DNA of 63,173 nucleotides, counting the filler, from Ministeria vibrans ATCC 50519 (taxonomy: Eukaryota; Protista; Filasterea), in assembly GCA_943704425.1 (NCBI GenBank). It is 11 parts of 11 records of this genome, joined end to end, with 100 filler letters (N's around TTAATTAATTAA, not from the genome) between each part and the next. Parts side by side here need not be neighbours in the genome. Positions count along the whole stretch, not along the records: positions 24,769 to 38,697 come from CALSCP010002697.1; 10 more parts are not named here. The stretch is one strand, 5' to 3'. Below are positions 1 through 63,173 of this stretch, piece by piece. The notes below the pieces were generated by a model. That model was not told the DNA's origin. It saw only the letters and a program-made list of their open reading frames with translations, and ran no database searches. How positions within the stretch are numbered: the first letter of the stretch is position 1; every line of letters starts with the position of its first letter. The translations under genes were made by a program, and so were the position numbers.

Positions 1-871
1 TGTGTTCTTCTTTGCATTGTCTTAGGGGGTAAGATTTGTGAATAGTGAGAAATCGTGAGTGACTGATTTGGACTGTGTTTTGGACTCTTGTGTTCTTCTT
101 TGCATTGTCAAAGTGGGTTCCATGCTCTCCACAACACGTTGAAATTCAACCGCTCCAGGTCCGCTCAGCTGCAGAAGCGCGTCGATTTCTTCCACAGGCA
201 CTTCACGTGTGGGGTCCACCAGAATAGGAATGTCGGGAATAACGTGAAGGGCCCGTGCAAAGCCATTGGCAACCTGAATGCCAACGCATGTTGAGTGCCT
301 TTTGCATTTGCGGCACATCGACTTCAAGATCAGTGTTGAGGCGCACCGAAAACTCCACCGTTTTCATACGGACATGCGACACTGCGATGGGTCGCGTGAA
401 CAGAGGCCTTGCAGCGACGAGACCAGCGAGAATCGTGTCGTCATTGTTGTTGACCGGGGCAATTGTGGGAAACGGAACCAGAGTACGCACAGGGATGATT
501 TCACATGTGGGACACGAGGCCGTAGCCGACGTCGAGGATTGTGCAGGGGGGGTGTTTGAGGAACGAGAACATGCGCCACATTGTGGACGTGGTGGCGGTT
601 GGATTGGCCTCGGCGATATCAATACAGCAGACGTTGGATGACAGATGAGCGTGTGCTTGGTCAATGAGGCCGGTGAGCCGTGTTGTGGTGATGAGAGATG
701 ACACCTCGTCAGGAAGGGGAGGAGGCATACAACCATCTGATGGTGTGAAGGACGATGCAATGCAGACGTTGTTGCTGGCAGAATCGGGGGCAGATGCAAA
801 GGTAAGGATGAGGCCAGGCTTGTACGCTCTAGCGACGTGCTCAATTGCGGGTAAGTAGTCCCCAGTGGTTA

Positions 872-985
872 CACTTCCACCACTTGACACTCTTCGTGTA
901 CGACGGACGCTGCCAGCGGTACTGGTCGTGGCGGTCGACTCCATTCATGTTGTTGTTGTAGTCAGAGAGCAGCACGGGTCGCTTC
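872..985 (-). pseudogene. piggyBac-like (DDE_Tnp_1_7) transposase fragment
   Basis: KRPVLLSDYNNNMNGVDRHDQYRWQRPSYTKSVKWWK matches the piggyBac P-x4-YN-x2-MxGVD-x2-DQ...KWWK block. No upstream catalytic region or intact ORF is present. Confidence 0.55.
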
Positions 986-1604
986 TCGCCCGTGCGGGGC
1001 GCAACATACACACAACTATACACGCACATCAAGCCTCTCTGAGAGATCAGTTTGAATTCACACTCTCTCATTCTGTCTGTTTTTTTGTTTTTCGTAGTCG
1101 GCGTTTGGGGAGCGATTGGTATCGCGGTTGGCATTTTAGCTGCTGGGGCAGTTGCGTACACAGAAGTTCAACAACGACGACGACGACGAGGGTTGCGACA
1201 GTAATATATTGAGTATTGATTCTCCTCTGAAGGCCCTTTAAAAATAAATATGCAGTGAGCATCTCTCGTAAAGTTGTGGTTATTGTTATTTGTGTGCTTG
1301 CGTTTAAGAAGACAGCTGACTGGTACAATTAAGAAAGCAAACTGATTCTGAAAATCAATGGGAATAATGCAAGAGAAGAGTGATTTTATGCACCCACAAC
1401 AGTATTCACAGTAAGGTTATCTCAACAAAGAGCGAGCGTTCTTCGTTTTGTTCCTGATGAGAGTGAGAGAAAGTGACAGAGACAGAGAGCAAAGTCTAAG
1501 GAAAAGAACTGAGAGAGCGAGCGAGAAAAGAACAAAACGTAAAGGAATACAAAGAGAGAAGCAGAAGAAGAACAGAAGGAGGAAGGACTTCAGATTACAT
1601 TCGC

Positions 1605-4393
1605 TCACTTGGGAATGCGGTAGAGAAGGGCGCCCATGCGACATGCGAGAACGACATGTTGATTGTCGAGGAACACGACCGCACTCGTTTGGCTCTGCGC
1701 CGGCGCGCATATCGGGCAGCAGGCGACCAGTTCGCGTGTGGTGCGATCCCACACCTGTAGCGTGGCAGGCTCGTGGAAAGCGACCGCAATCAAGCGCGTG
1801 TCAGGAGACAAAGCGAGTCCAAGGGCAACCTGAGAGAACCCATCGCCCATGCGGCTCACGAGCTTGGTCACTCCCGCTTCCGGCTCCACATGCCACACCT
1901 AAAAGTATCAAGAGAAAACAAAGATGAGCAACATCCTCCTTTTTCCAATAACCTACCATAATCTCTTCGGGAGTGTTAGAAGAGTTCCCTGAGGCCGATA
2001 CAAAGCATCGGTCATCACCAACACTCGCAATGCGTCGCGTGAATAGCCGCATGGAGCTGAGACGGTCGCTGCACGTGTCAAGATTGACAGGGGGCGCTGC
2101 GAGTGACGTGCTCTCGGTAGGTGTTAGTACAGGAGGCGACGACTTCTTGGTGGGCGAGTGATCGCCAGGACTACCGTCTGTCAAGAGCCACACTTGAATG
2201 CTGTCACGATAGCAACACACTGCAATCTGCTCTTGGCAGAGGACAGCAATGTCGCTCGCAATGCCAGAATGAGGGAATTTCTGAAGCACTTGCTTGAAAC
2301 CCGCGCGTGACCACCTCCACAAGCAATCACCAAAGACCGCATACACGTCACCATTTCGGTGACGGAAAGTGCAATCTGGGGCACCACGGCCAGCAGAGAC
2401 ATGACAAGTCACCGGAACTTCATAACCAGCCCAAACATCGATCAATGTGCGTTTGCGAGCCATTAGATCGGCCGATGTCGCTTCAAAGAAAATGCCATCG
2501 CCGACCATCCGACCCGGAGGCAGCTGCGTGCGCACCTTGAGTGGCCGCATCGACATCGCGTCCACAACAATAACCTCGCCTTGGTCGTTGCACACTGCAA
2601 TTTTATTGCCTTGGTGTGCGGACACGGAGATTTTCTCGTGCGTGGTTTGTGGAGGGTGAGCGGGATCGAGCACGATCAACTCGCGCCACTCGGCCGAGAC
2701 AAGTAGATTGCCAGGTGGCATCACGAGAACGGGCAAGGCCGCGTTATTGGTGCGCCTGTAGACCAGCTGTTCACCAACACGGTCACCCACAATTGCAATC
2801 TTGGTGACGCATCCCGACTGGAAAGTCAAATGTATCGTCTGCGTTTCCGGTTGAACAGTGACGTCGACCAAATTTCGTTGCGTACCGAATCTGACCAGCG
2901 TTTCTCCGACACAGACACCACGCTCAGACAACTCATCGCTGAGAAACTCAATGCCAAACTCATCGCCGCCCGCAGGGGCCGGGTTCAAATGCATTCGCTT
3001 ATATCCACGCACGGATATCACCTGAGTGCCTTTGACAGGGGCATGCAGGACTCGTGCACGGTAAACGTGACCAGTTGGGGGGTGTATCGGCGGCGTAAGC
3101 TCAGCCATCTCCGGCAACTGCCACAACACGACACCAGATTGGGACCAGGTGACCATGCATGGTGCGCTTCACACCAGACCATAGAGTGCGTGGACCAAAA
3201 CCGCCGCCGAGCCCGAGGACGTACGAAGCGAACAGCGGCTCACCAAGCGTCAAGTCCCACAGATGAATGTAGCTAACACTGTTACACACTATTACTTCCT
3301 CTGGTCTAGGGCCACGGGCAACGTCCACACAGTAGGCTGCGCCGAGTCCAGATCCCTTGTGCAACTCCAATGGAAGTGTCTTCACGAGCTCATGCTTGTC
3401 CATGCTCACGACGAACAACGCCTTTTTGCCAATGATCACAAGGACAGGCGATCCATCGCACTCGGCGAGAGTAGAACGCAGACCTTGCCCACCACAGCCA
3501 GGCGATAGAGCCTCCTTCTGTGGCACATGGTAGTCGGCGAGGACGGCGAGGCTCTCCACATTGACAAAGCGGAAGAGTTTTCGCTCACAGCAGAGCACAA
3601 AGGTGAGTCCGTCGGGCGCAACGAGAATATTCTCAACAGACGCATACCCGCCGTTGGATTGTACCATTTGCGGAGCGGACAGCAAGCATTTGTAAGTGGA
3701 CATGTCCCACACGCAGACTTCGCCGTTGACAGAGGCAGACACGACGAGAGGCGGCAAACGTGGAAGAACCGCAATGGCGCTCACGTTCGACGTGTGGCCA
3801 TAGAGTCGAGTGACGAGCGGTGACATGGGCGGCTCCAAAGTGGGCACGTCCCACACGGGCTCGAGCCACAACGGCAAGTGGGAGGACGCAAACGAAAAAA
3901 TCGATTGGAGCAATGTCTCGAGTCTAGCCGTTGCAATGCGAGCTCCTTTGAGACTGCCGCACAGCTGACACGCAAACTCAAACGTGGGCGTGTCGGACTT
4001 GAGCAAGACATCTCGGGCGCGGCATGCAATGCGGTGGATCGCCACATACATCTCGGGGGTATGCTCAGTTTCTACCACTCGCTCAATGATGTACGTGAGA
4101 TTGTGCTCCAAGGTGCCAAAGGAGACGGCGAGACAACGCTGCAGCAAAGCAAACTCAAGGAGGAGCGCTTCGGCGTCCGCCTGACGCCCCGCCTCGACCA
4201 TGTGCACGACACAGTGGTCGTAGAAGTACTCATCATCGTCCACGTCCCACCAGTCACCATCTGCTTGACTCGCTGAATACGCCTGGAGCAGCTTGGCGTG
4301 GCGACGGGGGGTGTCTGGGCACTTGAAGGCAGCAAAGTCGTGTTGGAGATCGTGCAGGTAGATGTCTGTGCCGCTCGACAAGATCCGACACAC
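1605..4393 (-). pseudogene. APAF-1/NLR-like protein, C-terminal half (winged-helix LHD motif, helical domain, WD40 propellers); 5' NB-ARC missing, frameshifted near 3160
   Basis: YLHDLQHDF followed by HAKLLQAY...DDEYFYDHCVVHMVEAG...LLLEF, then GH...VWD WD40 repeats. ORFs 3101-4393 and 1801-3156 overlap out of frame. GT-AG intron at about 1899-1957; last exon 1605-1898. Confidence 0.7.
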
Positions 4394-7300
4394 GATTGGT
4401 GCGGTTTCCTTTGCGTAAGGCTGTCAGCGAGTTTCTACTGAGCAGGTTGTCTAGCACACTAGCCGTCTTGTTCGTCACACTGTTCACAGTGTGTGCATCT
4501 TGCGACGTCGAATCGCTAGCATTGGTCGATACGTTCACGCCAACCGCCTCGCCAAAGTTGATTACTCTATCGACACTCGTCAGAATTGTATTGGCCGCCG
4601 TCTCTTGGTCGCTCACGCTCGTCCACACGTCGTCTTTTGTCACTTGGTCAAGCTTGCCCAGGCTGACCTCGGCCTCAGCCTGGTTAACCATCTCGCGTGC
4701 CGCTAGTGCACGCAGTGCATACAACTCACACACGGTGCTGCCTCTTTTTGGGACGTCCGTCAGGTCGAGCGCGCCATGTACCGTCGTGTTGGTGTCGAGC
4801 CAGGCCGACTCACACAGGTCCGTGTTGCCCGACAGGTCTACGCTCGCACCCACAGTCACTGAGCTCAGCTGCCAGCCTTGTAAGTCGGTCAGCTTCACGT
4901 TGTCACTCACAGTGAGGTTGCCAGTGATGAGCTCCAGCGACACACCCAGGCCCGGCAACAGTCGAAGTTGGGTGTTGTTGCGCAGCGTCAGTAAGCCATA
5001 CAGATGGGTGAGGCCGCGCAGACCCACATCTTCAAGGAACGGAGAGTTCTCAATAACAATGTTGCCTACGAAAGAGCCATTCAGGAGCGTTTTCGAGATC
5101 ACCGTGCCCTCCAGGGTACGCAGTGCACCGTTGCCTTGCAAAGTCAGCGTGCCCACGCTTGTGATAGCCACCAGACCGTCAATCTGCTCGAGTGCACCGT
5201 TGCTCGCTAGCGTGATAGATTCCGCGTAGGTGAGCGCTGTGAAGCCAGCAATGGTGTGAAGCGCTGCGTTTCTACTCAGTTCAACCTCGCTGGCATTGGT
5301 CAAAGCCGGGAAGTCACAGGCGAGCACCTTTAGCCCGGCGTTGTCCGAAATGCGTAGACGGGCACCCTGCCTGAAGCGTAGTGAGTCGCCCGTAATATAA
5401 TTGTCACCAAAGGGGCACTGCGTCATGTCAATCAGAGCATTTCCAGTGATGGTCAGCTCGCTCGCCTCGCCCGCAAGACCCTCAACACCCGCCATGGAGA
5501 CGAGCGCTGCGTTGTTGCGAATACGCAACCCATCCACCTGACTGGTGCCCGAAAGAAACGTTAAATTGCGAAGCTGAGTGCCCTCAATGTCCACGAGGGG
5601 GCCGTCGAACCTGGTAAGCGGCATGTCAACCGTTGTCAGCGAGTCAACACCCGTGAGTGTCAACGCGGTGACGTGTGGCAACAAGGGAAGCGAGAGACGC
5701 ATGAGCAGTGGACTTCCCGACAGCGTGAGTGAGCCGCCGAGCGATGCGAGGCGGGGAAAGTCAATTTCGCCACTCAAGTGAGTGTTGAGATCAAAACGCA
5801 GCGAGCCACTTAACGTTGTTAGATTGCGTAGGCCCGTTGACAATGAGACAACGGCCGTGTCACTAACCGTTAGTGAACCGTTGATGTGCAGCAATGCGCC
5901 CAGTGCTGCGACAGACCGAATGGCAAGGCCCTGAAGCACAATAGAGCCAGGGATGAGGGTACAGCTTGCCAGCGAGTTGACGCTCGACTGTGAAGTAGCC
6001 GTACGCGGTCGACAATCAGTTTCGCAGTGTGCGCCAAAGACAAAGGCAATGCAGGTGCACGTGTAGCTGGCAATCGTGTCCGTGCAGATACCACCGTTCT
6101 GACAAGGTGATGAGGCACACTCATTAATTTCTGACTCGCACATGCTGCCCATGTACCCTCCGGCACACGTACAGGCAAACCCGTCAACACCGTCGATACA
6201 GCTGCCGCCATTGGAGCAGGGCGACGAGGCACACTCGTCAATCTCTGTCTCACACATCATGCCAGTGAAACCCGAAGAACAATTGCACGTGAACACATCG
6301 GTGCCGTGGCTACAAGAGGCGCCGTTGCTGCAGGGCGACGATTTACACTCATCGACGTCCTCTGCGCAGCTGTTGCCCGTCCAACCATCGACACAGGCGC
6401 ACACAAAATTGTTGACAACGTCGGTGCACGTCCCGCCATTTGTACAGGGCGACGGGTCGCACTCATCAATGTCCTCCTCGCAAAAGACTCCGGTAAAGCC
6501 CGATGCACACGTGCACTGCCACTGCGCGAACTGATTGAGGCAGGTGCCGCTATTGGTGCACGGTGACGAGAGGCACTCGTTTACGTCTGCATCGCACAGG
6601 ATGCCTTCAAAGCCGAACGCACATTCACACGTGTAACCATTGATTTGGTCGTAGCAGATGCCGCCATTTTGACAGGGTGCTGAGTCACACTCGTTGGTGT
6701 TGGTTTGACAGAACTGTCCAAAAAATCCCGAGGCACACGCGCACGAAAACGCGCCAAAAGAGTTGGAGCAGGTGCCGCCGTTTTGACAGGGTGTGCCAGC
6801 ACACTCGTTAATATCGCTGAGACACTGTGAACCGGTGTAGCCGGAGCCACAGTCACAGGTGTAGCCATTGACGGTGTCGGTGCAGGGACGCGAGTGGGCA
6901 CACGGAGCAGAGGCACACTCGTTGATGTTGGTCTGACACAGTGTCGAGGCGAAACCATCACCGCACGCGCATAAAAAGCTGTTGTCGCCGTCGATGCAAG
7001 TGGCGCCATTGTGGCAGGGCGATGAGGCGCACTCGTCAATGTTGGCGGCACAGTGGCTGCCCGCATAGCCGGCGACACACGAGCACATATAGCTCTCGTG
7101 GGTGTCGGTGCAGAGTCCGCCGTTCTGACACGGGTTCGAGAAACACTCGTTGATGGAGAGCAGGGCGACATATGTGTTGGTGGAGAACGTGCCACACACG
7201 GCGCCCGACTGGCCGCACGTGAGAGCTTGTCGCCGCGATTGCATCCCGTAAGGCAAAGACTGACGCGTCCAGGTGGTTCCCGACGGGTACGTAGTGATGT

Positions 7301-7943
7301 ACAGAGCCATGAGAGGGGCTGCGGTGCTTCCTGCGATGATTGCAATGTCGCTGATGTTGCCAAGCACAGAGGACATGTTAATGGAGTAGACACTGGCGTG
7401 ACTCGTGACACCGGCGGGAAACGCAGGCACACCTATCGTCTCGTGTGTGATAATCACCGTGGTGTCGGTGACAAATGCTTCCGTTGGAAAGTCGATTTGA
7501 ACGCTCGCGTCAGCATTGACAACAGTGGTACGCGGGCCAAGGCCAAGCACAGTGCCTCCCTGGTCGCCACACGTTATGCCAATGCGTCCCATTGCACACA
7601 AGCACGTGTATGAATCGATCAAGTCGCCGCAAGTGCCACCGTGTTGACAGGGCACAGAGAGGCACTCATCAATGTTTTCTTCGCACAAGAAGCCGGTGGA
7701 GCCAGAGGCACAGACACACACAAACTGGCCTACTTGGTTGATGCACGTGCCACCATTTTGGCAGGGTGACGAATCGCACTCGTCGACATTGTCGTTGCAC
7801 AGGGCACCGGTGAAGGCCGGCGGGCACTCGCAGTGGAAGAGTTCTTTCTGGTACACTGACACCGAGAGAGCATTGTCGGTAGGGGAAACTGGCGCCGTCC
7901 AAGAGCACCGCAACCGACGCAATCCCTTCTGTGACTCAATCAT
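4254..7943 (-). CDS. Large extracellular receptor fragment: many Ca-binding EGF repeats, a ZU5-like insert, receptor-L-domain/LRR beta-helix, and the start of a helical (GAIN-like) region; truncated at both ends
   Basis: Repeated DIDECxSxPCxNGGTC units; CTLIPGSIVLQG...LLHINGSLTV...FPRLASLGGSL L-domain pattern; TASVLDNLLS helix. The homologous part spans about 4375-7845. Confidence 0.8.
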   Translation of the reverse strand: MIESQKGLRRLRCSWTAPVSPTDNALSVSVYQKELFHCECPPAFTGALCNDNVDECDSSPCQNGGTCINQVGQFVCVCASGSTGFLCEENIDECLSVPCQHGGTCGDLIDSYTCLCAMGRIGITCGDQGGTVLGLGPRTTVVNADASVQIDFPTEAFVTDTTVIITHETIGVPAFPAGVTSHASVYSINMSSVLGNISDIAIIAGSTAAPLMALYITTYPSGTTWTRQSLPYGMQSRRQALTCGQSGAVCGTFSTNTYVALLSINECFSNPCQNGGLCTDTHESYMCSCVAGYAGSHCAANIDECASSPCHNGATCIDGDNSFLCACGDGFASTLCQTNINECASAPCAHSRPCTDTVNGYTCDCGSGYTGSQCLSDINECAGTPCQNGGTCSNSFGAFSCACASGFFGQFCQTNTNECDSAPCQNGGICYDQINGYTCECAFGFEGILCDADVNECLSSPCTNSGTCLNQFAQWQCTCASGFTGVFCEEDIDECDPSPCTNGGTCTDVVNNFVCACVDGWTGNSCAEDVDECKSSPCSNGASCSHGTDVFTCNCSSGFTGMMCETEIDECASSPCSNGGSCIDGVDGFACTCAGGYMGSMCESEINECASSPCQNGGICTDTIASYTCTCIAFVFGAHCETDCRPRTATSQSSVNSLASCTLIPGSIVLQGLAIRSVAALGALLHINGSLTVSDTAVVSLSTGLRNLTTLSGSLRFDLNTHLSGEIDFPRLASLGGSLTLSGSPLLMRLSLPLLPHVTALTLTGVDSLTTVDMPLTRFDGPLVDIEGTQLRNLTFLSGTSQVDGLRIRNNAALVSMAGVEGLAGEASELTITGNALIDMTQCPFGDNYITGDSLRFRQGARLRISDNAGLKVLACDFPALTNASEVELSRNAALHTIAGFTALTYAESITLASNGALEQIDGLVAITSVGTLTLQGNGALRTLEGTVISKTLLNGSFVGNIVIENSPFLEDVGLRGLTHLYGLLTLRNNTQLRLLPGLGVSLELITGNLTVSDNVKLTDLQGWQLSSVTVGASVDLSGNTDLCESAWLDTNTTVHGALDLTDVPKRGSTVCELYALRALAAREMVNQAEAEVSLGKLDQVTKDDVWTSVSDQETAANTILTSVDRVINFGEAVGVNVSTNASDSTSQDAHTVNSVTNKTASVLDNLLSRNSLTALRKGNRTNRVSDLVERHRHLPARSPTRLCCLQVPRHPPSPRQAAPGVFSESSRW

Positions 7944-8331
7944 TGGTAAAAAATACGACGTGTTTTAAATTATTATTATCATTCTTAATTTTCCGTGATG
8001 CGTAGGAGCTGCTGGGGATATATGGAGCCAAGTGAATCAAGTGGGAAACATCGTGGGGTCCGTGATCAGTGAGGCAGTAGCGATGCTAAACAAGTTGATT
8101 GTCAACATCGAAGGAGGTGTATCAGGCTCAAAGCTTACCGGTGCGGCCAGTGCGAGTCTTTTCCTCAATCAAAATGGCAACGTGGTGGAACATACGCTCA
8201 CTCTCACCTTGGATAGCGTCACAAAAACGGTCAAGAGCCTGTTGGTGACCCTCACCGGCCAGATCTGCAAGTCTTTACCCGACCCAATGATGAGTAGTCT
8301 GTGCCAGAGGATCCGAAGCAAGATTCTTTAA
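7846..8331 (+). CDS. 3' exons of an unknown spliced gene
   Basis: GT-AG intron at about 7946-8005 and an open terminal exon ending at TAA 8331; no family recognised. Confidence 0.4.
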
Positions 8332-8773
8332 TTATGAGAATATGTGTGAGAGTGTGTGTGAAAGAGAGTTGAGCGTGTGTGTTTTGTTTGTTGTGTGTCT
8401 TTTTTGTTTCCCCTTGCCCTTGAAAGTTATTTTTTTCGTTTGGTTTTTTCGTTGAATTTTTTTTGTTCATTTTGCTTTTTTAGACTGGTGTTTAAGTGAG
8501 TGTTGATAAAAATTAAAAGATATAAAAGTTAACACTTACATTTCCCAAGGGAGCTCAGACAAAATATTAAAAACAATTAGAAGAAGAAGAATACAACCCA
8601 TTTATTAATGATACAGAAACAATTAAAACTATTAGAAGAAGAAGAAGACATTTCCAATAAATATTTTTTTGACAGTGCACACAGCTTTCGATACTCAATT
8701 CTCTAAGGGATTTGTTCGGGACATTCTCGTCTTGAAATCTACGGCGGAAGTATTGTTCTGCTCGTTGTTTTGT

Positions 8774-8873
8774 NNNNNNNNNNNNNNNNNNNNNNNNNNN
8801 NNNNNNNNNNNNNNNNNTTAATTAATTAANNNNNNNNNNNNNNNNNNNNNNNNNNNNNNNNNNNNNNNNNNNN
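8774..8873. other. Artificial contig-joining spacer N-TTAATTAATTAA-N (first of 10; other linker cores at about 24713, 38742, 41724, 44549, 46325, 48831, 51951, 59483, 61167)
   Basis: Identical 12-mer with stops in all six frames, flanked by N runs each time; explains the ORFs ending in 'LIN'. Confidence 0.97.
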
Positions 8874-8920
<47 letters not shown>

Positions 8921-9015
8921 GAGAGAAGGAAACAAAGTGAAACAGATAGAGAAATTGCGCCAAACTCACTTAACACTCTCAGATCACAATCAATATAAAG
9001 AGATGCCATGTGTAC

Positions 9016-11032
9016 CATGCCGGAAAGCACAGTCGCATTGCTCACGTCCCAATGCTCCACCCCAATTCCTTGAAACTTAGAACATCCAAAGAAGGTCAAA
9101 AAGAAGCTGTCGATGCGGCTAACATTCCAGAGCGACACGTTGGCATTAAACTCGATGCAGTTGTAAAAGGCCTCCTGCAAATGCGTGAGCCCGGACAGGT
9201 CCAGCGCATCCGTCGCCGTGACCACAAGAGACGTGCAGTCCTTGAAGTAACCGCCCGCCGAGTCGTCAATCAGTCGCAGTGGACCCCACTGGCTCACCTC
9301 AATGAGTTTCTGGCGGTCCGTTGTGCTGTCCGACGCAAACCGCCATCCTTCAACTTTCGTCCCTACAATAGTGATGGTGTAGACGCCCGACTGCCGGTAC
9401 ACATGATTTTTCTCGTCCTGCGACTCCGACTGGATGTAGTCCGTGTCACCATCGCCCCAGTTAACCGTCATGTTGTACGTGCCACCCGCCACCAGCGGCA
9501 GCTGCACGCCCAAACCGTTGGTCAAGCCAATCTTCGTTGTGTCCCAACGCGACACAAACGCAAAAGACTCTGTGCACTGTTCGCCCGTGTAGCCAGCGGC
9601 ACAGATGCAGCTGTACGGAAGACCCGCATTGCCGACACAGGTGCCGTCATTTTGGCAGGGCGACGACACACACGCGTTATCCTCTTGCGAGCAAGTGACA
9701 CCCATAAAACCAAGTGGACACTCACACGAGTACGTTCCAGGCTCAACGTCGCTGCATGTTGCGCCATTTTCACACGGCGACGACATACACAGACCCACCG
9801 TGCTCTCGCAGGTTGCACCGGTGGTTCCCGTCGGACACTCACACTCGTACACAGAAAACTCCGTGTCGACACACGTCCCGTTATTTTGACAGGGATTCGA
9901 GTCGCACTGCCCAAAGTACATCTCGCACTGAGGTCCCTGAAAATTCACGTTGGGGCAGCTACACGAGTAGGACCACAGATTGGGTGCAATATCGTATTCG
10001 AGGGTCATGGTGAGATATCCAGGTGCAACACCGCACTCGGTCTGGTCCACGTCGTTCGTAAAGGTAACGTTAAACGTCATGGACGTGCCAACCTTCAGAG
10101 CAGAGAGCTGCGCACACAGGGATAGAGGAAGACAAGGAAAGGACAGATGTTTTTAATACACGACACGATTGGTATGAATGGTCTTGCCTCAACGACGCGT
10201 ATTTCGTTGCGATCCTGGCACGACGCCTCGCTTGAGGTGAACACGTCAAAGAGTGGTTTTGGCTGGGCCACACGAATAAACTTGGACAACGCATCAAAGT
10301 CTCCGCTGCTCACAAACTCCATTGTGATGGCGCTGGTCGGAGTGGGAAGATTGCAGAAGGTGAAAAAGTGCTGAGAGACACCGCGGATGTTGCTGAGCGT
10401 GTTCGTCGTGCGATGTGTCATCACTGTAGCACAGACGCCGCCATTCAAGCATGGCGAGGACAGACACTGGTCGGAGGCTGTTTCGCAGAGTGGCCCATAG
10501 TGGGAGAGAGGGCAGGTGCACACAACGCCGCTGAGGGGAGAGCGAGAGAGAGAGAGAGAGAGAGCGAGAGGAAAGGTTGAGCGAGAAACAGTGTGTGTCT
10601 TCTTACCCATTCACACTACAGACTCCGCCGTTGAGACACGGTGAGGAGGCGCATTCGGAGGGTTCGGCGACCGTTGATGTGCTATTGCAGGGGCTACAGT
10701 CGAGCTGAGCCGTCAAGACGTCGATTCTTGCTTGGAGTGTGGCGAGCGCCGCCTTGAGATACGGCACGGTGGCAACCGCCGCGTCGTGCACGAGCAGGTC
10801 GCCCTGCACCAGCACTGACTTGTTGGAGGCAGCCTCCAAGTAGAGCGTCCCCGAGTCGTCCACAGAGCTACAAAGATGCGCTGTTATTATTACTGCTGTT
10901 GTCGTCGTCGTTGATTAGAAGTATAAGGTACATCGAGGCGTCCTGCTGTCCAGCGACTCCTACAACTGCAATAACTGATACAAATGCGGCCACAAGCATG
11001 GCGCTACAAATCTTAAGTATGAGTTGTGTCAT
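9016..11032 (-). CDS. Secreted protein: signal peptide, cubilin-like N-terminal beta/coiled-coil, EGF repeats, PKD-like domain, DUF285/BspA repeats (3' end lost at contig end)
   Basis: Spliced start MTQLILKICSAMLVAAFVSVIAVVGVAG; SVDDSGTLYLEAASNKSVLV + LATLQARIDVL coil; EGFs; FVSRWDTT...YNMTVNWGDG...HVY..SGVYTITIVG; LIEVSQWG; FNANVSLWNVS / WDVSNAT repeats. Confidence 0.8.
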
Positions 11033-11130
11033 GTGTGAGCTCACAGTCAGTGGGTCTCACCCAGATTTTCTATCCATTGGTAGTATTATTTTTTTATCAC
11101 TCACCTTTATTTCCACTCTCTTGCCTCACT

Positions 11131-11977
11131 ATGTCAGCCCCCCTTGTCTTGACCACCTCCAAAATCTGCCCGTTTGCCCACCGCGCCTGGCTTGCAGCCT
11201 CCATCAAAAACGTTCCGATCACACTGGATGAAGTCTCTCTGACCAACAAAGAAGCCCACTTCACCGAGGTAGGCAGGCCCGTAGGCCCTTCGCCTTGATC
11301 ATTGCTGTCGTGCCGTGCGCTCCTTTGCTCTGTATTTGTCTTGGCTTTTATGAGCGGCGCTAAAATGTTTGCGGCGCTTTTGACGCCTCTCGCCACTCTC
11401 TTAGGTCTACCAGAAGGCCATTGGACACACTCCGTCGAGCGACGGCAAGGTGCCCGTCCTGAGCCACGGTGATTTTGTCATCACCGAGAGCGATGTGGTT
11501 GCCGAGTACATTGATGCCGCCTTCCCCGACAGCGCACCCCACCTTGTCCCTCAGGACGCCGCTCTGCGGGCTCGCCTGCGCATTTTCGCCTCGCAGTGCG
11601 TGACCCCCGTCTTCATGGCCTGGTATGGTGTCGCGCGCGCCTACAAGGCCAACAAGGGCAAAACGGACGCGGAAGCAGAAGCAGCGCGTACAGCCGCTAA
11701 AGACAATCTCACGGCCGCCTTCAAAGCGCTCGAATCACAGATCGAGGGACCATTTGTGCTTGGTAACCAAATCACACTCGCCGACATCCTCGTCTACCCG
11801 TGGTTCGAGCGCCTGGCCGTCCCCGAGCACTACGCACAGTATGAATTCCCTGCACAGGAGCTCACTAAACTGGCACAGTGGCGCGCGACTGTCGCAGCAC
11901 TCGACGGCGTCAAGGCCATTGCCCAGCCTGGCGACTACTTTGTCACGTCGTATGCTTCGTACTATGGAGAACAGTGA
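11131..11977 (+). CDS. Glutathione S-transferase (omega/tau-like), 2 exons
   Basis: CPFAHR active site; intron 11269-11404; GKVPVL...ITESDVVAEYID; GPFVLGNQITLADILVYPWFER. Confidence 0.92.
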
Positions 11978-12173
11978 AAAAAATTCCTTTCCCTTTTATT
12001 ATATTTGGGGTTTTTGTCAACACACACACACACACACACACGAGTAGTAGAAAGGAGTACAGAACAAAAAAGAATGTTCCGCATTCTCATCCAATAAAAA
12101 CAAAAAATAGAGAAAAACCAGACACACGAAAAAAAAAGTGACACTTGAAGAAAAAAGAGGGGATGAGAGACGT

Positions 12174-15100
12174 TTAGCTGAGCCAATCGAGATCATCATC
12201 ACTATCGTCGAAGAGAGGATTGTCTGCCTTGGACACCTCAACCGCACCCGACTAAAGAGAAGAGAGCGAGTACAAACGAGAGAGAGAAGAGTGAGCAAAA
12301 TAAAACTAGATGAATGACACTGCACACACACACACACACATCACATCACACAAACGCATTGAGTGGGAATGTCAGAGAGAGAGAGAGAGAGAGAGAGAGC
12401 ATGAAACAACGACCGCACATGCACCACAAAGGTACACGTACACACATAGCACACACATTATATATATGTGTGTGTGTGCGTGAGTTCTCAACATACCGCT
12501 GCCTTTTCCTTGTCGTCCTTGGGCGTTGGCTTGGCGAAGAAAGTGTCGTCGTCGTCGTCACTCGCATCGTCAAACAGTCCCGAGTTTTCAGTCTTCACCT
12601 TGATTAATCATTCGCGTTAAGTCTATTCGTCGAAAACACAGAGTTTTGTAGATTATTGATATAAATTTACCTCCACTTTGGGCTCTTCGTCCTTCTTGGG
12701 AGTCGCCTTGGCAAAAATGTCGTCGTCTTCGTCATCATCGCCAAACACAGACCTGGCACGCGCATACATGTGAGCACTTTCATTCTTCATCATGCGCCAA
12801 ACACACGTATAATTATACTATTTATACTTACTTTTGTGGTGACTCAGCTTCGGGTTCGGGTGCGTCTGCCTTCGTCTCTTCCTCCTCCTCCTCTTCATTG
12901 TCCTCTTCTTCCTCTGCATCCTTTACCACTGCTGCTTCCTCCACAATCTCCGTTTGCGTCTCCTCCTCCTCATCTTCATCAGCAACGGGCAGCGGTGGCC
13001 CACCCGACACATCATCATCATCATCTTCATCATCATCATCTGAGTCCATTGCAGCAAACACGTCAGTGACGGTGGGCGCAGGGGGCGCAGCTGCCTCCGT
13101 TTCCGCTTCCACTTCCTTCTCCTCGACCTCAGCCTCGACCTCAGCCTCGACCTCAGCCTCAGCCTCAGCTTCAACCTCAGCCTCAGCCTCAGCCTCAACC
13201 TCAGCCTCGACCTCAACCTCAGCCTCGACCTCAACCTCAGCCTCGACCTCAGCCTCAGCCTCGACCTCAGCCTCAGCCTCGACCTCAGCCTCAGCCTCGA
13301 CCTCAGTCTCGACCTCGTCGACAGCCGCTTCTTCTTCCTCCTCCTCATCTGCTTCCTTCTCTCCATCGACAGCCTCGACAACCACGTCATCCGTTTTCTC
13401 CTCCTCCTTCTCCTCCTCAACCTCAGCGATCTCCTCAGCCTCCTCGGCCTCCTCAGCCTCCTCTTCGTCCTCACCTTCCTCCTCCTCCTCCTCCTCATCC
13501 TCCTCCTCCTCCTCATCCTCCTCTTCGTCCACATCCGATGCAAACGTCTTGAGTGCCTGCACTGTGTTCGTCTTGACCGCTTGCAAAATCTTCGACGACA
13601 CATCGGAGCCCAGGTACGACTCTTCGTCATCAAACTCCTCGCTAAGCTCGTGGTAGACATTGCTCATGATGCCCTTGATGCGCTGCGCCGCAACCTCCTT
13701 GTACTGTTCGAGCTTCGCCTCGGCAGCCTCGGCACGCAGCTTGACCTCCTCGGACGATGCCGAAGAGGCAGCGTTCGCCGACGCCGCAACCATTGAGGCG
13801 GCCTTGGCCGACGCCGCCTGTGCTGCGCCCGCCTTGGCCTCCTCNNNNNNNNNNNNNNNNNNNNNNNNNNNNNNNNNNNNNNNNNNNNNNNNNNNNNNNN
13901 NNNNNNNNNNNNNNNNNNNNNNNNNNNNNNNNNNNNNNNNNNNNNNNNNNNNNNNNNNNNNNNNNNNNNNNNNNNNNNNNNNNNNNNNNNNNNNNNNNNN
14001 NNNNNNNNNNNNNNNNNNNNNNNNNNNNNNNNNNNNNNNNNNNNNNNNNNNNNNNNNNNNNNNNNNNNNNNNNNNNNNNNNNNNNNNNNNNNNNNNNNNN
14101 NNNNNNNNNNNNNNNNNNNNNNNNNNNNNNNNNNNNNNNNNNNNNNNNNNNNNNNNNNNNNNNNNNNNNNNNNNNNNNNNNNNNNNNNNNNNNNNNNNNN
14201 NNNNNNNNNNNNNNNNNNNNNNNNNNNNNNNNNNNNNNNNNNNNNNNNNNNNNNNNNNNNNNNNNNNNNNNNNNNNNNNNNNNNNNNNNNNNNNNNNNNN
14301 NNNNNNNNNNNNNNNNNNNNNNNNNNNNNNNNNNNNNNNNNNNNNNNNNNNNNNNNNNNNNNNNNNNNNNNNNNNNNNNNNNNNNNNNNNNNNNNNNNNN
14401 NNNNNNNNNNNNNNNNNNNNNNNNNNNNNNNNNNNNNNNNNNNNNNNNNNNNNNNNNNNNNNNNNNNNNAAAAAAAAAAAAATCAATCAATCGATCTGTC
14501 GATCAAACAATCAATCAATCTATCCATCAATCTTACGTGAAGCTCTTCGCGAAGGGACTCGAGACGCTCCATGACAGCCGTCTTGGCAGAGCGCTCTTCG
14601 TCAAGGAACTTCTGGACGTCATTGATGCGGTTCTCAGAGGCAGCGACCGAGACACGCAAGGACTGCAGCTCGGCGGCGTCCTTCTCGTGAGCGGCACGCG
14701 ACACGGCCACCTGGTTACGCAGATCTTCTTCGGTGCGCTCCATTTTGGCCTCTTGTGTCTGCATCTGACTGAGGCGCGCCATGGCCTCGGCCAGCTCGCC
14801 CGTCATGCGCACCTTGTCCTGCTCCAACACCAGCACGCGCTGTTGGCTCTGCTCCGTCGTCTCCTTCAGTGTGTCGTTACGCTGCTCAAGCATGTTGTTG
14901 CTGCGCTCAATGTATCGCTGGTTCGCATCCAGAAGCTTCTGGATCTTGTCGTTCTGGTTCTCTATCCGAGCACTCTTCTCATACACCTACAAAAAACAAA
15001 AAAAAAAACAAAAAAGTAAGTACAAAAAGAGAGAAGAGTACCGTTTGAGACTGACCTCCTTCTTGAGACGCTCATTGTCGAGAACGAGGCGCTTGACAGA

Positions 15101-17081
15101 CTCAAGAAGAGTGTGGGACTCCATAACAGTCGCGTCCTGGTTCGCATTAAAGTGGCGGTCCATTTTGTTGTTCATGACATCGACCTTGGTGGCGAGCTCA
15201 CCAATGGCCATCTTCACGTCGGTTGCCTGCTTGCGTGTCTCGACGACTGCCTCTTCGTGGTTTACGGTCGGCACGGCAACGGGGGCGGGTTGTGGCTGTT
15301 GTTGTTGTTGTTGTTGCTGCTGCTGCTGTTGCTGGTACATGGGAGGCTGCTGTTGGAATTGTTGGGGTTGGTACTGCTGCTGGAACTGCTGCTGCTGCTG
15401 CTGAGGGCTCTGGTAGAGGGCGAGTGCACCGCCCGGCTGCTGCTGCTGTTGTTGCATTTGCTGCTGTTGTTGAGGCATACCGCCCATCATGCCCATCATT
15501 TGCGCCTGCTGTTGTTGTTGCTGCTGCATTTCCATGCGGAGACGCTCCTGCTTGAGCTGCTCCATTTGCACGCGCTGCTGCTCCTCAAGTTGTTGACGCT
15601 GCTTCTCGAGCAGTTCCTGCTGCTGCTTCATCATCTCCGCCTTGCGCTCGAGCTCCTCGGCCGCAGGATCCACAGCGGCAATAGGTTGACCCAACTTGGC
15701 CATGCGCGAGATGACCTTGGCCTTGCTGGCGTGCTCGGAGTCGGACTCCTCGGCGGCCGACTTGACCGGCGTGGCAGCAGCGGGCGCCTCGGCGGTCGCC
15801 GTCTCCTTGTTCTTGCTCTGCTTCACCTTGGCGACGCTAATATCAAACAGCAGCGTTGCGTTGGCGGGCACCTTGGGGCTGGCACCTTTAGCACCGTAGC
15901 CTTGTGCGGCCGGCACATACAAGAAGCGTCGGCCACCCTCCTTCATGCCAACACAGCCCACATCCCAGCCCTTGATCACCTTGCCCTTGCCCAGTTTGAA
16001 ACGGAACGCCTTCTCGCCCCCCACGTTCCCGTCAAACTCGCTTCCTACCGTATGGTTTTGCAACAACCATCCCGTGTAAAACACTTCGACCGAGTCACCG
16101 CTCTCGGCCGCCTAGTCACAAAAAAAAAAAAAAAAAAAAAAAAANNNNNNNNNNCTTCTGCGGAGCGGGAATCGGCTGCAGATGCCCAAGGGATGCCATG
16201 CGGACTTTTATGAGATTATGTGAGTCGAATCTTAATAATTATGAATCATCACTATTACGTATCCTTTGCCCGGAATGAGATCTTGGCCAATGACCGAATC
16301 GGTGCCGGTGTTGCCACGTGCAATGGCAATCTGGCGGGCAAACTCGCAGGCGTCTTTTTCGCTGGAGAAGCGAATCGACCAATTTTGCTTGTTTGAGTCG
16401 TACACATTAGCGTAAAAGTTCTCTTGCACGCTAAACTGGGTCTTGGCCGAGAGCACAATCTCTGCACTAATCTCCGTCTGAGACTTGTAGATGATCATTT
16501 TGTACGAGGCAGCCTTGCGATCGCCCAGGATCGCCGCATGCTGCTTGCCCTGATCCGCGTACTGTCCCTTGTGCCTAAACACACAATATCAATGCAAACT
16601 CTCTACGCGGACACGCTTGCGTACAGTTTGAAGACGTGCACTGACACATGGTGAACCACCTGCTGACCACTGCCACCGCCTGTGCAAGAAGAAGAGGAAG
16701 AGGAAGAAGAGTTAAAAATGCTCGTTTGGGTTTGGTGTGCAAGTAGGTAAATTGCAATCATGGAAGCTATGGTTGTCATCAATGGAAGCGCATTGATGGG
16801 AAGGAGGAGTGCACGGGGGTTGAATGAAGAGCGGGCAATGAGAGGGAAAGGAGAAACGGTGGACTCGGGCGGGGCGTGGAGAGGAGAGAGGGAGGGAGGG
16901 AGGGGAAAAGAAGGTGTTCAAGACACCAAACACACACTCTGGTTCGGTTGGCATGAAATGCAAAAGACACAGAGAATGTCATCTGGGGCAAGACACGACC
17001 GCCATCACAGGGAAGGCCGGTGGAGCATACGCCGGACGCCAACAATGGGGTCGGGCCGGGGAAATAGCTTGCCAGGAATGG

Positions 17082-17120
<39 letters not shown>

Positions 17121-17579
17121 AAAAAAAAAAGAAGAAAAAAAACGACTTACTCTTGCTCTTCTTGGGCTCCTTTGGCCTGGTGTACTGTAGCGAGGCATTC
17201 GCTGGCTGGGCGGTCTGTCCAAAGACTGCACCGAGGGTCGGGGGTCTGTAGACAGGCGGGATGAGAGACGATTTCGTTTTGAGGTTCGCAAAAAAACTTT
17301 TCGGACGACAAGAGAGGGAATAAAGTGGCGAGAGAGAGGCAAGCGGGAGGAGACGAAGGGCCGCACTCGACAGAGAGCCGCCCAACCGCATCGATGGGCC
17401 CCGGGGTGCCCGCCATTAGCGTGTATTTATCTTGACGGGTCAAGTGATGCCTTTTTTTTTTTTTTTTTTTTTTTTTCTTCATTGATTGGGATGGGAGCAA
17501 ATTTTTTACTGTTGGGTGCGTACCTGGAAGGGTCCAGCGTGAAGGAGCTGTCTCCTTCTTCGTCGAATCGGAGAGACAT
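12174..17579 (-). CDS. FKBP15: FKBP15/WAFL-like protein (WH1-like, FKBP PPIase domain, coiled coil, acidic tail); multi-exon with N gaps
   Basis: LGAVFG...LQYTRPKEPKK N-terminus; YTGWL...FD...FRFKLGKGKVIKGWDVG...GGRR...PAAQGYG FKBP domain; C-terminus DDSDDDLDWLS*. Confidence 0.85.
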
Positions 17580-17640
17580 CTGCGAATATATTTGAGTGAT
17601 CAAGAACAAATCTAAACAATACTACTTATTTTCCTACAAT

Positions 17641-17920
17641 ATGCCGCTAGTCGACGTCGAGCAGCGAAGCGATGAGTGGTATAGGAGAAGAAAGGCGTTG
17701 ATTGTAACTGCATCTCGGTTTGGCGACGTGATTGGCGCGGGAGTGGGCACTCCATATGACTTTTATCAGTCTGTTGTGGAGAAGCGACGGAATCTCGAAT
17801 GCGCTGAGTCGAATAGCTCGGCATTCACGCAACATGGCGTGGAAGTGGAGCCAGCCATCGACGAGGCGTACGCCATTTTGACTGGTAATGCTGAGGGAGG
17901 GAGAAAAGAGAAGGAAACAA

Positions 17921-18005
<85 letters not shown>

Positions 18006-18152
18006 AAGGAGGGGGAAAGAAACAAAGTGATAGAGAGAGAGAGAGAGAGTAAGGAGAGGGAAAGAAAGAAAGTGATAGAGAGAGAGAAGAGAGAGTGTGA
18101 GAGACAAAGCGTTAGAGAGAAGAGAGAGTGTGAGAGAAAAGTGTTAGAGAGA

Positions 18153-18206
<54 letters not shown>

Positions 18207-19195
18207 AAGGAGGGGGAAAGAAACAAAGTGATAGAGAGAGAGAGAGAGAGTAAGGAGAGGGAAAGAAACAAAGTGATAGAGAGAGAGAAGAGAGAGTGTG
18301 AGAGACAAAGCGTTAGAGAGAAGAGAGAGTGTGAGAGAAAAGTGTTAGAGAGAAGAGAGAGTGTGAGAGACAAAGTGGTAAAGAGAGACACACACACAAA
18401 TGATTGAGAGTGTGTCGAGAGAGACGTCTCAAAGCAAATGCGGTGTGTCATTTGTAGGACGCACTCCGTCTCCTGGGCGGTTCTTTGTTCCCGCCGACAG
18501 CTCCCTGCTTGCCGGCTTGGTCGGTGCTTCACCCGACGGTTTACTACTTGATGAGGAGGGTACGATTGAAGGCATTGTCGAGTACAAGGCGCCAGTCTTT
18601 GACTTGTACGATGGTATACCGGCCAAGTACATGGCACAAGTAAGCTTGACCTTGTCAGTGATGTTTTACTGAAGCCACACTATCTTTTTAAGATTCAAGG
18701 CCAAATGGGGATTATAGGATGTAAATGGTGCGACTTTATGGTGGTACGCAAGGCAAAAGGGTACACGAACAAGAATAGAGTCGAGCGTGTATTGCCTTGT
18801 AGGTGTGTATGAAAACGCAGTCAATCACTCTGCACCGCGTGCCCTTTAGTCGCGCCTACTGGAGTGCCCTTTCAGCGCATCTCAAACGGTTCTGCTCAGC
18901 AGTGCGCGCATCACTAGCAGACACCACCACCACCGGCAGCAGTGTCGAGTTCCTTCGTCGCCCCATCACAATGCCCACTGTCGACGCCATCCAGAATCGT
19001 CTAGAGTCACGCCCCATGCTCTGTTTTGCCTCCACTCCCTCCATCCCTCAGCAGAACTCTGAACTCACAACAACATCAACAACAACAACAAAAACAACAA
19101 GAACAAGTGCGCTGTGGTTCCGTCTCTCTGTCTCCTCTGCTCGTCCCTCTCCCGCCTGGTTCTCGTTTCCCCTCCTTCTCGGTGCGCCAAACTGA
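17641..19195 (+). CDS. YqaJ/lambda-exonuclease-like viral recombinase domain protein, spliced
   Basis: EQRSDEWYRRR...TASRF; HGVEVEP; GASPDG...VEYKAP; KYMAQ|IQGQMGIIGCKWCDF across GT-AG introns. Confidence 0.88.
17923..18390. repeat. (GA)n microsatellite with an internal ~200-bp duplicated unit in YqaJ intron 1
   Basis: Direct reading: block starting at about 18001 repeated at about 18203. Confidence 0.85.
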
Positions 19196-19328
19196 GACAC
19201 AGGGCAAAATCACACACACAAATGATATCTCGTTGTATATTGTCGAGTACTAATAAGAATAAGACGTATTATGTTCTGTAAATGATTAGTGATACGATAT
19301 ACAAGTAAAGGAATGAGCGCGTTTGAAG

Positions 19329-20658
19329 TTATGCCATGGAGTGCGCACGGGCACGCTTAAGCTCAAGGGCTCGGACGCGGGTAAGGGGGGACTTGGGAGG
19401 CAGGGCGGGCGGGGCGGCGGAGGCGGCAAGGGCCATGGCAGCGTGGTGGGACGTGGATAGTTCCTGTCGGGGTGTGGGAAGGGCTGACTTGCGGGGTGGT
19501 GGTGGGGGGCGCATGAGATTGCAAAGGATGGGAGGGGAGGTGGTGGCGGGCGAGGCGGGGGCTGACGAGGGATGAGTGAGCAGTGGGGGTTGTGACTGGT
19601 GTGCCGGTATTGCCTTGAAAGCAGGGGTAGGTTGAGTCGCGAGGGCACTTGTTGCAGCGCTGCTACTCGTGGTGGCGGTGGTGGTGGTGGTGGTGGTGGT
19701 GGTGGTGGGGATGATAGGGGCGGCCGGGCTGTGAGGGGTTTCATATTGTCTACATTTTAATCACCGTCGCTGCCGAGTGTCATCACTGCGATTGTGGATA
19801 GGGGCGGCCGGGCTGTGAGGGGTTTCTGCGCCCGGAAGAGGTAGACGCGCCGGGAGAAAGTCGACAAGGAGATCGTCGTCGGCGTCGACGGGGATCACGT
19901 CCATGGCTTTTGAGCCGAGTGCCTTGATTTTCTGTTTTTGAATCTCGACCTGCATGTACTGCGGAATAGGAGGCGCGCGGCGCAGACACGGCAGCGAGGA
20001 GGTGTTGGGAGCGGAGCGACGCAGCGAGCCGGCACGGGGGGAAATGGGTGGTGGAAGGTCGTCGGAGTCGTCGACAGAGTCCTGCACTATCGAAGCGGAC
20101 GCAGCGCGTTCAACCCGTTGTGAGGAGGGCACTCCTAATTGAGTCTGACTGGAGGTGCGCAGATGGCGACGACGTGGCGGCGGCACGGGTCGCTCGGCGG
20201 AGATCCCGGTGATGACACTGTCACTGTCGTTGAGGGTGCTGGACGGAGCGCCGGCAAAGGCACTGGCGGGGGCACTGGCGGTGGTGTCGGGCGAGGTGTG
20301 AAGCGACGGAGGCGGCGAAAGGGGCTTTGAAACGGATTCGGGTGCACAACTCGCTGTCGACGGAACGCTTCTTCGCTGCGGCGGACGACGTGATGTAGGC
20401 ACTGTTGGCGGCGGGGATACGGCCGGGGGTGTGTGGGAAGGAGGCGAGATTTTCGCCTGGCGAGCACTTGACGTCGTAGAGGCCGACGAAGACTTTGCAC
20501 GCCGTCTTGTGCTGCGCTGTGTCATGCGCTCCTACACCGACAGGGTCAACATTTCATGTGGAAATCCATTGGACGATGCGATGCATCGCAGATTGACGGG
20601 TGTGTGCGAGTGCGAAGACAACGACCGAAAATAAAGATCACGTCAGAAAAATAGTTGA

Positions 20659-20694
<36 letters not shown>

Positions 20695-20917
20695 CGGTTT
20701 TTGCGTTATGAATAGAGGAAAAGAGGAGCGATTTGCTTGGAGATGTGCGTACCACATCAGCATTGCGCTTTCCAGAGGCGCCAGGCAAGGCGACAATGAC
20801 GCCCGTGTCCATGTTTTGCGGTCGAATAAGCGAAACGGTTTTGCGCGTTCCGATGGAGAGGGACCTCGGCCGACTACGCACAGGCGTCTTGTCGCGCACT
20901 TCAGTGCACGTCTCCAT
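19329..20917 (-). CDS. Pro/Ser-rich low-complexity protein, unknown function
   Basis: ORFs 19761-20525 and 19286-19744 with poly-Pro; plausible intron at about 20532-20751; 30-bp direct repeat at about 19712 and 19797. Confidence 0.4.
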
Positions 20918-21347
20918 TTCCAACGTGTATGCTTCAGCAACTCCAAAAAAAAGATTGAAGAAGAGTTATGATGAGAGATTGTGATTACTTTGTGAGCTTG
21001 AGGGGTAGAAGTCACAAGCGAAAAATAATAGAGCGGATCACAAGATGGCCAGGACGGAGGCCCTCTTGGACCCACACGCACAAGAATGGTGTAGTTGGTA
21101 CCTTTGGACGGGCTTTAGTTGGATTTACGCTGAGAATTAGTTGCGATGTGAGGAATTTTGTTTGTTTTTTGCGTTGATTCTGCGTGCGAGTGTGTGAATA
21201 TGACTCGAAAAGATGTGGAACATACCGCTGCAAAGTAGTTGATAAGATATTAGGAAGAGGGTATCTTTTTCTTCAAAAACAATACTAAATTTCTTTACAA
21301 TACAACATGGAACATACACTAAACAACTGCGTTCCGAGAAGGGCTTA

Positions 21348-23415
21348 TCAGTTGCACGAGTACGGTTTGGTCAGCTTGTTAAGGTCCTCCAAGAGAGCAT
21401 GGTTGTTTGAGCCAAAGTCGAGACAGAGGGCGCCACCACCGCGAGTGAGCTGGGTCGGGGCGCGGTTCTTATCAGCGGCGCAGTACATGCCGGGGACGAG
21501 GGCCCACTTGGAGTGGTCTTGTGTGCCGCAGACAGTCCCGGGCGTGTAGTAACAGGGGCCACAGTCAGTGCAAGGGAAGTTGTTGTGGTTGTCCCACGAC
21601 GCGTAGTTGGGGTAGGGCGTGGTGGTGTCCTTTTCGTACAGCGAGAAGTCGACGTGCGACACGTTATAGACACGGTAGGGGGGCGTGCACTGGTTAAGGA
21701 GGGTGTCGCCCGCCGTCCACCATGTTTGAGCGGTCACGTCTGCCTTGACTGTCGCTCCAATGAGAGCGCCGTAGAGATCCGCATTGAATGACGCACCTGT
21801 CGCAAACCCAACCAGCTTCTGTCCCTTGGCACTTGTGAGGTCACTCACTTGCTCACTAATGGGCGCACCAACAGCCTCCGATGCAAGTACAGACGTGTTG
21901 CGGCCATTGCTTTTGCACTGTGAGGCAATAGATGAGAAGTCCATGCGCGAGACGGAGTCCATTGTGGGCAGTTTCTTGCGACTGAGGGGCGACAGTTGCG
22001 AGTCGTACACGACCGGATTGTAGATGCCCACCTGGCAGGCAATCTTCTCAAACTCGGCCCAGCCACTGAAACTCACGCACATGGCATTTTGCGCGTGCAT
22101 CAGTTGCGACCTGGCAGGCGCTTGGTACACGCTGTCCGTCATGTTGCAGTACTTGCTAAACTGGATGTAGTCGGGCGAGCCGGGCACTAGCGAACCTGCC
22201 GCGCCCGGACCGCAAGGGAACAGAGGAAACGAATGAATGAGCCAGAAACCATGGCCAGACTGGTCCCAGGAGATGACGCCCTGTACCAATAAGAGAAACA
22301 AAAGACAGTGTCAGCGAGACTAAAGTGAAAGGGAAAACAAAGTAGAAAAAGAGAAAGAGAGAGAGAAAGACAAACAAAGTGATAGAAAGAGAAAGAGAGA
22401 GAGAAGGTAAACAAAGCAATAGAAGCCAAACAATGCAAGAAACACAAAGGAATAGAAAGAGAGCAAGACACGAAACAACAAAAAGAGAGACAAAAGAACG
22501 AATGCGCAAACCCCAGTTTCCCCATTGTGTCGTTCTTACCTTTGCATGCCCATAGACTTTGGCACACGCCTCGCCATTGGGGTCCCACGGGTAGCATGTG
22601 ATGTTCTTGGGCCCGAACGGAGGTAGAGGCTCGTCCTGCGAGTCACAACCGGCAAATGCGACAGGAAGATAAGAAAGATAAGAAAAAGAAATAAAAAGGC
22701 AAAATGTGAGGGAGTGAGGAGGCGTATGGATGCGCACTGCATACGTTGTAGATGAGATAGTCATTGCCAGAGTCCCACAGCTGAGAGAGGGTGTATGTGA
22801 GGGCGCTGCGAGGGAGAAGAGGAGAGAGAGGAGTGAGAGACACAACGGGGAATGCCAGAGCACCCTCCCAGACGCACGCCGTACCCGTAGTAGTTGCCAA
22901 TGTACTCGTCGCTGCGTTGTATCGTCGGGTGTCCATCGTCCGAGTAGCTGGAAAGGTCGCACAAGTCAATCTCGTCTGTTTTTTTTTCTTTTTTTTTTTC
23001 TTTAATATGGCCGTTAGGTGCAGTACGGCGTGATGGGCAGCGACGATGCTGCATGCGGAGGGTCCAAGAGCAGCAGAGCACACGTGCGAAAGCCATGCGG
23101 CAAAGGGTGGGGCGGCAGGACAACGGGTGGGCGCGTCGTCAGGGGATGTTGGAAGAGGGATGGGATGGGGAAGACAGGTGGACCGAGAAAGAGCGACAGA
23201 GGCACACCGGCCGCCTACCTGTAGTTCCTATTCGGGACTTCGTAGCTGCCGGGCACGAGGGGGTTGGACCAGGCGCCGATGTGCTTGAACATGACCCACC
23301 AGTCGCGCAGAGGACGCGATGCGGCGTCGCCAATGCACTGCAGCCCTTCCGCTTGCGACCCGCTCGCCCACAGCACCACCACCAGCACGTAGGCGGGGAG
23401 GAGGAGTAGCTTCAT
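21348..23415 (-). CDS. DNASE2: Deoxyribonuclease II (secreted/lysosomal), multi-exon
   Basis: Signal peptide; C...DWWVMFK; GHAK|GVI; FWLIHSFPLFP; DHSKW...DKNR..TQ..RGGG.LC. Confidence 0.9.
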
Positions 23416-23636
23416 CTTTTCAATCGTAACGGTCGAAAATTGTAATATTTCAGACGTTTCACGGTAAACTGTTAAACAGTTTGACTCAATTTCAAGTAAA
23501 CAACCATTTCGGATGTGCTTTCGCGTTGCGCAGCGTTGCACAAATGACTCACATTCCTTCAGTAGACATGATGTGTTCATCAATGCGCTTGCAGCCAGCC
23601 AAGTAAGCCTGTTGACACCCTGTTGAACCGCTGCAG

Positions 23637-24252
23637 TCATGCGCGCTGATCAGTTGATTCAGTGTGTCTTGCTCGCTTATACGCTCGCTCTTCCTCCTCA
23701 ACTTCCTCGCCGCTACTCGACAACGAGTATGATCTCCTTCTTCTCTTCTCCTTCTTCTCCTTCTTCTCCTTCTTCTTCTCCTTCTTTGCCTTCTTCTCCT
23801 TCTTTGCCTTCTTCTCCTTCTTCTCTCTCTTTCGCTTCTTCTCCCCCTCTCTCTCCGTCGCGTCCTCCCGCACGTTGTCCCACATTGCCATGGCAGCACT
23901 GTCGTTCAGTCCGACATAGCGCGCTCCGTCTACATTCCACAGATCCGCACCCGCATTGACTTTGCGATCTGCCAGTTTCCGGGCAACAGCTTCGCGTCGC
24001 GCCAACTCCATTTCCTCTTGCGCCTGCGCCTCCTCTTCACGCTGCCTCCATCCACTCCGACCCTCTTCACGTCTCCGCGCGTCCACTGCGTCCAGCAGTC
24101 TCCGTCTCTGCCACATCTCCTCTTCTTGCGCCGCCTACGAAATTCGATGCATGCTTGATCATCACTCTGCCGTCTCTCAGTCCACTCACTGTATTGGACG
24201 CATCCGTGTGTTTCACTAGACGCAACAACGTCTCTTTGTCAATATTCGCCAT
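23637..24252 (-). CDS. Small Lys/Glu-rich protein, probably nuclear
   Basis: Two ORFs joinable by an intron; KKEKK repeats and a Ser/Glu tail. Confidence 0.5.
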
Positions 24253-24916
24253 AAGGGAAGGAAGAAAAAAGAATGATCAGACAGATCAGTACGTCCGACG
24301 AGAACCAACAGTCAACACCGTTAATTCCTGGACGTGCGGCCGTTTCCGCTTGTCGTTCCGATCACTCACTAAATAGGCTTGTCTGGCTTTGTTCTACATT
24401 TAGACGTTACATTGGGGATGCGCATGGATAGATTCAGGACTCATACTGTCACAAATTGGAGTTCATCGTGAGTTAATCCGAGGTTGATCATCCTCAATAT
24501 TTCTCATTCTTTTATTCACCCATGGCCACTCATACCACTTCCAATACCCTCAACAGGGCTGAGCTGGACTCCTTCAGCGACACATGGCGCAAGCTGTTCG
24601 AACGTACCGCACACACACACACACACACACATACATACATACACATACATACACAATCGCACCAAAAANNNNNNNNNNNNNNNNNNNNNNNNNNNNNNNN
24701 NNNNNNNNNNNNTTAATTAATTAANNNNNNNNNNNNNNNNNNNNNNNNNNNNNNNNNNNNNNNNNNNNTGTATCTGACCAACTCTTTCATTTACTCATAT
24801 CAAGTGAGGCGTGTTCGAGACAGAATAAAGATAGTTAAGTAAACTTTTCCGACGCAGCGAAGCGTAGTTATCTCAATATAAATTGTTTCCCTTGTACTGT
24901 AGACCAATAGACGTGC

Positions 24917-27900
24917 TTAGACAATACTTAAAGACCCGCCGGTATCACTGACAAGTGATTCGTGTTCTTGGATCTCCGGGCGCTTTTTTATCCATTTGAC
25001 TTCGGCACCGACCAAGCGAGTTAGTTTTACGATCTCGCCTTCGCGGCGCATCACTATAAGTCGGTCAAACTTCACATTCATCGTATCGAAACGCGAGATG
25101 GAGCTAATGAACAAGGATTTGTCACTGTCTCGAGCAAATTCTCGCAGAGTATTGATAACATCAGCGACGTTAAGGCAATCAAGACCAAGAAAGCACTCGT
25201 CCAGAATCATGACATTGAAAGAGTGTTGTCTTGCGACCTGCAAAAAAGTTGCCATTGCCAGCGATTTTGCCAACTTATACTTGCAAAATTGCCCCGTGCT
25301 TAGAGAACTTATGCTCACGGCATCTCCATTGATAAATAAGAGATCGGAACCAGATCCGTTCTCACGCGGTGCACAGGTGATTTCCGCATTAAAAATTTGA
25401 TCCTCGCGGCCGCGCTCTTTGGGGAACATTTGCCTGAACCACTTCGTCACATATTTTGCCAATAACCGTTGAACTTCCTCGCCTGTCCTTGCGATCGCGC
25501 CTTCAATGGAGCGCTTATATTTGGAAACTGTCAAGTGCGTGCTCCAATCAGAAGCAAAATCTGTAATCGCCTTGCAAATGGGCTCAGAAACAACAGCACG
25601 GATGGCTTCGTCATCCACAAGACCATGAATAAATTCAGCATTAAATTCACGCCCAAGGCCGGCTTCCATTCGTGAAAGCTCGCCTATGTGGTCATGTATC
25701 CTTTGCAAAGCTTCGATTGAGTTGCGATACAGCTCACCTGCTGGCTGATCTCCCGTGTCTTCCGTGTCACGATTAATTGCTTCAATTTTTTCTTGAAGCC
25801 CTCCCAAGGCCCGTTCTTTGTCCGACTTTTCCGTGCGACATTGAGAGACAAACCTTCGACTCTCCGCAATTCTTTCATCAATGTTGGATTTTTCCTGTTC
25901 CAGGGTGCGAAGTTTTCGTTGCAAGTCAGAGAGACTTGCGACAAGCTCTGCACGTTTGCTAACACTTACGCTTTGACCGCAGGTTGGACAAACACGATCG
26001 TCAGAATCACCAATTTCAGAAAAAGGCGCCAAGTCTTCGACCTTCGTCGAAGTAGATTCCAGTTTTGCCGAACAAGACATTAAACGCTTTTGGGAGTTGT
26101 TGATAATGATACCATGCTCTGATATAGAGCTATCAATGTGATCAAGCCTGTTTTGGAGTTTTTTTAGTTGCTGGCGAGTTTTCTGGAGACATGACTCCTG
26201 TTCCTCCTTTGCCTCCACAGCACAGTTCAGTTTATCCAGCTCGCTCTTTAAACCGACCAATTTTTGTTGCGTTCGATGCAGCAAGTCCTGTAGTTTCGCT
26301 TCCATGGTTTTCAATTTTAAGCGTTTTTTTATTCGCTCCAAAGCGTCTCGAGCATTCTTAAGTCCTGTTTGCTCGTCAAGCGATGTGGCAACGCATTTAT
26401 CAAATTCTTCTTGATTCGTAGAGAATCCACCACCTGAAGGTCCAAAAGGCGACCAGACGCAGGTCATACATATAAACCGTTTAATGGCCTGTTGGACTTC
26501 CACTGAGCGCTTCTTATCGATGCGAATACCAAAAACTTCTCGTGCGCAAAGTTTCAAAAGGTACAGATCGGTTCCAGTAGAGCCAGCATCAACAGAGTTT
26601 GAATAATACTTAAATGTAGAGGGTTCGTTGGGATTTTTTTGACGGTCGGCTCTGAATTCAAAGCTCGTCCCATCGTCACACTCCACAAAACCGTTAATAA
26701 TAACTCTAGTCCGTCTGTCAGAGGCGATGACATTCGCTTGTTCTCCAGAGATGTGTCGATCAGTTGCCTCAGCAAAACACCAAAGAAGAGAGCTCACAGT
26801 GAGGGATGTTTTGCCAATGCCATTACTCGCCGCTGAGTTGAGATCAGATCCCACGAAGCAGAGGCCGACATGATTCAAATAATACACAGTCTTCGATGAG
26901 AAAGGGCCGAGCCCTTCCATCTCCAAACTCAAAAACGTAGTTCTCCGATTGGCACTTGTAGTACCTGCACTGCCAGGGTCCACAAGAGCGTTGAGCTTTA
27001 CCATTTCTTCAGGGCCAAAGTGATTTACGTCGTTCGCAGCAATCAAATCAGCAGAAAGATTATCAGAAACGTGGGGAAAGTGATGTGCAATAGCCACGTT
27101 ATTTCCCCCGTTCGAATCTTCAATCCATTTTGCTGTAACACGAGGGTCCTTCAAATGGGAGGTCAACTTAGCCAATTGCACTTGGTCCACATGCACGTCA
27201 GGAGCGTTGGTCCCAAGCAAAATGGAACTCATATGTAGCCAGAAAGGGTTTTCACAAGGCGTCAGGGCGTAAAGTACCAATATAAATCGCTTTCCAATGA
27301 ACTGATCAGAAAACAGCGGTGACCACTGGCCACCATTCTCAAAATCAATCCCATTCCCCGGATCTTCGCCTTCGTGAAGTGTAACGACAACTTCACTTTG
27401 GGCCCGAAGTTCCGAAAGATGAGAAGACCAAGCCCTAGAGACGCAGAGTTTGAGCGCAATGAAAGAAAGAACGCGACAAAACAAGCTTACTCGACACGTT
27501 CGTCTTCATAGTCTTCAGCGGCTCCTGCAAATTGAAACAGCTATTNNNNNNNGTTAGAGACGCAGAGTTTGAGCGCAATGAAAGAAAGAACGCGACAAAA
27601 CAAGCTTACTCGACACGTTCGTCTTCATAGTCTTCAGCGGCTCCTGCAAATTGAAACAGCTATTAGAAATACAAGCAACCAACAACAAACTTATACCTTC
27701 ACCGCTGTTTCCCCAATTACGGTGATACTGGGAAATTCTTTTGATGAGTTGGCTCGGTGGGGGCTTTAGATCGTCGAGGATTTCCAAAAGTGGTTCCATA
27801 CTGTCTTCGCTTAGCTTACCACGCTCTTCCAGTTTATCGGCGGCAGTTTCTCTGGTCCACTGGCCGTCCTTGAATCCAGCACGAACCATAATAATATTAA

Positions 27901-28055
27901 GATCGGATAAATGTAATATGTCTGCTTTGATGGCAGTGTAATCGGAGAGCTGATCGCTCGTAACTGCCGCTTTCCTATTGAAACAACAATGAGATACGGC
28001 TCTTTTCCTATGTGAACAATCACTGAACTCACCGCTTACGGCTACCAGCACTCAT
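24917..28055 (-). CDS. DED-like domain fused to a Rad50/SbcC-family SMC ATPase with zinc hook (4 exons)
   Basis: ATG at 28055. GT-AG introns 27975-28032 and 27644-27696, plus a third (gtaagc...ctctag) joining in frame to the 24917-27484 ORF. Walker A SNGIGKTS, CPTCGQ hook inside coiled coil, signature LSTGQ, Walker B/D-loop MILDECFLGLD. Head ...KLEERGKLSEDSMEPLLEILDDL...LIKRISQY. Confidence 0.8.
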
Positions 28056-29226
28056 GGCAGGCACGACAAAGAAGTTTTCTACGCAAAATAGGTCTCCAAT
28101 GTAAGTCATAGCCAAGCCGAAAATTGTGAAATACAACGGAAACAAACTCGGGGAAAAAAGAAACAAAGTCTCATTATGGAGTTTTCAAGATTCAAAATTC
28201 AAGAACAAGCACAGCAAGGGATAAGTCACGGAACATGTTCGGTGATCAGTGGTTCACGAAAGCTGGTCTTCGCCCGTTCGAATGGAATGCCTTCAACGCT
28301 ATTTCTTAGCCGCCTTCTTAGCCGCCGAGCGGGAGCTGCGACCCCTACCGCCACAAAAACGGCACGCAGAAGAATGCGCCAGCGTTCACAAGTATGGGAA
28401 TATTTGCCGTGGTGACGAGGCCAGGCAAGCTCTGTTTGAAACAAGCATGAAACAAGCACCAAAAGCCAGAGGAAAAAAACGACAGATCCAGAAGCCAAAT
28501 AAGCGAGCTATGCTCACATCGTCAGCCGAATTCCCACTAAACACCGTCCCACAAGGCCACAAACCATATTCTATCAAGCGCAGCAAGGGATAAGCAGCGG
28601 TGGCAAAATGTTCAAGAAAAAAAGCATCAAAGAGCCCAATATTAGCTCTGGCGACTTGAGAATACTTTATAATATCATGCCACCCTCTTATTGGTTCCTC
28701 GCACGCGGTGACTATGATGCGCTGGGCTGTCCTTGGACAGACGAACGATAAAAAAAAACCACACTGAAAATAAGCGAGAATTACCACAGCGGAAAAATAA
28801 GTATCGCTGCGATCATGCCATTAGCACCAGCGCGGCTCCAACCCAGCAAACAACCCCATCCTGCCAGAGAGAGCACGAAAATCGAAGCGGCAGCAGCAAA
28901 GGCTGAAACCACGCGGTCGCAAAAACACGCCAAGATGGGACTCAATCGCCGCTGCACTGAACGCAACACAATGTCACCAATCATGTGCTTAGTGCTTACC
29001 GGTTGTCTTCACGCAAACTTACTTTAATTTTATTTTTTGCGAAGAAAAAAAATCTGAATTGAGAATTCTGATTTCTGAACACAAATATAGTAACTATCGA
29101 AGCGTTGATCAAACCGAATAATCAATGCCCACCGCGCAACAGAATTACAGAAACTAAACAATTTCATTACTGAAGGAGTCGCGTTCATCCAATCAAGAAG
29201 GAATGACTTTCCCATCTCTTCAATTT

Positions 29227-30414
29227 ATGAGCGTCATCGTCGACTGGGCCTCCAACGAGCCGAAAAAATCCGAGAGTCCTCGAGCGCTACAAAGACTACG
29301 ACGTACTCTCTGAGCCCAAAGGGCTACTTGATAAAAAAAAAGGCGATCCACGTCCTCTCCTAACATCTCAGCAAGCCCACAAGGCTATGCTGGAGCACTA
29401 CAAACAGTTGGGTGACATCGGGCGCGACCGCTTTTACTACTTCCTGGCCGACAAGTATGCGGCTATCTCACAGCAGCAGGTGCAGCAGTTCCTCAACAAC
29501 CAAGAGCTCCACCAGCTCGTCCTACCTGTGCGAAATAAAAAAAAGTCAGTAGTGCCATTGTCACCGAGGCGCCCATGAAGCGGTGGCAGGCCGACCTGGT
29601 CGATGTGACCAAATGGAAGAGCCCACAGAATCGACACTCAACATTCTTACTTACCATTGTCGACACCTTCTCCAAATACGCCTGGGTCATGCCTTTGACC
29701 AGCAAGCACAGCGTCACGGTAGCAACTGCCTTTGCCAAGGTGTTCACGGAGGCAGGTGTGCCCGAGGAGCTACAGACAGACAGACCGTGGAAGTGAGTTC
29801 TTCACCGACGTGGACGACCTGGTCTGGCTAGTCGTTATGGCTCGTGAGATGTTGGTGTGTTGTAGTACGATAATGAAGTATTCTCTGAGGTTCGTTTCAA
29901 AAAAAAAAAAAAGACCTGCTCGCCAAACACAACATCAAGCATGTTCGCAGTCACGCCTACAGTCCATAAACAAATAGTCAGATAGAACGATCCAATGGAA
30001 CACTCAAACGTATGTTGAACGCTCAAATGTTGGCGCACAGCACTTGCTCATATGTGGATGACTTACCACGTCTGCTGAAAGAATACAATTCAATCAAGCA
30101 CACCACCATTGGTGCTGCCCCAGTCAAAATTCACACCACGTCGTCAAGTACACAAACCAAACAGGTCAACGACCGTCTGGAGAAGCGCGCCATCAAGTAA
30201 ACAGGCAAGTTCAAGCGCTCTTACCCACCCGTGGGAGTTGGCGACTGTGTTCGTCACAAAACCGCTCGAGAAGCCTGCTGAACGATGGTCTCGCAACCTC
30301 CATCAGGTCAAAAAGATCATCGACGGTGACAAAGCCTGGCAAGGACCACGCTATGTGCTCGACGGCGGTCAAGTTGTGAAGAGAGATCGCAAAAGATTGA
30401 CAAAGAAAAACTGA
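29227..30414 (+). pseudogene. Polinton/Ginger-type retroviral-like (rve) integrase, decayed
   Basis: GRDRFY...ISQQQVQQFL..QELHQ; RWQADLVD; LTIVDTFSKYAW; LQTDRGSEF; QIERSNGTLK (D-D-E triad). Frameshifts in A-runs and a CAGA duplication, an internal stop, and an insertion. Confidence 0.88.
29822..29912 (+). mobile_element. 91-bp poly(A)-tailed retroposon (SINE-like or 5'-truncated LINE end) with 6-bp TSD GACCTG
   Basis: GACCTG at 29816-29821 and 29913-29918 flanks the insert, which ends in A14; excision restores ...DVDDLLAKHNIKHVRSHAY. Confidence 0.75.
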
Positions 30415-30830
30415 TCAAAATTGTTGCACCTCTTCGTCCAAAATGTTCACCAACACAAAGCTTGATTGGTTCAACAATCAACAGGTTTGATCAGCCTGGT
30501 AGATTCGACAGATTTGGCCAGTTTGACCAATTTAGATTTGGCAGACGCGACCAACCCCAGACTCACTGCCTCAACGCAGCCTACTGGGTACGACATTTCC
30601 TCTGCCGTTGCGAAGATGTTACACAGTGCTGCCCGTGCTGTCTGGGCTGCCCTGGGGCTGCTTGGTTCATATCAATTTGTAATATCTTGTATATACAGTC
30701 TGTTGGTCTCATGTTTTCTAAATATAAATGTACAATTACAAACGACACCCCACGGCAGATGAGTGAGTTGACAACTCGCCAACACGCACAACATGCATTG
30801 CCCTATAGTAAGGGGGGAATAATGGATTTT

Positions 30831-31340
30831 TCAGTTCGGGCGACGATTTCGAAACTAGTGTATTCAAGATTGCACACTGTTGTGGATTCCACCACAGATT
30901 TGCACAATCACAAGCTTAAGCAATTGCAAGATAATTTCAAAAAATTACCTTATTTTAGAAATCGCTACATTTTTGACGTTTTTTGCGGGTTTATTTCTAA
31001 ATCTCTGTGTTTTAAAAAGAATATGTTTGTGGATTCCACAGATTTGCACAATCACAAAATAATTTCAAATGTTAGAGATTTAGAAATTACGTTATTTTAG
31101 AAATCGCTACATTTTTGACCTTTTTTGCCGGTTTCTTTCTAAATATCTGTGTTTTAAAACAAGATAATTTCAAATGTTAGAGATTTAGAAATTACGTTAT
31201 TTTAGAAATTACGTTATTTTTGAAATCGCTACATTTTTGACGTTTTTTTTGACGGCTTCTTTCTAAATCTCTGTGTTTTAGAAATTACGTTATTTTAGAA
31301 ATCGCTACATTTTTGACGTTTTTTTGACGTTTTCTTTCTA
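30831..31340. repeat. Nested AT-rich direct-repeat block
   Basis: GAAATCGCTACATTTTTGAC four times; CACAGATTTGCACAATCACAA twice; ATAATTTCAAATGTTAGAGATTTAGAAATTACG twice. Confidence 0.85.
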
Positions 31341-31522
31341 GTGTAGCTGTATATGCCTTAGTCGTCACTCGTCAGTAGACGAGTGATAGCCATATGGGCA
31401 GAGAGAGAGAGCGCGGCTGTCGCGCGGGCGATGCGGATCGACCGCGACAATATCATGTACTCCGTACTTGCCCTGCTGCCTCGATAGTTATTGTTCTGTA
31501 ACCAGAGAACCCGCTTCTATTT

Positions 31523-31714
31523 CTAATTCTCACTCGCATTTACGTAGACTTCCAGATTTCTGAGGTGGACAGACGTCACAAAGTGTTTTGAAACATTTCC
31601 CTTTGATATGTTTTTCTTGCAATATTGACAGTATTCTTTCATTTTCAATGTTTCAATCATCCTCCCTTTGTTCTTAGCATAATACTCCTTGTAATAATCG
31701 TTTCTATCACTCAT
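31523..31714 (-). CDS. Small C2H2/C2HC zinc-finger protein of the kind found in PLVs and large DNA viruses
   Basis: YYKEYYAKNK...CQYCKKNISKGNVSKHFVTSVH; lies 26 bp downstream of the pol gene. Confidence 0.65.
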   Translation of the reverse strand: MSDRNDYYKEYYAKNKGRMIETLKMKEYCQYCKKNISKGNVSKHFVTSVHLRNLEVYVNASEN

Positions 31715-31740
31715 AATAATGAAAAGTACGAGTCATATGT

Positions 31741-33594
31741 TTAAGTCGCAAACTTGACTGAGTTTGCATTCAACACAACACAAACTCCCTCATTCTTGAC
31801 CTTTAGTTCCCCGATACCCTTCCCTGTTGTGACACTATCATCGGATCCAGTTATGACAAGTCCGTCTGTGTGAAAAGCAACCACTCGGTCACCATATTTT
31901 CGACACAACCCGCTCAGTCTTGTTCTACCAAATGCAGTCACAAACGGACCCACTCTCGCATAATCCGTCACAAATCCCGCATTTTGTTTTATTAATTTGA
32001 CATAATGGTGATCTTCACCGATCGGTTGAATCTGTTGAATCTCGTATCCCTTGCAATCGACCGGACCACCGACAGTGTTCTTCCATATTGTTGATTTCTC
32101 ACACAGAACACCCCAGATCAGACTCCCCAGTTTCTTAGCCACTTTTGTCTTTGATCTCAAGTCAAAACAGTAGTCCACAGTCGGTTTGAACAGTAGATGA
32201 CCGGTTATTAAACAAGATTTCTCGTAAACGAGAGCATTCATCTGAGAATCCTGTATCAGCTCAACTCCCAGTTCCATCCTCCGTGCACAGTTGATATCGA
32301 TGTGAGTGTACCTATTCTGTTTATTGAACATAAAGAACCGGTCCCTCGGCTGCCCTGATGGTGTTATGATGCAACGGTAGATACCATATTTCAGGATGTC
32401 AGGTATGTGGTCCAGATGATTGAATGTTCCTCGTTTAACAGGAAATTTTCTCATAGCACTCCTCATAATGTCTCCATAATAATAATTGAAGTCATAATCT
32501 GTTGCATGACCATATGTCCCCTTTGTACATCCTATCAGTCCACACCTCTTCGTATCCAGTAGCCACCTTGCTTCATCCTGTTGTATTTTATCGGGTTGGA
32601 TAACAGATCGTGTCTTGTTGTGGAATATCCATTTGATCATGTTCTTGAGATTTCCAGATTTGTGCAGATCCAGTATCGGATCAGCCTCCTTCAGCTCATG
32701 GGCCACGAGTTTCCACTCAGCATATGACTGTTTCAGATCACTGCCGCCCTGCATCAAAAAGATGCGCGAACTCTTAACCAATTTTTGAAATTCCTTGATC
32801 GTACACTCGAACTGTTTCATTCCATCAAACAGCTGAAATGCATCACCCTTGTTGATCTTTTTGAAGAAGATAATCTTGGACTTTCGAGAATGATAATCCT
32901 TCGTCAGTTGATCATTTTTGTTGCTCTCAAGACTGTAATGGCTGTCTTCCAGTTTCAGGGTGATCTGGCGCTGATGTTCCGCTTTCGACTGATATATATG
33001 ATCTCCAATAACGTTTATGGTGATGCTTCCGCGTTCCTCGATCTTAGGAATGAGAGAAATGGGTACTCGATTTTTACGCGCCAACTTCAACCACTTTTTC
33101 ATGCGTGGTGCTGCGGATAGCGGTCCTGGCATGTACTCGGTGCTGATATATGCATTGCGGAGACAGTACCATAGACAATCGTTGTACGACTGATCGTCAC
33201 CACCCGAGACACCGTTCTTTGCATAATATATCTGGAACTCGTGTATCTTATCTGTGTCTGCAAAGTTGTCGGGCACCTCGTAATGGTCATGCACACTGTA
33301 AAGTGATGGTTCCTGGCCGAGCAGAGTCCAACGGCCCGATCGCCATCCGTGAGACTCATGAGTACTCACTTCTACCTCTCCAGTGCCGCTATTCACCGTC
33401 TTCTGATGTTTGGTTGTCACTTGTCGGCAGAGATCGCCGCGGGTCCCCAGTTCCTTATTCTCGTACTGTTCCACGATCTGCTTGACCTGCTCACGGGTCC
33501 ATCCCTTGTCGGATTGGAAGCTTGCCTGGACAATTTTTGCTCCATGGGATACAATATCTGTTGTTTTGATGCTGGTGGGTGCTGGTGTCTCCAT
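31741..33594 (-). CDS. Divergent protein-primed-type family B DNA polymerase
   Basis: Motif A DYDFNYYY...FP; motif B KKLGSLIWG; ARVGPFVTAFGR; motif C variant FHTDG; GKGIGELK. Confidence 0.75.
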   Translation of the reverse strand: METPAPTSIKTTDIVSHGAKIVQASFQSDKGWTREQVKQIVEQYENKELGTRGDLCRQVTTKHQKTVNSGTGEVEVSTHESHGWRSGRWTLLGQEPSLYSVHDHYEVPDNFADTDKIHEFQIYYAKNGVSGGDDQSYNDCLWYCLRNAYISTEYMPGPLSAAPRMKKWLKLARKNRVPISLIPKIEERGSITINVIGDHIYQSKAEHQRQITLKLEDSHYSLESNKNDQLTKDYHSRKSKIIFFKKINKGDAFQLFDGMKQFECTIKEFQKLVKSSRIFLMQGGSDLKQSYAEWKLVAHELKEADPILDLHKSGNLKNMIKWIFHNKTRSVIQPDKIQQDEARWLLDTKRCGLIGCTKGTYGHATDYDFNYYYGDIMRSAMRKFPVKRGTFNHLDHIPDILKYGIYRCIITPSGQPRDRFFMFNKQNRYTHIDINCARRMELGVELIQDSQMNALVYEKSCLITGHLLFKPTVDYCFDLRSKTKVAKKLGSLIWGVLCEKSTIWKNTVGGPVDCKGYEIQQIQPIGEDHHYVKLIKQNAGFVTDYARVGPFVTAFGRTRLSGLCRKYGDRVVAFHTDGLVITGSDDSVTTGKGIGELKVKNEGVCVVLNANSVKFAT

Positions 33595-33692
33595 GTTTTA
33601 CTACTTGGGAGACGTTCTTTGTTTTTAAGTACTTTTTTCCCCTGAAAACTACTTAAACATAGCTCACATTGAAACAGTATAATTATAAACAA

Positions 33693-35288
33693 ATGGCAAA
33701 TCTCAACGAAAACACCGCACAAGCCTTCAAGAAATACGTTAACTACTCAAATGACCGTAATCTTGCCCTCCTCTTCACTGAAATCACTTCTTATTCATTC
33801 AAGTGTGTTGATTTGGAAAAATTACGTTTCCTCCTATTCAACACCGAGTCATGCATCTGGAGACCGACAGCCGGTGAAGAACTACGCATTTTTGTGCAGG
33901 ATGAGTTCATAGAATGGGCCGACAATCTCGATCTCAAGGATGTCAATGGAACGGTAAACAAAATGGAGCAGAAAGCAGTCGATAAACTGATTAACAGTGT
34001 CAGCAGCACAACTTCTGCATGTACATTGATCAAAAATCTAGCTGTCAGACACCAGGTTGTCTATGAGGAAGTGTTCGACTGGAATTGTGACACACTACAG
34101 TTCAAGAATGGCTGTCTCGAGCTCAAAACTGGAGCATTCCGGAAGAGAATCAGAGAGGATTATGTGACAGCAGTGATGGACTATAATTACAACGCAGAAG
34201 TTGATGCAATGGTTGAGGGAGATCTGGAAACTTTGATTAAGCACATTGCCAATGATGATGATAATATCATGGGATGGATTATGTCCTCTCTTGCATATAT
34301 GTGCACGGGCAGAACAGAGTTGCAGCAGTTCTTTAATTTTTATGGTCCTCAAGCCGGAAATGGAAAGACAACTCTGTTCGACATGTTATCAGCTGCCTTC
34401 CCTATCCATGTTGTCAAATTTGGCAAGGAGACGTTTAACAAGGGATATGGGCAATTCAAAAAGCAGATGGCCCGAGTTGGGCCGCTCACACGATGCACAA
34501 TTATCGAAGAACCAGACGAGGCAGTGATGGACATGGGAATGATCAAAGATGTGACAAGTGGTGGCTGCATCATTGTTGAAGTCATGTATGGGAACACTCG
34601 ATCAATCACCATCAGATTCAAAATGACATTTATTACGAACCACTTGTTGAAATTCCCCTACTGCAACGGCGGAAAGAGACGCGGAGAGGGAAATGAATTC
34701 TTGAACAAATTTGTCCATTCGTCGAAATTGGCATCAACCAAGAAGTCTTACAAGGATGGCAACGTGTACGCTGCTGATCTAAATATCAAGAATAAATTCC
34801 ATGATGTACGATATAAGAATGCTCTGATCAAATTGCTCCTTCCCTGGTTCAAATTCTTTTATGAAAACCATGCTCTTTACAACCAAGAGAAGCACCAGAA
34901 GGTCTGGGAGGATAGTGCAGAGGTAAACAATGTCTTCGGTACATTTTTGGAAGACATTTTTGTTCAAACCGACGATGAGACTGACAAACTCGGAAAATCC
35001 GAGATGATGGAGATGTACAGGACCTACCACAAATGCAAGATATCGGATGCCAAGTTCTTTAGCTACCTGAAGCAAAATAGTCTCAAGTATGCCAAGGATA
35101 CTCGGGTGAATGGACACAAAGGCGCGATTCTGGGACTGAGAGTGAGAACTGATGAAGAGAACGAGATTGAGGAGTTTGGTCAGTACAAGGATGAGATCCG
35201 CAAACTACAGAAAAGAATAACAGAACTGGAAAGCCAGATTGAAAACGGTGATGGTAGTGAACTTGCTGATTTGATTGATGAATTGTAA
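33693..35288 (+). CDS. D5-like superfamily-3 helicase (D5_N plus SF3 P-loop)
   Basis: FKNGCLELKTGAFR (D5_N); Walker A FYGPQAGNGKTT; Walker B TIIEE; IKDVTSG; motif C FITN. Confidence 0.88.
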   Translation: MANLNENTAQAFKKYVNYSNDRNLALLFTEITSYSFKCVDLEKLRFLLFNTESCIWRPTAGEELRIFVQDEFIEWADNLDLKDVNGTVNKMEQKAVDKLINSVSSTTSACTLIKNLAVRHQVVYEEVFDWNCDTLQFKNGCLELKTGAFRKRIREDYVTAVMDYNYNAEVDAMVEGDLETLIKHIANDDDNIMGWIMSSLAYMCTGRTELQQFFNFYGPQAGNGKTTLFDMLSAAFPIHVVKFGKETFNKGYGQFKKQMARVGPLTRCTIIEEPDEAVMDMGMIKDVTSGGCIIVEVMYGNTRSITIRFKMTFITNHLLKFPYCNGGKRRGEGNEFLNKFVHSSKLASTKKSYKDGNVYAADLNIKNKFHDVRYKNALIKLLLPWFKFFYENHALYNQEKHQKVWEDSAEVNNVFGTFLEDIFVQTDDETDKLGKSEMMEMYRTYHKCKISDAKFFSYLKQNSLKYAKDTRVNGHKGAILGLRVRTDEENEIEEFGQYKDEIRKLQKRITELESQIENGDGSELADLIDEL

Positions 35289-36212
35289 ATTCTGATGACC
35301 ATTTTGAAATGAGCGCCAGATGCTCCGAAAATTGCTTGCAAGCAATTGCTTGTCATTGATTTGATTACTTACTCATAAATAGTTATTGTTAGGCTTTCTC
35401 TAACATCAATGGTGCGTGTCAGGTACAACTATATCAGGCACCTTTGTTGGCGTTCTCATTCTGTTAATGGTTCTCTTTTCGGAGTTTTCATTTGCTTGTT
35501 TTCGTTTCCGATGTTTGGCTGGGGTGGGGGGGCGGTGGGCCTGCTGATGCTGATGGAAGGAAAATAATCTCTTTTTGACTATTCCAATCCCGCTTATAAT
35601 CTCTTTTTGACTATTCCAATCCCGCTTGTTTCTCTAAAAGCAATTTGTTCTTCTTTCTTTCTTTCTTATTCCTTTCCTTCTTTGATGATGCTACATTATT
35701 GATTCTCTCCACTTCTCTGTTTATTTGCTTGCACTTGGAACTTGGTTTTGTTACCCAGTACGCTTTCTTAGTCTCAGTTTTTACTCTTGTTTAAATGGAA
35801 GATACACTATTCTGTTGAGCTGAATGAAAAAATAATTATTATGATGAGTATTATTATTCTTATTATTATTCTTATTATTATTATTATTGAGTTATGGTAG
35901 TTATTCTGATAACCGTTTGTGATCATCTCGCACCAGGAAGGGTCACCTTCTCGAACCATTAGCCGTTGTCTTCATCGGTGAACTTGTTCATGTCGTCCCA
36001 TTCCTTTGTAGACCCGAAGTCTCCGTACATTTTTTTTTACCGGTATGATTTGATCATTCTCTTCATCTCTTGATTTCACTTTTATTTGGCGTTTTCTTGA
36101 AGTAAGTTGTTGTTTTCACTAGTTCTGGGTTGTATGGGTATGTTGGCGACCATGGGACGCGGTTTTGGGGCTTTTGTTGGACTTTCTCTTGGCGGCGAAC
36201 ATTTTGCTACCG

Positions 36213-36478
36213 TTGCTTGTCGCGGTCTGCCGTGTTTGCTCAGTTGGTGTAGTGCGGTTATAGGGTACCGCTGGTGCAAACGGCGATGTCTGAGAGGGTT
36301 GGAATTTTGCGTGGCGTTCTCGCTTATTCTTTTTATTTTTCCTTTTTTTGTTTTACGCTCGTCTCAAAGCAACAATTGCTTGTCGCGGTCTATCGTGTTG
36401 TATAGGTGGTATAGTGCGGTTATGGGGTACGGCTGGGGCAAACGGCGATGGGTGAGAGGGTTTGGATTTTGCTTGGCG
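36213..36478. repeat. Imperfect ~105-bp direct repeat, 2 copies
   Basis: TTGCTTGTCGCGGTCT...TAGTGCGGTTAT.GGGTAC.GCTGG.GCAAACGGCGATG..TGAGAGGGTT at about 36213 and 36375. Confidence 0.75.
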
Positions 36479-36682
36479 GGCGTTCTCGCTTGTTTCCGTT
36501 TTCGTGTTGGTGGGGGGGTTATCATGCTGCGAGTGTGCAGTGGGATGTCGATTTTGCACGCGGCGCTACATTTGGAGATTGTAAATTAGCATTGTGCATT
36601 GTTAGGTGAAATTTGCTGAATAGATTTATTCTTTGTTTGCGCAGGGAACCTTTCTTTAGCCTCAACCAGCTCTTGTTTCAAC

Positions 36683-37957
36683 ATGAGCCAGGAGATTAAA
36701 GAAGAGGACATTCCAAAGTCTTTTGGTGTAGTCCAGCGGAAAATCTCAGGAGACTCGGGGCAAGGTGAATGTTTTATCATCGAGAATGCAAACCTCGGGC
36801 GTTTTCTTATGAAGGTTTTTAAGGAAACAAACGTGGATCGTTCCACTGAAGCAAGTCAAAGATTTGACAGGGAGGTGAATATTTTAAAATCATGCACTCA
36901 GTGCGACATAGATGGTGTTCCGAAATATATTGACAGTGGAAACTTCGAGTGTTCTAAGGGTGTCATGAATTATATTGTTATGGAGTATGTGAGTAACTCG
37001 AAGAGCCTCGACAAGTATCTGGACGGGTTTAAAAAAGGACTTCCTTCTATTGGCGAGGTATTTGCATTTTTCTCTCGTTTGATGGGTATCTTAAAGGACT
37101 GCCACACACTTGGCATTATTCATCGCGATATCAAGCCAAGAAATATTGTGCTGGCTGACAAGATACTAACTCGACCTTTCCTCGTGGACTTTGGTATTTC
37201 TTTTACGGACGACGATAAATCCATCACGGATACTCAAGGGGAACCATTTAATGCATTCTTCGAACTCCCTGAATTGAAGAATTTTTCTGCGAGACAACTT
37301 AGGGCAGATGATATAAGTATTCTTAAGCGGCATCCAACCATCGACACCACGCAAGCTTGCGGCGTCTTACTCCATGTTTTATTTGGTACTCCACGTGGGC
37401 TCAGCTGTGATAATTTTTTGTTAAACGAGAAAGTGCAAAAAGGTCTAAGGACGTATGAAGGGAATTATCCAGACATGAAACGATTCTTCGTCAAGGCTCT
37501 TAATTCTGACAAGGCGGCTCGATTTCAATCAGTGGATGATTTGGAGTATGCTTTCAAATCCATGACAAGTAACATTGGCGTTACTATGGAGGCGCTGCAG
37601 CGTCGCATTGGCGCTCTTGAATTCAACGAACCTCCTTCACCCGGCACGTCTACCGATCAGACTTGGTTGTCTCTAAAGCCATTGCTAGAGCTTTCCTTTT
37701 CTGTTGCAAAGTTTAAGAAGGAGAGAAAGTGGTTGATGGCAAAAGAGGGAAGGCAATGTAATTTGAGTTACGCGACTGACTCAAGTTTTATCGAGATTGA
37801 ATTCTCTGTTCGCGTGGAGGGCAGACTTTGCTATTTATTGATGAAGGTCGGAGGGAAAGGCGATGAACATTTTTTTAATTTGGACCCATTGCCATCGGAA
37901 AATGATGTTGCATTCGGACTCCTGCATCAATTGGAACGCTGTCTTAAAAAAAACTGA
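36683..37957 (+). CDS. Ser/Thr protein kinase, intronless CDS, bacterial-like
   Basis: GDSGQG loop; LMK lysine; RFDRE alphaC; VMEYV; HRDIKPRN; DFG; LPE; ARFQSVDDL. Confidence 0.88.
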   Translation: MSQEIKEEDIPKSFGVVQRKISGDSGQGECFIIENANLGRFLMKVFKETNVDRSTEASQRFDREVNILKSCTQCDIDGVPKYIDSGNFECSKGVMNYIVMEYVSNSKSLDKYLDGFKKGLPSIGEVFAFFSRLMGILKDCHTLGIIHRDIKPRNIVLADKILTRPFLVDFGISFTDDDKSITDTQGEPFNAFFELPELKNFSARQLRADDISILKRHPTIDTTQACGVLLHVLFGTPRGLSCDNFLLNEKVQKGLRTYEGNYPDMKRFFVKALNSDKAARFQSVDDLEYAFKSMTSNIGVTMEALQRRIGALEFNEPPSPGTSTDQTWLSLKPLLELSFSVAKFKKERKWLMAKEGRQCNLSYATDSSFIEIEFSVRVEGRLCYLLMKVGGKGDEHFFNLDPLPSENDVAFGLLHQLERCLKKN

Positions 37958-38797
37958 TTAATCTTAAGGTGAATTGAAAACCCGAATATTAATAAAGAAT
38001 TGAAATACAAACAACCAACTTAATAAATACAATATCAAATGCAGAATTGAAACCCCGAATATTAATGAAGATTATTAAAGGGTTAACTCTTGTTGAAAAG
38101 TACAAAACAATTGAGGTTCAAAAACGTAAGCTCAGTGTGTGGACGATCGTTTCGGTTTTCTACTTTGCTTTCTGATACTTTTCTCTGCTACTTAAAAGTT
38201 TTATTCTGGCGCTCTCGACGCTGATTTCGCAAAACATCTCTCAAATTTTGAGTTTTTAACGTTTTTACCGATGTTCGTATCCTGGGAAACTTTTCTCAAA
38301 TCGGTGCCAACGGCGTCAGAGCGTCACTGCTTCACTTTTTCACGGCGCCCCTTTTTTGCTGTGCCATTCTCTTCTTCAGGCCCTGCTTATCCCTTGTTCT
38401 TCTCGTTCCCAGGGCCTTTCTTATCTACTTAATCTTATTATGGACTGTTTATTTCTCTTCAAAAGAGTAGAACAATAATGAAGACAATTAGACAAATAAT
38501 AATAAACAAACTATATATGAAACTGAACTGCAAACTGAACTGAAAACTGAACTGGCAAACAGTCCGATCGAAATTTCCTTCCTCAAGGAATTTGAAGATA
38601 CACAATTCTGTTGAGCATGAATGAAAATATTAAAATGAAAATCGAAGATTGAATTTTTAGTATTTGAAATGAAAAATTCACACACATACCACACACCNNN
38701 NNNNNNNNNNNNNNNNNNNNNNNNNNNNNNNNNNNNNNNNNTTAATTAATTAANNNNNNNNNNNNNNNNNNNNNNNNNNNNNNNNNNNNNNNNNNNN

Positions 38798-38852
<55 letters not shown>

Positions 38853-39012
38853 GCTGTTGTTGTTCGTAGGGAGAGGGAATGGGGAACACAACGGGTGAAG
38901 CGGGAGTACCAGGGTACGCACGAAGCTCATTGGTGTCTGAGATGGGAGAGAATGTTAGCGAGAAACACAAACGACAGACACACAGGCAGACAAACACACA
39001 CCACCCACACAC

Positions 39013-39078
<66 letters not shown>

Positions 39079-41604
39079 CTTGCTCGTACTGTAGCTAAGC
39101 GCGTCCACGGAGTGCTGCTGCTGAAGCTGATATGTCTCTTGTGAGGATTCTGAAACACAAGAAAAAAAAAAACTCAATAAGCAAGAAAACTACAAATAGA
39201 ATTTTTGTGTCTTTTCTATTACGTTGCTGGTGGTATAGAGGGGAGGCAGAAGGAAAGGGCGATGCGGTGGACTCGCCGTGGAACCCAACTGCAAACACAG
39301 ACACACACACACACACACACACACAAACAAAGTGAGGAGAAAAGAAACAAAGTGAGGAGAAAAGAAACAAAGTGAGGAGAAAAGAAACAAAGTGAGGAGA
39401 AAAGAAACAAAGTGAGGAGAAAAGAAACAAAGTGATAGAGAGAGCGAGAGAAAGAGGGAATGAGAAACAAAGTAATAGGGAGAGGGGTGGAGACTTGAAG
39501 AAGGGGAGTAGATAGCAATGTGTAACATACCAAGATGACCACTCTGATGCTGTTGCTGCTGTTGCTGCTGTGGCTGTTGATGGTGGTGGTGTGGAGCGCG
39601 GTGGTGGTGGTGGTGGTGTGGGGCCTGGTCACCGAGGGCAAGGCGGGCAAGGGAGTTGATAACTTCGTCGCCGGCAATAAGATGTTCTCGGAGGATTTGA
39701 GAGAGGGTCGGGGAGTCGATGGTGTCACAGGCGAGTTTGAGGTCAATAGTGCCGTCAAGGAGGAGGTCTTGGAGATCGGAAGGGATGTTGCTGTTTGCGT
39801 CGTTGAAGGTGAAGGTGGATGAGGTGGAGTGGGAACGGGCGTGGAGGGTGGTGGTGGTGCGGGAGGATGAAGCAGCTGCGGCGGCGGCCACGGTTGCGGC
39901 GAGACGCGGACTGGCAGCGGCGGTGGAGGCGAGGAAAGGATCGGGCGTGGTGGAGTGGGCGGCGACAGTCGCAGAGGCCATGAGAGCGGCGGAGAGAGAT
40001 ATGCCGGAGCCAGAGGAGGGGCGACGAGTGCGCTTGCGAACGGCACCCGAGACGGTGGATGAGCCTGCACTGCTGCTGTTCGAGCGGCGAGTGCGAGTTG
40101 TCACAGAGGTGGAGGGGGCGGTGGAAGAGGACGCGGTGGTCGTGGTGGAGTTGGAGGCGGTGGAGGCAATAGATGAGACAGGAGAGGGGGCGCTGAGGGT
40201 GGGTGAGACAGCGGAAGAGGGGGAGAGAGTGGCAGGTGCGTATAAGGCAGTGGAGAAGCTGTGGGGACGATGGTGGTGGAGGTGGGAGTGGCGATGGTGG
40301 TGGCGGTTGAGGTGAAAAGCAGTGGATGCAGCCAGGCCGTTCTCCTTGAGATGGTGCTTGTGGATGGCGTCGTTGAGTACCCCGACGTATTCTGCGTTGA
40401 TGGACCACACCGCGCCCTTGGTCGTCTTCTCTTGCTTCCCGCCTGAGCTTGAGCCGCCTACGCCTGAGCCTGAACCCTCGTTGAGTGAGCTCCGCTGAAA
40501 GCACTTGTTAAGAGATAGATTGTGACGCACGCTGTTCTTCCAGCCGTTGGAGGCGGTGCGGAAGAAGGGAAAGTGGTCGGTGATCCACGAGTAGATCTCG
40601 TAGACTGGCAAGCCCTTGATTTCCGAGTCGCTAATGGCCATGGCAATGAGCGAAGCGAACGAGTAAGCGGGTTTAGTGAGGGCCACGAGCTCAGCTTGAC
40701 TGAATTCGGGGACGATGCAGACACCGTGGTCGGGAGGAACGACAACACGTTGCTGTTGCTGTTGTTGTGGTTGCTGCGTTGAGCAGCCTTGTTGCGACTG
40801 CTGTTGAAGGTGATCTTGTGAAAGGGGTTGTGGGGAGGGGGCCCAGTCGGACGGGGACGCACACGAGGAATTACTATTGGAGGGATGTAAAGCGGGCAAG
40901 CTGGCGCTTAGAGCAAGATTTGACATGGGGTCGACAACAGTCGAGTTGGAAAAGTCGGACTCATAGAGGGAGGAAGAAGAGCCGGCAAGGTGGCTTGACG
41001 GGGGCGCATACTCGGCAACAAAGGGCGACGAGCGTGGCCTGTGCGCCGACGAGAGTTTGGAGCGTTGTGCGTCGAACATGGGAACGACCGAGGGTGTGGT
41101 GCCGGGCGGGATGGACGCACCATTGGTGTCCATGTCGGCCGTAAAGACATTGTGGACGCTGTTGCTGCGGCCACGCGCGTCGGGGCGAAATTCACCAAGG
41201 AGACGTTCGGATGGCGACGAGCGACCGGCCGCAACGGCGGCAGCGTTTGTCGTAGCAACGGCTGCGAGTTTTGTTGATCCTCGTCGTTGCAAAGTATGTC
41301 CGGAGAGCGTCGGCGACGCATGGCCGATGGAACGACGGCGTGGAAGGTGTAGGTAGGAGGGTAAGGGAGAGCTCGAGCGATGGACGCCGGCGGCCGTCTG
41401 CTGCGGCGGCTGCTGTGGCTGTTGTGGCAGGGACGGGTTTTGCGACGGCGTGTGCGGCGGTGGAGATCGAGGCGACGACGGCCCTGAGCTGTTGGCCTCG
41501 CTAAAGGCAGGGCTCCGGGGGGGGCCTGCAACAGCCGCGGCTTTGACGAAGATCCTGGACAGGAGACGGGCGCGCGCGCGGTGAGCAGTGCGATGGAGAA
41601 CCAA
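38798..41604 (-). CDS. Forkhead transcription factor, FoxN2/3-like (ends uncertain)
   Basis: [14 protein letters not shown]...[38 protein letters not shown]...KGAVW. Confidence 0.88.
39324..39433. repeat. 20-bp tandem repeat GAAACAAAGTGAGGAGAAAA (about 5 copies) in a Fox intron
   Basis: Direct reading. Confidence 0.9.
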
Positions 41605-41887
41605 AAAAAGAACAGAACGGAAACGGAAGAGGCAGTGGATTTTGCGAGAATTTTTGCCAGTTTGGGAAGAACCGTGAGTNNNNNNNNNNNNNNNNNNNNN
41701 NNNNNNNNNNNNNNNNNNNNNNNTTAATTAATTAANNNNNNNNNNNNNNNNNNNNNNNNNNNNNNNNNNNNNNNNNNNNAGGGCAGGGCAGGGCAGGGCA
41801 GGGCAGGGCAGGGCAGGGCAGGGAAGAGAAGGGCAGGGCAGGGAAGAGAAGGGCAGAGAAGGGAAGGACAGCGGTGCGCCTGAGCGT

Positions 41888-42256
41888 ACCCGTCAAAGTC
41901 GATCGTCGTGAGCTCCTGCACACTCTCCTCCTGACTGATGCCGCCTGTTGCGCTATCCCAGTTGAGGCAATTGTTACACCCGTCCATCATAAACTGCTTC
42001 ACTGTCTGTGGGTCGACGAGGAGCAGAGGAAACGTGAGAAAGAGATTTCGTTTTCATTTCGACGTTTTCGTTCTCATGCGACACAATTCTTTGAAAAGCA
42101 GCGAGGCAGGCCTCTCAAACACGATTCACTGGGTACCTTGACGAGGTGACACTTGACGCAGGCGCGTAGTGTTTTCATTTCGGTCGGAAGAACATTTGTG
42201 AGCAAATCCTCTCTCGTATCGCCGTCGCGTCGGCCGAGCTGAGCGTACGTGGACAT
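41888..42256 (-). CDS. SPT4: Transcription elongation factor Spt4 (5' exons)
   Basis: LRACVKCHLVK|TVKQFMMDGCNNC...TTIDFDG. Confidence 0.9.
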
Positions 42257-42390
42257 GGTGGTGTTGATACGATGTACAGGAAGGGGGAATCGACTGTAAG
42301 AGTAACAACTTACAAAATAATTAATCTTCGAATAAGTTAAAAAGTGATTGAAATTTTTGACATTTTTGTTTTTGTCTTCTTCAAACAAAA

Positions 42391-42651
42391 ATGTCGGGCA
42401 AACCAAAGCTCTCCATGCTGCAGAGATATAAACGTACCTTGTGTGTGTAGCGCGTGAGGTTGTTCGCGAGCGCTGAACTCCGTGTAGAACTGCCCACCAA
42501 GGGGAAACTGGCCATTTCGTGTGTGACGGCGACCTTTGCGTATGCCGGCCTCATTCTCTCCAACTACATCGAGCAGCAGATTCTCATTGAGGAGGGGAAG
42601 CTGGAAAAGCCCACGCCCAGCGGCGATGACGACGAGCTGCTCAAAGGATGA
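42391..42651 (+). CDS. Small single-pass membrane protein, 2 exons
   Basis: MSGKPKLSMLQRYK|intron|LPTKGKLAISCVTATFAYAGLILSNYIEQ... Confidence 0.55.
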
Positions 42652-42858
42652 GGCTTCATTGTGTGTGACATAATATAATGCATAAGATGTAATCCCCCGT
42701 GTACTTATGAAGGGGACATACAAGACTATTATTCTTATTCTTATTCTTATTGTGCTGCTTTGTTTTGATATAGTCTTGTTTTGACTCTCTCGATTCTCTA
42801 TTAATTAGTTTTTTATTACTTCTTTTATTCATTCTTATCTTAGAAACGTTAAATCTCA

Positions 42859-44377
<1,519 letters not shown>

Positions 44378-44584
44378 TGTACAACAACACAAGAAACGAA
44401 AGAAGAAAACACGATGAGTATGAAAGAAAAGAGCAACCCCCCCCTGGAAGCGGCGCTGGAAAGCGCGCTGGCGCACTGGCTCTATCATGATGAAGTCTGG
44501 AACCNNNNNNNNNNNNNNNNNNNNNNNNNNNNNNNNNNNNNNNNNNNNTTAATTAATTAANNNNNNNNNNNNNNNNNNNNNNNN

Positions 44585-46280
44585 NNNNNNNNNNNNNNNN
44601 NNNNGAGCATGTTCCGCCATTCTCACATGGCGAAGACCCACACTCATCGACATCCGTCTCGCAATGTACTCCGAAGTATCCATTTGCACAGAAACACGTG
44701 TAACCGCACACAGAGTCCGCGCACGTTCCACCATTCTGGCAAGGACTCGACGCGCACTCATTCACGGCACTCTGACAAAGTGCACCAACCCATCCGCATG
44801 CGCAATCGCACACAAAGGAAGCGAGCCCGTCTGTACATGAACCACCGTTCTCACAAGGACTTGACGCACACTCGTCAATCTCGCTCTCGCAGTTGACTCC
44901 CGTATATCCATTCGGGCACGTACATTGGAATGTACCTGTTCCTCCGCCACCATACTTTACAATGTTTGGTCCCAAGTATAGGCGGGGAAGTCCAGAGAGA
45001 CCTGGCAGGCTATTTGCTGGGACCTGCAGCACGCCAGCACTGTCGGGTGTCAACGAGAAGGACGATTTAAAATTGAAATCCGCCGAGAATTGCACGTTGC
45101 TCACAATTTGAGTCTGTACTGTGTGACCCGCGCTTCCGGTTGCAGCAACAAGCGTGTAATCCACACCTGGTGACAGAAGTACAGAGTGGTCCAACACTGA
45201 CATCATGTTCTTGAATCCAGACATGCCCACAACAACATCAGAGTGACTGACAAGCGTTGATGCCAAGAATGTCGAGCCCTCGTAAAGCCCGACGTTCAGC
45301 GGTTCAGGAATGCCTCCAGCTCCATTGAAAAACATGCCTAACGCAGCGACAACCATGTGCTCATTCACGCTAAACTCGTATCCGACAAGCCTTCCGGCGG
45401 ACACAATTGAGAACGCACCACCCGAGTACGACTTCGCCAAGAGCTCTCCAAAAGGCGGAACGTAATCGCACGTTCCCCCATTCATGCAAGGACTCGAAAG
45501 ACAGTCATCCGCGTCGGTCTCGCACAGCGGTCCAGTGTAGCCGAGTCGGCAGAGACATGTCACTGAGTCGACAGTGGCCACACAAGTACCATCGTTGGAA
45601 CACGGAGACGAAAGACATCCATTCAACTCGGTTTCACAAACGGTGCCAGTAAACCCAGAGGCACATTGACATGAGTAGCCGCACACCGCATCCACACACG
45701 TTCCTCCGTTCATGCACGGGTTCGACACACACTCGTTGATCGCACTGCCGCACTTGGCGCCTTGCCATCCGCATGCACAATCGCACACAAACGAATCAAC
45801 GCCGTCGTGGCACGTTCCGCCGTTCTTGCACGGCGAAGACGCACACTCGTCGATTTCGCTTTCGCAGTCTGCACCGGTGTAGCCGCTCTTGCACACACAC
45901 GCGTAGCCACACACCGAGTCGATGCATGTGCCGTCGTGTGCGCACGGGTTCGACGCACACTCATTCGTGTTCGTGCCGCACGTCACTCCTTCGTAACCGC
46001 ACGCACACTCGCACGAAAACGAATCAACGCCCATCGAACAGGTTCCGCCATTCTCACATGGCGAAGACCCACACTCATCGACATCCGTCTCGCAATGCAC
46101 TCCAAAGTATCCATTCGCACAGAAACACGTGTAGCCGCACACAGAGTCCGCGCACGTTCCACCATTCTGGCACGGACTCGACGCACACTCGTTAATGTTA
46201 GTCTGACAAAGTGTTCCCATCCATCCGCATGCACAATCGCACACAAACGAGTCCACTCCATCGCTGCACGTTCCACCGTT
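44585..46280 (-). CDS. EGF-repeat protein fragment with an inserted DUF4082-like beta-sandwich
   Basis: About 10 EGF units; insert VGYEFSV...VAALGMF...VGLY...LAST...GF...VLLSPGVDYTLVA. Confidence 0.8.
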
Positions 46281-47018
46281 NNNNNNNNNNNNNNNNNNNN
46301 NNNNNNNNNNNNNNNNNNNNNNNNTTAATTAATTAANNNNNNNNNNNNNNNNNNNNNNNNNNNNNNNNNNNNNNNNNNNNCGGAGAATGGGATGTGCGCA
46401 AGGCAGGAGGGGGAGCGGGTACCTTGGACCAGTCGGTTGACATGGGGGCGGGAGAGGCGGAGGCGGAGGGGCGGGAGGGGCGGCGGTGGTGCTGGGATGG
46501 GTTGGGACGAAAGGGACGGGTGAGCGCAGGGAACGACGCCGGAAGCACGGATCGCACAGAAGGTCTTGGCAGAGACAACGGGCTGGCCAAAGCAGAGGAG
46601 GCGAGGCGACGGAGAAGAAGCGTCGTGAAAAAAGTGAATAAAAAGTAAAAACTAAAAGTTTTAAGTACCGAAAAGTTCAAGCAAATAAAACAATAGAGAA
46701 ATTAAACGAGAATTAAACGAGAAAGGAGCAATAGCAACACAAAAAAGCATTGTAGTGCTTCCGTTTAAATCCACTATAAGTCTACAATGCATAGAATATA
46801 GATTGTACACTAAGCCCCGAAAGTGAAAGACTTTATCAACTCAAGTCTGAGACAACTCTACACTGAATTCTGATGAGAGTACGGGAATCAAATCCCATAT
46901 CATTTCCCAATATGCTATGCTAACTGATCACTGAATGAAAGAGGAGCTTGGTTTAGAAGCTGCTGCCTCATTATGTACATTATGTATGGTGCATGAAAAT
47001 GGTGTGTGTCGCAGTCTC

Positions 47019-47663
47019 TTAGTGCCCTTTGGCCTTCTTGCCAGTGCGACTCGAAGAGATCATCTTCCACACGTGAGTAATGAAACCAAAGGCACTGATG
47101 ACCACAGTGGTACGATAGAGTGGTAGGTGGACAGTATTCTGAAAGGAATGAGAAGCGAGCATAAGAGAACACTACGCAACTCAAAGTAGTACTGTCTGCC
47201 GTACCTGCTCGGCCGGCACAATCTGCTGGGCGTAACCAATGGTGTAGAGCAAGACAATGTTGATGACTTCGGTGAAGAGCACCAGGGCGTTGTTGTTGGG
47301 GGCGAGGAAGATGATGGCCAAGACAAGGCAGCAGTAGCCGAGGAAGGAGAGGAGGACGCAGTCGTAGAGCGAGGAGAGCAGGAAGACAAGGCCCTTGGGG
47401 GTGTGCTCGCTTGCAAGCCACGCGTCGATGCGCGTCCCGTCAGGCAGACCCAGAAGCGCACTGGTGGCGGCGCTGTCCAGCGTCCACGGGTGCGGTTCAC
47501 TGCCAAGCCAGACCGGTATGAGTTGCGAGTGACTTGCGAGTGAGTGTGTGAGTGTGCAGCATTCGCCATCCTACCTGAATAATATCATTACGACCAAAAG
47601 GCCACTGACAGCCGAGAAGAAAAGCGCACCAAACGATATGGACAGGCGAATCGAGGTTGGCAT
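47019..47663 (-). CDS. Small multi-pass membrane protein, 3 exons, C-terminal di-lysine tail
   Basis: Spliced reconstruction MPTSIRLSISFGALFFSAVSGLLVVMILF|SEPHPW...VLLSFLGYCCLVLAIIFL...|NTVHLP...KKAKGH*; GT-AG introns; not shown by the ORF track. Confidence 0.7.
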
Positions 47664-47941
47664 TGCGTCACAGAAAAAAGAATGAATAGAAAAAAGAAAT
47701 TCAAGATCATTCGTTTTGTGTGTATTACCCTTGGTTCAGCGCTTCAGGATGGGAATTGTATCTTCAACGTCGATGTCATCGTCTGCGGGCGACGGCGACT
47801 ATGTCCAATGTAGGGTTAATTTGTTTTTGTTGTTTTCCCACTTGTGACGGACGACTTGACACCTTCACTGCGTGCACAAAAATGGCGGCGAAATCTGGCT
47901 CAATCTAACTTTGGTCGTGTATAGTGCAGAGGAAGTTGCGT

Positions 47942-48668
47942 ATGGGAGGAAGATTTGCGGTGAATAAAGTAAGATCTGACGGCGATCAGACGAGATTTCG
48001 TGCAGGCCTCAACCAAAAATATCAACCGCCTCCATTTCACAGCCAAACCGCGCAGGGTCGCTTCCACTGCTCGCAGCACAGCGTTCATGCGACCCAAACA
48101 TTATTAAACTGCTGATCCAGAGTGGTGCAGATCCCATGGCGGTGGCATCAGCTTCGAAGTTGGAGTAAGTCACACTATTTTATTTCCTCGACAATATAAT
48201 TAATAAAAGGAGAGCCCAATCTGCTGTCACGTTGATGCCTGGTGTCAAGCGATAGGCTTTACATTTACTCATCTATGCCCTGTACACTCACGTCACTCAG
48301 TGAGTGTATAGAACACTCTATCCGTTTAATCTTACGCTTGTGGGTTATTTTTTTTTAGCGCACTCCAGTCTGCTGTCCGCGCTGGCAATTCCAAGATGCT
48401 CACTGCCATTGTGAAGCATGGTCATATTGATTTGGCAAATCTTGACGGCGAGTATACTGCGCGGCTGTTTGCGGATGCGCTGCGACGCGGGCATGCGTCC
48501 ATTATCGAGACTCTGTTGGCGCTTGGTGCGCCTCCCGACAGCGGCAACGACCCGTACATGATGCTGGCGGCTGCCGGTCGTGGCGCAACCACCATTGTAA
48601 GATTACTTCTACAGGCAGGTGCAAATCCAGCTCGTACCTCACCTACTGGTACCACAGCCATGCACAAG
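47942..48668 (+). CDS. Ankyrin-repeat protein (partial)
   Basis: IIKLLIQSGADP; LAAAGRGATTIVRLLLQAGANP...GTTAMH. Confidence 0.75.
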
Positions 48669-48682
48669 GTAGTCCACAAAAA

Positions 48683-48786
<104 letters not shown>

Positions 48787-48886
48787 NNNNNNNNNNNNNN
48801 NNNNNNNNNNNNNNNNNNNNNNNNNNNNNNTTAATTAATTAANNNNNNNNNNNNNNNNNNNNNNNNNNNNNNNNNNNNNNNNNNNN

Positions 48887-48938
<52 letters not shown>

Positions 48939-49065
48939 AGTGATAGAGAGAGAGAGTGAGTGGGTAAAAATCGGAGAAAAGAGTGGGGTTATTAGTGTGT
49001 AAATGGGTGATGGATGAGTGAGTGTAACTGTAAGTAAAATGTCTTATTATATGAGCTGCTCTTAC

Positions 49066-50143
49066 TTGACTGAATCTGAGGATCAACTGATAGTGGTGCA
49101 AGAGAGCGGCTGTGGCGTGTTCGTCGGTGCCCGCCAGTGCTCTTTGTGCAACACCACTTGCGTCTAATGACGTGGTACCGGCGCTTTTTGTTTGAGAGTG
49201 GAATTCGTAGAGCACTGAGAGTCCTCTTCCGCTGCAAATGTCGTCCCACTCCAGTGATCGGGATGGAATGCGCTTGGCGTAGTATTTAAGAAAGTCCTTT
49301 TCTTCTGGCATCCAATGAACGCTAAACAAGGAGCGAGAGACGGGAGATAGGGGTAAAGGTAAGAAGGTCAACACATCACTCAACGCCCTCACGCAACCCC
49401 TTACTTGCAGTGCCCTCCTTCCAACGGAAGCACCGAAAAGCCCGTCCCGTTGCCCACGAGCATTGCATTTCCAAGACCCGTTCCCACCGCAATAATAAGA
49501 TGATTATGACGCGGATCCAGTTGTGTGGCGTTGAGTCCATCGTGTCCGGCCCATTCCTTCAGAATTCAGAGGTTCACTTCACTGTCTCAGTCTGTCTCAG
49601 TCTCAGTCTGTCTCTCTCCCGACAATTGTACCAGCTTAAAATAATCCTGAAGCTTGTTCGTTTGACACAGCCCACTGACAGCGTGGCACACACCAACGAG
49701 GTCGTTCATGAGACACGATCGGCCCGACGGAACAAGTGCGGCAGGAAAGTCGGCCAATGAAAACGCACAGCTCTCTACACGCCAGTCAGGAACGACGTCT
49801 GTGCCCACCCCCGCCCACCAATCCATCGTACCTTGATCGAAGTTGGCAATGGCAAGGCACACGTTGTTGTCGCAGGGACCTGGGGCGCAGAATGAAGCAG
49901 ATTCGATCTGTCGCTCGCCCAAATCTGTTTCCACCTGCTTCATCGCCTCAACGAGTCCCCGTGCGCTGCTCACCTCAAACCTCCACTACTCAACGACCAC
50001 GCATGGAATCCAAGGTAAATGCGCAGTCGAGCGAGCTCTGGTTCGTTTGTTTCGGGTACACTTTGGATGATTTTCTCGTTGGGCATTTCACGGAGCTCAA
50101 CGCGCGTGTACGTCCCGCCCACGTCGCCAACAAGAACAAGCAT
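49066..50143 (-). CDS. Glucokinase (Glk type), multi-exon, 3' truncated
   Basis: LVGDVGGTYTRV; APGP; LMNDL; VGTGLG...LPLEGGH; EWDDICSGRGL. Confidence 0.85.
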
Positions 50144-50539
50144 GGCTCAAAACAACACAAGAATCGTGTTGGTGTGCACCGTGGCTCAACCCACTCAACA
50201 AAGTTGACAATGTCAAAAAATATCTAATCACTTCTATATCTAAATAATATCACTGATCTGAAGGATTAAAATTAATCACTCAAACTATCAAAGAGAAACA
50301 GTCTTCATGGAAAAATAAGCTACTGCAGCCTGTCTACATTTTGCATTGCTGATTATAGAGTAACTACAGCCCATCGGACTCACTTTGAAATATCAATGTT
50401 CGGCCGTTTCTGCTTACGCTAAGTGGATAATACGCACGAATGTATTCACTCTATCCCTCTCTCAACATCGCACTTCGTACATAACAGCTGTACACGCTGT
50501 CCCACGCCAAAGAAAGAAAAAAACCATCTCAAAGATATC

Positions 50540-51121
50540 TCAGGAACATGTTCCCCACGCTGGACGGGACAGTGTCCATGCGAGGGTAGAGGTGTCAAAG
50601 TTCACAGGAGTGGAAGCAATGTTATCCACACACCAGGCTTTGAGGCTATAAAGAGAGAGAGAGAAAGAGATCAGAAAAACAAAGATATATATATGTATTA
50701 TATTTGTGGTTAATATTTTAGGGGAGGTGAAAAGTCTTACTTTTGATTGAAATTGCTCGCAAAAGCAAACATGCTCGTCATATCAGTCACACTCTATATA
50801 TGCAATATCAGAATTATTATTATTATAATAATAATAATAATTATTATTATTATTATATGATAGTGTCTGTGTCTGCTTTTTTGTACCGAAGTGTCAAAGG
50901 AAAGCGGTTGATTGAATGATGTTGCAGAGGAAAACATTGAAGACATGTCAAGCACACTCTGTAAATGGAAAAGAAAAGAAAGAGCGGCCAATGCAGGAGA
51001 GAGATTGAGTATACACCTGCCTCACAAAACAATATGACTGTGCATTACTTCGGTATTGAGATGAAGAGGTTGATTGAATTGTGTCGCAGTATGAAACATG
51101 GCTTTCATACTAGTCACTCGC

Positions 51122-51201
<80 letters not shown>

Positions 51202-51554
51202 AGACAGGGGAGAGAGAGAGAGGAGAAAGAAACAAAGTGATAAAGAGCGAGAAAGAGAAAATTCAATACAAAAAAGAGAGAAAGAGAAAATTTAATACAA
51301 GAAAACATGTTTCTGTTGTGGTTTTTTGTGTGCTTACTGAAGAATTGAAGCTCAAAGGTTGATTGAATGAAACTGCAGAGTGGAACATTTCTGCCATATC
51401 AATTGCACTCTGAATATCATCAAACGTTAGTAAAGCGAATAATATTCAGCTTGGGAAGAGACGCTCAATCCAATAATCTAACCTGAGTGTTAAAAGAGAT
51501 GGGTTGGTTGAAATTCGTAGTAGCTCGAAACATTGAAGTGAACACAGCCACGTT
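50540..51554 (-). CDS. DUF285/BspA-type repeat protein, 3' part; one repeat per 72-nt exon
   Basis: Exons 51483-51554, 51338-51409, 51049-51120 and 50887-50958 (72 nt each), then 50741-50793 and 50540-50645; all introns GT-AG; repeats xVxDMxxMFxxAxxFNQPLxFxT; C-cap NLKAWCV..I.S.P.NF...W...RPAWGTCS*. Confidence 0.9.
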
Positions 51555-51693
51555 CTATTGCGAACAGAGAGAAAGAAAAAAGAAAAGGGTGAGATAGAGA
51601 TTTTTGAAAGACTGAGTGGCAGAATGCTTGTTTGATTGATAAAGAGAAAGAAAGAAAAAAAAAAAGAAAGAAAGAAAGGAAGAGGAAGAGGGA

Positions 51694-51796
<103 letters not shown>

Positions 51797-52006
51797 AGTG
51801 ATAGAGAGAGAGAAGAAATACTCTTCTTTTGTTATCTTTTTTTTACTTCATCATTCTATTTCATATATTCTATTCTTAAAATATTTATTTCATGTTTCTT
51901 CATTTANNNNNNNNNNNNNNNNNNNNNNNNNNNNNNNNNNNNNNNNNNNNTTAATTAATTAANNNNNNNNNNNNNNNNNNNNNNNNNNNNNNNNNNNNNN
52001 NNNNNN

Positions 52007-52103
<97 letters not shown>

Positions 52104-52489
52104 ATTGCGTTGATCTGGTGTCGTGTGTTCGCGCGGGGGTGGCTGTTGCGACAGAGCTCCCATTGATAATATAATATGTGGATCCAACTTGATGACGTTT
52201 TGCGATCGTTTCGCACTTTGCGGTCTTCCGATCTTGCGCGCGCTGGAGGGTAAATGCATAGTGGCTCTTGCATTCGGAGGGGGGCGAGCATGAGTGATGG
52301 CGATCATTCGTGTTTCATCTGGTTGTGTTTCGCGTTTTTTTTTCGATTTTTTCACTGCAACGATCAGAAGGTCGCAAGCTATTGTCTGCTGGCGCTGCAG
52401 GAGGGTGCTCCGATTGCATGTTGATTGCAGTGTGGCACAAGGGGGCTTCGTGACTGATGTAAAAAGCCTTTTTTTGGGTTTTTGCGTAG

Positions 52490-53589
<1,100 letters not shown>

Positions 53590-53774
53590 CACGTTGTCAA
53601 AATAATTAACACGGTCCCTCATTTTCCTGTAAGATGTGAAGATTAGAGGGTTGGTCGCGACCGACTGATCTGGAAAGAAAATCTCTTTTTCACACATTCA
53701 GTTGAATAAATCAGTTCATTCACACTTTTTATTAGTATCCACTTGTAAACCCCCCCTTTTTTATTACACTGACA

Positions 53775-54778
53775 ATGGCTGAGGAGAAGTTTGACGGCAT
53801 TCTGCTTGGGATTGCGTCGCAGTCGGAGGGAATTGAAGATTTGCTCAACACGTTTTTCAGCTTTCTTGCGCGCAAGACGGACTTTTTCGGTGCGTCTCGC
53901 GACAAGTGCGAGGCGACGGTGCGTGCAGTGGTTCGACGACACCAAAAGGCGTGGGAAAAGGAGCATCCGAAGCAGACGGAGGAGAAGGAAAAAACACAGT
54001 CGACCTCGACCGCTTCATCGTCCGCCTCAGGAGCATCGGGCGCCTCTGCTGCTGCTGCTGCCGCTGCCAAGGTTGCTGCCGATGACGGACCTAAGATTAT
54101 GGAGATTGACGACGACGAGGCGACGCGCATTGCGGAGCAGCAGAAGCAGACGGAGCTGGAAAAGGAAAAGGCTCGCTTGGCACGCGCATATCCAACGAAG
54201 AAGGACGGGGGCGAGAAGAAGAAGGGCACGAAGGAGCAGGGAGGAGGCGGCGAGGCGGCGGGCGAGAATGCCGCGGAGCAGGAGGAGGAGGAGGAGGAGG
54301 AGGAATCGACGAAGCAAGCGCCAAATGTGGGCAATGGCGGTTCGACCGATGTGTATGTGTGGACGCAGACGTTGGGCGAGCTGGAAATGCGCATTCCGGC
54401 CAATGTGGCGTTCCCGCTTAAGAGCAAGGATGTCGTGGTGTCGATCAAGAAGACACATCTGACGGTGGGCATCAAGGGCCAGACGCCGCTTGTCGACGGA
54501 GACTTTCCGGAGCAGGTCAAGTGCGAAGACAGCTTTTGGACGCTTGAAGACAAGAAGACGATTGCCATTCAAGTAAGAAGAACTTATGATCAAAAATCAA
54601 TATATATATTGAATCAAATTACTAATATCTTGTGTGTATCTATTTCTGTGCGTGTAGCTTCAAAAGGTGAACCAGTCTGGCTGGTGGAAATGTGCGATTG
54701 TGGGCGATGAGGAAATCAACACAAAGAAGGTTGAGCCGGAGAACTCGAAACTGTCCGATCTTGATGGAGACACAAGAG
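53775..54778 (+). CDS. NUDC: Nuclear migration protein NudC (last exon(s) not found)
   Basis: [12 protein letters not shown]...[12 protein letters not shown]; PNVGNG...YVWTQTL.E; CS domain; [21 protein letters not shown]. Confidence 0.92.
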
Positions 54779-54907
54779 GTAGCAAAAAAAAAAATAGATA
54801 GAGGGCACGGAGATGTATTTGAAGTACCTGTCAGTGCTCGCGCTCACACACACACACAAAAAAAAAACACACACACACACACCCACCCACCCACACACAC
54901 ACACACA

Positions 54908-54999
<92 letters not shown>

Positions 55000-55047
55000 C
55001 GGATCAGAGCCGCGCTCTGCCCGAATCTGATACACCAGTGGCAAGCC

Positions 55048-56258
55048 ATGTCGTTCTTCCCGACATTGTGAGTGTGAAGGTACTTGTGTGAGGCAGGGTG
55101 GCAGCGAGCGTAACCTTGTCGCGTTGTCAAGGTAACGCGCCACGGAGGCAGCACCGCGACGGGCGACAAGGATGAAAACCAAGACGAGTACAATATAGTG
55201 GACATTGGCGTTGAGGAAGGGCTCTTTGTCGTACGCATTTTTTTTTGCTTCTGTTCAGAGATGCACTAATTCTCTGTCACAGGGCGTGTACGACGGCCAT
55301 GGCCCGTACGGCCGACACTTTGCCACGTATGTGAAGGGCCAGTTTCTACGGGTTCTCAAGACACAGTCGACATTCTTGACAGCGCTTCAAGTAAGTCAAG
55401 GTCGCTTCATCGTTACTCTCTCACTTGTTTGTGATTCTGTCCAGGAGGCGTTCGCGCCAACATTTGCTCAGCTGCAGGAGAACCTTAAAAAATACAACAC
55501 CTCGACATTCAGTGGCACAACAGCGACCGTTGCGATTGTGCGGAAAGGCATTCTCTATGTAGCACACACGGGAGACTCGCGCGCCATCTTAGGAATACAA
55601 CAAGATGGAAAAGAAAGAGATATTGTGCCCTTTGTACTCACGCTCGATCACCAGGCACGGATGAACGCACAGAAGGAGAAGCGCCAAGAGTGACTCTGTG
55701 CTGTCTGTGTAGGCGGATGATGAGAGTGAAGCAGCGCGGTGTCGTGCGGCAGGAGCGCGTCTTGAGCCATTGACGGACAGACGGACCGGCGAGCACATTG
55801 GGCCAATGCGCGTGTGGAAAGGGTCCGAAGGATATCCCGGCCAGTGTGTCACTCGCACTCTAGGTGACACAGGTAACGAGTGTGTCTGTGTGGGCATTGA
55901 ATGAGACTCACTCTGTTGTGTGGTTGTATTTCAGTGGCACACACGTTAGGTGTGAACTGTGTACCAGACGTTAGAATACGACATCTCAGTGCAGCAGACA
56001 AAGTGATGATTGTCGCAACAGGTCAGAAGTAGACGAAATGAGAAAGGAGGGAGAAAGAATCAAACAAAGTGATATATATATATTATAGAGAGTGTGTGTG
56101 TGGAAGAGAGAGAGAGAAGAAATTATTCTAAAGTACTTTTTTCTAAGATGGAGTGTGGGACGGACTGAGCAACGATGAGTGTGTGTCATTGGCAATGAAA
56201 CACTATCCCAATGCAGAACTGGCCGCCCAAGAGATTGTCACGCACGCTTTGAAGGTTA

Positions 56259-56305
<47 letters not shown>

Positions 56306-56429
56306 TACTATTCTCACTCACTGAGTCAAATTGTCACTGTCGTGTTAATTGATATAGGGACTGGAGAAGGAAGATATTGCTGATAATGTGACTGCAACAG
56401 TGTGTTATTTTCAAATGAACCAGCATTAA
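55048..56429 (+). CDS. PP2C-family protein phosphatase, multi-exon
   Basis: QDEY; GVYDGHG; SGTTATVA; VAHTGDSRA; LDH; VTRTLGD; DGVWD; DNVT. Confidence 0.88.
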
Positions 56430-56453
56430 ATAATTAGTCTGTGTTACTTTAGT

Positions 56454-57325
56454 TTATACAAAATTACAGTAATAATTTTTGAGTGGGCTCACTCTTCTTT
56501 GGCGGATAAATGAGAGGGAAAATGGCAGAGCTGATACAGCCACGACGGTAAAAGTAAATCTTATTGAGTTCAGAGGGGACAGCGAGAGGACTAAGACGAG
56601 CGGCGACGAGTTGGTGGTGGGCCAGTACACGCACACGACGGTCAAGGTGGAAGACAGGAAACTGCGATCGCTTGTTGGTCATCACGACTTCCATCTACAA
56701 AGAGATAGAGAGAGAAAGGGAGAGAGCAATAGGAGTCAATGTGTGTGAGATTGATTGATTGTGACAGGTTCGTCGAGTAATAGTTGGTAGAGAGAGATTT
56801 TAATGCCCTAGTTTGAATTGCTCTTACTGGATCAAACTTCTGCTTTGGATCAATCACAGTGGCAGCATCGCCCATCATAAACCACCGCACAGTCGTCATT
56901 GGTCCCTATCCAGAGAGCAAGCGAGGAGAAAATGAGAGAGAGAGAGAGAAACAAAGTGATAAAGGGAGTGATAGAGTAGACAGCCATCCTATCAACACAT
57001 ATGTGTGCATGTGTGGTTACGAGTGGATGTTCACTGATTGCGAGGATTTGTGCAATGAACTTTTCGTTGTCATGAACACGGCGGACACCCGAAACAGTTG
57101 CATAGTCTCCCACTCGGAACTCACGTGCAGTGGTGCCCACACCACTAAAAGGAAGTTAGCGTGAGTAAGCTGTGTATTTTCTATCTCTATCACTTTGTTT
57201 CTCCATCACTTTGTTTCTTTCTCCCTCTTTTTTCTCTATCACTGTTTCTTTCTCCCTCTTTTTTCTCCATCACTATGTTTCTTTCTCCATCTTTTTTCTC
57301 TATCACTTTCTTTCTTTCTCCTCTT

Positions 57326-57358
<33 letters not shown>

Positions 57359-59171
57359 CGTACATGAAAATGACGTCGTGAGCAAGACAGGCGCCCATTG
57401 GCTTGCCCACGTCAGTAAAGAAGTACGGTTCGCGTGGAGTGGGAAATGTGGCGCTGGAGGGCGCACTAGAACGATGCTGGAAGGCCTCGTTGACACTGTT
57501 GATGACATTGCTGCGAATGTTCTAAAGGGGAATCGACAAAGATGCGCACAGACACACCAAATTATTAGGGTTAGTTAGGGTTACACTAATTATCACTCTG
57601 GGAATCACAGTAATTCAAAATAATAATAATAATAAAATAATAAAAGTAATGATGATAATAAGAAAAAATTAACAATAATGACGTCTTATTATTAATAATA
57701 ACAATAATAATAATAACAAAAATGATAATAATAAAAATAATAATAATTATTATTATTATTATTATTATTTTTTGATATTTTGATCTTACGCCTTGCTTAG
57801 CTTCGTCAAAGGCAGTGAGAATGGCCTTCGCCGGAGCAGTCGGGTGGTCGCGCTCAAGATGCTGACAGAGATACACACGCGACTGATATGCCTTCTCACA
57901 GCCACTGATGCCACACGTTAGATTGGACGTGTTCTGATGCCTAACATACACACACACACACAGTTACAGTGAAAAATAGTGATAGAAAAAAAAAAGTGAA
58001 AGTGAGTAACAAAGTGGTAGAGAAAACCACAGAGAGAAAGAATGCGTACGCATTTGCTACGTGATCGGCAAAGTGGTAGACACAGGAGAAGGTGATATTG
58101 CAGTGGGGGAAGAGGCAGTGGTAGGGAGTGGATGGGTTGGGCTTGGAATAAGCAAATAATCCTGCAATCCCTTGCTGCATCAGCACGTCCTACACCATTA
58201 CAAACATTATACGATGGGATAAAGGGGAGTTTAATGACGTACGGGAGTGATTTCGCCTCTGGGGAGGTAGCGCAGGTAGTGATTGAGAAGGACGCGAAGA
58301 TCGTTGGTAGACATGACGTAACGGCTGCGAGGCAAGATAGGAGGAGGCACGGGAATGGTTTGGTCGGCGCGAACAAATGCACGGGAGGCGGTGGGAAGGA
58401 AGGAGGCTATGGCGGGTGAGGCGCGCACACCCGCTTCAATTGCAGCCGACACAATCGCAACGGCGTTGTCTGATGTGTTGCTGCGCAGCGCCGCTTCCAG
58501 GACCGGTGGTACTTCTTCGCTGAGAGGCGCCAGTGTCTCGTGTGAAACGGCTGGGAAGGCGTCTTCGCTGTCGGCGAGCTTGGAAAACGGCGAAATGGGA
58601 TTGGCGTGGCTGAGTGCATAGACGCCATCGAGGGCAGTGGCAATGCGGCCGATGTAGGCGCCTCGCGCGACGCAGATGTGGCACAGCGGATAGCCAGTGT
58701 GCGTCACAGGGAGTCCAGTGGAGTCGGTCGAGTCCGCCAGCGGTCCGTGCTGCGGATTGTGCGCGCGCGACTTGGCAAAGACCTCCATCAGACACGTCAA
58801 GTGAAACACTGCGCCACAGCCGCCACACGGGAACAGTGCAGGCGCATCGCGCGACCCGGCACACATACAGCACCACAGTCCACTCGTCGCCACTTCTTCG
58901 GCGTGGTACAGCACTGTTTTGTCTGTGAGATGACCCCAAATGAAATGTATAGAGAAAAAAAAAAAACGAAAACGAGTCAAGTTGAGAGTGTGACGAAAAA
59001 TAGGCACAGTTCCACCATACGATTCCATCCATCACGAATAAACACATCACCGACTCCTTCATGGTAGTGGAAGTCTGCAGGAGAGAGACGCTGGGGTGAG
59101 ACAAAACTGAAAATGCGCACTGGGAGTTCCTTACACGGAGCCTGCTTCACTTTGGGCCCCATTGCCGACAT
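56454..59171 (-). CDS. Chromatin-reader-like protein: PHD/RING-like finger, C2H2 finger, BAH-like domain
   Basis: CCMC...LFPCGGCGAVFHLTC...CHIC; CGISGCEKAY...LCQHLERDH; FRVGDY...FIAQILAI...VRWF. Confidence 0.6.
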
Positions 59172-59538
59172 AGTCGCAGTGCTTTGCGACACCACGAGCA
59201 GAATGACAACGGTAAATGAGAAAATAAATAGACAATAATTATTTTTTTGTCTTGTGTGATCGTGATTCAATATAATATTTATTATGTCAAGTGAAAGGTC
59301 TCTCATACAATTCAAGTGAAAAGTCTCTCAAGTGAAATTATAATTATTATTATTATTATTATTGTGTAAAAAGTTTACTCAAAATCAAATTATTTACATG
59401 CTTCCGCCATAGTCTATAACCCCCCCCCCCCAAAATAANNNNNNNNNNNNNNNNNNNNNNNNNNNNNNNNNNNNNNNNNNNNTTAATTAATTAANNNNNN
59501 NNNNNNNNNNNNNNNNNNNNNNNNNNNNNNNNNNNNNN

Positions 59539-59698
59539 ATATCTAGGGTACCAACTGAGGACTCTGCGTCGTATGTTTTTGAGAATACCATCGTTGGCAC
59601 TCGACTTCATTGTCTCTACAGGTCAGTCTATATTTCAGTGCTTAATTTAATAATAATAATAATAATAATAATTATTATTATTATTTTATTATTATTAA

Positions 59699-59754
<56 letters not shown>

Positions 59755-61013
59755 TTCTTCTTCTTCTTCTTCTTCTTCTTCAATTCGTACTCGTGCCAGG
59801 GTGTGCACACGTCTCCCGCTTTGATGTTGCTGCACAGAAACCAAACGCGAATGCAAAATAAAGAGATGAAAAGTAATTATTATTAATAATGACAATCATA
59901 AAACTTAGTAATATTCTTACAGTGGCTTGTCTTCGTAGCCAAAGGCTGGTGTGTCGTCTGCGCCGCGGAAACCTTGTGGCTGGTAACCCATCGGAGTGAC
60001 TGCCATTGTCATAATTTATTATAATAATTATAATAGTATTAATTATTTTTTTGGTTTTGCTGATTTAAATTCATGTTAGCTATTCCTAGCTAGGGGTTTA
60101 CCTTCGTCGTAGTAGAAGAGACGCATTGTGACTGACTGGCCCTCAGGCATGGGCTTCAACATCTGAGTGAGCACCACAAGCGTGCGAAGCATTTTGAGCT
60201 AATAATAAGTATAAACGTACAACGTGGTTAAACAACGTACTGTGGAACATCACTCTGTAGAAATGAGAATGTCGTCGATGCGTACTGTTGCCTTCTTGAT
60301 TTCTTCAGGATTGCTCGCGGTTGCCACTGGCACTTGTTCATTGCCCTTGAACACACTCATGGCTCGGCTGCGGTGCTCGAACTTGAAAGTGTAGCTTTCA
60401 ACAAGCGTCTAAAAGAATTGTTATAGTAATTCTAAGCTCAACCTGTTTATGATAACTAACCTGAGGGTCTTCGGGGTCGTTGTAGATGGCGAGAACCGCT
60501 TGGCGCAGGTACTGTTTTTGCAAAGCTTCAAAACACGCATCAGCCCATGACATGAGCGTGTCCGCGCGTTTGTCCACGTTTTTACCTTCGTCAAATTAGT
60601 GGAAATTATTTTATTATCATAATTATTATTATTAGTATTATTATTTTAATTATCATTATTATTATAGGATTATTATTATAGTATTATTATTATAGTGTTA
60701 TTATTATTAGGATTATTATTATTAGTATTATTATTAGCATTGTTAGTAGTATTATTAGTATTAATTATAATTTTGCGGCGTTTTCATTACGGAGCATTTT
60801 TAGAGGCTGTCCTTCGACGATGCAGTTTTCAAAGCAGTCTTCGTCAAACATGGCACGCAGATAGGTGATGTTGGAAATGGTGATGCGCAAGAGGTTGCGC
60901 ACAAGATTGAGCGAGAGTTGACTCGAAAGAGCCTCTGTCGAAGCTTTTTGCTCAGCTTCGACCGAAGTCTTTGTTGTTTGTTTGGAGCCGCGCACGAGGA
61001 CGGCAGTGGCCAT
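59539..61013 (-). CDS. HOP1: Meiotic HORMA-domain protein HOP1/HORMAD (3' truncated)
   Basis: SLNLVRNLLRITISNITYLRAMF.E.CF; FEALQKQYLR; LVESYTFKF; LRTLVVLTQML.P.P...TMRLFYYD; TPMGYQPQGF. Confidence 0.88.
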
Positions 61014-61088
61014 AATTGGTATCGAATAAAATTTCTATGTGTAAATAAAGCCAGTCAAGAGAGTAAGATATGTATTGTTGTTGTTGTT

Positions 61089-61122
<34 letters not shown>

Positions 61123-61284
61123 NNNNNNNNNNNNNNNNNNNNNNNNNNNNNNNNNNNNNNNNNNNNTTAATTAATTAANNNNNNNNNNNNNNNNNNNNNN
61201 NNNNNNNNNNNNNNNNNNNNNNATGAAATTCTTTGGGTCGAACAAAAAAAAAAAAAAGAAAAAAGAAAGCGAATGACAAAACAT

Positions 61285-61609
61285 AATGATTTATGGGGCT
61301 CCTTGAGCCACTGAGCTCGGCTACAATGCCAAAGGGGCATGTATTTGGCTCAGTGAAGAAACCGAAATAAAATATGTTTTTTGTGCTCTTTATCGTAAAG
61401 TGCACAATATCAAAAAGTACAAATCTTTTTGGGAAAAAAAAAAAAGATATGTGGGGCGCCTTTTAGCCACTGGTATCTTGTATTGCAACATGTATCGCCA
61501 CATCACATCCATGATGCACAGTGAAGGAGCCGAAATAAAATAGTTTCTTTTTGCTCTTTATCGTAAAGTGCAAAAAGTACAAATCTTTTTGGGTTGAACA
61601 ACACAACAA

Positions 61610-61642
<33 letters not shown>

Positions 61643-61745
61643 TATGTGGGGCGCCTTTTAGCCACTGGTATCATGTAACGCCTCATTGCGTTGATGATGC
61701 CCAGTGAAGGAACCGAAATAAAATAGTTTCTTTGTGCTCCTTATG
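61285..61745. repeat. About three diverged copies of a ~170-190-bp tandem unit
   Basis: TGGGGCGCCTTTTAGCCACTGG, CCGAAATAAAATA and AAAGTACAAATCTTTTTGGG recur. Confidence 0.75.
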
Positions 61746-61808
61746 TTGACATTGGAATCTCATCCAATTGAGAGGAAGTCATTAAGAATCAATTGGTCCG
61801 GGCTGAAC

Positions 61809-61892
61809 ACACTGACGCAAAATGAGCGCACACTGACGCAAAATGAGCGCACACTGACGCAAAATGAGCGCACACTGATGTAAAATGAGCGC
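61809..61892. repeat. 21-bp minisatellite, 4 copies (ACACTGACGCAAAATGAGCGC)
   Basis: Three exact copies and one variant, no spacers. Confidence 0.92.
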
Positions 61893-62493
61893 ATCCACAC
61901 ATATTATTATTATAATACTCCCATTATTGGAAGGGGTAGAGAAAAAAAAAACATAAAATTTAATACTGAAAAGCACAAACGTGAATATAATGCAGGAAAA
62001 TGGAACAATCGCAGACCACCACATACGATCAACGGGATGGTCATGTGATCTTGGTCAGGAAGACTGTCAAAAAAGGGATCGGCGCAAAGTGATTTGGAAT
62101 GCACACACAGTATTCATAAAAATTAAGTTCACTCCAAGGCAAAAAAAAGAAGAAAAAAAAAAGAGAAAAAAGAATGGGACAATCCATATTCACACAGGCG
62201 ACGCATTCCTTGCATCCTCCTATGTGGAATTGCCGAAAGAAAAATCGGCCCAAGGTGCACTATATTCATGAATTGTTTTTTCCTTTCGTTTTTTCGTTTT
62301 TGTTGACTCGACCACGCACAAAAAGACGAAATACAGTTAATGGGATAGGGCAGCTTTTTTTTTTTTTGTTCACGTCAACCTTTCAGAACTTAATCTGTCG
62401 GAACGTGACATTGCCACACAATAATTATAATTATATAATTATAATAATTATGATAACTATTCTCTCTTTCTCTCTGTTTTGGAGTGTATCTCA

Positions 62494-63140
62494 CCTGGAT
62501 CAGTTGCACTGATGAGTGCGCCAAACTCAAGACAGTTGACCGCCCCAATGTCAATATTCTGCCACTTCGCATAAAAGTACATTGTGTACCTACACCATTG
62601 AATGCGAAGAGACTGGTAAGTAGGGGAGAGGACAAAAAATTGCACAATCGAAATGGCGTGGAATGAGTAACATTTGCACATCCCTGCCACACACAAACAC
62701 ACTCTCTCTTCTCCCATTCAATTCGCTCGCGCCTGTTCCCTCTGCCTCCCTCGATATATCTCCCTGGCGCGCGCTCATATCGTTGCTTACCCAGTCAGGA
62801 AACATGCGACGGTGGTGCCGATGAAGGCAAATGCGCCAATCGCGCCAATGTTCTTAAAGAAATGCTGCAATGACACACAACAACAACAATAATAACAATG
62901 AAACAAAAACAATCAGTCCACACAGACACACCACAACGCCCACACGATACCTTCTTCTTGAGGTCGTAGCCGGCATTGAAAATAATGGGCACAAGCAGAA
63001 TGTAGAAAAAGAGTTCCGGATCAAAGAGCGCTCGTTCGCTAATCTTCTTTGAGGCAGCCTTGAGAATGAGACCCACAATAACACCTAAGCAAGACACATC
63101 GCCCCGGGCCGGTTACCAATCACCATAGCGCGACAGGAAG
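62494..63140 (-). CDS. Na+/H+ exchanger (CPA1, NHE6-8-like), internal exons
   Basis: FDPELFFYILLVPIIFNAGY; FFKNIGAI..FAF.GT; FGALISATDP. Confidence 0.9.
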
Positions 63141-63173
63141 TAGAAAAAAAAAAAAAAAAAAAAAAAAAAAAAA

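Follow-up and report, generated by a model that had tools for sequence, protein, structure and literature searches.

A non-canonical Rad50/SbcC-type zinc-hook ATPase encoded by a spliced nuclear gene of the filasterean Ministeria vibrans

In both bacteria and humans, an immune function is increasingly recognised for SMC-like DNA sensors such as Lamassu, Wadjet, Smc5/6 and Rad50; the canonical eukaryotic Rad50 is a protein of ~1300 aa with long coiled-coil arms. To our knowledge, no dedicated sensor family derived from Rad50/SbcC has been described in protists. Among the closest described systems, LmuB of Lamassu is a short-armed ATPase derived from SbcC, which is thought to act as a sensor of DNA ends with separate or swappable effectors (PMC12663957). 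Fusions of Mre11 and Rad50 of the Mimivirus R555 type are scattered among eukaryotes (Yoshida et al. 2011, PMC3175470). The gene presented here lies on a 13.9-kb piece of the window, i.e., the whole stretch of DNA analysed, which has a length of 63,173 nucleotides and comes from Ministeria vibrans ATCC 50519.

This gene is a genuine, expressed, nuclear gene of four exons on the minus strand, with a product of ~950 aa (Table 1). Its three GT..AG introns are exactly absent from the RNA-derived contigs of two studies (runs X1 and X2) and are all retained in DNA contigs (run X7), which bears out the first-pass annotation of a eukaryotic gene where canonical introns link ATG 28055 in frame to a helical exon and then to a big ORF for a Rad50/SbcC-type ATPase. 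The frame runs through 23 nt of exon 1, 278 nt of exon 2, 34 nt of exon 3 and the first base of exon 4 (27434), which make 112 codons, and continues for 838 codons more, while an in-frame ATG at 28109, upstream of ATG 28055, could extend the product by 18 aa. The leading ~160 aa of exon 4 show weak conservation and a low-confidence fold. At the other end of the gene, DNA depth in the high-copy repeat of the 3′ UTR is ~1700 vs 105. The searches and fold predictions described below for this protein were done exon by exon.

Table 1. Features of the M. vibrans gene and of its ATPase, in positions of the window.
Feature	Position	Strand	Description
Exon 1	28033..28571	-	long leader with many upstream ATGs; coding part of 23 nt from ATG 28055 (MSAGSRKR, NLS-like); RNA contig X1 record 2 spans 28571..28032
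Intron 1	27975..28032	-	58 nt, GTGAGT..AG; spliced out in X1/X2 RNA, present in X7 DNA
Exon 2	27697..27974	-	278 nt; helical N-terminal domain of ~92 aa ('DED-like' exon); RNA contigs
Intron 2	27644..27696	-	53 nt, GTATAAGT..AG; RNA contigs, ends read in sequence
Exon 3 (micro-exon)	27610..27643	-	34 nt, acidic linker AAEDYEDERV; RNA joints at both sides
Intron 3	27435..27609	-	175 nt in the window, 56 nt after collapsing the duplicate; GTAAGC..AG
Exon 4	24917..27434	-	838 codons and stop (24917-24919); leading region of ~160 aa, then Rad50/SbcC-type ATPase: N-head, coiled coil with zinc hook, C-head
3′ UTR	24769..24916	-	RNA contigs extend to 24771 or further; enters high-copy repeat 24769-24877
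Duplicate and gap	27436..27664	.	assembly branch point; first copy continues 'AC', second 'GG'
Walker A	26804..26827	-	SNGIGKTS
Q-loop position	26441..26455	-	WSPFG, without Gln; family-wide W-x-P/R at the site (alignment)
Zinc hook CxxC	25973..25990	-	CPTCGQ at the coiled-coil apex
ABC signature	25289..25303	-	LSTGQ
Walker B and D-loop	25178..25213	-	VMILDECFLGLD; Walker B VMILDE, D-loop CFLGLD
H-loop position	25085..25114	-	LFISSISRFD, without His, family-wide (alignment)

The body of the protein is a non-canonical zinc-hook ABC ATPase of the Rad50/SbcC type. It combines an antiparallel coiled coil carrying an apical zinc hook with the motifs of a split ABC head, for which SbcC/Rad50 is the closest fold. 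In the AlphaFold model, both head lobes reach a pLDDT of ~90, the coiled-coil arms have ~130 and 180 aa, and the CPTC hook sits where helices 374-472 and 491-559 meet. Moreover, the family profile matched the Rad50 hook chains 6zff and 1l8d, and CxxC occurs in every row of alignment A3 covering the hook region. The Walker A, coiled coil, CPTC hook, LSTGQ and LDE..LD motifs of the first-pass annotation were all read in exon 4; the H-loop histidine, which it could not see, is indeed missing, as is the glutamine of the Q-loop, and the scanned ORFs of the 13.9-kb piece gave no Metallophos/Mre11 match, where the annotation had likewise seen no SbcD/Mre11 phosphoesterase motifs. The family as a whole retains Walker A, Walker B (DE), D-loop, signature motif and CxxC hook, and in the alignment both the SbcC-like rows from phages and the fusions with Mre11 keep the Q-loop glutamine and H-loop histidine. 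The best profile match of the M. vibrans protein was the SbcC-like phrog_77 (1.9e-22), with PADLOC LmuB at 4.9e-17 and NCBIfam Rad50 at 1.5e-7, and every Pfam/NCBIfam score for Rad50/SbcC fell far under its cut-off.

The family to which this ATPase belongs is known mainly from choanoflagellates, and comprises PTSG_07399 of Salpingoeca rosetta, members in Choanoeca and Stephanoeca, and a handful of environmental contigs of eukaryotic appearance. When 1.84 billion representatives were searched exhaustively with HMMER, no more than 32 matches came up, with the S. rosetta protein (31% identity) at the top and no eukaryotic Rad50 among them. A word-indexed homologue search was blank for both the ATPase and exon 2, the profile search returned only phage-like and SbcC proteins, a single-protein metagenome scan was blank as well, and PTSG_07399 had no mention in the literature searched. 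In a tree of the heads, which left out canonical Rad50, SbcC, LmuB and T4 gp46, the family was monophyletic (100/99) and, together with the Mre11 fusions P0019 and P0024 (the latter from Mesostigma), stood apart from 13 phage SbcC-like rows (97/93), while the M. vibrans, S. rosetta and C. flexa proteins formed a group (95/90). The family members branch with virus-associated Mre11-Rad50 fusion proteins and have no detectable nuclease domain: their nearest complete relatives carry the Mre11 nuclease N-terminal to the ATPase, where the family carries other sequence. For this reason, the earlier proposal that the nuclease had been replaced is a fair reading, whereas the death-fold adaptor that was supposed to replace it is unsupported (see below). 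With arms of ~130-180 aa and non-canonical nearest relatives, the protein does not belong to canonical Rad50, and the earlier statement that it is not the housekeeping Rad50 agrees with these short arms and with the non-canonical clade of a tree that held no canonical Rad50 rows.

A possible biological role is suggested by the genomic neighbourhoods of the homologues. Conflict-type neighbours, for which no background rate is known, were present at the three environmental loci out of three with readable flanks: P0008 lies among two NACHT genes and two patatins of the CBASS type, GmrSD-like, PNP_UDP and GT4-conflict genes flank P0026, and a TIR-like gene adjoins P0006. The N-terminus of P0008 was also considered as a PNP_UDP fusion, a candidate that found no support. 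The M. vibrans gene itself has a Polinton-like element and the remnant of a transposon beside it instead of immune genes, and the S. rosetta locus examined showed no obvious immune cluster. Evidence for a sensor or immune role is circumstantial, coming from the neighbours of homologues at three environmental contigs.

Altogether, we favour, with a probability of about 0.55, a non-canonical, nuclease-less zinc-hook ATPase working as an ATP-gated DNA clamp or switch, most likely with a role in conflict or immunity. In such a mechanism, the zinc hook would pair two chains, and ATP would shut their two heads round DNA, probably at its ends, by analogy with SbcC/Rad50. Because two catalytic loops have been lost, hydrolysis is expected to be slow, which would make the protein an ATP-gated clamp or switch and not a processing motor. 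Its output would go through the lineage-specific N-terminal region, made up of the NLS, the ~90-aa helical domain in common with S. rosetta and the acidic linker, a region that would occupy the place of the nuclease in the sister fusions. As for the biology, the sensing of foreign or broken DNA in a conflict or immune context seems the most likely option because of the neighbourhoods of the homologues. A protein that serves as a structural tether and nothing else would be just as compatible with the missing Q-loop and H-loop residues.

The alternative that survives best is one of ordinary genome maintenance, where the protein would be a divergent second tether or repair ATPase of the Rad50/SbcC type, viral in origin and with no immune role. 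We consider this possible, if rather unlikely. It would sit well with the SbcC/Rad50 head fold and zinc hook, with the NLS-like N-terminus, and with relatives that are either phage recombination ATPases or the Mre11-Rad50 fusions scattered among eukaryotes (PMC3175470). The absence of the nuclease domain, the family-wide disappearance of both the Q-loop glutamine and the H-loop histidine, the patchy and very rare occurrence of a family with quickly evolving N-terminal regions, and the conflict-type neighbours at all three environmental loci with flanks speak nevertheless against it.

A second alternative concerns the N-terminal region, which the first-pass annotation had read as a death effector domain (DED) head. 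The identification of the helical domain as a DED was not supported. The sole Pfam family matching exon 2 was indeed DED PF01335 (E 1.2e-3), albeit with 19.5 bits, below the cut-off of 35.9, and over profile positions 45-81 of 82, that is, limited to the last three helices; the score on the longer ORF was 18.3 bits. The stretch LEERGKLSEDSMEPLLEILDDL is similar to DED helices 4-5. An RxDL in helix 6 is a conserved motif of the DED, which is absent here, with DDLKPPPSQLIKRI (KPPPSQL) at that place, and no solved DED chain was matched by sequence or by the two-sequence profile. The S. rosetta gene has the same exon layout, and exon 2 proved to be homologous to the N-terminal exon of PTSG_07399 (Smith-Waterman score of 70 vs 34.8 +/- 6.3 for shuffles, 0/2000 of which reached it), whereas BLASTP of exon 2 against S. 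rosetta had found nothing. The motif, however, is not conserved in the S. rosetta domain, which shows LETRCPPNSNANLPYLCEES in place of the DED-like stretch and has no Pfam match at E up to 10. A death fold has six helices; an AlphaFold2 model of exon 2, run without an alignment, gave four with a pLDDT of 54.6, and Foldseek of this low-confidence model against the PDB returned no rows within E 0.001 and none of a death fold. An Atlas search with exon 2, of low recognition, yielded nothing but unrelated clusters. A true DED would turn the ATPase into a DNA-end sensor recruiting caspase-like or death-fold partners, and its appeal comes from a helical, N-terminal domain of ~90 aa, from the immune-looking contexts of the homologues and from the splicing of exons 1-3 to a second body (see below), as might happen with a shared adaptor module. 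Since the finding was itself selected by a DED-like pattern, a chance match at such a level is to be expected among many windows, and on all these grounds we regard the DED as improbable. A strongly diverged adaptor with a death fold is still a conceivable identity of the N-terminal module.

The searches of the N-terminal region brought out no fold of an effector or adaptor. A HEAT repeat in exon 2 was discarded, as the match to designed alphaRep chains (residues 32-68) was a motif-level resemblance only, with single repeats at i-Evalues of at least 32 and no Pfam HEAT match, and so was a decayed Mre11 in the region before the head, which had no Pfam match at E up to 10 and did not resemble the N-terminal parts of P0019 and P0024. 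Several family members have basic, NLS-like N-termini, and the N-terminal regions of the family are fast-evolving.

The assembly of the M. vibrans gene branches at the N gap. This gap of 7 Ns (27546-27552) is bordered by an exact 110-nt duplicate (27436-27545 = 27555-27664), which includes the micro-exon and an identical second copy of it at 27491-27524. As the duplicate flanks the gap, only one copy of the micro-exon need exist. DNA and RNA contigs have loose ends at 27553 and 27608, the DNA depth of 214 at the branch point divides into 105 + 117, and DNA depth over exons 1-3 is double that over the ATPase arm. RNA contigs revealed that exons 1-3 are also spliced to a second exon unseen in the window, a 30-mer of which was absent from the window and gave a blank metagenome scan. 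After the micro-exon, this unseen arm starts with ...EFSSQLIGGPM. Exons 1-3 may in this way be connected with two distinct C-terminal bodies, which would represent alleles or paralogues. The idea that the ATPase is cargo of the Polinton-like element, or a misassembly at the N gap, and not truly part of the gene is barely credible, since the protein-primed polymerase B, D5-like primase-helicase and kinase 4-10 kb upstream, the position of the gap where the assembly graph branches, and a twofold difference in DNA depth between its sides are countered by RNA contigs joining the micro-exon to exon 4, by DNA contig 13, which passes from exon 4 into the shared intron, by the spliceosomal introns, by the presence of the stretch in data of four studies and by the S. 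rosetta homologue, whose layout is identical although its surroundings contain no element of this kind, and on which the cargo was rejected.

If true, one N-terminal module with two bodies would resemble polymorphic immune receptor loci. By analogy, we would tentatively propose that the closest animal relatives possess a eukaryotic equivalent of Lamassu-type immunity, based on a nuclease-less, slow-hydrolysing, SbcC-like nuclear sensor of foreign or broken DNA ends with a zinc hook, which might signal via exchangeable N-terminal modules. The family is tiny and unstudied, and seems to have lost the nuclease and two catalytic loops. Salpingoeca rosetta is genetically tractable, and the presence of the family in this organism makes the notion that relatives of animals detect DNA with a Rad50-like clamp of viral origin directly testable. 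At the same time, a tempting DED claim for this gene is removed as unsupported.

In comparison with E. coli SbcC and with archaeal and eukaryotic Rad50, the M. vibrans protein has much shorter arms, lacks the Q-loop glutamine and the H-loop histidine, and adds an N-terminal extension of ~275 aa, with no Mre11/SbcD partner or domain found in the 13.9-kb piece. With the DED (PF01335) it shares a helical N-terminal module of ~90 aa, at a score below the cut-off, with a resemblance that the orthologue does not conserve and with no support from structure. The phage SbcC-like ATPases of the T4 gp46 type (phrog_77) are alike in the size of the ATPase body, the short coiled coil and the CPTC hook, but they occur within phage recombination modules, retain all the catalytic loops and have no N-terminal extension. 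The R555-type fusions are similar in that their heads (P0019 and Mesostigma P0024) group with the family; fusions and family alike have an extra stretch ahead of the head and occur sporadically in marine eukaryotes. The fusions differ in retaining the Q-loop and H-loop residues and in a phosphoesterase, which is not detectable in the M. vibrans protein. As regards Lamassu, LmuB is likewise a short-armed SbcC-type ATPase, and the PADLOC model PDLC03859 matches the M. vibrans protein (E 4.9e-17) and 10/15 family members. The same model, however, scores phage SbcC-like proteins better (1e-19 to 1e-30), and solved LmuB chains stand below SbcC, Rad50 and SMC heads, the first of them at Foldseek rank 33 and none within the top 50 by Z. 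With phrog_77 ahead of LmuB as well, membership in LmuB was rejected; no LmuA or LmuC genes occur in the 13.9-kb piece, and operon logic is inapplicable to a spliced eukaryotic gene. Of the Lamassu-like DNA sensor initially proposed, the specific kinship with LmuB did not hold, given the higher scores of SbcC-like profiles and structures, while the immune or sensor role keeps its circumstantial support from the neighbours of the homologues, and by analogy the M. vibrans protein may act like Lamassu.

The ATPase gene on the minus strand is spliced and expressed. Transcript contigs from two RNA data sets of separate studies, X1 (2011) and X2 (2025), mapped to 24769-30500, lack three stretches with minus-strand GT..AG ends, and none of the three resulting exon joints occurs in the contigs of the DNA run X7, so they reflect splicing. 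When joined, the coding stretch of exon 1, exon 2, the micro-exon and base 27434 make up 112 codons in frame with the large ORF, for a predicted product of ~950 aa. In this way, the canonical introns that the first-pass annotation had proposed between ATG 28055, a helical exon and the 855-codon ORF were borne out by the RNA of both studies. All searches and folds of the protein were made on single exons. In the leader, ATG 28109 is in frame and open through to 28055, the latter being favoured as the start because the Salpingoeca rosetta homologue begins with MSSAKRS. Directly past the 3′ UTR lies a high-copy repeat (24769-24883; DNA depth ~1700 vs 105) with several differing continuations at 24882-24883. 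In the marine metatranscriptome X6, a 205-nt contig is identical to 26474-26678 within exon 4; transcription of the organism, or of the ATPase gene at least, thus takes place in the sea.

Features of the ATPase gene, the upstream element and the neighbourhoods of environmental homologues
Feature	Position	Strand	Basis or remark
Large ORF, 855 codons	24917-27484	minus	in piece 24769-38697
Intron 1, 58 nt	28032..27975	minus	RNA contigs; ends read from sequence
Intron 2, 53 nt	27696..27644	minus	RNA contigs; ends read from sequence
Intron 3, 175 nt as the window has it	27609..27435	minus	RNA contigs; ends read from sequence
Exon 1, coding part, 23 nt	from ATG 28055	minus	sequence read
Exon 2, 278 nt		minus	sequence read
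Micro-exon, 34 nt (not 35)		minus	sequence read
5′ leader, at least 500 nt	28056-28801	minus	8 upstream ATGs, 7 out-of-frame or short
Protein-primed DNA polymerase B, 617 aa	31741-33594	minus	Atlas score 0.97 to DNA_pol_B_2 clusters
D5-like primase-helicase, placed divergently from polymerase	33669-35288	plus	D5_N, DUF5906, phrog DNA primase 2e-30
Ser/Thr kinase in Polinton-like element	36683-37957	plus	
P0008 (L005), two flanking patatin genes			match CBASS-type phospholipase effectors, 1e-34
P0008 (L005), NACHT gene			2 genes upstream
P0008 (L005), downstream NACHT-ankyrin-ubiquitin gene, 1158 aa	L005:16831-20307	minus	C-terminal ubiquitin 2.8e-22, NACHT 2.2e-21
P0026 (L006, L007), GmrSD-like gene			HEC-06, 4e-34
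P0026 (L006, L007), PNP_UDP_1 gene			PDC-M60C, 1e-31
P0026 (L006, L007), glycosyltransferase			GT4-conflict
P0006 (L008), adjoining gene			sub-threshold TIR_2 match, 1.2e-4

In its body the protein combines an SbcC/Rad50 head, a short arm and a zinc hook. An alignment with its relatives (A3) shows Walker A (SNGIGKTS), the ABC signature (LSTGQ), Walker B with the D-loop (VMILDE-CFLGLD) and the hook (CPTC, exon-4 residues 482-485), and an AlphaFold2 model from 30 aligned sequences gives both head lobes a pLDDT of ~90 and a helical hairpin running up (341-472) and down (491-669) with the hook at its tip, so that the motifs and coiled coil noted at first reading are all present; the first ~160 residues of exon 4 stay below 50. 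The best profile was phrog_77, ‘SbcC-like subunit’ (E 1.9e-22), followed by the PADLOC LmuB model PDLC03859 (4.9e-17), NCBIfam Rad50 (1.5e-7) and Pfam SbcC_Walker_B (0.008). The LmuB model is unspecific, since phage SbcC-like proteins also match it (1e-19 to 1e-30), those proteins themselves matching phrog_77 at 1e-69 to 1e-91. Throughout the family the Q-loop Gln is replaced by W-[ST]-P or W-x-R, and the H-loop His, already noted as not evident in the first reading, by an SS[IV]S-like sequence, both residues being kept in phage SbcC-like proteins and Mre11-SbcC fusions. The family has lost the nuclease and both residues. The protein belongs to a known kind, the CxxC SMC-like ATPases, of which it represents a novel form.

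HMMER found only 32 matches in 1.84 billion representative proteins, none below 1e-30, and about 15 of them form one family with the query: S. rosetta PTSG_07399 (31% identity), Choanoeca flexa, two Stephanoeca diplocostata fragments, and ENA, JGI and Logan contigs. Judged by these closest relatives, the source may be a choanoflagellate or something closely related. Most others among the 32 are ~600 aa long, and the three whose contigs were inspected all lie on T4-like phage contigs. Two more are Mre11-SbcC fusions, P0024 (Mesostigma) and P0019, a type described for Mimivirus R555 (PMC3175470); the P0019 contig, taken to be giant-virus-like, has further genes for proteins with PCNA, ankyrin and patatin domains. 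In a tree of head regions, the eight full-length family rows formed a single group (100/99), within which the query clustered with S. rosetta and C. flexa (95/90), and family plus two fusions were separate from 13 phage rows (97/93). For this ATPase, which keeps the head and hook of Rad50/SbcC and lacks the nuclease and both loop residues, a role in plain repair or tethering appears rather unlikely.

A role as sensor, or otherwise in genetic conflict, is the reading we prefer, with a probability of roughly 0.55. Each of the three environmental loci whose flanks could be read has conflict-type neighbours, a circumstantial observation with no background rate for comparison. Their contigs (~50% GC, A-rich start contexts, very short spacers, no Shine-Dalgarno motifs) look like those of a compact eukaryote or giant virus. 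At the S. rosetta locus an LRR-kinase lies nearby and an immune cluster is not clear; upstream of the query gene itself lie a spliced transcript and then a Polinton-like element.

The helical exon had been proposed as a death effector domain (DED). Its fusion to the ATPase stands, and its identity as a DED is not supported. The Pfam DED was the sole Pfam match of exon 2, scoring 19.5 bits where the cut-off is 35.9 and spanning profile positions 45-81 only, KPPPSQL takes the place of the RxDL motif, and no DED chain was among the matches when phmmer was run over all PDB sequences, where residues 32-68 hit designed HEAT-like repeats, single repeats each being insignificant. AlphaFold2 without alignment gave four helices (pLDDT 54.6), this low-confidence model found no structural match, and no homologues of exon 2 appeared in the length band searched. 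The domain is nonetheless homologous to residues 1-127 in the S. rosetta protein (local score 70; shuffles 34.8 ± 6.3, reached by 0 of 2000), and similarity of this kind was not seen with any other tested N-terminus. This homology, together with a shared layout of N-domain exon, short exon (23 codons in S. rosetta) and body, indicates that the fusion is conserved. Conservation in that alignment does not extend to the DED-like stretch, the S. rosetta exon had no Pfam match, and a two-sequence profile matched no DED chain. As the finding had been selected for this very pattern, we regard the match as unproven and probably fortuitous, and a true DED adaptor as improbable. The view of death domains as an animal innovation (PMC6792448) is not overturned. 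What is conserved is a helical domain at the N-terminus, with basic residues that are NLS-like; the rest of the pre-head region (exon 4, residues 1-150) showed no resemblance to any other sequence, nor to the fusions' Mre11 parts.

A run of 7 N (27546-27552) separates two identical 110-nt copies (27436-27545 and 27555-27664), each containing the micro-exon together with the last part of intron 2 and the first part of intron 3, and continuing with AC and GG, respectively. In X7, a DNA contig (27555-29501, depth 214) forks into the ATPase arm (24850-27465, depth 105) and another arm (depth 117) absent from the window. In each RNA set the micro-exon has two splice partners, exon 4 and an exon from this other arm, the latter joining at 27608-27609 and continuing in frame as EFSSQLIGGPM; one micro-exon therefore suffices, and the real intron 3 has 56 nt. 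Exons 1-3 serve two different bodies, as two alleles or two recent paralogues. That the ATPase is cargo of the upstream element, or results from misassembly, is most improbable.

A second spliced minus-strand transcript (29408-30367; GT..AG introns of ~129 and ~110 nt, poly(A) tail following 29408) lacks a long ORF whichever frame of the exons is read, and overlaps short plus-strand ORFs, by eye possible transposon remnants. Beyond it, 30400-38697 (GC 41% vs 47%) has the appearance of an integrated element, either Polinton-like or of a polinton-like virus. At its edge, an array of 65-76-nt direct repeats (30912-31357, start-to-start spacing 76-142 nt) may be its terminal repeat region, and inside it 36206-36478, within ORF 36107-36589, carries a 162-nt-spaced direct repeat and 35564-35627 a perfect 32-nt tandem duplication.

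For the preferred sensor or conflict role, we picture hook-mediated dimers that would close on DNA, perhaps on its ends, upon ATP binding and hydrolyse ATP slowly, the ATPase acting as a switch whose output would pass via the N-terminal region. LmuB of Lamassu is itself SbcCD-derived and a sensor of DNA ends (PMC12663957). As for the Lamassu-like sensor initially suggested, the protein may work in the way of LmuB; its membership of the LmuB family is not demonstrable.

What the first reader, a model, noticed from the sequence alone, without database searches (positions are those of the whole stretch)
50540..51554. Bacterial-type DUF285/BspA repeats laid out as 72-nt phase-0 cassette exons: candidate exon-shuffling variable-receptor system
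Seen: four consecutive minus-strand exons are each exactly 72 nt, bounded by AG/GT in phase 0, and each encodes one 24-aa repeat (NVAVFTSMFRATTNFNQPISFNTQ, SAIDMAEMFHSAVSFNQPLSFNSS, RVTSMKAMFHTATQFNQPLHLNTE, SVLDMSSMFSSATSFNQPLSFDTS). A capping exon pair follows, ending WCV..I.S.P.NF...RPAWGTCS. The framework (MF, A, FNQP) is fixed, the other positions vary, and the introns (73, 217, 90, 93 nt) look unrelated. Only one repeat shows in the ORF track, buried in a junk ORF. Established: this repeat and C-cap are typical of bacterial DUF285/BspA surface proteins, and one-repeat-per-exon LRR arrays are known in Ectocarpus ROCO genes and Tetrahymena 90-nt-exon LRR genes. Inference: a bacterial adhesin repeat was acquired and modularised so that any exon can be skipped, duplicated or swapped in frame, giving a diversifiable prey/pathogen-recognition surface. 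I know of no such description for DUF285.
Basis: partly seen in the sequence, partly recalled or inferred. Interest (0 to 1): 0.88.

Follow-up and report, generated by a model that had tools for sequence, protein, structure and literature searches.

The report
One-repeat-per-exon DUF285 gene in alga
This is the expressed 3' end of a marine alga's gene for a DUF285/BspA-type leucine-rich-repeat protein in which each 24-residue repeat sits on its own 72-base exon; the gene layout is real and tidy, but nothing here shows that it works as a diversity-generating receptor system.

Summary
On the minus strand, four consecutive exons (51554-51483, 51409-51338, 51120-51049, 50958-50887) are each exactly 72 nt, phase 0 and bounded by AG/GT. 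Each encodes one 24-aa repeat. They are followed by a split fifth repeat and a C-cap (50793-50741, 50645-50540). Assembled transcripts from three RNA-type runs in two studies carry exactly these junctions, with a poly(A) tail at about 50414. They continue 1.0-1.5 kb upstream of the piece, into another repeat that also ends at phase 0.

Each 72-nt exon alone hits only Pfam DUF285. The C-cap is 52-62% identical to caps of DUF285 proteins retrieved from public metagenome assemblies, and the same cap motif occurs in hits that NCBI names as bacterial.

DUF285 is already known as a multi-copy, highly transcribed family in phytoplankton. The exons here are only 46-67% identical in nucleotides, so the duplications are old. 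All transcript contigs show one constitutive isoform, and samples show no differences inside the piece.

The best reading is ancient tandem duplication of an exon-intron unit in an LRR-solenoid surface or secreted protein gene. Two other algal DUF285 loci carry 5-10 repeats in one exon, so this layout is a lineage- or gene-specific variant. Interest is moderate to low.

The parts
51555..51906 (-). Partial intron upstream of E1, rich in (CT)n and poly-pyrimidine. The next upstream exon is not in the piece.
   Evidence: RNA contigs run on beyond 51554 into sequence that is absent from the window. Tandem repeats are listed.
51483..51554 (-). Exon E1: 72 nt, phase 0-0, one 24-aa DUF285 repeat
   Evidence: PF03382 at 16.2 bits is the only hit. 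The RNA joint 51409|51483 is seen.
51410..51482 (-). Intron 1, 73 nt, GT..AG
   Evidence: The joint is seen in X10, X8 and X12.
51338..51409 (-). Exon E2: 72 nt, phase 0-0, one repeat
   Evidence: PF03382 at 18.0 bits. RNA contig pieces.
51121..51337 (-). Intron 2, 217 nt. It holds a 29-nt tandem duplication and a long (CT)n tract that runs into the 3' splice site.
   Evidence: It is implied by the RNA contig coordinates; the joint row itself was dropped at the repeat.
51049..51120 (-). Exon E3: 72 nt, phase 0-0, one repeat
   Evidence: PF03382 at 21.1 bits. The joint 50958|51049 is seen.
50959..51048 (-). Intron 3, 90 nt, GT..AG, with an in-frame stop if retained
50887..50958 (-). Exon E4: 72 nt, phase 0-0, one repeat
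   Evidence: PF03382 at 22.7 bits. RNA contig pieces.
50794..50886 (-). Intron 4, 93 nt, AT-rich with (ATT)n, with an in-frame stop if retained
   Evidence: It is implied by the RNA contig coordinates.
50741..50793 (-). Exon E5: 53 nt, the first 17 residues of a fifth repeat, ending in phase 2 inside the codon after FNQ
   Evidence: The joint 50645|50741 is seen.
50646..50740 (-). Intron 5, 95 nt, GT..AG
50540..50645 (-). Exon E6, coding part: the C-terminal cap (WCV...P.NF...RP.WGTC type) and the TGA stop at 50542-50540
   Evidence: It is 62% identical to the cap of P0215 and 52% to that of P0089. The cap motif occurs in 33 of 371 retrieved DUF285 proteins.
50414..50539 (-). 3' UTR, about 126 nt, with the poly(A) addition site near 50414
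   Evidence: The X8 contig carries a 25-nt homopolymer tail at 50414. The other contigs end at 50417-50420.
49066..50191 (-). Neighbouring gene on the same strand: a bacterial-type glucokinase. Exons are 50191-50060, 49985-49832, 49774-49631, 49555-49405 and 49321-49066, and the gene continues off the piece.
   Evidence: RNA joints. Frames are consistent across the junctions. PF02685 hits on three exons. Atlas lead.

Best explanation
The piece holds the last 148 codons and the 3' UTR of an expressed, spliced, polyadenylated nuclear gene of a marine eukaryotic alga. A diatom is a weak lead only. The gene encodes a DUF285 ("BspA-family") leucine-rich-repeat-like solenoid protein of at least about 500-640 residues.

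Shown: each of the last four complete repeats, and the end of a fifth one just upstream of the piece, is one 72-nt symmetric phase-0 exon. The array ends with the conserved DUF285 C-cap and a stop, with no C-terminal anchor.

Inferred: the array grew by old tandem duplications of an exon-plus-intron unit. An intron sat at the repeat boundary of the founder unit, and the copies then diverged to 46-67% nucleotide identity, with introns that are now unrelated. The exons are spliced constitutively. Each exon contributes one coil of the solenoid, with the MF..A..FNQP framework in the core and the variable positions on the surface. The protein most likely acts as a secreted or surface-exposed binding scaffold, like other members of this family, whose function in phytoplankton is still unknown. 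The cassette layout permits in-frame gain or loss of repeats over evolutionary time, but it is not shown to be used as a diversification mechanism.
For: Exon and intron anatomy.

Transcript contigs from three runs in two studies carry exactly these junctions and a poly(A) tail. They extend about 1008 nt (X10) to 1480 nt (X12) upstream. The upstream exon ends in ...FNQTLSFDTS at phase 0.

Family: each exon hits PF03382 alone. A profile built from the exon repeats retrieves 23,020 representative proteins. The best-ranked relatives found through them carry PF03382 and are named BspA-family LRR surface proteins. The C-cap is conserved.

Fold: an algal relative with the same 24-aa repeat (P0367) models at pLDDT above 90 over its repeats, and all 50 best PDB matches listed are LRR proteins, with Z up to 11.2.

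Old duplication: exon pairs are 46-67% identical in nucleotides, and the introns share only microsatellites.

Stability: no other letters and no alternative joints were seen in any run across the piece.

Family context in algae.
Against: The 5' two-thirds of the gene lies outside the piece. The signal peptide, any anchor or signalling domain, the total repeat number and the exon layout of the rest are therefore unknown.

The transcript evidence comes from assembled contigs, which drop rare isoforms, so exon skipping is not excluded.

Whether the introns were inherited by unit duplication or gained in parallel is inferred from parsimony only.

The fold evidence comes from a homologue, not from this protein, because the spliced model was not joined.

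Organism identity rests on a weak lead and on run labels such as seawater or algae metagenome.
Confidence: 0.7

Rival explanations
1. Active cassette-exon diversification. The 72-nt phase-0 exons would be skipped, duplicated or exchanged, by alternative splicing or by frequent recombination between paralogues, to generate a variable recognition surface, as proposed for the Ectocarpus ROCO and NB-ARC-TPR genes.
For: Consecutive phase-0 exons of identical length, each one repeat, are the criterion used to flag candidate shuffling loci in Ectocarpus. Framework positions are fixed and the others vary. One S/P difference was seen between runs at a non-framework position of the upstream exon. Some algal DUF285 proteins are receptor-like, for example P0125, which has a GPS-like motif and transmembrane helices.
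Against: Exons within the locus are only 46-67% identical in nucleotides, so there are no recent copies and no conversion. Three transcript assemblies give the same full isoform, with no skipping joints. No sequence differences appear across the piece between samples labelled as two organisms. No signalling domain is seen, and the protein ends right after the C-cap. A fixed core with a variable surface is what any solenoid repeat shows.
Confidence: 0.1
2. Parallel intron gain. An originally intron-poor repeat array, of bacterial type or like other algal DUF285 genes, would have acquired introns independently at the same point of successive repeats, rather than inheriting them through duplication of an exon-intron unit.
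For: Two other algal genomic DUF285 loci carry 5-10 repeats in one exon, with introns elsewhere. The cap is of the type seen in bacterial proteins. The introns here are unrelated in sequence and length. Three introns in the piece carry the same (CT)n-associated motif, so insertion of repetitive DNA does occur in this genome.
Against: At least five insertions at exactly the same codon boundary would be needed. The exon ends (CAG, TCA, GAA, TCG) and exon starts show no common proto-splice site. Introns 1, 3 and 4 lack the shared motif.
Confidence: 0.12
3. Artefact: a mis-assembly, bacterial contamination or a pseudogene, with chance AG/GT boundaries.
For: The piece is a short contig that breaks in microsatellites. 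Its last 85 nt have discordant RNA and DNA depth.
Against: DNA contigs from an independent run cover the exons at normal depth. Spliced, polyadenylated transcripts match base for base. The neighbouring glucokinase gene is spliced as well. The signature is not expected by chance.
Confidence: 0.02

Closest known systems
DUF285 (Pfam PF03382), also called BspA-family leucine-rich repeat surface proteins, of bacteria
   Same: The repeat framework is the same (..M..MF..A..FNQ.....T/S). The terminal cap is the same type (WCV...P.NF...RP.WGTC), with 52-62% identity to P0089 and P0215. Neither of those two carries an organism name, but the motif also occurs in hits that NCBI names as bacterial, such as P0356 from Nitratiruptor. 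The predicted fold is an LRR-like solenoid.
   Different: The usual bacterial period is 25 aa, with a Trp (FNQPI..WDTS). Here the period is 24 aa, with Phe or Leu in that place. This gene is eukaryotic, with spliceosomal introns and poly(A), and has one repeat per exon.
Phytoplankton DUF285 genes of diatoms, pelagophytes and haptophytes, and of giant viruses such as AaV
   Same: The family is the same, and so is the 24-aa FNQPLSFDTS-type repeat (P0087, P0189 from Phaeocystis antarctica, P0367-P0371). The family is multi-copy, highly transcribed, regulated by the environment and of unknown function.
   Different: The two algal genomic loci examined (L003 and L004, GC 0.60) carry 5-10 repeats in a single exon, place their introns after MFx, and use a different C-cap (..LLIRCAW..). 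No paper in the searched library describes a one-repeat-per-exon DUF285 gene.
Ectocarpus ROCO (LRR-Roc-COR) and NB-ARC-TPR genes with repeat-per-exon arrays (Zambounis et al. 2012, PMC3341825; PMC11378527)
   Same: Successive phase-0 exons of identical length each encode one repeat of a solenoid, so exon gain or loss keeps the reading frame.
   Different: The repeat family is different. No Roc-COR or NB-ARC domain is seen in the visible part. No evidence was found for exon exchange between paralogues, local recent duplications or alternative splicing.
TpLRR / BspA-type LRR_5 cell-surface proteins (PDB 6mlx, 4h09, 4fs7)
   Same: These are the closest solved folds to the model of an algal 24-aa-repeat relative, with Z of 10-11.
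   Different: There is no detectable sequence relationship. A profile of the exon repeats finds nothing in the PDB. PF13306 is a separate Pfam family from PF03382.

Membership tests
DUF285 / PF03382 (BspA-family LRR surface protein) | Tandem repeats of about 24-25 aa that match the PF03382 profile | tested here: met
   Each of the four 72-nt exons, scanned alone, hits only PF03382 (16.2, 18.0, 21.1 and 22.7 bits). Each is below the 25-bit whole-protein cut-off on its own. The joined model was not scanned, by rule. A profile of the exon repeats retrieves 23,020 proteins. The best-ranked relatives found through them carry PF03382.
DUF285 / PF03382 (BspA-family LRR surface protein) | Repeat block closed by the conserved cap WCV...P.(N)F...(R)P.WG(T)C | tested here: met
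   E6 is 62% identical over 34 aa to P0215 and 52% to P0089. The motif occurs in 33 of 371 retrieved family members, including named bacterial proteins.
DUF285 / PF03382 (BspA-family LRR surface protein) | LRR-like solenoid fold, one coil per repeat | tested here: inconclusive
   This was tested only on a homologue, P0367. Its pLDDT is above 90 over the repeats, and all 50 best PDB matches listed are LRR proteins, Z up to 11.2. This gene's own product was not folded, because the exons were not joined.
DUF285 / PF03382 (BspA-family LRR surface protein) | Secretion signal or surface anchoring | not testable with these tools
   The 5' part of the gene lies outside the piece, and the full-length protein could not be retrieved. 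There is no C-terminal anchor: the stop follows the cap.
Exon-shuffled repeat receptors (Ectocarpus ROCO / NB-ARC-TPR type) | Successive phase-0 exons of identical length, one repeat each | tested here: met
   Four 72-nt phase-0 exons, plus an upstream exon that ends at the same repeat boundary, all confirmed by RNA.
Exon-shuffled repeat receptors (Ectocarpus ROCO / NB-ARC-TPR type) | Recent local exon duplications, or exons shared or reordered between paralogues | tested here: not met
   Within the locus, exon pairs are only 46-67% identical in nucleotides. Comparison between loci is not testable, because no other genomic DNA of this organism is available. A two-exon signature scan of JGI metagenome contigs found nothing.
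Exon-shuffled repeat receptors (Ectocarpus ROCO / NB-ARC-TPR type) | Alternative splicing or exon skipping that yields variant arrays | tested here: inconclusive
   Only the full isoform appears in the contigs of three runs, with no skipping joints. Contigs cannot show rare isoforms.
Exon-shuffled repeat receptors (Ectocarpus ROCO / NB-ARC-TPR type) | Repeat array fused to a signalling module (Roc-COR, NB-ARC, kinase or TM) | tested here: inconclusive
   There is none in the C-terminal 148 residues. The N-terminal part is unseen.

The most novel reading that the evidence does not exclude
In this alga, DUF285 genes may have been rebuilt into arrays of interchangeable 72-nt phase-0 cassette exons. 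Alternative splicing or recombination between paralogues would then produce a variable repertoire of LRR-like surface or secreted binders. That would be a protist counterpart of the exon-shuffled candidate immune receptors of brown algae, built from a repeat family whose function in phytoplankton is an open question.
Probability: 0.1. Interest if true: 0.75.

Novelty: new variant of a known kind. Interest (0 to 1): 0.35.

Why it matters
DUF285 is the only domain of unknown function among the 100 most transcribed Pfam families of ocean diatoms, and it is expanded in several phytoplankton lineages. How its arrays grow and vary is not known. A member whose repeats are each a symmetric 72-nt exon shows one concrete route for changing repeat number in frame. 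It also gives a simple genomic signature, a spike of 72-nt phase-0 exons, that can be counted across algal genomes. If the layout proved family-wide, with exon exchange or skipping, it would point to a recognition function. If it is confined to this gene, it is an ordinary case of tandem exon duplication.

Tried and rejected

2. An exact 32-nt anchor from E6, and a two-exon "repeat-GT-intron-AG-repeat" signature, both gave 0 hits in the JGI metagenome contigs. This says little, because the eukaryotic content of that collection is unknown.

3. Three attempts to retrieve the full-length product of this gene all failed. The attempts were P0087's repeat region, an alignment of P0081 with the single exon peptides, and an alignment of a junk carrier ORF with the exon peptides. 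No returned protein contains any exon peptide exactly.

5. A profile of the repeats against PDB sequences found no hit.

6. The upstream-exon end seen in RNA is not anywhere in the window.

7. BspA literature in algae refers to PF13306, not to DUF285, so it was not used as functional evidence.

8. The alternate exon pairs E2/E4 and E3/E5 are slightly more alike (0.66-0.67) than neighbouring exons (0.46-0.64), which hints at duplication of a two-exon unit. The difference is within noise for 72 nt and is not claimed.

9. Contamination or mis-assembly was rejected for the exon array.

Full report
SCOPE. Only places 48887-51906 of the window are genomic, and all work was done on that piece. Every exon was translated and searched on its own, by reference. 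The joined scan (Pfam on the whole C-terminal model, or a fold of this protein) was left out.

- On the minus strand, four exons are each exactly 72 nt, preceded by AG and followed by GT: 51554-51483, 51409-51338, 51120-51049 and 50958-50887. Each translates in phase 0 into one 24-residue repeat.
- A fifth repeat is split. A 53-nt exon (50793-50741) ends two bases into the codon after FNQ. A 95-nt intron follows. The last exon (50645-50540) completes that codon and encodes a 34-residue cap, then TGA.
- Aligning the five repeats gives invariant M, F and F-N-Q, and a consensus of the form .V.DM..MF..AT.FNQPLSF.T..
- A pattern that demands two such exons separated by a GT...AG intron matches twice here and never in 100 shuffles.
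- Apart from microsatellites, the introns share nothing.

2. THE EXONS ARE USED EXACTLY AS PREDICTED.
- Twenty of the 24 listed public runs hold the stretch or a part of it.
- I laid three runs whose kind is guessed as RNA (X10 of "organism A"; X8 and X12 of "organism B", from a different study) and one DNA run (X2) on the piece.
- Each RNA-type run has one contig that is colinear with the 3' UTR, then E6, E5, E4, E3, E2 and E1. Explicit joints are seen at 50645|50741, 50958|51049 and 51409|51483.
- The joint rows for the two introns that hold long simple repeats were dropped by the tool. The contig coordinates nevertheless leave exactly 53, 72 and 72 nt between the listed pieces, so those junctions are the predicted ones too.
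- The DNA run shows none of these joints.
- The X8 contig carries a 25-nt homopolymer tail at 50414, so the 3' UTR is about 126 nt.
- All three contigs continue upstream of 51554 into sequence that is not in the window, by about 1008 nt in X10 and 1480 nt in X12. The first 30 upstream letters encode the end of another repeat (...FNQTLSFDTS) that stops exactly at the phase-0 boundary.
- The array therefore continues upstream, and the protein has at least roughly 500-640 residues.
- No alternative joints and no differing letters were seen inside the piece. The only difference is one A/G in the upstream exon of X8, giving S versus P.
- These are contigs, so they show presence, not the absence of rare isoforms.

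3. WHAT THE REPEATS ARE.
- Each 72-nt exon scanned alone against Pfam hits one family only, PF03382 (DUF285), at 16-23 bits. Each is below the 25-bit whole-protein cut-off on its own.
- A 24-position profile of the exon repeats finds 23,020 representative proteins at E<=0.001, and 2,243 at E<=1e-30.
- The best-ranked relatives retrieved through them carry PF03382, and where they have names they are called "BspA family leucine-rich repeat surface protein".
- Most relatives have a 25-residue period with a tryptophan (FNQPI..WDTS). A minority, both bacterial-looking and algal, have the 24-residue period seen here (FNQPLSFDTS). Examples include a Phaeocystis antarctica protein (P0189) and Tara Oceans contigs (P0087, P0367-P0371).
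- The terminal exon is the family's block-closing cap. It is 62% identical over 34 residues to P0215 and 52% to P0089.
- The cap motif WCV...P.F...P.WG recurs in 33 of the 371 proteins fetched, including proteins that NCBI names from Nitratiruptor and Pedobacter.
- The haptophyte-type algal proteins use a different cap (..LLIRCAW..). In this respect the module here is of the type seen in bacteria. I did not build a tree, so the direction and date of any transfer remain untested.

4. FOLD.
- No solved structure is detectable by sequence.
- An AlphaFold2 model of the algal relative P0367, which has the same 24-aa repeat, has pLDDT above 90 across its repeats.
- Foldseek gives only weak matches, the best at E = 0.08, and nearly all of the rows listed are LRR proteins.
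- The exhaustive aligner gives Z up to 11.2, and the 50 best matches listed are all LRR proteins, such as TpLRR, gut-bacterial BspA-type LRR proteins and plant NLR LRR domains.
- One repeat is one coil. By homology, each 72-nt exon here should encode one coil of an LRR-like solenoid.

5. CONTEXT.
- About 220 nt downstream on the same strand starts a second spliced gene. Its exons are 50191-50060, 49985-49832, 49774-49631, 49555-49405 and 49321-49066, and it continues off the piece.
- Its junctions are supported by RNA and keep one frame.
- Three of its exons hit Pfam Glucokinase PF02685. The ESM Atlas places the last exon next to bacterial glucokinase clusters and next to a eukaryotic cluster whose commonest known phylum is Bacillariophyta (a lead only).
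- Together with the run labels (seawater metagenome, algae metagenome), the organism is a marine alga, possibly a diatom.

6. WHAT IS ALREADY KNOWN.
- DUF285 in eukaryotic phytoplankton is not new. It is the only DUF among the 100 most transcribed Pfam families of ocean diatoms. It has multiple gene copies in bacteria, giant viruses and phytoplankton, and it is predicted to be a solenoid (10.1101/2024.06.08.598090).
- Pelagomonas calceolata has 75 DUF285 genes, many of them regulated by light (10.64898/2026.09.29.755320).
- DUF285 genes move between Aureococcus and its giant virus (10.1101/2024.10.30.620910).
- Repeat-per-exon arrays of phase-0 exons of equal length are the hallmark used to find exon shuffling in Ectocarpus ROCO and NB-ARC-TPR genes (PMC3341825).
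- None of the 54 papers that mention DUF285, nor the 10 that mention PF03382, appears from its title or abstract to deal with DUF285 exon structure; three were read for DUF285 and say nothing on it.

7. IS IT A DIVERSIFICATION SYSTEM? The evidence I could gather speaks against an active one at this locus.
- (a) The exons are old copies. Pairwise nucleotide identity is 46-67%, and only about half to three-quarters of the codons for identical residues are the same. There is no sign of recent duplication or conversion.
- (b) Three assemblies from two studies give one and the same isoform.
- (c) There is no polymorphism inside the piece between samples.
- (d) The protein ends right after the cap, and no signalling module is visible.
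- (e) A fixed core with a variable surface is the default for any solenoid repeat.

What remains true is that the layout is permissive: removing or adding any of these exons keeps the frame and the solenoid register.

8. IS THE LAYOUT GENERAL? Two algal genomic DUF285 loci from Tara Oceans metagenomes (L003 and L004, GC 0.60) were examined.
- L003 has about ten repeats in one uninterrupted exon, then an intron that starts GTGCGC just after "MFA", then more repeats.
- L004 has five repeats in one exon, then an intron that starts GTACGC just after "MFK", then the cap and the next module.
- One repeat per exon is therefore not the general condition of algal DUF285 genes. Here it is a lineage- or gene-specific variant.
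- The two-exon signature found nothing in 241 million JGI metagenome records. This is uninformative about frequency, because the eukaryotic content of that collection is unknown.

9. BEST EXPLANATION AND RIVALS.
- Most likely (0.7): ancient tandem duplication of an exon-plus-intron unit whose intron lay at the repeat boundary, followed by divergence. The exons are spliced constitutively, and the product is a secreted or surface LRR-like binder of unknown ligand.
- Parallel intron gain at the same codon boundary in at least five repeats is less parsimonious, because there is no common proto-splice site and no shared intron sequence (0.12).
- Active cassette diversification is not excluded, but it has no positive support (0.1).
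- An artefact is excluded for the exon array (0.02).

10. VERDICT. The family assignment is confirmed. The "variable-receptor system" is not supported. The novelty is a gene-structure variant (one DUF285 repeat per 72-nt exon) inside a known family and of a known architectural kind. Interest is moderate to low (0.35). It would rise sharply if a genome-wide survey or long-read cDNA showed exon sharing or skipping.

Noticed in passing
window 51690-51810, 51124-51245 and 48887-48960 (minus strand): A short motif (CTCT[C/T]TATCACTTTGTTTCT) followed by a long (CT)n tract occurs three times. Each copy lies inside an intron, in the sense orientation of its gene: the intron upstream of E1, intron 2 of the DUF285 gene, and the intron after glucokinase exon 5. 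In intron 2 the (CT)n tract runs straight into the 3' splice site. Both ends of the piece lie in or close to such tracts, so these tracts probably break the assembly. This may be a dispersed microsatellite-associated element.
   Followed up: partly
window 51822-51906: The last 85 nt of the piece match at 100% a 2548-nt contig of run X10 that has a depth of about 5900. The DNA run X2 covers this stretch at a depth of only about 4, against about 70 elsewhere. This could be a chimeric contig end, a very abundant transcript or a repeat.
   Followed up: no
window 49066-50191 (minus strand): The neighbouring gene is a bacterial-type glucokinase (PF02685) with at least five exons and short introns of 57-83 nt, all supported by RNA. 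The 57-nt intron (49775-49831) is in frame and free of stops, so a 128-aa ORF reads through it. The gap between the DUF285 poly(A) site and the start of the glucokinase transcript is only about 220 nt.
   Followed up: partly
L003:1925-3555 and L004:3284-5730: These Tara Oceans contigs (GC 0.60) carry algal DUF285 genes with a modular build: N-cap, 5-10 contiguous 24-aa repeats, an intron after MFx, a cap of the ..LLIRCAW.. type, then a proline-rich linker and the next module. L004 holds a second DUF285 gene in tandem. L003 also has an in-frame tyrosine- and aspartate-rich (Y/D) simple-repeat stretch inside the array that may be another intron.
   Followed up: partly
P0125 (959 aa, Logan contig of 2908 nt): This is a DUF285 array of about 17 repeats of 24 aa, followed by a cysteine-rich region, a GPS-like motif (CSCTHLTVFAIAL) and several hydrophobic helices. 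It looks like an adhesion-receptor-like DUF285 protein of a eukaryote.
   Followed up: no
RNA contigs upstream of window 51554 (loose ends): The upstream exon differs by one base between X8 (Pro) and X10/X12 (Ser), at a non-framework position of the repeat. X8 and X12 carry the same organism label, so this is either a polymorphism or a paralogue.
   Followed up: no
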